Positions 1-33,139 of a stretch of DNA of 33,139 bases are shown here, piece after piece. Below the pieces are notes generated by a model. The model made no database searches. It was not told the origin of the DNA and was given only the letters and a program-made list of their open reading frames with translations. Within the stretch, counting starts at the first letter, position 1; each line of letters opens with the position of its first letter. A program made the position numbers and the translations under genes. The stretch lies in sequence record SRR22947727_3624. One strand, given 5' to 3'.

Positions 1-92
1 CAGGGTCTGTTCATCGAACGTACCCTATTGTTTCGAAAAGCCGTTTTGAAGCAACAGGGTACGTTCGGCGAATCAATAGGGTCCGTTCGTGG
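1..92. repeat. Composite REP-like palindromic repeat cluster (truncated by window edge)
   Basis: Contains cagggtctgttcatcgaacgtaccctattg (hairpin) followed by further arms aacagggtacgttcg and aatcaatagggtccgttcg. Near-colinear with 31174-31278. Confidence 0.75.
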
Positions 93-98
93 AAACTC

Positions 99-962
99 GT
101 GTTTTCAGTTATTGCACTTTTCGGCGCAATTCAAATAGGGAGCGCTGGAGAAACTGTAAGAATCGAGATAACCGAAAAGATTGATCAAAACACCTACCCT
201 AAATCGCTCAATGCTTGCGGACCGACGTGCATGCTGATGCAATTTCAAAACGGAACGCCGGAAATGCAGGCGGCGCATGGAAAGCTGATCGGTTCGGATT
301 CCGCAAAACGAATCAATTATTTGATCGAACGTCATTTCAAAAAGAAACGGTCGGTGATTTCTCCGGAATTGTATCGATGGGGCATCAACGGAGTTTTGAC
401 CCGCGACATGGAAGCGGCCGCAGATGATTGGATGGAGGAGAACGGACTTGATCGTCTCGATTTATCAGGCTCATGGCTGGATCGCGAGAATGTTAAAGAA
501 AAAGACTCCGAAATGGTTCGCCGAATTCATCGAATGATGAAACGATCATTGGAGGCGGGCGTTCCACCCATCTTGAGCCTGAAATCGTTTGTTGCCCGTG
601 AGAAGTTGAACAAACCGGGAGAAATGGAATGGCGGATCGGACAGCATCATTATGTCCTGATCACCGAAGTCCCTGATAGCTTAATTCGAGGAGATGAGGT
701 GACAAAAACGGTGTCGTCTCAAGGATTCAAACTTGGAATTATCGACCCGAACGGCGGGATGGAGTCGGAGATTTTTGTGTTCCACGATTCGAACGGCCAG
801 CCTTTCACGGCTCAAAAAGGAAATGGAACGCAGGGGAAATGGATTTCGGGAAAACCGTTTTTACAAGTCGCGGCACCAACGGTTCCCACCTTGAAGCCGG
901 CAAATTTGAAGTGGTCGGAACGGGTCGTGACGATTGCGAACCATCTGATGGGTAAATTTTAG
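99..962 (+). CDS. Secreted papain-like (peptidase C39-like) cysteine protease family protein
   Basis: 287-aa ORF with a hydrophobic N-terminus. ACGPTC (Cys), QHHYVLI (His) and IIDPN (Asp) occur in the order of a C39-like catalytic triad. Start codon uncertain. Confidence 0.6.
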   Translation: MFSVIALFGAIQIGSAGETVRIEITEKIDQNTYPKSLNACGPTCMLMQFQNGTPEMQAAHGKLIGSDSAKRINYLIERHFKKKRSVISPELYRWGINGVLTRDMEAAADDWMEENGLDRLDLSGSWLDRENVKEKDSEMVRRIHRMMKRSLEAGVPPILSLKSFVAREKLNKPGEMEWRIGQHHYVLITEVPDSLIRGDEVTKTVSSQGFKLGIIDPNGGMESEIFVFHDSNGQPFTAQKGNGTQGKWISGKPFLQVAAPTVPTLKPANLKWSERVVTIANHLMGKF

Positions 963-969
963 CAAAAAG

Positions 970-1644
970 ATGAAGATCGATATTGTCACCATTTTCCCGG
1001 AAATCTGCGCAGGTCCGCTTGGCGAAAGCATCATGAAGCGGGCTCAAGCTGCGGGCGCCGTCGAAATCCAAGCGCACGATCTTCGCGAATATACGACCGA
1101 CAAACATCGGAGCGTCGATGATATTCCTTATGGAGGCGGACCGGGAATGGTCATGAAGCCGGATCCGTTTTTTGCGGTAGTTCGGAAGCTGAAGACTGAA
1201 GATTCAATCGTTTTGCTGATGACTCCGCAAGGCAAACGCTACGAGCAGTCCGATGCCGAATCGCTCTCGACGGCAAAACATTTGATCATCCTGTGTGGTC
1301 ATTACGAAGGCGTCGATCATCGGGTCGTCGATGGGCTCGTCGATCAGGAGATCTCACTCGGTGACTACGTTTTGACCAATGGAACCGTCGCCGCAGCAGT
1401 GGTGGTCGATTCGATTGTGCGCTTGATTCCCGGCGTACTCGGCGACGAACGATCGCCCGTGGAAGAAAGCTTCGGCGGCGACGGAAAATTACTGGAAGCC
1501 CCGCAATACACGCGCCCCGCCGATTTCGAAGGCATGAAAGTTCCTGATATCTTGTTGAGCGGCCACCACGGAAAAATCGATGAATGGCGGGCTGATATGG
1601 CGAAACAACGAACCGCCGAGAACCGTCCGGATCTGTTGGATTGA
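970..1644 (+). CDS. trmD: tRNA (guanine37-N1)-methyltransferase
   Basis: Motifs VDDIPYGGGPGMVMKP, LCGHYEGVDHRV, EISLGDYVLTNG, LLEAPQYTRP and LLSGHH. Confidence 0.98.
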   Translation: MKIDIVTIFPEICAGPLGESIMKRAQAAGAVEIQAHDLREYTTDKHRSVDDIPYGGGPGMVMKPDPFFAVVRKLKTEDSIVLLMTPQGKRYEQSDAESLSTAKHLIILCGHYEGVDHRVVDGLVDQEISLGDYVLTNGTVAAAVVVDSIVRLIPGVLGDERSPVEESFGGDGKLLEAPQYTRPADFEGMKVPDILLSGHHGKIDEWRADMAKQRTAENRPDLLD

Positions 1645-1664
1645 TTCAGTTCATTTAAAGCGCC

Positions 1665-2898
1665 CTAACCTGCGGATCGTCCATACAACGTCGCAAAAGC
1701 GAGGAGTAGAATCAGAATGCCGAAACGCGGTCGCTCCCAAAATAGCCGCTTACCCTTCAGGCAAAGTGAAGCCACCCGCCAGGCGTTCAAGCATTGGAGC
1801 AAATAGTAGAAGGCGAAGGCGCGCGATGCGATGCTGATGATCTGGAAAATATCTGCAACCCAGACGAGAGCGATCGCTGTGCCTGCGATCAACAGATAGC
1901 CGGGGCGGGATTTGATTTTCTTATTGGTTTCCTCCTCTAAAAAGCCCGCCACCCCCAACAGTATCTGCAACAGCGGCACTAAACTGACCCATCACAGCGG
2001 CGATAATCAGCAAAAACGGGAGCCATGGACTGACAAATTTGGCCAGTTCGACGATGGCAGTTTCGTTTGGAGTCGTATTTTCAAGGTGTGGCAGAAGCGG
2101 CAAAGCCAAAAAGACGAATGCCACGTAAATTATTCCGGAGATAATCTGTGCGCGACGCATCGTTTTAACCCGAACCTGGCTATCGTAGGCGGCGCCAAGG
2201 TATCGCGAGGTTTCGGATCCCTGCACGACAAGCAAGATCCCTGCGAGCATTCGCAGTTTTTCGAACCAGCTCACATCAAGAGACGGGATTCCATGCTCAG
2301 TGGCTTCCCCCAGCGTCTGGACATCGAACATTGTCAGCCCTACCAGCAGACCCGCGATGATTACGAGCTTCAACGTTACTGAAAGGGATTCCAACGTCTC
2401 GAGGGATCGTAATCCTTTTAAAAAACCAATCACACCAATGAAAGCGAGAATCGCCGTTGTAATTAGATTCGCATAAAAATCACTTTGCTCGCCCGCGTCC
2501 AGATTGTACATCACGAACGATGAAAGCAACCTGAGATAAAACGCGACCGATACAATATAGGCGACCGAAAGCGTGAAATTGGATATTTTTTCGAGGACGA
2601 ATACAGAATGTGGCGTTTGTGATCGATCCTCCAACGCGGGCTCAAGGTGGACAATATTGAAACGGATGACGCCTCCAATGAAATACGCCACAACAACAAT
2701 CGCCAGCATCGCAATGGGCGCGGCAGTTCCCACGATCACTGCCAATAATGGGGTAGCCACGAGAAATCCGCTTCCGATAATCGAAGCAAGAGGTGTGACC
2801 GTAGGCAACTAGGTCGCGGAATTTCGCAATCGGGGCATTGGCATCCAAACAGCAACCCCAAGCGCTACCAGCAAAATAGATCCATCCGTGAATGTCAT
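1665..2898 (-). pseudogene. Disrupted polytopic membrane protein (APC/amino-acid permease-like family)
   Basis: From ATG 2898 it reads MTFTDGSILLVALGVAVWMPMPRLRNSAT*LPTVTPLASIIGSGFLV, with an in-frame TAG at 2809-2811 (likely from TGG). ORF 1921-2808 follows. A +1 frameshift in the A5 run at 1939-1943 then joins ADTVGGGGL to LEEETNKK of ORF 1665-1979. Confidence 0.8.
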
Positions 2899-3009
2899 AT
2901 GATGCAGTAGCTGTCGAGGGCATCACCCAAATCGTCAATTCATTGGGTGCCAGAGGATCGTCTGATTCGCCGATTGCGCCCATTCAATTCTTGGCTACAA
3001 TGCCGCGCT

Positions 3010-3762
3010 GTGAGTTTTGAAACCATATTCCCGCTCAGTCATGGGCTCCGCACCGACGCCGATCCTTCCGGGGATGGCGTCACCATTATCGTTCCGTTTT
3101 ACAACGAGGTGGACTGTGTTGAATTCGTCCTGCAGGAAATTCGCGATTGTCAGCCGGATGCGGAATTGATCGCAGTCGATGACGGCAGCTCAGATGGTAC
3201 GTGGGAAAAAATGCTGACGATCGAAGGGGTCACTCCAATTCAAATGACCGAAAACCGGGGGCAAAGCGCCGCGATCTTTGCAGGAATCCGCGCAGCGAAA
3301 GGTGAGATCTGCGTGCTGCTTGATGGGGATGGGCAGAATGATCCCGCGAATATTCAGGAGCTGGTCGACGCTGTAAAATCAGGTGAATTCGATGTCGCTT
3401 GCGGTCGTCGCGCTAAGCGGAAAGACACGTGGAGTCGTCGCGCCGCCTCGCGAATTGCAAATCGAGTGCGGCGGACTTTCATTCATGATGGAATCAGCGA
3501 CACGGGCTGCTCGCTCAAGGTTTTCAAAAAAGACTGTATCGATCTGTTTGTGCCGTTTAACGGAATGCACCGGTTTTTGCCTGCGATTTTCACAAATGCA
3601 GGGCTGAAGATTACGGAGATCGATGTGAATCACCGCGAACGAAAAGCGGGCGATTCGAAATACACGAATTTCGACCGGGCGATCCGTGGGATTTACGATT
3701 TGGTCGGCGTTTGCTGGCTGCTGAAGCGCAAGATTATTTTTCCTCCTCTGAAGACGAAGTAG
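3010..3762 (+). CDS. Glycosyltransferase family 2 (polyprenol-phosphate glycosyltransferase/DPM1-like)
   Basis: Motifs [42 protein letters not shown] and GMHRFLPA. Start uncertain (GTG 3010 chosen; the ORF opens at 2947). Confidence 0.92.
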
Positions 3763-4360
3763 TCGCGGCGGCTTCAACTCTTGGTTTCCCATAGATAAAC
3801 CAAAGATTCCGGACGTAGATGAACCACCCGGTCGCTTGCCCAAGAAGGCCGATAGGCTCTTTCCGCCAGAGGAAATAGATCAGCAGCATCGAAGATCCCA
3901 GCAAGCTGAACCACCAAAAAACGGGAGGGACGACGGAAGTTTTTGCTTTCTCACTGGCCCGCCACTGGATGAGTAGTCGGCCCATGAACACGGCCTGCGC
4001 AAGTAAGCCAAACAGCAACCACAACAAACCCGATGTCCCAGTGACATCAAGTATCCGATAGATTCGTGGAAGGTCTTTTTCCCTACGAAGCAGTTCTGCC
4101 GCGAATTCCTCGGGGGTCAGAGTTCCTTCGTCTCCACCGAAGAGATCACTGAAAACAAAAACTACTTCCCCATCCCGCTCTTCGACATCCAGCGTTGCAA
4201 TCCGGTCGGACATGTTAAAATTGCCTCGCGCAGGTTCGCCGGGAGCTGGGATTTTGCCGCTGAGATAGAGCGATATCCAAATCCCAGCCGGAATCAAGAG
4301 GATCAGCAGGATGACAACAAGTAGACGGCGTTTTCGGCGGTTGAGCATTCGTTTCCGCAT
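3734..4360 (-). CDS. Lipid-A-disaccharide synthase N-terminal (LAB_N) domain membrane protein
   Basis: The C-terminal [38 protein letters not shown]...IYVRNL is the LAB_N pattern. N-terminal TM anchor. ATG 4360 or 4348 is the likely start. Confidence 0.85.
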
Positions 4361-4434
4361 TGTTGCGGCAGTATCCCCGAATGGCAAAATGAAATCGCTT
4401 GAAGTGAAGAGCTTTTTCGCTTTTGAATGCATTT

Positions 4435-4815
4435 ATGAATGGAGCCCCCCTACCCTGCACCACCCCGCGTCCCGGCGTCGACAAATGGTTCAGGATTTAT
4501 ATGGGAGTAAGTTTTGTGTTGTTGATCCTCCTGGCGATTTTTTGCTTTGCGGTTCCCTTCATTCCTTTCCCGGACATGACGGCGGACGACAAGATGACGG
4601 CCAAAATCATGGCACCAACCTATGGAGTCGCGATGATTATCAGCATGGGAATTTTCGGTGTCAGCTTGTTTACCAAGCCGAAGCCATGGACTTGGGTTTA
4701 CAATCTCGTTGTGATTTGTCTGGGATTGACCAGCTGTTCGATGATCTTCTGCATCCCACTTTTGATTTTCTGGCTGAAGCCGGAATGCAAAAATTATTAC
4801 GGTCGACCTGCCTGA
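4435..4815 (+). CDS. Hypothetical membrane protein (about 3-4 TM)
   Basis: Hydrophobic ORF ending PLLIFWLKPECKNYYG, co-oriented and tightly spaced with downstream genes. Confidence 0.7.
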   Translation: MNGAPLPCTTPRPGVDKWFRIYMGVSFVLLILLAIFCFAVPFIPFPDMTADDKMTAKIMAPTYGVAMIISMGIFGVSLFTKPKPWTWVYNLVVICLGLTSCSMIFCIPLLIFWLKPECKNYYGRPA

Positions 4816-4827
4816 CCTGATCTTCTG

Positions 4828-5175
4828 ATGCCTCATTTACGAATTGAAACCTCGATTGCTGTCGATCCTTCCAAGATTGAATCGCTTCTCGCCGAAGCAG
4901 GAAAACTCGCCGCAGAGGAACTGGGAAAATCGATCGATTACGTGCAGGTCATTTTTGAAGATGGGAAGAAAATGCACTTTGGGGGCAGCTCCGAACCCAC
5001 CGCGTTCGTCAGCTTAATCTCGCTTGGAGTTGACGCTGAGCAATCAGTCACGCTTTCGACACTTTTCTGCGAGTGGTTACACGATAAGCTTGATATCAAT
5101 CCCGCCCGTGTCTTTTTGGTGTTCCACGAACATCCCCGCAGCCATTTTGGTTGGAATAAAAAGACCTTCGCGTGA
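4828..5175 (+). CDS. MIF/phenylpyruvate tautomerase family protein
   Basis: 115 aa with N-terminal Pro (MPHLRIETS), LGKSIDYVQV, MHFGGSSEPTAFV and C-terminal FGWNKKTF. Confidence 0.9.
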   Translation: MPHLRIETSIAVDPSKIESLLAEAGKLAAEELGKSIDYVQVIFEDGKKMHFGGSSEPTAFVSLISLGVDAEQSVTLSTLFCEWLHDKLDINPARVFLVFHEHPRSHFGWNKKTFA

Positions 5176-6002
5176 TGAGCCCGACTAACTTTCAGCAAAT
5201 CGCACGCGATTTGGATTGGGTTCTGCGGACGCCGTTTTTGCTGAAAGGCCAACCATCAATTTCTCCTCCCGCGCCTGGTTCCGCGATCTTTGAATCGGAC
5301 GCTTTTCTGGAATTTTTTGTGGCCGCTCCACGATCCCATCGGGTTGGATACTACTTCGAATCGTTGGTCCATTTCTGGCTGAAGGAAATTCGGGGCGTTG
5401 AAATCGTGGAGCACAATCTCCAGATTCAGGATGGCAAACGCACCGTTGGAGAATTGGATTTCGTATTTCGTGACGAAAACGGCGAATTGAATCATTGGGA
5501 AGTCGCCATAAAATTCTATCTTCATGCTGCCACTGAAAATTACAGCGGTAGCCATTTTGTTGGGCCCAATGCCAGAGACACACTTGAGCGGAAACACGCG
5601 CGTTTTATCGATCATCAGCTTCCGCTCGGGAAAGCAACGATTCCGGAGATTGCTCATCAGGCTACCTTCGTGAAAGGCCAAATTTTCTATCACCCAACGG
5701 ATCGGGATCCAGTGATTTCGCCACTATTGGCCGAAAACCACCAACGCGGTTTTTGGTTTCGCCAATCAGAAACCGATCTTCTTGAAAACTTTCAGGGTGC
5801 TGAATCGTTTCGAATCCTGCAAAAGCCCTCCTGGCTTTCCGGCTCGAGCGCGGCTGCCGTAAATTATGCATCGATTTCTGATTGGCTGAAGACTCATTTC
5901 ACAGAGTCCGACCATCCCGTTTTGCTCAGCGCCCTGGATTTCACCGAAACCGAAACTGCCCGAATTTTTGTGGTGAACGATCGCTGGCCCGCGATAGATT
6001 GA
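5172..6002 (+). CDS. DUF1853 family protein (PD-(D/E)XK-like)
   Basis: Motifs RVGYYFESL, NLQIQDGKRTVGELDF, HWEVAIKFYL and GPNARDTL. Overlaps the previous stop codon (GTGA). Confidence 0.88.
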   Translation: MMSPTNFQQIARDLDWVLRTPFLLKGQPSISPPAPGSAIFESDAFLEFFVAAPRSHRVGYYFESLVHFWLKEIRGVEIVEHNLQIQDGKRTVGELDFVFRDENGELNHWEVAIKFYLHAATENYSGSHFVGPNARDTLERKHARFIDHQLPLGKATIPEIAHQATFVKGQIFYHPTDRDPVISPLLAENHQRGFWFRQSETDLLENFQGAESFRILQKPSWLSGSSAAAVNYASISDWLKTHFTESDHPVLLSALDFTETETARIFVVNDRWPAID

Positions 6003-6011
6003 AGCTAATTA

Positions 6012-6275
6012 ATGTCAGCGGATTACTACATGTGCCCCAGGTGTGACCGCGAAGTCCGGGTTGGTTCAGCCGGATGTCCCAAATGCAACGCGGGTGAAGA
6101 CCTCGATTTTGACGGCGATGGATTGGATCTCGATTTGCAGGAAGATGATCTTTTCTATTACGACAAGTTTGTCGAAGAAGAGTTTGGCGGCCTCCCCAAG
6201 AAGACATTCAAAGAATGGTTTTGGTGGGCTGTTGCGCTCATCACTCTGATCGCCTTTCTCTTTCTGGTTCTTTGA
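6012..6275 (+). CDS. Small hypothetical protein with CxxC...CxxC zinc ribbon and C-terminal TM helix
   Basis: CPRC...CPKC, acidic linker and hydrophobic C-terminus. Confidence 0.75.
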   Translation: MSADYYMCPRCDREVRVGSAGCPKCNAGEDLDFDGDGLDLDLQEDDLFYYDKFVEEEFGGLPKKTFKEWFWWAVALITLIAFLFLVL

Positions 6276-6282
6276 AAGAACA

Positions 6283-6323
6283 AAGCAACCGTATGCGTTC
6301 GATGAGCCAACCCTATCGGTTCG
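6283..6323. repeat. REP-like palindromic repeat (degenerate copy)
   Basis: gcgttcgatgagccaaccctatcggttcg matches the family's right arm. It lies between convergent genes. Confidence 0.65.
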
Positions 6324-6335
6324 TGAAAATCAAAA

Positions 6336-7244
6336 TCACGATTTTTCCGCCAATGCAGCCATTACTGCTTTCTGAGCATGCAGTCGATTTTCGGCCTGAT
6401 CGAAGATCTCATTTTCGCGAGCTTCGAGAACCGATTCGGTGATTTCTTTGTCCCGATACGCAGGCAGACAATGTTGAACGATCGCGCCATCGTTTGCGAG
6501 CGAGAGCAATTCATCGTTAATCTGAAATGGAGCGAGAATTCTCAGGCGATCAGCAGCTTCGTCTTCTTTCCCCATGCTGACCCATGTATCAGTGTAAAGC
6601 ACGTCGGCTCCGGTTGCGGCAGCTTTTGCGTCATCTGTAATTGTCACCGGGGTGTAGTCGCCAATTCGCGACATGAAATCCGATGCGGGCTGAAATTCTT
6701 TCGGCGCAGCGATAACCAATTCGAAACCAAGCCGAATTGCTGCCCATACCCACGAACGACCCATATTACAATCGCCATCACCAAAAAATGCCACTTTCGT
6801 GCCTTCCCAACCACCACAGCGTTCGCGAATAGTCAGCAAGTCGGCCAAGATTTGGCAGGGATGTTCCTCGTCGGTCAGGGCATTAATCGTCGGAATCTTG
6901 CTGTATTTCGCAAAGTCTTCAACATCCTGCTGATCAAATGTCCGGATGATTGCCCCATGAACCATGCGGCCCAACACACGAGCAGTATCTTTGATCGGTT
7001 CGCCTCGACCAAGCTGCATGTCATTTGAATTCAGGAAAAATACCGAACCGCCGAGTTCGCGAACACCCACTTCAAAACTGACACGAGTTCGGGTCGATGA
7101 TTTGCTGAATATCATAGCCCACGTCTGACCCGCCAATGGCTGTTCTGCGTGAGAACCGCGCGTTGCTTTCAATTCGGCCGCGCTGTCAATGAGACCTTCG
7201 ATCTCAGCTGCGGTCAGGGATTCAATAGAGAGCAAGTTTTTCAT
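6336..7244 (-). CDS. argF: Ornithine carbamoyltransferase
   Basis: Motifs SSTRTRVSFE, HPCQILAD, DTWVSMG, HCLP and AENRLHAQKA. Last gene of the arg operon. Confidence 0.97.
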   Translation of the reverse strand: MKNLLSIESLTAAEIEGLIDSAAELKATRGSHAEQPLAGQTWAMIFSKSSTRTRVSFEVGVRELGGSVFFLNSNDMQLGRGEPIKDTARVLGRMVHGAIIRTFDQQDVEDFAKYSKIPTINALTDEEHPCQILADLLTIRERCGGWEGTKVAFFGDGDCNMGRSWVWAAIRLGFELVIAAPKEFQPASDFMSRIGDYTPVTITDDAKAAATGADVLYTDTWVSMGKEDEAADRLRILAPFQINDELLSLANDGAIVQHCLPAYRDKEITESVLEARENEIFDQAENRLHAQKAVMAALAEKS

Positions 7245-8497
7245 TTCAAATTGGTGAGGACGGTGTGAAAAATTGACAACGCCTCGTCCACTTCGGCGTC
7301 AGTTACGTTCAGGGCGGGCAGCCAGCGCACCACATTCGCTCCGGCAGGAACGGTGATAAGTCCAGCATTGGTCAATTCGTCGACCATAAATAAACTGCAA
7401 ACAGCTCGGCTCGACTCTGAAAAAGCAGCTGTTTTAGCAATGGCCTCATCGTTCATGCTGAAACCGAGCATCAGTCCAAACCCGCGGACTTCGTCCACAA
7501 ACGGGGAATTCCAGTTCGCGACGACCGCTTTGATCCGCTGACATTGGCGTTCCGCATTTTCAGCGAGCTTTTCAGACTCGATGGTTTTCAGGACAGTCAA
7601 GGCAACGACCGATCCGAGTGGTGTTCCGCCAAAAGTCGAGCCATGCGTTCCCGGCCCCAGAACATTTTCGCAACGTGCATTAAACCAAACGGCTCCCATC
7701 GGAAATCCGCCGGCAATTCCTTTTGCCCAGCTGACAGCGTCCGGTTGAAAATCGATCCCCGAATCGCGAAGCGCGGTTTCGTATCCGTTCCAATCGCCTG
7801 TCCGGCCAAATCCGCATTGGACTTCATCCATCATGAGGAGCAATCCGTGTTGGTCCCGCAATTCCATGGCGGTTTTGAAAAATTCAGGCGTCACCGCATT
7901 GATTCCCCCCTCGCCTTGCAACGGCTCAAACAAAATCGCCGAAGTTCGCGGGCCGACTGCATTCTTCAACGCTTCGCAATCATTCAGCGGAATATGAGTA
8001 AATCCTTCAAGGAGCGGTTCGAAACCGGCCTTTACTTTGTCCTGCCCTGTCGCAGCAATGCCGCCAAGTGTTCGACCGTGAAACGAATTCGTGCAGGTGA
8101 TCACTTCAAAGCGGCCATTTCCAGCGTCGTTTCCGAATTTCCGAGCGAGCTTGATCAGCGTATCATTCGCCTCAGCTCCGCTATTACAGAAGAAAACTTT
8201 TCCAGGCTGCCTGATAACTGTTTCAGTAATGAATTGAGCCAACTCGGCCTGCTCGCGAATATGGTAGAGATTCGAAGTATGAATCAGCTTGCCTGCCTGA
8301 TCAGCAATCGCTTTTTGCATTGCCGGATGAGCGTGTCCCAGCGTGTTTACCGCAATCCCCATTCCAAAATCGAGGAATTCACGACCATTTTCATCCCAAA
8401 TCCGCGATCCTTTACCATGAGTGAAGGCGATCGGAAAACGACCGTAGTTTCCCAACACAAATTCTTGCGAGAGAGCAGCTGTTTCTTGAGAGATCAT
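7241..8497 (-). CDS. argD: Acetylornithine aminotransferase
   Basis: Class III PLP aminotransferase motifs FCNSGAEAN, FHGRT, EPLQGEGG, DEVQCGFGRTG, AKGIAGG and HGSTFGG. Operon context. Confidence 0.93.
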   Translation of the reverse strand: MISQETAALSQEFVLGNYGRFPIAFTHGKGSRIWDENGREFLDFGMGIAVNTLGHAHPAMQKAIADQAGKLIHTSNLYHIREQAELAQFITETVIRQPGKVFFCNSGAEANDTLIKLARKFGNDAGNGRFEVITCTNSFHGRTLGGIAATGQDKVKAGFEPLLEGFTHIPLNDCEALKNAVGPRTSAILFEPLQGEGGINAVTPEFFKTAMELRDQHGLLLMMDEVQCGFGRTGDWNGYETALRDSGIDFQPDAVSWAKGIAGGFPMGAVWFNARCENVLGPGTHGSTFGGTPLGSVVALTVLKTIESEKLAENAERQCQRIKAVVANWNSPFVDEVRGFGLMLGFSMNDEAIAKTAAFSESSRAVCSLFMVDELTNAGLITVPAGANVVRWLPALNVTDAEVDEALSIFHTVLTNLK

Positions 8498-9366
8498 GAC
8501 TCTGATTTTACGATTTCGGTTCCGATTCCGGACTCGGTAAAAATTTCCAGCAACATAGAGTGGGGAATCCGACCGTCGACCATGTGAACTTTGCCAACAC
8601 CGGCATTGAGGGCATCAACGGAAGAGCGCACTTTCGGAATCATCCCGCCTGCGATCGTCCCGTCTTCGATCATTGCCTCAACGCTTCCCGATTGGACGGA
8701 TGAAATCAGAGTCGATGGATCATCCTTGTCTTTGCACAAACCGATAACATCACTGAGGTAGACCAACTTGGCGGCTTTCAATTTTGAAGCCAACGCGCTC
8801 GCCGCAAGATCCGCATTTACATTGAGGGGGAGTTTCGTGTCTACTTCCGAAGCAACGGGCGAAACGACCGGGGTAATTTCAGAAGCCAGAGCAGCTAGGA
8901 CTTTCGACATATCAAAATCAACGACTTTTCCAACTCGTCCGAGATCAGGAATTCGTTCCCCAACAAAAACTTCATTTCCAGCCACACCAAGAGCACGGCC
9001 GCCGAAATCATTGATATTCGAAACCAGCCCCGGATTAATGGTCTGGCTGAGCGTTTTCTCGACCAATATCATCGCTTCGTCCGTCGTGACCCGCAATCCA
9101 TTCACAAACTTGGGCTTAAGCCCGGACTCCGCCATGGCTGCTGAAATTGCTTTGCCGCCTCCATGAACCAAAACAGGATTGATCCCTGCAATTTCCAGAA
9201 AAACCACATCGCGAAGCAGATTCTTAACCCTTTCCGGGTCATCCATCGCAGAACCGCCCACTTTGATGAGAAAGGTCTGACCGCGAAATTGCTGAAAGTA
9301 CGGAAGGGCTTCAAGCAGGACCGCTGCTTTGTCGATTTGTTGCTGAAAATCCGGTGCGCTCATCAA
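8494..9366 (-). CDS. argB: Acetylglutamate kinase
   Basis: Motifs [32 protein letters not shown] and GGMIPKV. Confidence 0.97.
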
Positions 9367-9420
9367 AAGGGAAGCCGGAAATTTCGGCGACTTCCATGAT
9401 TAGTCAAAGCCTGATCGAAC

Positions 9421-10656
9421 TTAGCCTTTCATCTTCGAAGCAGCATATTCGGCCCGATTGAAATCCACGTATTCGGGAGAGAGATCAGCCGTCCAGATAT
9501 TGAATTCGCCAGCCCCCAAGTTAAGATCGATTCCGATCGAAAACTTGTCGTTTTTCACAACATCAATCAGCTTTTCCAAGGGGGTCTTTTTGGCAGTCAT
9601 TCCATTTTTGGCAGCAATGAGCCCATCGAAGTAAATGTCCACCGCACCTTCGCAAACTTGAGCGCCGGCATAACCAACTGCATGAATGATCCGGCCCCAG
9701 TTCGGGTCTTCACCATTCCACGAGCATTTGCAAAGATTTGAATTCGCTACGGCGCGCGCCACCAACTGAGCATCCTTGTTGGTCTTTGCTCCACGAACCC
9801 GGATATCGACGAGCTTGGTAACTCGCTCACCATCAGAGACCATTTTCTTCGCCAACCGGATCATGACTTCCTGAAGCGCAGCACGAAACTCCGCACTCCC
9901 TTCGCCTCGACGGCTGATTTCCTTGTTTTCAGCACGCCTGTTTGCCATCACAATGACGGCATCGTTCGTGCTGGTGTCACCATCGACGGTGATCCGATTG
10001 AAGCTTTGTTCTACGGCTTGTTTGGTTGCCGCAACGATCTCGGCCTTGCTGACATTGGCATCGGTCGTCACGAAACACAGCATCGTCGCCATGTTGGGAT
10101 TGATCATTCCTGCACCTTTCGCGCACGCACCAATCCGAACTGTTTTGCCACCAATCTCGAATTCAACAGCCACTTCTTTCGGCCTTGTGTCGCTGGTCAT
10201 GATAGCCTGGGCTACATCACAGCTTTCCTGATTGAGCGCCTTAACCAGCTTCGGGATATTTGGCTCAATCCGATCCATCGGCAATTCCATTCCGATGATA
10301 CCGGTGGAGCATACCTGAATTTCGCGCTGAAGAATTCCAAGTTCCTTGGCTAAAAGCTTGGCGGTTTTGCGAACATCGCGCATTCCAGCAGGTCCAGTAC
10401 AAGCATTGGCGTTGCCACTATTGACGATGATAGCCCGGGGCTCGGCCTTCTCTAAATTGTTAGCTGAAAAATCGACGCACGCTGCACGGACTGCATTTTG
10501 AGTAAACAGCGCTGCTGCAACCGTCGGATATTTGGAATACACGAGCGCCAAGTCGAGTCGCTTCACTTTTGGGTTTTTAATTCCGCACCCAACAGCGGCG
10601 CAACGAAATCCTTTGGGCGAGCAAACGCCTCCTTCAATGAAATTTAGGTCCTTCAA
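9421..10656 (-). CDS. argJ: Bifunctional glutamate N-acetyltransferase/ornithine acetyltransferase
   Basis: Motifs NSGNANACTG, STGIIG, IMTSDT, KGAGMINPNMATML, VDGDTSTND and DPNWGRI. TTG at 10656 is the probable start because the longer ORF overlaps argC. Confidence 0.96.
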   Translation of the reverse strand: MKDLNFIEGGVCSPKGFRCAAVGCGIKNPKVKRLDLALVYSKYPTVAAALFTQNAVRAACVDFSANNLEKAEPRAIIVNSGNANACTGPAGMRDVRKTAKLLAKELGILQREIQVCSTGIIGMELPMDRIEPNIPKLVKALNQESCDVAQAIMTSDTRPKEVAVEFEIGGKTVRIGACAKGAGMINPNMATMLCFVTTDANVSKAEIVAATKQAVEQSFNRITVDGDTSTNDAVIVMANRRAENKEISRRGEGSAEFRAALQEVMIRLAKKMVSDGERVTKLVDIRVRGAKTNKDAQLVARAVANSNLCKCSWNGEDPNWGRIIHAVGYAGAQVCEGAVDIYFDGLIAAKNGMTAKKTPLEKLIDVVKNDKFSIGIDLNLGAGEFNIWTADLSPEYVDFNRAEYAASKMKG

Positions 10657-10684
10657 TGGTCTGAAATTTTGGTGTTTACAAAAA

Positions 10685-11728
10685 TTAGAAGTTCTCCAGC
10701 CCAGCCATTTCAGCCAAACCAAACATCAAATTGAAACTCTGAATAGCCTGACCGCCGGCACCTTTACCGAGATTGTCCTCCGCACTTGAAAGAATCAGGC
10801 GATTCGTTCGAGTATCAATTACCCAGCCAATGTCAATAAAATTGGTCCGCGTCACATTTTTTGAGTCGGCAAAGACACCTTCGCCGAGAACCCGGACAAA
10901 GGCTGAGCTGTCGTAACAAGACAGCGCATCAGCAATTGCGGCCGAATCCGTTCCCGATTCGAGATTCACGAAGGTCGTAGTGACGATGCCCTGATTCACC
11001 GGCATTAAATGGGGAACAAAGCTGATTTTGACAGTCTCTCCAAAAGCGAGCGACAATTCCTGTTCGATCTCCGAAACATGGCGATGCTTGGGCGCGCCAT
11101 AAGCTCGAAGGCTTTCGTTGACTTCCACGAATGAAAATGCGGTGTTCGACGTTTTCCCTGCGCCGCTGCTTCCAGACAGGCTGGAAATATTGATCGTCGT
11201 CGGATCAACCAGCTTGTTTTTTAACAGCGGAATCAATGGAAGCAAAATGCTTGTTGGATAGCAACCCGGTGAAGCAACTAAGTTTGTGTCACGAATTGCA
11301 TCGCCGTGAATTTCAGGTAGTCCGAAGACCGATTCCGAAAGCAGCTCCGGTGCGGAATGATCTCCGTAGAAATCTTCATAAACTGCCAGATCGTTGAGAC
11401 GAAAATCAGCACTGAGATCAATCACCCGAATGCCCCGACTTAATAAGGGGCCGGCAAATTCATACGCCACGCCATGCGGCAACGCCAAAAATGCGGCCTT
11501 CGCCCCCGTTGCAACAATCGAATCGATATCGGGCTCCATGAACTCAAGCTGATCGACCGAACGCGCTCCGCGAAATCGTGGAAAAACTGAGTCGACTGAA
11601 TTTCCAGCTTCCTTCCGCGAGGTGATCGCGGCGATCTCAACAGCCGGATGCATGATCAGCAGACGGAGCAATTCCTGCCCCGTATAGCCGCTTGCACCGA
11701 TGATTGCGATTTTGATTTTTTCACTCAT
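10685..11728 (-). CDS. argC: N-acetyl-gamma-glutamyl-phosphate reductase
   Basis: Motifs GASGYTG, LALPHG, IDLSADFRL, SPGCYPT, SGSSGAGK, HRHVSEI and DNLGKGAGGQA. Confidence 0.97.
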   Translation of the reverse strand: MSEKIKIAIIGASGYTGQELLRLLIMHPAVEIAAITSRKEAGNSVDSVFPRFRGARSVDQLEFMEPDIDSIVATGAKAAFLALPHGVAYEFAGPLLSRGIRVIDLSADFRLNDLAVYEDFYGDHSAPELLSESVFGLPEIHGDAIRDTNLVASPGCYPTSILLPLIPLLKNKLVDPTTINISSLSGSSGAGKTSNTAFSFVEVNESLRAYGAPKHRHVSEIEQELSLAFGETVKISFVPHLMPVNQGIVTTTFVNLESGTDSAAIADALSCYDSSAFVRVLGEGVFADSKNVTRTNFIDIGWVIDTRTNRLILSSAEDNLGKGAGGQAIQSFNLMFGLAEMAGLENF

Positions 11729-11818
11729 GGGACCGCGAATTTCGACGAATCATCCAAAAGCGCAACGGCGACCTTTTTAGAATCGACGAATCCTGAAAGG
11801 CACTCCTATTATAATTAA

Positions 11819-12444
11819 ATGGAACCCACTCCCGCCATTCAGGCTTTCAACGATCAGGCGCTTCGGTATTCCCAGGAATTGGACACGGGCGCTCGAAGCG
11901 AAGTTGAAAAGAAACAAAGAAACTTTGGGAAGAATATGGAGCTGAGACGACCGCGCTGATTGTCGACATGTCTGGATTCACGAAGCTGACCGATTCTCAT
12001 GGAGTCGTTCATTATTTGTCAATGGTCCGCCGGATGCAGCTGACAGCAGAGCCCATTGTCAAAAGCTACAGAGGTTCAATCGTGAAATTCGAAGCCGACA
12101 ACGCTTTCGCACGATTTGAAAATCCGGCAAACGCCATTCGGGCAACCATCGCGCTGAATCTAGCGCTCGATTCCGCAAACCTGCTGACACCCGACGAACC
12201 CGACATCTACATTTCGGCCGGGATCGATCATGGAAAATGCCTGTTCCCCCACCCTCACGATTTTTTCGGGAATCCGGTCAATCGTGCCAGCAAACTCGGC
12301 GAAGACATCGGGAAGCCCGGGCAAATTCTCGTAACGAAAAATGCGATGGAAATGGTGCCCGACAATTTAGAGATCAAAGCCAATCCGGTTTCTGTAGAGT
12401 TTGGCGGAAAGAAGGAGCAAGGGTTTTCGGTGCAATTTAAGTGA
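11819..12444 (+). pseudogene. Class III adenylate/guanylate cyclase domain protein, frameshifted
   Basis: The frame from ATG 11819 is broken by an 8-bp tandem duplication, aaagaaac (11908-11915 and 11916-11923). Removing one copy gives EVEKKLWEEYGAETTALIVDMSGFT...VKFEADN...GIDHG...DFFGNPVNRASKLGE. Confidence 0.85.
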
Positions 12445-12518
12445 TCACAAATCGACGCAGTGGGCGTCAGCAATCTGAAAAGGTTGGTTCGAAAACCACC
12501 CTATGCTAGCCTCCTGCC

Positions 12519-13466
12519 ATGAAACACCTGCTCGTTCTTGCCCTTTTTGTGCTCACTCCAATTGCTCAGGCACAGACTCCGGCTCCAATTCAGGTTGAGA
12601 CGTTCACTTACAAAACTGTTGGTGATCTCGAAATCAAACTCGACGTGCATCGGCCCGACGACACTGAAATTCGACCGCTTGCGATCTGGATTCATGGCGG
12701 AGCACTCATCAATGGCAGCCGCAAAGGAATCGGTCCTGCGCGCAGATTGCTCGATCACGGATTCTGCGTCGTTACGATAGGCTACCGTTTAGCCCCGGAA
12801 TCCAAACTGCCTGACATCATTTCAGATCTCGAAGACGCCTTTGTTTGGATTCGGAAGAACGGCCGGGAAAAGTTCAATGCCGACACTTCAAAAATCGCGG
12901 TCATCGGAGGTTCCGCAGGCGGATACATGGCGCTTACATCAGGATTCCGCGTTGATCCACCACCAACCGTTATCGTTGCCTATTGGGGATATGGCGATTT
13001 GGTGACCAGTTGGATGACCGATCCCAGCCCGCACGCTAGCCATAAGAATCGAACCCCGCTTTCTGACACCGAAATGGCCAAAATCGAAGCGGGCCCAGCG
13101 ATTTCCGATCCAGCAAACCGCAAAGGAGACGGCAGCGCATATTACGGTACGACTCGGCAACAAGGCAATTGGGCAGAAAAAGTCGCCGGATTTCCTGAAC
13201 CCGAAGTCGAGAAATTTTATCCGTATATGGCCGTAAAAAACGTGACGCCCAGCTATCCTCCAACACTTCTCATCCACGGAACCGAAGATACCGACGTGCC
13301 TCATTTACAATCCGAAATGATGGTCCGCGAATTCAAGAAACACGGGGTGGAATACGAGTTCATCTCAGTCAACGGCGGCGAACACGGGCTGGCGGGAGCA
13401 AAACGTGAAGATATCAATGCCGCTCACGAAAAGCTCGTGCCGTTCGTTTTGAAATGGATGCGATAA
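12519..13466 (+). CDS. Secreted alpha/beta hydrolase (HSL-like esterase/lipase)
   Basis: Signal peptide, IHGG, GGSAGG nucleophile elbow, HGTEDTDVP and GGEHG. Confidence 0.92.
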   Translation: MKHLLVLALFVLTPIAQAQTPAPIQVETFTYKTVGDLEIKLDVHRPDDTEIRPLAIWIHGGALINGSRKGIGPARRLLDHGFCVVTIGYRLAPESKLPDIISDLEDAFVWIRKNGREKFNADTSKIAVIGGSAGGYMALTSGFRVDPPPTVIVAYWGYGDLVTSWMTDPSPHASHKNRTPLSDTEMAKIEAGPAISDPANRKGDGSAYYGTTRQQGNWAEKVAGFPEPEVEKFYPYMAVKNVTPSYPPTLLIHGTEDTDVPHLQSEMMVREFKKHGVEYEFISVNGGEHGLAGAKREDINAAHEKLVPFVLKWMR

Positions 13467-13497
13467 GGCCTTTTAATTCGGCAAAGGCACTATCAAC

Positions 13498-14403
13498 TCA
13501 CGCCAAAGGATCAAGCTCAGGCTTGAAATCAGCCGCGTGATACGAGCTACGCACCAATGGCCCGGACGCAACATGACGGAATCCCTTTTCAAGCGCGATT
13601 TCCTTGTAGCGGTCAAAGGTCGCCGGCAAAACGTATTCAACCACAGGGAGATACTTCGGTGAAGGCCGCAAATACTGGCCAAGCGTCAGCACGGTCACAT
13701 CGTGATCGCGAAGATCATCCATCGCATTGAGCAATTCCGGCTCGCTTTCCCCAAGACCCAGCATGATGCCGCTTTTCGTCGCGCAGCGGTAGCCCATTTC
13801 GTTGGCCATTTCGCGAGCACGCTTCAGCACTTTCAGCGAACGCCAGTATTCCGCTTTTGATCGCACAACTGGCGTCAGGCGTTCGACCGTCTCCAAATTG
13901 TGATTAAAAATACGAGGCTCCGCTTCCATCACGACCCACAGCGCGTCGTCTTTTCCGATAAAGTCAGGAACCAACACCTCGATCACTGTGTCTGGATTCA
14001 CTTCGCGCACTTTATAAATGACGTTCGCAAAGTGACACGCCCCGCCATCAGGAAGATCATCTCGCGCAACAGCGGTGATGACAACATGATTCAGATTCAT
14101 CCGCTTAACCGCTTCGGCCACACGATCGGGTTCATCCGCCTCCAATGGCATCGGCTTGCGCGTATCGACGGCACAAAATCCACATGCCCTAGTGCAGCGG
14201 TCACCCGCGATCATCAACGTCGCAGTTCCCTGCTCCCAGCACTCCCAGCGGTTGGGACATTGAGCTTCTTCGCACACCGTCACCAGATTCAGATCCTGAA
14301 TCATATCCTTGGTATCCCAGAAAACCGGGTTCGTTGGCAGCTTCACCCGAATCCAGGACGGTTTCTTTTCGATGTGAAGGGATGGATCAATCTTAACAGG
14401 CAT
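13498..14403 (-). CDS. lipA: Lipoyl synthase
   Basis: CEEAQCPNRWEC (CX4CX5C), radical SAM motif CTRACGFC, HNLETV, GQYLRPS and RSSYHA. Confidence 0.98.
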   Translation of the reverse strand: MPVKIDPSLHIEKKPSWIRVKLPTNPVFWDTKDMIQDLNLVTVCEEAQCPNRWECWEQGTATLMIAGDRCTRACGFCAVDTRKPMPLEADEPDRVAEAVKRMNLNHVVITAVARDDLPDGGACHFANVIYKVREVNPDTVIEVLVPDFIGKDDALWVVMEAEPRIFNHNLETVERLTPVVRSKAEYWRSLKVLKRAREMANEMGYRCATKSGIMLGLGESEPELLNAMDDLRDHDVTVLTLGQYLRPSPKYLPVVEYVLPATFDRYKEIALEKGFRHVASGPLVRSSYHAADFKPELDPLA

Positions 14404-14577
14404 ATCAGTTGTGACGTGGTTACGAACAAACCCTATCTGGAAGGCGAATCAACCTGCCGAATCACAAAAATCGGGACATACTCACTTTGACGCAAACCGC
14501 GCCGTTTCCCGAGTTTTGAGATGCAGGTCACATTTTGCGCTTTCTACAAAATGTTGTCATGAATGGAAATGACAAAA

Positions 14578-14620
14578 CGAATCAATAGGGTTCGCTCGAT
14601 GAAACAACCCTGTTCGATCG
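14578..14620. repeat. REP-like palindromic repeat
   Basis: cgaatcaatagggtt...aaccctgttcgatcg is an imperfect inverted repeat of the same family as 31174-31216. Confidence 0.75.
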
Positions 14621-14721
14621 TAAAATAATGCCCCAGCTTCATACAAACCCCTACAAAAGGGGGCTGGCGGGAATTCCAATTTTCTGTATCCTACTTACGC
14701 AACCCTCAGTTTTGAGCAATT

Positions 14722-16122
14722 ATGAGCAGCCACGACCCGATTGATTCATTCGTAAAAGACGTCAAAGGGAGGCTGAATCGGTTTCGATTTCTTGATACCC
14801 TCTTCTGGGCGCTGCTGATTGTTTGCCTTGTCTATGTGATTCGCGGCTACGCCGTGCCAAAATTGTCCTACGGGATTTCGGCTGGTCTTCTCGCCGTCTC
14901 AACACTGGGACTTTTTGCGGTTCGTCGCTGGAATGGCGATGGCGCTGCCTCTTTTGCTGACCAGTTTTTCGGATTGAAAGACCCGATCGCAACGACCCAG
15001 CATTTTCGAAAGGAACATCGCGAGGGAGATTTTGTTGAGCTCCAGAAAAATTCCACCACAGCAAAAGTCGAGCCCCTCGCCTCGTCAGCGATTCCTTATG
15101 AAACGCCGGTTAAATTGATCGTTTCTGGATTGGTTATGGTTTTAGTATGCTCGTTGCTCGCATTCAAAGCTCCGGCGCCTCACATTTTGGAGAAGCAGCG
15201 GATCGAAACAGAAACCGCTGCGAAGACCACTGAGATCAATGAATTCCTCGAAGAGATGATCGAGGAATTGAAAAAAGAGTCGAATGAAGAGGAGTTAAAA
15301 ACGCTCGATCCTGAAAAATTGAAAGAATGGGTCAAGGAATTGGATGATACCAAGGACCGCAAAGAGGCAATGCGACAGTATGCGCAGTTAGAACGGAAAC
15401 TTCAGGAAGCAGCGAAGCGTCTCGATCAGCGGAAGAACGAGGAAATGCTGGCGAAAATCGGCAAAGAGATCAAAAAAGACGACGAAAACAAAGCCCTTGG
15501 CAAAAAACTTGAAGAAAAGAAGTTCGATGAAGCCGCTGAGGAGCTCAAGGCGATGAAGCCCAGCGAGCAACAGAAGGAGTTGAGCGAACAGCGCAAAGAG
15601 TTGGCTCGTCTGAAATCAGCAGCGCAGCGGATGGCTGCTGCGGCGAAGAACGCAAATCGTAAGAGCTCCTCAGCCTCGAATTCGGAAAAGGGAAACAAAT
15701 CCAATTCATCTGGATCGAAAAGTAAGAGCAAAGAAAGCTCCGGGAACAGCGGCGAAGCCCAGGGTTCGATGGCGCAAGGCTCTGAAGGTGCACTATCTAA
15801 CCACCTGGGCCAGCTTGAGAAATCCGTGAAGAAGCTCGATGAAGCCCTCAAAAATGCCGAGCTTCAGAAAAAGCAGATGGGCAAGTTGACCGACAACGGG
15901 AATACCACTCAATTGAAAGGCCAAAAAGGACATGGGCCAAGCATGGCCACCGTCGAATCTGCTGATGATGGAGATGGCGTCAGCAGTCGCCGGGCGGGTG
16001 CCGCTAAGCGCGAGTTCTCCGAACAGCTCGAGTCATTCGTTCAGCGTGAAGATGTTCCGGAAGATGTCAAAGAAGGTGTGAAGGAGTATTTCAAAAACAT
16101 CCACGGTTCAGAGGCTCAGTGA
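14722..16122 (+). CDS. Hypothetical membrane-anchored coiled-coil protein with Ser/Lys/Gly-rich region
   Basis: 466-aa ORF with three N-terminal hydrophobic segments, a long E/K-rich heptad region and C-terminal EDVPEDVKEGVKEYF. This type of protein is recalled from MoxR/vWA clusters of PVC bacteria. Confidence 0.8.
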   Translation: MSSHDPIDSFVKDVKGRLNRFRFLDTLFWALLIVCLVYVIRGYAVPKLSYGISAGLLAVSTLGLFAVRRWNGDGAASFADQFFGLKDPIATTQHFRKEHREGDFVELQKNSTTAKVEPLASSAIPYETPVKLIVSGLVMVLVCSLLAFKAPAPHILEKQRIETETAAKTTEINEFLEEMIEELKKESNEEELKTLDPEKLKEWVKELDDTKDRKEAMRQYAQLERKLQEAAKRLDQRKNEEMLAKIGKEIKKDDENKALGKKLEEKKFDEAAEELKAMKPSEQQKELSEQRKELARLKSAAQRMAAAAKNANRKSSSASNSEKGNKSNSSGSKSKSKESSGNSGEAQGSMAQGSEGALSNHLGQLEKSVKKLDEALKNAELQKKQMGKLTDNGNTTQLKGQKGHGPSMATVESADDGDGVSSRRAGAAKREFSEQLESFVQREDVPEDVKEGVKEYFKNIHGSEAQ

Positions 16123-16164
16123 GTTGGTCGCAGTGCGAAGAACTATCCTCAGCCTCGCTTAGTT

Positions 16165-16872
16165 ATGTATCCCTTCGACGAACTCTGTTCAGAAGAAGAT
16201 TATCCTTTTGCTTACCTCCTTGGAGTTCTCAGGAAGTCACCGAAGAAGTTCCTTCTCAACGCTGAATTCTTCACACAGGAATTTGACTGGCTTCATACGA
16301 TGGAGGATCAGGCCGATTCCCCAAAAGAGAGCATTTCGAAAGTTCATCTGTATAAGAAATTCGTTACTCCGTCGGCGCCCTTGACGATGACCCCATCGTG
16401 GTCACCGTTTCCCTTCACTTTTGAAATACTTCCGAAAGTAATCGCTCACGGGCGAACTGAAGAAAAAAGTGCCTCCGCATTTGCGATATGGGAGCCGGAG
16501 TTGGTCTCAACGGGAGAAAATCAGTTCCTTGTTGGGGAGGAGGAAGTCGTCTCGTTTACGGAATATGTTTCTGAATCGGACATCGACTTCGATGGAAATC
16601 TTGATGCCCTACATTTCTTCTGGCTCCTTCAGATGACAGTCGAAAGAGCCCAGTCGATGAACAGAAAAGTGATTTTGGCAGGGTGCCCAGGCTGGTCATA
16701 TAAATCCGCAGTTAAAAATCCCATGCCGCCTCATTCTCGAGTCCGGCTTTTGCAGGCTGGTTATCTTTACCCCGAGCGAATTCCCTACGCAGCACGTCGA
16801 AATAATAAACCCGTCCCAGATGACGAATTGTCGGGTGACTCCACCGATTCGCAGATTCGCCATTTGGGCTGA
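16165..16872 (+). CDS. Hypothetical protein
   Basis: 235-aa ATG-initiated ORF with no competing long ORF and no recognisable motif. Confidence 0.5.
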   Translation: MYPFDELCSEEDYPFAYLLGVLRKSPKKFLLNAEFFTQEFDWLHTMEDQADSPKESISKVHLYKKFVTPSAPLTMTPSWSPFPFTFEILPKVIAHGRTEEKSASAFAIWEPELVSTGENQFLVGEEEVVSFTEYVSESDIDFDGNLDALHFFWLLQMTVERAQSMNRKVILAGCPGWSYKSAVKNPMPPHSRVRLLQAGYLYPERIPYAARRNNKPVPDDELSGDSTDSQIRHLG

Positions 16873-17243
16873 TCCAGAACAAAATCAAAGCTCCCCTATG
16901 GACGCGAGATCAATTGCCCGGACCTTTTTGATCGGCTGATCACAGAAACCTCGCGAAGAAAACGCCTAGCATTCATTAATAGTTTAAATTAGTTGATAAT
17001 CACACCGTTGCAATAGTCAGATAATACTTAGAAGTTGCGACTCCAAGGAATCACATTTAAAATACTTTACGATAAACACCACAAACACGATTTTGCGTAA
17101 AATTAGAATCATAAACCACAAGGTCAATGTATTAGGACAATTCAATCCTTGAAAATCTTTCCATTTAACACTTTCGACGCAGTGAAAAGCGTCTATGGAT
17201 TATCTCGAATCACGACCTAAGGTCACAGCACACTTTTCTCACT

Positions 17244-18176
17244 ATGCTCGCCTATTCCACCTGTTGGCTCAGTCATCGATACGATGACGGCTACCTCCTT
17301 GCCAAGGAGATGAAGTGGCATGACATCCGTTTACTAGAAATCAGTCACGGAACCAAAGTTTCACTACTCCCCGGCATTTTTAAGGCATACGAGGAAGGGT
17401 TGGTAAATATATGCGGTGTTCATAATTTCTGTCCTTCTCCGGTAGATGTCATGATCGATGCGCCGGACGCCTTTGAGTTTACGTCGCACCGCGAAAACGA
17501 GCGCCAGCGTGCCATCCGCCTCAGTATAGACTCGATCTACACCTGCGAGAAGTTCGGTGGTGAATATCTCGTAGTTCATTGCGGAACAGCTCCGATCAAG
17601 TCATATTCGAAAGAATTGGAAGCGATGGCCCTTGCCGGAGAGATCCATTCGCGCCAATACGTGAAGCTCAAACACGAGTTCATTCAGAAACGTCGTGAAA
17701 TCGCTCCAATTTATCTCCAGCGAGTCCGGGATGCACTGGACATCATTTTACCCCACGCAGAGGAAAAACGGGTTAAAATCGCCCTAGAGAGCCGAAGCCA
17801 CTACGAACAGGTTCCGACTGAGGAGGAAATGCTTCAGTTGCTCGACGAATACGATTCGCCCTGGTTGGGCTATTGGCACGATTTCGGACACGTTCAAAGA
17901 AAGGCCAACCTTGGCCTGCTCGATCATCATCAGTGGCTTGAGAGCGTTCACAAGCGACTCATAGGGTGCCATCTGCACGATACGATCTGGCCACACAAAG
18001 ATCATCACATCCCTTTTCACGGTTCGATCGATTACGATGCTCTGATGCCGTTCGTTCCGCAAAGCTTGCCACTCGTTTGGGAGCTGAATCCTCGACGGAA
18101 AACCAAGGAAATTATGGAATCCTGGAAAATCTGGGAGAAACGCTATGGCGGAACTTACGAGTGGCCTGAGAAGTAA
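17244..18176 (+). CDS. Sugar phosphate isomerase/epimerase (xylose isomerase-like TIM barrel, AP_endonuc_2)
   Basis: Metal-ligand pattern VHNFCP, VVHCG, ALESR, WHDFGH, CHLHD, DHHIPFHGSIDY and VWEL. Confidence 0.88.
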   Translation: MLAYSTCWLSHRYDDGYLLAKEMKWHDIRLLEISHGTKVSLLPGIFKAYEEGLVNICGVHNFCPSPVDVMIDAPDAFEFTSHRENERQRAIRLSIDSIYTCEKFGGEYLVVHCGTAPIKSYSKELEAMALAGEIHSRQYVKLKHEFIQKRREIAPIYLQRVRDALDIILPHAEEKRVKIALESRSHYEQVPTEEEMLQLLDEYDSPWLGYWHDFGHVQRKANLGLLDHHQWLESVHKRLIGCHLHDTIWPHKDHHIPFHGSIDYDALMPFVPQSLPLVWELNPRRKTKEIMESWKIWEKRYGGTYEWPEK

Positions 18177-18197
18177 TCACAATTTTATAGAATTATA

Positions 18198-18743
18198 ATG
18201 ATTGGTAAACTTTTCAAAGGCGCCGTAGGCGACATTCAGATCGTTTATAGAGTGCTTCAAACGGAAGGCCTTGGCCCGACCCTGCGTCTGATGAATTCCC
18301 GGGATGCTCCTGGGTTGGTTCAATTCGCGAAATACGGCATCTGCGGAGTAGCATCCGTCATCGTTATGACCATCATTGCGTTTTTGATCATACATAACGG
18401 CTTCCCCGTCAACATTGACGACAATGAAGGACTGACAGTCGCTGGCGCTCGGAGCAATTACATCGTCGCCGAATCAATTGCATTCATTTTTGCCAATTTC
18501 GTGGCGTATTTCCTAAACGCGTTGTGGGTTTTCACCTCTGGAAAGCACTCTAAGCTAAAAGAGTTTTCCATATTTACAGCAATTTCAACATTCTCATTTG
18601 TCGTAGGAATTATTCCCAGTATTTACTTGATCGGGCAGGCTGAGTCTCAAAAAGGTGTCGCCATAATTGCCCATGTTTTACTGATCGTTGTTTCCGCTCT
18701 CGTAAATTTCGCTTGTCGGAAGTTGTTCGTATTCGCCAAGTAA
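18198..18743 (+). CDS. GtrA family membrane protein
   Basis: Motifs VQFAKYGICG, AYFLNALWVF, KEFSIF and VNFACRKLFVF. Four TM segments. Confidence 0.88.
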   Translation: MIGKLFKGAVGDIQIVYRVLQTEGLGPTLRLMNSRDAPGLVQFAKYGICGVASVIVMTIIAFLIIHNGFPVNIDDNEGLTVAGARSNYIVAESIAFIFANFVAYFLNALWVFTSGKHSKLKEFSIFTAISTFSFVVGIIPSIYLIGQAESQKGVAIIAHVLLIVVSALVNFACRKLFVFAK

Positions 18744-18826
18744 ATCCAGGTAACCAAAAGCAATGTTTGGGTTTAATTCACCCAAGAATCAATCCATTAA
18801 AGCAATGGACAACCGACCGAAAAAGA

Positions 18827-18866
18827 CACAAAAAAACACGGTCCGTTTGGCCCGTGTTTTTTTGTG
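18827..18866. terminator. Bidirectional intrinsic terminator
   Basis: Perfect 15-bp inverted repeat cacaaaaaaacacgg/ccgtgtttttttgtg with A7/T7 tracts, between convergent genes. Confidence 0.85.
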
Positions 18867-18911
18867 AATCCAGGATCATAACTTCGATCCGATTCTGAAC
18901 GAAAAACGGGA

Positions 18912-19217
18912 TCAAATCCCAACATCTTTTGCTTCGCCTTTCGCCTTTTTAGGAGCCTCTTTTTTGGCTGGTTTGTCGGTGTGATCATCGCGCTTTGCAT
19001 CCCCTTCACGGCCATCCTTTTTGCCGTGATCATCGTGTCCTTTTTCGGCAGCATGATCTCCCGCATGTGGGTCGGAATGATCGCCGTGCCCATCTCCGTG
19101 ATCACCGCCATGTGGCTTAAATAGCTGGCTGGTTTCTTCAAAACTATGCCGCTCACAACCTACGATTCCGAATCCAGTTAGAGCCGGAGCAATCAACAAC
19201 AATCGAGAGAATTTCAT
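18912..19217 (-). CDS. Small His-rich lipoprotein
   Basis: Signal peptide with lipobox IVGC, then the His/Asp-rich tract HGGDHGDGHGDHSDPHAGDH and a Lys-rich tail. Confidence 0.75.
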   Translation of the reverse strand: MKFSRLLLIAPALTGFGIVGCERHSFEETSQLFKPHGGDHGDGHGDHSDPHAGDHAAEKGHDDHGKKDGREGDAKRDDHTDKPAKKEAPKKAKGEAKDVGI

Positions 19218-19528
19218 TCCATTTCGATAGTCTAACCCACAACAAAAGCAACTGATACCCGTTCAAATTTGGGAAAAAATTGGCAATTTTTCGTCATTTT
19301 CTCTTAATTTCGTTTATTATTTAGATGTCTTAACTAAATTTTGAATTCTTCATTTTTAACTTATTTGTATGCTACGCGCTTTTTAAAATCAATTTGGATC
19401 CAGTTACGTTGTGCCTACTTAATCGTAGCGCACTTCCAATTTTCATAAAAAATTCAAACACGCGAAAAACATAAAAGAATAAGTTGCACTCTTGCATACG
19501 GCTATGCTACACCTCTGGCAGAAAAATC

Positions 19529-20218
19529 ATGCCGAGACCTCCCTCCTTCTATCATCCTTTGCGTGATATCCGAAAATTGACGGACACAAAAACTCAGGCA
19601 GATTTTGCCGAGTTGGTAGGAGTTGCGGCACCCACGATCCAGGCGATCGAAAACGGAAAATTCGAGATCAGTCGAAAGCTCGCGTTGCGGATCGAGCGCA
19701 CGACCGGAGTCGACCATCGGGAACTTCTTAAAGGGTCTTCTGGGAAACCGCTTGCGGTTGACGGAAAAAAGTATTCTAGAGACTTCTACGAATGCTGGAT
19801 CGAGCAGCTCAATTCAGCCCCTGAAAATTCACTTTCAGGCAGCATGCAGCAACTCGGGTTTTGGACTCGACTTTTGATTCGCGCGGCGGGTAACGAATCA
19901 TCAAAAAATCGGCAACGCGCGTCGGTTGTTCACCTGCTCACGGAAGCCCTCGATTCCGTGTGCCAGGATTGTGATTTAGAACAAGCCGTAGAGCACCTTT
20001 TGACCCCCATGAAAAAGGTCGAATACCATGCATCAACTCCGAAGCGGTGGATCGAAGGATCAACCGAATTAGGCAAGAGTCTCGACACGATCGCACCACG
20101 ATTTCATCCCAGCGCACGCGTAGTGATCGCGATGGAGAGAATCCCCCGCTGGGCACCGGGTCATCCCGTTCCGGGAAATTTACTCGAAAATTCAGATAAA
20201 ACTTCCACCACTTCATAA
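19529..20218 (+). CDS. XRE/Cro-C1 family helix-turn-helix protein with extended C-terminal domain
   Basis: LRDIRKL..KTQADFAELVGVAAPTIQAIENGKFEISRKLALRI is an HTH_3 pattern. ATG 19529 is the likely start. It ends 5 nt before the tubulin ORF. Confidence 0.88.
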   Translation: MPRPPSFYHPLRDIRKLTDTKTQADFAELVGVAAPTIQAIENGKFEISRKLALRIERTTGVDHRELLKGSSGKPLAVDGKKYSRDFYECWIEQLNSAPENSLSGSMQQLGFWTRLLIRAAGNESSKNRQRASVVHLLTEALDSVCQDCDLEQAVEHLLTPMKKVEYHASTPKRWIEGSTELGKSLDTIAPRFHPSARVVIAMERIPRWAPGHPVPGNLLENSDKTSTTS

Positions 20219-20223
20219 CTTTA

Positions 20224-21495
20224 GTGAATACCAAATTTACAATGGACGAAGGCAGTATTCTCGTCACCGGTGTTGGACAAGCGGGCAGTCAAATGGCCGC
20301 CGCGTTTTGGGCACAGTTATGCCGCGATCATCAAATCATTCCCGAAACCGGTCGTTCAGACGCTGAACCGACCGGTCACTGGCAGAAACTCTTCACCGCG
20401 GTTGGAACGGGCTCAGAAACGCACTACGTGCCTCGTTGCCTATTCCTGGATTCCGATCCCCGGGCGGCAGATGACTTGAAGCGAACTTGGAGCGAGCTGT
20501 TCAATCCGGCAAATTTCGTAACCGGCGTTGAATCGAGCGGAAACAATTTCGCTGTGGCCGTTCGAGAAGTGGGCGATCGCTTGAATTCCGATATCCGTGC
20601 TGTTTTGGACCGCGAGTTCCAGAAAACTCCCGCACCTACGGCATTTATTGTATTTCAAGGATACGGCGGTGGATCCGGCTCCGGGCTTGCCGCTGGGCTC
20701 TTCGAGATTTTGAAGGACTATGCCCCGGCAGCCCCGATAATGACCGTAGGCGTCCTTCCGTCCACTTCTGTCTCTTCGCCGGTAACGGAACCTTACAACG
20801 CCGTATTCGGCATCGAGGCGGCTCTAAAACATATTTCTCTCGGACTTGTTTTCCACAACGATATTCTGCTGCAATTAGCGGCCTCTCACTGGGAAATCGA
20901 ACATCCCAGCATTCCGCACATCAACAAATTGATTGCAGATATTGTGCTGGCTATGACCGGCTCAATTCGATTCAGTGGCGATGAAAATCCGGCGAACTCG
21001 CTGGCCGATGTTATCCACGATTTGGCCCCTCACCCTGATTTCCCGCTGGCAACCGGAGCGATTTTCCCACTTCAGTCGATTTTGCGAAAAAACGCGTCGG
21101 TCAGAACTTCAGGGCAGATTTTGAATCAAGTCCTCGAGAAAAACCTCGATCTCTGTCCGTGTGCCGATGGAAAAATCCTCAGCCTCGGCATTTACGGAAA
21201 AAATCGGGCGGGCTTGCAAGTACTTCGGAAAAACGAAAAGGATAATGAAACTGCGATTCCCCACTTCGCCCGCGTGCATTTGAGCACCGAACCGTCACCG
21301 CATTCAGCAATTTGCGTTCTGGTAAACAGTTCATCGATAGGAAGTTGGCTGCAGGAATTGTGCGAACGATTCGATCAACTTTGGAGCCGTCGCGCCTTCG
21401 CCAATTGGTATTTGGAGGCTGAAATGACTGAATACGACATCGAAACACGCCGCCGCGAAGTTGGATTCCGTGCCGAGCGCTATCAAGATATTTGA
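20224..21495 (+). CDS. btubA: Divergent bacterial tubulin, BtubA-like
   Basis: Tubulin motifs VGQAGSQ...FW, YVPRCLFLDSDP, LFNPANF, GNNFA, GGGSGSG (20665-20685), VSSPVTEPYN, RFSG and FDQLWSRRAFANWYL. LFNPAN, NFAV, W.IE.P, RFSG and AFANWYL match Prosthecobacter BtubA as recalled. Start is GTG 20224 or ATG 20242. Orthology to canonical btubA versus paralogy is uncertain. Confidence 0.88.
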   Translation: MNTKFTMDEGSILVTGVGQAGSQMAAAFWAQLCRDHQIIPETGRSDAEPTGHWQKLFTAVGTGSETHYVPRCLFLDSDPRAADDLKRTWSELFNPANFVTGVESSGNNFAVAVREVGDRLNSDIRAVLDREFQKTPAPTAFIVFQGYGGGSGSGLAAGLFEILKDYAPAAPIMTVGVLPSTSVSSPVTEPYNAVFGIEAALKHISLGLVFHNDILLQLAASHWEIEHPSIPHINKLIADIVLAMTGSIRFSGDENPANSLADVIHDLAPHPDFPLATGAIFPLQSILRKNASVRTSGQILNQVLEKNLDLCPCADGKILSLGIYGKNRAGLQVLRKNEKDNETAIPHFARVHLSTEPSPHSAICVLVNSSSIGSWLQELCERFDQLWSRRAFANWYLEAEMTEYDIETRRREVGFRAERYQDI

Positions 21496-21684
21496 GTATT
21501 AAGAACCTGAAAATTAGTGAGCATGAATATTAACTTGGAAAACACTGAAACGCTTGATAGTTGGAGCCCCGACGCTGAGCTTAGATTGTTGGGAGATCCT
21601 GAAAAATTGAATCCGCACCATGTTCCCGGTTCGCTGCCTTCAGTCCTTGTCACAATCAAACAGGGTTCAATCGAATCAACGCGA

Positions 21685-21727
21685 CGATCGAACAGGGGTG
21701 GTTCGGTGAACATCCTCAATCCGATCG
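21685..21727. repeat. Degenerate REP-like repeat inside the tubulin locus
   Basis: cgatcgaacaggggtggttcggtgaac is nearly identical to cgatcgaacagggtctgttcgatgaat at 31228-31254. A further partial arm lies at 21655-21667. Confidence 0.6.
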
Positions 21728-21859
21728 GAACACAGTTGAAACCAAGGCGTGATGACATTTCGCATTCGTTCAATTTTGACTCTCGTTAATTAAAATAATC
21801 ACGAAATTTATAGAAAGCCTCGTAATATCCTGTCTATTCTACTCTTTCTAAGTCCGCAT

Positions 21860-23165
21860 ATGCCTAATCTCGAGCCCTTTGGCGATTTCCTTGTTTGCCA
21901 AAACAAGGACCGGAACCCGATTTCGCTCCGCAGAGTGTCTGAAGAAGTCGTGTGCCTTGGATTTGACCCTTAAAACCAATCGCTTTGTCGAACTGCACGT
22001 TATTAGCAGATGGAGGGAAATGGCAAATTGTCATTTTTGGAACGTGCCTGGAATGCAGGAACGATCCATAACCATTGTTTTCAGAAAATCCTGGCGGCAG
22101 CGGACGACGACGGGATTTTCTTTTACGCAACCGACATCAACGAAGGCGAGTTTCTGACGGACTACATTGTAAGGAACGACCCGGTGGAACCGCACACTGC
22201 CCTGGCCTTGTCTCTAGATCTTATAGACAGTTTAGTTGAGGTCGAGCCTCACTATCGCTTATTGCTTGGATTGCAGTTGGAGAATCTCATGGTTGTTTTG
22301 GAAAAATCAGCTTATCTGACTCTTCGAATTATCGATCTAGGATTGGGTCGTCCGGAGCCTCGCGGGATGAACGATTTTGAAACTATCGACCTTTTGGCTG
22401 ATGTTTCCCGTCAGCTTTATTATTTGTTGGCGGGTCGGCCTTACGCGGTTGGGCAGCAAGGCCAAAGTGGAAGCTCTTAAGAACGTGGATCCTGCTGTGA
22501 TTAAACTGCTCTCTGACACCATTGAACCTGAAACGGGCTCCGTGGACACTTTTGAGCGTTATCAGGAATTATTAGAGTCTGCATACAATAAAGGGACAAA
22601 AGATCTTCCGCGACGTTCAGCAATCGCCGCAACTCCAAAAACGCGACCTCGGTTAACGATGCAACGCGAAGTGTTCGATCGAGTGGGCGCGAACGATCAA
22701 CTCAACTCGGCCTCGTTTGATCTCGAACCCAGTGTTGGCGTTTTTGAATGTCCCTACGCATTGAATGCAGTTCGTAAGGGAAATTGAGAACGGGGTCGGC
22801 TTCCATGGATTCCACCTCGTGGCATTATTCCGAGCCCACCTCAGGAAGAAGGGCTGATTCTTCTCAACGGATCTTACTATCGCTTTCTGACAACAACGAC
22901 GGGCGTGAGCTTTCAGGAATTTCTCATTCTGCGAAACCATCGCCCTTCATCGATCGATTCAATTCTGGTCCTCAACGGACTCGCCGGCAAGATTAACGGA
23001 GGCACTTTAAAGAACGAGGCCTTTTCATTCCACCAGGTTTGGTTCGAACTTCCCGGAAAAACAGGCGAAGAGATTCAGGACACTGCGAAGAAGAGTGTCG
23101 ATCAATGGCCTTCCGTAAACGTCAAAATCCTGCCGCCTTCTGAAACGTCAGTCTATCTACCCCCA
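21860..23165 (+). pseudogene. Fragmented Hanks-type Ser/Thr kinase-like (pseudokinase) gene
   Basis: Reconstruction starts at ATG 21860 with MPNLEPFGDFLVCQNKDRNPISLRRVSEEVVCLGFDP. A shift at ~21971 gives KTNRFVELHVI. A shift at ~22008 gives SFLERAWNAGTIHNHCFQKIL...DGIFFYATDINEGEFLTDYIVRNDPV...ENLMVV...RIIDLGLG...YYLLAGRPY. A shift at ~22452 leads into ORF 22377-22787. After an in-frame TGA at 22785 the frame stays open into ORF 22905. Confidence 0.72.
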
Positions 23166-24146
23166 CCCGCCGCAGCAAACAACTGGGCGCGCGGTTATCA
23201 CGTTGAAGGTGAGCGCATCATCGATCAGGTGATGAACGTCGTCGACGCAACGGTGGACAAAACTGAGTCGCTCCAGGGATTCATCATCACCCACAGTATC
23301 GGTGGCGGTTGCGGATCACTTATCGTTGAGAAACTTCGCGAAGCGTATCCGAAGAGGAAGATTTTCACATTCTCAGTGGCTCCATCTGCTTTGATTTCCG
23401 ATTCTGCGACTGAGGCCTACAACTCAATTCTTTCACTCCAGAAGCTGAAGGAAAATGCGGATGCAACGATCCTTCGCGATAGCGAAGCGCTCTTCCGTAT
23501 TGCTCAGTCAAAGCTGAAGCGTTCGCCGAATTACATGGATGTGAATCACATGACATCATTGATCATGTCCTCGGTCACCAGCTCACTCCGTTTTCATGGA
23601 ACACTGAACACTGACCTCGGCGAATGCCTTGTGAACCTTGTTCCATTCACCGGAGACCACTTCCTCACGGCATCTTTTGCACCGATGACTCCGACAAAAC
23701 CCGACGGCATTGTCCGGACCGAATTTGCGGATTTGGCAGCCGAGACCTTTTCGCGAAATAACTTCTCTGCCGAAATCGACTTTGATGCCGGTGTTTTTCT
23801 CTCAGCCTGTGCGCTGTTCCGTGGAGATATCAGTGCGAAATCTGTTGATGAAAAGGTGTCCGAAATTCGGAAGTCACTCAAATTTGCTTCTTACGTTCCC
23901 ACGGGAATCAAGATTGGTATTATCGACACCGCACCGGAAGGCTTTGGCTCAACCGGCTTGGCTTTGGTGAACCACACTGGAATTTCGCAGGTTTTCAAAC
24001 GTCGTGTCGAACAGTTCGACATCATATTCGAAAACGAAGCCTACACTCATTGGTATCAGAACAACTGCGTGAGCCTTGAACGACTTGAGGAAGCGCGGAA
24101 TGTGGTTGCAGATTTGGCGAAATCTTACGATGATGGTGCTGCGTAA
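22905..24146 (+). pseudogene. btubB: 5'-truncated bacterial tubulin B fused in frame to non-tubulin sequence (open 413-aa ORF, probably decaying)
   Basis: From ~23169 it reads AANNWARGYHVEGERIIDQVMNVVD, LQGFIITHSIGGG, SPNYMD, LNTDL, HFLTASFAPM, LFRGD, TAPEGF, GLALVNHTGI and AYTHWY, closely matching BtubB as recalled. It lacks the N-terminal GQCGNQ/PRAVLVDLEP region, and the signature is reduced to GGGCGS. Confidence 0.9.
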
Positions 24147-24273
24147 GTGACTGCCCCTCACCTGCAGTTCCCAACTTGGCGGGCTCCATCTCAACGATAT
24201 TTTCTCAACCAGGCATTGTGAGACTCAGGCATTAAGGACCTTCATTACCCGGAAATTCCAGCCAAGAGTTTTT

Positions 24274-25074
24274 TTGAGAAATACAGAAACAGACCTTCCG
24301 ATAGAAAAGCAAATTACAGGAGCATCTCGCGATGTTGACCGTTTGCGGCGCCTATCATACAGCGATCACCGATTCCTTCCCGATTTGGTGGACGCGTTAT
24401 GCGAACTCGCAAAATTCCGTTCCAGAATCGGAGAACCGGGTCGTTCCGAGCGTCTTTACAGCGAGGCACTGGTCCACTGTAAAGAATCCGATATCGAAGT
24501 AGCTCCAGAGCTGCTTTTCCGGATTCATTCGCTCATGGCGTGTCACTTCGACAATAGTGAGCGGAATGAGAAAGCTGTCGAGCATTACGAAGAATCTCTC
24601 CGACTCGCTGAAGAAGCGAATCTCCTTGAACCAATCCAGGTGGCCGTCGTTCACAACAATTTGGCGATGCTTTACAAACGGACATCCCGTCCGGAAGCAG
24701 CGGAGAAAAGTTATCTAAGCGCCCTAAACAAATTTCAAAAGGGACTCGACAGGAATAACAAAGACGATGCTCGTGTTGCCTCCGTCTACAATAATTTGGG
24801 AGTTCTCTATTATTCAAAGCACGATTTTGATCGCGCCTGCGAGTTTCATTCTGAAGCGTTGACGATTCGTCAGAAGCTTTTTGGGGAGAATGGTCATCAT
24901 TACGATCTTGGTCAGTCTTACAACAATCTAGCCGCCGTCCACAAAGCGATGGGTAACTACGAAATGGCTGCTGATTATTTCAGCAAAGTCGAAAAGCTTG
25001 GTGACATCGCCGATCCGACCGTGCAAAGCGGGATTGATCCTGAGTCAGGCGTGGGTGAAGTTGTGACTGAGTGA
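24274..25074 (+). CDS. btubC: BtubC / bacterial kinesin light chain-like TPR protein
   Basis: KLC-type TPRs NNLAMLYK, ARVASVYNNLGVLYYS, ALTIRQKL and DLGQSYNNLAAVHKAMG. The N-terminal IEKQITGASRDVDRLRRLSYSD resembles BtubC as recalled. It lies directly downstream of btubB, as in the canonical operon. TTG start uncertain. Confidence 0.88.
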   Translation: MRNTETDLPIEKQITGASRDVDRLRRLSYSDHRFLPDLVDALCELAKFRSRIGEPGRSERLYSEALVHCKESDIEVAPELLFRIHSLMACHFDNSERNEKAVEHYEESLRLAEEANLLEPIQVAVVHNNLAMLYKRTSRPEAAEKSYLSALNKFQKGLDRNNKDDARVASVYNNLGVLYYSKHDFDRACEFHSEALTIRQKLFGENGHHYDLGQSYNNLAAVHKAMGNYEMAADYFSKVEKLGDIADPTVQSGIDPESGVGEVVTE

Positions 25075-25202
25075 GGTTGTTCGACTCAGCGAAAGCGATG
25101 AGCGAACAGTTGTGTCCGTTTGATTTTGAGATTCAATTTTGACCCGAAAAAGAAGCGTGACCCCTGCCCGTTTTCGTGCAGATTCCACTTCGGAAATCTC
25201 CT

Positions 25203-26213
25203 ATGCCACTTCTCGCCGAAACCAGTTTCGTATTTGCCAACCCGTGGGCGTTTCTGCTCCTTGGGCTGATTCCGCTGTTGCTCGTTTTAAAAGGCAAAAA
25301 AGGCCAACAAGGCGCGGTTGTATTTTCGTCGCTGCATATTCTGAACCGACTCGGGCCGATGACTCGTTCCCGCGCAGGCGGTTTTCGAATCGCGCTGATG
25401 ATGCTGGCACTTGGATTCGGAATTCTTGCACTGACGCGACCGCAATGGGTCGATAAAAAAACTAAAACGACCGAAAGCGGAATCGAGCTGATTCTCGCCA
25501 TCGATGTTTCACGCTCAATGCAGGTCGAGGATTTTGAGATCGGTGGTGCAAAAGCAAACCGGCTTCAGGCTGCGAAGAAAGTAACGCGCGAGTTCATTCG
25601 CGGCCGTAAATCAGATCGGATCGGCCTACTTGCGTTTGCAGGGCGACCGTATTTAGCAAGTCCCCTCACTGTTTCTCACGATTGGCTCGAAGGCCCCAAT
25701 GGATTGGGCCGTGTTCGCATCGGTTTGGTTGAAGACGGGACTGCCATCGGATCTGCTATCGCCGCTGCCGCAAAACGACTCGATAAGCGCCCTGCCAAAT
25801 CCAAGGTGGTCGTACTTTTGACTGATGGCGTGAACAACTCAGGAAAGCTCTCACCGATCGAAGCCGCCAAACTCGCCAAAACACTCGGGATTAAAATCTA
25901 CACCATCGCCGTGGGAACGTATGGTGATTACACCGTGCAAACCCCGCGCGGCCCACAGATGCTGCGTCAGGAATTCGACGAAGAAACGCTCCAGCAAATT
26001 GCTTCGATTGCAGATGGCGATTATTTCCGGGCTCAAGACACCAGCGGATTAGAAACCATTTTCAGCCAAATCGATAAGTTGGAGAAAACGGAGGTAAAGA
26101 CTCGCACGACCGTTACCGCGGACGAACTGTTCTATTGGCCTGCATTTATTGCCTTTCTCTTTGGCCTGCTGTCATTGATCGGCGGCGAAACATTCTGGCG
26201 ACGGTTTCCATAA
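25203..26213 (+). CDS. batA: vWA domain protein, BatA-like
   Basis: N-terminal FANPWAFLLL (BatA N-domain), ALTRPQW, MIDAS DVSRSM, DRIGLLAFAG, DGTAIGSAI, LLTDGVNNSG and C-terminal TM. Start is 25203 or 25176. Confidence 0.88.
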   Translation: MPLLAETSFVFANPWAFLLLGLIPLLLVLKGKKGQQGAVVFSSLHILNRLGPMTRSRAGGFRIALMMLALGFGILALTRPQWVDKKTKTTESGIELILAIDVSRSMQVEDFEIGGAKANRLQAAKKVTREFIRGRKSDRIGLLAFAGRPYLASPLTVSHDWLEGPNGLGRVRIGLVEDGTAIGSAIAAAAKRLDKRPAKSKVVVLLTDGVNNSGKLSPIEAAKLAKTLGIKIYTIAVGTYGDYTVQTPRGPQMLRQEFDEETLQQIASIADGDYFRAQDTSGLETIFSQIDKLEKTEVKTRTTVTADELFYWPAFIAFLFGLLSLIGGETFWRRFP

Positions 26214-26221
26214 CCAAGGAG

Positions 26222-26241
26222 CGGCGCCTCTCCAGGCGCCG
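26222..26241. terminator. GC-rich hairpin downstream of batA (possible terminator or mRNA-stabilising stem)
   Basis: cggcgcct-ctcc-aggcgccg forms a perfect 8-bp stem. There is no U-tract. Confidence 0.35.
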
Positions 26242-26255
26242 ACGAAGAATCCCTA

Positions 26256-26295
26256 ACCAATAGTATCCGTTCGATGAACAAACCCTATCGGATCG
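26256..26295. repeat. REP-like palindromic repeat
   Basis: accaatagtatccgttcgatgaacaaaccctatcggatcg belongs to the same family. Confidence 0.72.
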
Positions 26296-26345
26296 TAACG
26301 CTTGATTTAATGGCGCGATGACTGAATCCTAAGCGTGTCCGTTCC

Positions 26346-28622
26346 ATGTCGTTTCACCAACCACTTTGGCTTTTGCTTTTGATCCCGTTGCCGTTCCTGG
26401 CGTTCCTTCGGGTGTGGTCGCACGTCTCGGCAGGAAAAGGCGGAAAAACGCTGGTTTCCCCTCGCCTGAGAAATGAACTAATCGTCGGTGCCTCGCAAGG
26501 ACTTCGCTGGGCCGTATTCTCTTTGAATCTCATTGCACTGGGATTTTTGATGATCGCAATGGCTCGACCGCAATGGGGCTTTAAAGAAGCGGATACCATT
26601 TCAGAAGGACGAAATCTGATCGTGGCGATCGATACCTCGCGCTCGATGCTGGCGACAGACCTGCAGCCCGATCGAATGACCCGAGCAAAACTTGCCGCGC
26701 AGGATATCATCGAATCATTGCCCGAGGATCGAATCGGATTGATCGCATTTGCTGGAAAAGCATTTCTGCAGGCACCTCTGACGGTCGATCACGATGCAGT
26801 TCTGGAATCGATCGCTCAGCTGGATTCTGAAATCATTCCCCGGGGAGGTACAAATATCGAAGCGCCGGTTCAACTGGCTTTGGATACGTTTGCCGAAGCG
26901 GAAAGCAAGGAAAGCGCGCTGATTATTTTCTCGGACGGAGAAGATCTCGAAGGCGAAGAAGAAATCGATAACTTAAAAGAAAAAGCACTCGAGCTCGGCA
27001 TGATCGTTGTCGCGATTGGAGTGGGCACCGAAAAGGGATCCATCATTCCCGAACCAGACGACAAAGGACGCCCCAGGCCTGGCGTTTTCATTCGCGATGA
27101 TGCCGGAGCGGTCGTGCGGACCCGATTGGATCCGGTGGCGCTTCAAAAAATAAGCGTCGATTCGGGAGCTGGCGTTTACGTGAATCTTGGTAGTGCCAGT
27201 TCGATCACTTCGCTGGTTGGAAATGCGATCGATTCCCTTTCGGCAACCCGGTTGGAAGACCAAGCGCGGCGCGTTCCGATCGAGCGATTCATGTGGCCGC
27301 TCAGCATTGCCATTTTTCTGTGGGTGATCGCATTTTTGTTACCTGCTTCGTCTCGTGCATTTGTCGAAAAGCGCGCCAAACGTTTCCAACTGGATTCCCC
27401 TCCGACTCTGGCGCCGCTGAAAGTGAAAGGGCGATCGATCACTGCGTGGATTGCAGCCGCATTGCTTCCGCTCACTTCTGGAATTGCTGACGATTCAAAA
27501 AAAGAAAGCGCCGGTTTTTCCGCTCTCAACAACGGCAATTACGAAGAAGCGATCTCAGCTTACGAAACAGAGATTCCCGCGGAAGAATCATCGCAGAAGC
27601 GGAGTTGGCTGAATATGGGGCTCGGGACGGCGGCGTATCTTGAAGGTGATTATGAAAAGGCACAGCTGAAATTCGGCAAGGTGTTGGCTGAAGCGGAAGA
27701 CGAATCGTTGGTCGAACAGGCTCATTTCAATATGGCGAACACCGGATTTCGAAAAGGTCAGATCACTATGGAATGGGATGAAAAATCGAAAGCAGCTGCC
27801 AGTTCTTCTGAAATGCCCATGCAGATTGCCGACGAAGCGACGCGTAATGAAGTGCGCACGCAGTGGGAGAGTGCGCGGGAACATTATGAAGCCGCGTTGG
27901 ATTTGAACCCCGACAACCGCAAGGCCCGTCGAAACACCGATCTTGTGAACGATTATTTGCAGTATCTCCAGCAAATCGAAGAGCAGGAGAAACAAAAAGA
28001 AGAGGAAGAGCAGAAAAAGGAGGAGGAAAAGGACGACGAAGAGAAAGAAGACGATCAGGAGAAGAAGGACGAGGAAAAAGACGAAAACGGGGAAGACGAA
28101 AAGGATCAGGACAAGGGAGATCAAGAACAGGAACAAGATCAAAATCAAGACCCGAACGAGGACGGAAAGCCCAAGGACCAGAACGAAGACGGCAAACCAG
28201 ATGATCAGAATCAGGATGGGAAACCGGACGACCCGAAAGAAGACGAATCTGAAGGTAAAGAAGAACCCGCCGATAAAAAACCCGGTGAAGACGAAAACGG
28301 AAACCCACAGGACCAGAAGCCCGAGGACGGAAATCAGGATCAGGGCGAAGAAAAACCACTTTCACCCGAGGAACAAGGAAAGGCCCCTGAAGGTCCCGAT
28401 CCCGACGGCGATCTGAAGGCGAAACCCGAACAAGCTGGAAAGCAAAAGCCACTGAGCCCTCAACAAATGCAGGAAGCTGCCGCACAGCAGGCAAAAAATC
28501 CGAATACGGGCTACTCACCAAGTGAAGCTCGCAAGCTACTTCGCGACCTTTCCGATGAAACGCTCGATGTGAAGCCGATTTACGAGGTTCCGACCAAAGC
28601 CGAGAAATTTCGGAATTGGTAA
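26346..28622 (+). CDS. vWA + TPR protein (BatB-BatC-like fusion) with acidic low-complexity linker
   Basis: FHQPLWLLLL, ARPQWG, MIDAS DTSRSM, FSDGED, TM, TPRs (NGNYEEAISAY, AHFNMANT, YEAALDLNPDN), a Q/E/D/K-rich tail and a terminal NW. Confidence 0.88.
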   Translation: MSFHQPLWLLLLIPLPFLAFLRVWSHVSAGKGGKTLVSPRLRNELIVGASQGLRWAVFSLNLIALGFLMIAMARPQWGFKEADTISEGRNLIVAIDTSRSMLATDLQPDRMTRAKLAAQDIIESLPEDRIGLIAFAGKAFLQAPLTVDHDAVLESIAQLDSEIIPRGGTNIEAPVQLALDTFAEAESKESALIIFSDGEDLEGEEEIDNLKEKALELGMIVVAIGVGTEKGSIIPEPDDKGRPRPGVFIRDDAGAVVRTRLDPVALQKISVDSGAGVYVNLGSASSITSLVGNAIDSLSATRLEDQARRVPIERFMWPLSIAIFLWVIAFLLPASSRAFVEKRAKRFQLDSPPTLAPLKVKGRSITAWIAAALLPLTSGIADDSKKESAGFSALNNGNYEEAISAYETEIPAEESSQKRSWLNMGLGTAAYLEGDYEKAQLKFGKVLAEAEDESLVEQAHFNMANTGFRKGQITMEWDEKSKAAASSSEMPMQIADEATRNEVRTQWESAREHYEAALDLNPDNRKARRNTDLVNDYLQYLQQIEEQEKQKEEEEQKKEEEKDDEEKEDDQEKKDEEKDENGEDEKDQDKGDQEQEQDQNQDPNEDGKPKDQNEDGKPDDQNQDGKPDDPKEDESEGKEEPADKKPGEDENGNPQDQKPEDGNQDQGEEKPLSPEEQGKAPEGPDPDGDLKAKPEQAGKQKPLSPQQMQEAAAQQAKNPNTGYSPSEARKLLRDLSDETLDVKPIYEVPTKAEKFRNW

Positions 28623-28707
28623 CCGCTTAGATTCAACTCCGTAAGGGATTCTCACTGGATTTGGAGCGATCTTCACCTAACCTACGACGTTGACCGCCTG
28701 CCTTTTC

Positions 28708-29235
28708 ATGCGAAACCTTTCCTCCGACGACATCTCGTATGCAATGGAAACGACCCGCGTTCTTTACGAACCGGATCGGCGAATCGACACGTTTGGCTCG
28801 ACTCAGTTTGAATTCTATCTCGTCACCGAATTGATGGATTCCGTCAACGAAGTCCGCGTTCGGGAGGGCCGGATTGAAGCAGAACGGCCCCGTATTCTCC
28901 GCCCAGAAGGCTACGACGAATTCACTTTCGAGGGATTCGGCGAACAAGCCGAGGCTTTCTCCGAGTGGTTTCGCGAAAATGAGGACATCGCCCTCGTGAA
29001 ATACGGTTTCAACTTTGCTCAACGGGAAGTGGTTGAATCCACCGTTCACGAACGACTTGAGCTCGTCTGTGACCGTGTAGTCGAAGAAATCAGGAAATCC
29101 GGAAATCCGGCAAGAGTCGTCATTCAAGGAGTTGACGACACGTGGGAAATCTCTTTATTAAAGTTTACAATCGAGATGATCAAAAAGTCTCAAAAAATTA
29201 ACGAATTCGATTTCAAGCGGCGTGGTCTGCTTTGA
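28708..29235 (+). CDS. Conserved hypothetical protein
   Basis: Coherent ORF (PDRRIDTFGSTQFEFYLVTELMD...GVDDTWEISLLKF) recalled as a Verrucomicrobia-type conserved protein. Co-oriented in the operon. Confidence 0.78.
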   Translation: MRNLSSDDISYAMETTRVLYEPDRRIDTFGSTQFEFYLVTELMDSVNEVRVREGRIEAERPRILRPEGYDEFTFEGFGEQAEAFSEWFRENEDIALVKYGFNFAQREVVESTVHERLELVCDRVVEEIRKSGNPARVVIQGVDDTWEISLLKFTIEMIKKSQKINEFDFKRRGLL

Positions 29236-29278
29236 TCAGTTTTGCTTTTCTCCCCCATTTTATACTGCTGATCGCCCC

Positions 29279-30136
29279 ATGGCTCGCATCAAACTCCTTC
29301 TGACTTTTTTTGGTCTGGTTATTCTCGCTTCAGGAGTCGCCGGGGCTGTCTTTTATTGGGACAAAATCGCCGCTCCTGATTTTGAAATGACCCAGGAGAT
29401 CGACGGCAAAAGCAAGTCAGGCAAAAAGCGGGAAATACCTGATCTGGGAAAGCGCCATTTCGACAAAGCGGTTGATCTATTGAAGGAAGGAAATCTCGAA
29501 GCAGCTAAAGAAACCTTCTATTACCTGCTCGAATATTACCCCGAGTCGAAAACCTATCCGGAAGCGCGCCGAATTCTGGGCGAAGTGAACATGGATTTGC
29601 TAATTTCGAAGACTCCAATCCCCGGAAAAACTGAATATGTCGTCCGCGGCGGCGATGCTCCTGCATCGATCGCCCGCCGCACCGAGACTACGATCGATTA
29701 TTTGATGCGAGCGAATGGTAAGACTCGCACGCTTATTTATAAGGATGAGCGGCTCTCCGTCTTTCCGCTCAATTTCGAGCTTGAGATCAAGATGGCAGAT
29801 AAAAAGATCATCATGACTCACGACGGGACGTTTTTTAAAGAATACGATATCCTCGGCACCAATCTGAATAGCGCAGTGAAACCTCCGATCAAGACGGAGA
29901 TTAAAGAAAAGGTAGCGTGGGATAACGGACGTCGGGTTCAAATCACCAGCAAAGACTACCTGAACTGTCAAAAATGGATCCGAACCGGCAAAATCGGGCT
30001 TTTCATTCGCCCTATAGAATTTTCTAAAAGCGTTGACGGTCAAGCAGCGCCTCCGGGAATTTTCGTTTCGAAACCTGATATCGAAGAGCTTTTTACCGTC
30101 GTGCGTGGTGGATCTGTTGTCCTAATGACTGAATAA
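29279..30136 (+). CDS. Membrane-anchored TPR-like + LysM protein with degenerate L,D-transpeptidase-like C-terminal domain
   Basis: N-terminal TM, helical repeat ..YYPESK.., LysM EYVVRGGDAPASIARRTETTIDYLMRANG, and C-terminal FFKEYDI...DIEELFTVVRGGSVV. Confidence 0.82.
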   Translation: MARIKLLLTFFGLVILASGVAGAVFYWDKIAAPDFEMTQEIDGKSKSGKKREIPDLGKRHFDKAVDLLKEGNLEAAKETFYYLLEYYPESKTYPEARRILGEVNMDLLISKTPIPGKTEYVVRGGDAPASIARRTETTIDYLMRANGKTRTLIYKDERLSVFPLNFELEIKMADKKIIMTHDGTFFKEYDILGTNLNSAVKPPIKTEIKEKVAWDNGRRVQITSKDYLNCQKWIRTGKIGLFIRPIEFSKSVDGQAAPPGIFVSKPDIEELFTVVRGGSVVLMTE

Positions 30137-30195
30137 TCGTTGAAAATTTAGCGATTTACCGCCAAAGAAACCGGAACCTTAGCCGTTTTTGTATT

Positions 30196-31155
30196 GTGAA
30201 AATTGAGCCCCTTGAATTCGAAAAGCCAATCGTTGATCTTGAAAATCAACTCGCCGAGATCCGTGACCGTTCCGTTGGTCATGAATTCGAGCTCGATACT
30301 GACATTCAAAAAATCGAAGCCAAACTCCGCAAGACCAAAACTTCCGTGTACCAGAAACTCACTCCCTGGCAGCGTATTCAGATTGCGCGCCATCCTCAGC
30401 GGCCGTTCATGCTCGATTATGTTGAAAAGTCGCTCGACGATTTCATCGAACTACACGGCGATCGCACGATTGGTGACGACGAAGCCATGCCGGGAGGTTT
30501 TGCCACTCTGGACGGCCAAAAGGTCGTTGTCGTAGGTCATCAGAAGGGCCGCGACACTAAGGAAAACCTTCGCCGCAACTTCGGTTCAGCCCACCCTGAA
30601 GGCTATCGCAAAGCGATACGCCTCATGCGGATGGGAGAAAAATTCGACGCTCCAATCATCGCCTTGATCGATACTCCCGGAGCTTATCCGGGAATTGGTG
30701 CTGAAGAGCGGAACATCGCCGAGGCGATCGCTTACAATCTGCGCGAGATGATGCTTTTGAAAGTCCCTATCATTGCCGTTGTCATTGGTGAAGGTGGATC
30801 TGGCGGCGCGCTGGGAATAGGAGTCGCAGACCGTGTCCTGATCATGGAAAACGCCTATTACTCCATCATCAGCCCTGAAGGTTGTGCCGCAATTTTGTGG
30901 AAAGACCGGAAATACGCGCCGGAAGCGGCCGAAGCACTGAAAATCACCGCCAACGATCTCAGTGAAATGGGAATCGTCGACGAAATTATCCCCGAACCTC
31001 TCGGCGGAGCCCATCACGACCACGTCGGTGCAGCTCTGAGCCTGAAAAATGTGGTTCGGAAGCATGTTTCCGAACTTCAGAAAATTCCAAACGATGAACT
31101 TCTCGAAGCACGCTATCAGAAATTCCGCAATCTCGGCGAGTTCAAAGGCGCGTAA
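30196..31155 (+). CDS. accA: Acetyl-CoA carboxylase carboxyltransferase subunit alpha
   Basis: Motifs LEFEKPI, ARHPQRP, ELHGDR, GHQKGRDTKE, PEGYRKA, IDTPGAYPG and GEGGSGGAL. Confidence 0.98.
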   Translation: MKIEPLEFEKPIVDLENQLAEIRDRSVGHEFELDTDIQKIEAKLRKTKTSVYQKLTPWQRIQIARHPQRPFMLDYVEKSLDDFIELHGDRTIGDDEAMPGGFATLDGQKVVVVGHQKGRDTKENLRRNFGSAHPEGYRKAIRLMRMGEKFDAPIIALIDTPGAYPGIGAEERNIAEAIAYNLREMMLLKVPIIAVVIGEGGSGGALGIGVADRVLIMENAYYSIISPEGCAAILWKDRKYAPEAAEALKITANDLSEMGIVDEIIPEPLGGAHHDHVGAALSLKNVVRKHVSELQKIPNDELLEARYQKFRNLGEFKGA

Positions 31156-31173
31156 CGAGTTTTGCAAATTTCA

Positions 31174-31278
31174 CGATCCAATAGGGTAAGTTCGTTGATT
31201 ATACCCTATTGGATCGAAAAGCCATTTCGATCGAACAGGGTCTGTTCGATGAATCAAGAGGGCTGGTTCGTGAGAACT
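31174..31278. repeat. Composite REP-like palindromic repeat cluster
   Basis: Perfect 15-bp inverted repeat cgatccaatagggta/taccctattggatcg (31174-31216), followed by additional arms. Colinear with positions 1-97. Confidence 0.8.
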
Positions 31279-31387
31279 TACCTTTTTCTGGTGTGAATTC
31301 TGAGCTGGATTGTCATTTCGAAAGCTCGGCTTGGTATCATCAAAACACGGTCTTGAACAAAAGACGGCTGTGGCTATGATCGCGGAT

Positions 31388-32308
31388 ATGTCGCTGCGAT
31401 CTGTCTTTTTCTGTGTTCTGCTTGTTGTCTCAAATCCGGTTTTTGCTCAAAACGAAAACGCGGAAAAGCCAAAGCCTAAAGAGTATCCATTGGGGGCGGA
31501 TTCGGCCCGAAAAGACGGCGTTCCCGCGGGCACAGTGACGAAACACATCTGGAAAAGCACGGTGTTTCCGCAAACGATTCGGGAATACACCGTTTATACG
31601 CCGGCGCAATACGATCCCAAGGGAACGGAAAAAGCGGCGGTGATGATTTTTCAGGACGGGCATGCTTATGTCAGAGAAACGGGGCAGTTTCGGACGACGC
31701 TGGTGATGGATAACTTGATCGCAGCGGGTGAAATGCCCGTCACAATCGGAATTTTCATCAATCCAGGCTGGTTTGCGGAAAAGTTGGATAAACCTCAGGG
31801 ATGGAAAGCGCCCAAAGGCGTGAGAAGCAATCGAAGTGTCGAATACGATTCGTTGTCAGCGGATTATGCGACGTTTTTGGAGAAAGAGATTCTCCCGGAG
31901 GTCGGCAAAACGGTTCGGCTGACAGATGATCCTGAAATGAGGGCAATTTGCGGAATTAGCTCGGGTGGTATTTGCGCTTTTACCGTTGCCTGGGAGCGTC
32001 CGGATCTTTTTCGCAAGGTCTTGAGTCATGTGGGTAGCTTCACCAATATCCGCGGAGGCCATGTCTACCCTGCCCTGATCCGGAAAACGGAACGAAAACC
32101 GCTGCGGGTCTTTTTGCAGGACGGCTCGAACGATTTGGATAACGCACATGGCAATTGGCCAATCGCGAATCAACAGATGGCAAAAGCCCTTGAATTCTCG
32201 AATTACGATTTCAAGTTCGTTTATGGCGAAGGCGGCCACAACGGGAATCACGGCGGTGCAATCTTGCCGGATTCGCTACGCTGGCTGTGGCGGAAAGACA
32301 GTAATTGA
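31388..32308 (+). CDS. Secreted esterase, enterochelin esterase (Fes)-like alpha/beta hydrolase
   Basis: Signal peptide, VPAGTV, IFQDGH, NRSVEYD, GISSGG nucleophile, VLSHVGSF and GEGGH. Start uncertain (the ORF opens at 31310). Confidence 0.88.
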   Translation: MSLRSVFFCVLLVVSNPVFAQNENAEKPKPKEYPLGADSARKDGVPAGTVTKHIWKSTVFPQTIREYTVYTPAQYDPKGTEKAAVMIFQDGHAYVRETGQFRTTLVMDNLIAAGEMPVTIGIFINPGWFAEKLDKPQGWKAPKGVRSNRSVEYDSLSADYATFLEKEILPEVGKTVRLTDDPEMRAICGISSGGICAFTVAWERPDLFRKVLSHVGSFTNIRGGHVYPALIRKTERKPLRVFLQDGSNDLDNAHGNWPIANQQMAKALEFSNYDFKFVYGEGGHNGNHGGAILPDSLRWLWRKDSN

Positions 32309-32524
32309 GCAATGACCCTGCAACGAGCCGGCCCCTTTCAACGGAAATTCAGGGGGACGAAAGGTAATCGTTAGGGGGAACGCATAAGCCATATGGCTTG
32401 AAACGCCATTGGTTCCCCTGAGTCTAAGCATCTCAATTGATGGCAAAGGAATCGAAGGTGCATCCCGGAAACTATTCACAGCCACTTGTGTTTTGCGTTT
32501 GAAAATTCGGCGCGTGCTAACCAA

Positions 32525-33031
32525 TCAAGGAGTCTCCGGCGAATGAGCGAACTCCTTCTTTGTCAGCGCCAGAAACACATATACGAGCAACGAGACGACT
32601 CCCCAGGTCAAACCAAGCACGACGCCAAAATCGATAATGCCGCGCCATGTGTCGTCTTTGATCAAGCGAACCAGCATCACGAGGAGGAAAATTCCAACGG
32701 TCAGGCAAATCGAAACAATCTTGGTTTTCTTATTCGAATGAAAATAGCCCATGCAAAAGGCCGGCGCTAACAGGGTTCGCAACCAGTTGGGGTGATCTCG
32801 CAAATAACGAACCCGCGCAGCCGTTCGCGGTGAAAACTTTTTCTGAAAGCCGCGGTAACCTTCTGCCACCGCCATAAAAAGCGCCCAGACCACCAATACT
32901 ACCCATTGAAAAGCCGTCAGACCTTCCTTAATCGCATTCACCGCGACCGGCGTGAGTCGATAGATCGCAAATCCCAGGAGCCACAATACCCCTGCCAATC
33001 CCCAAATCGGGGCAATAATTCGTTGTAGCAT
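32525..33031 (-). CDS. Hypothetical membrane protein
   Basis: Four TM segments plus AEGYRGFQKKFSPR and WRGIIDFGVVLGL. ATG 33031 is the likely start. Confidence 0.78.
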   Translation of the reverse strand: MLQRIIAPIWGLAGVLWLLGFAIYRLTPVAVNAIKEGLTAFQWVVLVVWALFMAVAEGYRGFQKKFSPRTAARVRYLRDHPNWLRTLLAPAFCMGYFHSNKKTKIVSICLTVGIFLLVMLVRLIKDDTWRGIIDFGVVLGLTWGVVSLLVYVFLALTKKEFAHSPETP

Positions 33032-33139
33032 AAGGCGGCCACACTCCGGCAAATCGTAAACACTTCCAAACCTTTTTTGTGTATCGCGAACAACCAGTGC
33101 GACAAGTTTGCTCGCCAGCGGTCTGAGGATTCTCGCGAA

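Follow-up and report, generated by a model that had tools for sequence, protein, structure and literature searches.

A third Btub-type tubulin of Verrucomicrobiales, split from or fused to a helix-turn-helix protein

The gene here denoted tubX is located at 20224..21495 (plus strand) of the window, the whole 33,139-nucleotide stretch of DNA that was analysed, and its product very probably belongs to a third family of Btub-type tubulin and is not a BtubA ortholog. Sequence comparison pairs tubX with a gene for an XRE-type helix-turn-helix (HTH) protein in a two-gene unit, each gene supplying one half; in related Verrucomicrobiales the two halves form one polypeptide. We consider it about an even chance that the unit, HTH-tubX, acts at its own promoter as a tubulin-like switch that binds GTP and is tethered to DNA.

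Bacterial tubulins appear in the literature as one pair, BtubA and BtubB, plus BtubC, and to our knowledge it is not yet known what BtubAB does in the cell. The third, older Btub-type tubulin described here, wired to a sequence-specific DNA-binding domain and heading the btub locus in two families, offers concrete handles on the purpose of bacterial tubulins: the DNA site and the protein pair are both defined, fused and split forms occur naturally, and so do btubAB 'knock-outs' such as the window. The combination of an HTH domain with a complete tubulin fold is a new domain architecture for the tubulin superfamily; neither this architecture nor any description of tubX or HTH-tubulin was found in the literature searched. 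A 2023 survey describes prokaryotic tubulins as 'very restricted' and gamma-type partners as 'never found in prokaryotes' (PMC9871819). A parallel to tubX is found in Asgard archaea, for which a third tubulin clade, AtubC, is described (PMC13394414).

The open reading frame of tubX is uninterrupted, begins with GTG and encodes 423 amino acids; gene callers start it at the ATG at 20242, giving 417. The protein matches the Pfam Tubulin family (PF00091; E 1.6e-40, 139.9 bits against a curated cut-off of 33), and its top solved relative is BtubA (2bto_A, 238 bits over 405 amino acids, ~33% identity). As the original prediction had claimed, the frame is intact and keeps GQAG of the T1 loop (residues 18-21), GGGSGSG of the T4 signature (148-154) and EPYN (189-192, located by alignment to BtubA and to the clade), the first two being invariant or nearly so across the four members of the tubX clade. 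The altered motifs that had been noticed were also recovered in the alignment with BtubA: DSDP at residues 76-79 in place of DLEP, HNDIL at 211-215 in place of DNEAL and, within residues 252-267 (GDENPANSLADVIHDL), D262 aligned with the Glu of the BtubA 'LRE', which we take to be the catalytic residue and the counterpart of alpha-tubulin E254. The C-terminal tail is indeed absent, since tubX ends at residue 423 and canonical BtubA has 473 (PDB) or 510 amino acids (sister species G050). The claim of a shortened S8-H10-S9 region is borne out in part, by an aligned span of 405 residues in tubX versus 418 in BtubA, by the Tubulin_C domain (PF03953), which Pfam finds in BtubA and BtubB and does not find in tubX, and by residues 321-360, which are the least confident part of the AlphaFold2 model. 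The model as a whole has a pLDDT of 88.7 and a pTM of 0.91, and Foldseek places BtubA first (TM 0.85-0.87), with alpha- and beta-tubulins at TM 0.80-0.86. The PF00091 match, the T1 and T4 signatures and the tubulin fold together make tubX a member of the Tubulin/FtsZ superfamily. PADLOC and NCBIfam yielded no family for tubX or for the downstream gene mid, and the ESM Atlas no usable match.

To place tubX among bacterial tubulins, we compared the window with two sister species, G050 and G335. In G050 a single strand carries, in this order, tubX (59% identity), a gene of 509 amino acids, canonical btubA, btubB and btubC. The same order is seen in G335 (locus L036), where tubX is 71% identical. 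In both species canonical btubA, not tubX, directly precedes btubB. A genome with both the tubX clade and a canonical btubA, which had been proposed as a check of the third-paralog idea, was found twice. The four known tubX sequences group apart in a long-stemmed clade, sister to BtubA in two trees and basal without resolution in another, inside a wider clade that takes in BtubA and Asgard AtubA. The clade appears to lie outside ordinary BtubA orthologs; a grouping with the BtubA of the same genus was not rejected by an AU test (p 0.243). Among 1.84 billion representative proteins a single cluster lies near tubX (59% identity), the next being BtubA at 34%. The asymmetry that the original prediction rested on is also evident: tubX is 33% identical to G050 BtubA (238 bits over 405 amino acids to BtubA 2bto_A), whereas the btubB fragment downstream is 87% identical to G050 BtubB and scores 466 bits over 332 amino acids to BtubB. 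A clade of its own and coexistence with canonical btubA-btubB-btubC in one locus support tubX as a third Btub paralog. Among 85 Verrucomicrobiaceae genomes searched, 50 had tubulin matches, typically BtubA and BtubB alone, and none of the 85 had a match of the tubX type. An apparent BtubA-BtubB fusion frame of 921 amino acids in G307 crosses a masked N run and is therefore not real.

Downstream of tubX, a deletion of ~2 kb has removed canonical btubA, codons 1-87 of btubB and the 3' end of the kinase-like gene mid. Because canonical btubA was deleted outright, the alternative that tubX is a BtubA neofunctionalised after loss of BtubB is rejected. The gene mid is intact in G335 and G050 (507-509 amino acids); in the window it is a pseudogene remnant (21860..23141, plus strand), traced by tblastn searches that used the intact proteins of G050 and G335, by three-frame reading and by indel polymorphisms. 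Two in-frame stops lie near 21968-22006, the reading frame changes at ~22456-22467, a further stop follows at 22785-22787, and the 3' end is deleted from about codon 438. The remnant is joined in frame, within an open frame spanning 22905-24146, to a btubB remnant of codons 88-425 (23142..24146, plus strand), which was identified by its match to BtubB 2btq_B and by alignment to residues 88-424 of G050 BtubB. The btubB remnant lacks four residues of the GGGSGSG (T4) loop, near 23312, and has a branch length of 0.10 versus 0.009 for G050, and four differences from the near-identical 6-Mb reference genome G001 (97% of words shared with the window), three of them nonsynonymous. The locus ends with an intact btubC (24274..25074, plus strand) encoding a bklc-type TPR protein of 266 amino acids, with matches to Pfam TPR_12 and related families and 73% identity to G050 BtubC.

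The partner gene (19529..20218, plus strand) ends 5 nt before tubX and encodes an HTH protein of 229 amino acids, counted from a conserved MPRPP start; the ORF listing has a TTG start at 19484. Its N-terminal Cro/CI-like DNA-binding domain (Pfam HTH_3, E 1.9e-9) is followed by a middle domain of ~150 amino acids. VIA-align matched residues 3-84 to the domains of P22 c2, the 434 repressor, ImmR, SinR and DdrO with Z of 7-8; Foldseek and a wide VIA-align search matched these residues only and returned no structural match for the middle domain. The entire HTH protein can be aligned, at 32-37% identity, with the N-terminal ~225 residues of fused HTH-tubulins, and the point at which the HTH gene and tubX are split is exactly the linker of the fused proteins. 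The latter are single proteins of 570-700 amino acids, with the layout HTH, ~150-residue middle domain, tubulin, and occur in at least 12 other species of the Verrucomicrobiales families f4 and f1, mostly without btubAB. Pfam detected HTH_3 and Tubulin in one protein in all six candidates tested, and a search with the HTH protein as query returned seven fused proteins of 633-650 amino acids. Within family f4, the HTH part was present in 12 of 38 genomes and joined to a tubulin match in one open frame in at least 8; of these 12 genomes only G063 has btubA and btubB as well, in the order fused HTH-tubulin, mid, btubA, btubB, btubC. The tubX proteins and the tubulin domains of the fused proteins form one clade (SH-aLRT 94, with a long-branch warning as two long branches are joined) and have the T7 pattern RF.G.(D/E)..P..L in common; the shared synteny of G063 is independent support for this grouping. 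In the stand-alone genomes G103 and G017 the fused gene is monocistronic and its neighbours are unrelated housekeeping genes. Frames of 622 and 580 amino acids 3' of the fused gene in these genomes are unrelated to each other or to mid and are apparently spurious, lying opposite real genes for LepA and a glycogen-branching-type enzyme. Complex prediction for tubX and the HTH protein gave a score of 0.01, which weighs neither way.

A palindrome, GCATACGGCTATGC (GCATA-N4-TATGC), is located at 19494..19507, 22-35 nt 5' of the HTH start codon, and is a candidate site for the HTH protein to use as operator or anchor. It is the sole match in the window and the sole exact match in G001, and taken alone its presence in the window is not significant (1 found versus 0.36 expected). 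Its position is kept across loci: 5 of 6 have the palindrome, with at most one mismatch, no more than 35 nt from the start codon, and four of the five exact copies in five genomes (~32 Mb in total) are upstream of an HTH-tubX or HTH-tubulin gene. The palindrome of G017 differs from GCATA-N4-TATGC. Three upstream regions contained one or two palindromes only and no iteron array, and a scan for promoters and terminators found sites no more numerous than in shuffles.

BtubA of Prosthecobacter (PDB 2BTO, 2BTQ, 5O09) is closest to tubX in sequence and fold, and the two resemble each other in the loops that bind GTP and around H11-H12. They differ in that tubX has a long separate stem, coexists with canonical btubA in the sister species, does not directly precede btubB and comes paired with, or fused to, an HTH protein. 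The differences extend to the surfaces. Across 17 BtubA sequences no elements are more constrained than T7, H8, S8, H10 and S9 (0.62-0.83 invariant), whereas in tubX they are among the least conserved (0.10-0.38; for T7, 0.10 versus 0.70 in BtubA); T1, T5 and the H11-H12 loop are conserved and BtubA-like. At the catalytic T7/H8 position each of the four members of the clade has a different residue (D, A, E and G). Thus the T7/H8 acids, the minus-end-facing surface and Tubulin_C of canonical BtubA are not retained in tubX, and since neither the catalytic acid nor that surface is conserved, canonical polymerisation is doubtful.

In the switch that we favour, the HTH half would bind, probably as a dimer, the palindrome, which overlaps the promoter region of the HTH gene itself. 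Attached to the HTH half, the tubulin half would bind GTP, as suggested by the retained loops T1, T3, T4 and T5 and the Asn of H7. With the T7/H8 acid and the minus-end face unconstrained and the tail gone, tubX would be unable to serve as a normal polymer subunit, which would make it most likely a switch domain on DNA that depends on a nucleotide or a partner. Such a switch would set expression of its own operon, which in its ancestral form would have run on into mid-btubA-btubB-btubC. An N-terminal Cro/CI-like HTH and a palindrome at the own promoter are also features of XRE one-component regulators (XRE-cupin, ImmR, SinR, DdrO), from which HTH-tubulin differs in that its effector domain is a complete tubulin fold. 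Because the gene is monocistronic in the stand-alone genomes and the exact palindrome occurs nowhere else, a regulator of itself alone is an incomplete explanation, and the tubulin half therefore probably has a further output. Of the separate jobs that were first envisaged for tubX (cap, nucleator or regulatory monomer), the regulatory monomer is nearest to this switch; the cap or nucleator guess is weakened, since most HTH-tubulin genomes lack btubAB.

Type III partition systems, TubZ-TubR-tubC, of plasmids and phages of Bacillus and Clostridium, have a winged-helix TubR and iteron arrays and follow the order tubC-tubR-tubZ. HTH-tubX could be a DNA-positioning machine of this type, the HTH half anchoring a specific chromosomal site to a tubulin polymer, which would be either a tubX homopolymer or, in genomes with btubAB, a BtubAB mini-microtubule with tubX at its minus end and the BtubA-like nucleotide face bound by BtubB. 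The order of the locus is the same, with a tubulin-superfamily GTPase gene just 3' of a small HTH gene and an upstream cis site for anchoring and autoregulation; the covalent fusion would link tubulin to DNA directly, tubX retains the GTP motifs and has a conserved, BtubA-like surface on the nucleotide side, the place ahead of mid-btubABC is kept in two families, and a purely self-regulating regulator is unsatisfying in the stand-alone genomes. We nevertheless regard a partition machine as unlikely: the HTH is of the Cro/CI (XRE) type, not winged-helix, one or two palindromes stand in place of an iteron array, and the HTH and tubulin are covalently fused in many species. Furthermore, tubX is a true tubulin and BtubA relative, the best 60 solved relatives listed being BtubA, Asgard and eukaryotic tubulins with TubZ absent, and its catalytic acid and polymerisation surface are not conserved. 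Searches of 72,556 plasmid records and 50,697 phage records returned no relative, and each locus is a single chromosomal copy, found among housekeeping genes on contigs of 50-260 kb. A role without DNA, as a gamma-tubulin-like cap or nucleator, or as a non-hydrolysing BtubB partner, for BtubAB mini-microtubules, appears very unlikely, as it accounts for neither the conserved palindrome nor the HTH domain of the fused proteins, most HTH-tubulin carriers (in f4, 11 of the 12 that have the HTH part, G063 being the exception) have no microtubule-forming BtubA and BtubB, the Verrucomicrobiaceae with tubulin matches have none of the tubX type, and tubX is still intact here after the deletion of btubA. 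What speaks for it is that the plus-end-facing T5, H11-H12 loop and T1 are BtubA-like and the minus-end-facing elements degenerate, that the catalytic position has lost its acid, like that of beta-tubulin (K254), and that tubX or its fused form shares a locus with btubAB in G050, G335 and G063. The likeness to gamma-tubulin is one of analogy only, that of a non-polymerising paralog whose plus-end face could take an alpha-like (BtubB) subunit, the other face being specialised; there is no sequence affinity, and gamma-tubulin is absent among the best 60 solved relatives listed. We also find it distinctly improbable that HTH-tubX is a DNA-anchored tubulin that sits on the unique chromosomal palindrome, offers its BtubA-like face to BtubB and nucleates or tethers mini-microtubules, acting in genomes without btubAB as a self-contained DNA-positioning tubulin. 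If true, this would be a minimal gamma-tubulin-plus-kinetochore-like link between chromosome and microtubule in a bacterium.

In the genome of the window, tubX could instead be a not-yet-broken relic without remaining function in a btub locus decaying after the deletion, which we judge quite improbable. Loss of btubA, the truncated btubB with its T4-loop deletion and the multiply broken mid are what such decay would look like, and some relatives of ~97% identity have a tubX truncated N-terminally to 308 amino acids (three variants on 7 contigs, long contigs). Conserved sites are substituted in both close sub-lineages, by P271H, P282L and S292P in the ~97% sub-lineage and by S186P and T279A in the lineage of the window; yet such sites account for 6 of 12 differences between the two versus 36 of 113 at greater depth, and this test of relaxed constraint is not significant (Fisher p 0.22). 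Scaled from the 4 lesions in the 1.28 kb of mid, ~4 would be expected in tubX under neutrality and none is seen (rough Poisson p ~0.02). Indel polymorphisms between strains number six in the mid remnant and two in the btubB remnant, with none in tubX or in the HTH gene, which is also intact. None of the 23 differences between the window and G001 falls in tubX, and its branch is not longer than that of G335. Nine full-length proteins are among the 15 listed members of the tubX cluster, and a run search found the tubX stretch in 8 studies. Parts of tubX are covered by contigs from two RNA libraries, which is weak evidence because DNA carry-over is possible, and the part of the stretch without cover from RNA runs is not evidence of silence. 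On a longer time scale, dN within the tubX clade is 0.22-0.38 and dS is saturated for every pair, so that only dN and relative rates were used; the long-term evolution of tubX is therefore not neutral, in answer to the dN/dS check for neutral decay that had been proposed. The HTH-tubulin family persists without btubAB in other genomes, and the HTH-tubX unit of the window has likewise persisted after btubAB loss, like the fused form that stands alone in most carrier genomes.

Downstream of a gene encoding an XRE-type HTH protein (19529-20218, + strand) is an uninterrupted ORF of 423 amino acids (20224-21495, + strand), here denoted tubX. Its product matches Pfam Tubulin (PF00091, E 1.6e-40), and the Pfam scan of the window gave no Tubulin_C match for it. 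Its best solved relative is BtubA of the bacterial tubulin pair BtubA/BtubB (2bto_A, residues 11-415), followed by Asgard AtubA (198 bits) and alpha-tubulins (about 150-160 bits). Alignment placed GQAG at residues 18-21, GGGSGSG at 148-154 and EPYN at 189-192, and showed DSDP replacing the BtubA DLEP, HNDIL replacing DNEAL and, within residues 252-267 (GDENPANSLADVIHDL), D262 aligned with the Glu of the 'LRE' in BtubA; the C-terminus has no tail. Every motif listed in the original prediction, which described an intact ORF with altered motifs and no tail, was recovered. The asymmetry it had reported also held, with 238 bits for tubX to BtubA versus 466 bits for the downstream ORF to BtubB. An AlphaFold2 model from a 75-row alignment is confident (pLDDT 88.7, pTM 0.91), least so at the T7 loop and residues 281-360, and in a Foldseek search with this model BtubA chains rank first (TM 0.85-0.87).

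The main interpretation of that prediction, a third paralog, was borne out by genomes carrying tubX alongside canonical btubA. As a stand-in for the window's genome we used the near-identical G001 (97% of sampled words shared; 99.81% identity over 12,115 gap-free bases), in which PF00091 matches only three times: tubX, a btubB fragment, and an open frame of 737 amino acids on contig C19 that we take to be FtsZ. G050, a sister species in the same genus (g1), has three tubulins on one contig and one strand, 59% (the tubX ortholog), 33% (canonical BtubA) and 27% (BtubB) identical to tubX. ORF maps and tblastn gave the order HTH gene, tubX, a kinase-like gene (here denoted mid, 509 aa), btubA, btubB and btubC, which encodes a TPR protein. 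In the sister species G335, locus L036 carries the HTH gene, tubX (71% identity), mid (507 aa) and btubA and breaks off early in btubB, where the contig ends; the remainder of btubB plus btubC lies on a separate contig. Canonical BtubA of this genus has 510-512 aa (L034:6804-8336, L036:13071-14609), including a charged C-terminal extension of ~80 aa that is absent from Prosthecobacter BtubA.

Tubulin matches (E <= 1e-20) occur in 66 of 301 genomes searched in the order; any tubulin match occurs in 5 of 134 within the family, and tubX in all three genomes of the genus. Among 1.84 billion representative proteins, a single 50%-identity cluster lies near tubX (59%), the next being the BtubA cluster (34%). 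A word-index search returned four clusters in all, tubX itself and relatives at 71%, 58% and 54% identity; in NCBI the tubX-cluster proteins carry the name 'hypothetical protein'. In its accessible part, PMC9871819 gives the prokaryotic tubulins as BtubA/B of Prosthecobacter and OdinTubulin, states that gamma-tubulin was never found in prokaryotes and mentions no HTH architecture for tubulins. The literature searched, part of it in incomplete text, yielded no third Btub paralog or HTH-tubulin fusion; PMC13394414 has a third clade of Asgard tubulins, AtubC, and its supplementary trees may contain tubX sequences.

The diverged third tubulin is real, and it is more unusual than originally proposed: tubX very probably represents a third Btub-type family whose members are fused to, or adjoin, an XRE-type HTH protein. 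At the locus of G063, from another Verrucomicrobiales family (f4), a single 654-aa frame precedes a mid homolog (hmmsearch E 5.6e-49), btubA, btubB and btubC; over its first ~220 residues this frame shares 36% identity with the HTH protein of the window, and a tubulin domain makes up the rest. In each of the six fused candidates tested (G063, G103, G017, P0012, P0016, P0018), Pfam matched HTH_3/HTH_31 and Tubulin but not Tubulin_C. Among longer proteins, the HTH query retrieved seven fused proteins of 633-650 aa, annotated by JGI as 'transcriptional regulator with XRE-family HTH domain'; the split forms recovered numbered only three, the window's own included. The HTH protein aligns full-length to the fused N-termini, from an invariant MPRPP...HPLR.IR start to P.W.PG..PP, beyond which tubulin strand S1 follows at once in the fused proteins. 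The HTH gene of the window ends at this point, with tubX beginning 5 nt further on in a different frame; the window holds the split form of an HTH-tubulin. The HTH domain (model residues 3-84) can be superposed on repressor domains of the Cro/CI type (Z 7-8, rmsd 1.7-2.2 A, 62-64 residues).

The HTH part is present in 12 of 38 f4 genomes (g26, 4/4; g14, 7/14; g36, 1/1), adjoins a tubulin match in one open frame in at least 8 of the 12, and is accompanied by btubA and btubB only in G063. Among 401 sampled genomes of the phylum it occurs only in G001. Tubulin matches (E <= 1e-20) were obtained in 50 of 85 Verrucomicrobiaceae genomes searched, typically just BtubA and BtubB, and none of the 85 gave a tubX-type match. 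As a separate observation, the 738-aa database protein P0009 combines Tubulin, Tubulin_C and C-terminal TPR repeats, suggesting the fusion of a Btub-type tubulin with a TPR domain like that of BtubC.

Upstream of the HTH gene we noticed a palindrome, GCATACGGCTATGC, at 19494-19507, 22-35 nt before the start codon and without another match in the window. With at most one mismatch it lies no more than 35 nt from the start codon in five of six loci (window, G335, G050, G063, G103), three of which have a second copy 94-152 nt upstream; G017 carries a different palindrome at the equivalent place. The exact sequence occurs five times in five whole genomes (~32 Mb), four times upstream of an HTH(-tubulin) gene, and a reversed control pattern occurs 1-3 times per genome.

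In an LG+G4 tree of 117 rows, the four tubX rows form a clade (support 100, stem 0.97) sister to BtubA (support 95; joint clade 98). A site-heterogeneous model leaves the position at the BtubA base unresolved, and an AU test did not reject placement with the genus's own BtubA (p 0.243). With the fused tubulin domains included, these join tubX (SH-aLRT 94) as sister to BtubA (support 90), subject to a long-branch warning; the grouping rests also on two independent observations, shared synteny and a common T7 pattern, RF.G.(D/E)..P..L. Pairwise dN among tubX sequences is 0.22-0.38 with saturated dS, and the four share long invariant blocks, indicating constrained, non-neutral long-term evolution. 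Between G335 and G050, dN is 0.11 for BtubA and 0.044 for BtubB, tubX evolving several times faster. Two further BtubA-like sequences were seen: P0008 (505 aa, from metagenome assemblies) is divergent and branches near the base of the BtubA clade, and G340, a genome without tubX whose btubA-btubB-btubC locus is intact, carries at another site (locus L126, G340:C46:951-2120) an extra copy that shares 40% identity with BtubA and is disrupted by frame changes and a TGA.

We compared 4 tubX with 17 BtubA sequences element by element, as defined on the tubX model. T7, H8, S8, S8-H10-S9 and S9 make up the minus-end-facing longitudinal surface with the catalytic T7/H8 residues; there the invariant fraction is 0.62-0.83 in BtubA and 0.10-0.38 in tubX, with consensus identity of 0.00-0.30. 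T1+H1, T5 and the H11-H12 loop, on the nucleotide, plus-end-facing side, are 0.60-0.71 invariant in tubX (consensus identity to BtubA 0.56-0.71). At the catalytic position the four tubX sequences have D, A, E and G. The kept nucleotide side and degenerate opposite side suggest from sequence that tubX is probably a GTP binder whose nucleotide face is open to contacts, and that it probably does not serve as a normal polymer subunit or activate the GTPase of its neighbour.

The btub locus seems to have a fourth conserved member, mid. Of 76 Verrucomicrobiaceae loci (L038-L113), 50 have a homolog as the gene immediately before btubA, ~2.8 kb upstream as in L052:7248-9731. The encoded proteins, of 700-920 aa, contain two kinase-like regions and, close to the C-terminus, a transmembrane stretch; a Pfam Pkinase match at residues ~347-423 passed the cut-off in one of three proteins tested. 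The accessible part of PMC2175320 judges btub operon flanks unrelated and notes a Ser/Thr kinase gene beside one operon.

The window holds a broken copy of mid (21860-23141). When the mid proteins of G050 and G335 are aligned to it, 21860-22465 is covered in a single frame interrupted by two in-frame stops; from about 22467 the match continues in another frame (stop at 22785-22787) and ends at mid residue ~433-438 near 23147-23168. BtubB residue 88 starts at 23142, in frame with the remnant, within an ORF (22905-24146) covering BtubB residues 88-425 with a 4-residue gap in the GGGSGSG loop; a BtubC-type TPR protein follows (24274-25074, Pfam scan). Since both alignments meet in one frame at ~23142, a deletion of ~2 kb took the 3' end of mid, the whole of canonical btubA and the first 87 codons of btubB, leaving an in-frame mid'-btubB' open frame and orphaning tubX. 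Contigs of two other metagenomic runs span the junction (X14 record 11, X12 record 6), and all window lesions are common to G001. Constraint on the btubB fragment seems to have been lifted: the fragment has a tree branch of 0.10 versus 0.009 for G050 and a three-taxon dN (arithmetic on pairwise values) of about 0.066 versus 0.027 and 0.017, three of its four differences from G001 are nonsynonymous, and in-frame indels at the T4 loop vary among strains. Six indel polymorphisms fall in the mid remnant, and 278 nt of it are missing from one contig.

From the conserved features we favour, at roughly an even chance, a mechanism in which tubX would be a DNA-tethered, GTP-binding tubulin-like switch acting on its own promoter; ancestrally, this promoter would have led into mid-btubABC. 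Its main weakness is the stand-alone carriers, in which the fused gene is monocistronic among unrelated genes and the exact palindrome is unique in the genome, so that self-regulation alone would be an incomplete function. A TubRZ-like DNA-positioning device is unlikely, and a cap or nucleator of BtubAB working independently of DNA is the least probable reading.

That tubX is a functionless relic in the window's genome we consider doubtful, somewhat more so than a positioning device. None of the 23 window-G001 differences falls in tubX, no indel polymorphism was seen there, and its branch is not longer than that of G335. A point against maintenance is a ~97%-identical sub-lineage with one full-length form and three 308-aa forms that lack the residues before 116, carried on contigs as long as 71 kb. 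Differences between sub-lineages at outgroup-conserved sites (6/12 versus 36/113 at greater depth) are not significant (p 0.22). Two RNA libraries from seawater yielded contigs over parts of the HTH gene, tubX, the mid remnant and the btubB'/btubC junction, only a weak hint that the HTH-tubX region is transcribed.

The tubX-to-mid spacer (21496-21859) is 364 nt long versus 127-133 nt in G050/G335, and holds 4 of the 23 differences. Twelve others, ten of them synonymous, fall within 210 nt at 25988-26195, at the 3' end of a vWA-domain gene (25176-26213), which looks like a recombination tract between strains. Finally, the product of a 101-aa ORF at 18912-19217 (- strand) combines a lipoprotein-like N-terminus with a body very rich in His, Asp and Lys (HGGDHGDGHGDHSDPHAGDH...), and may be a metal-binding periplasmic protein.
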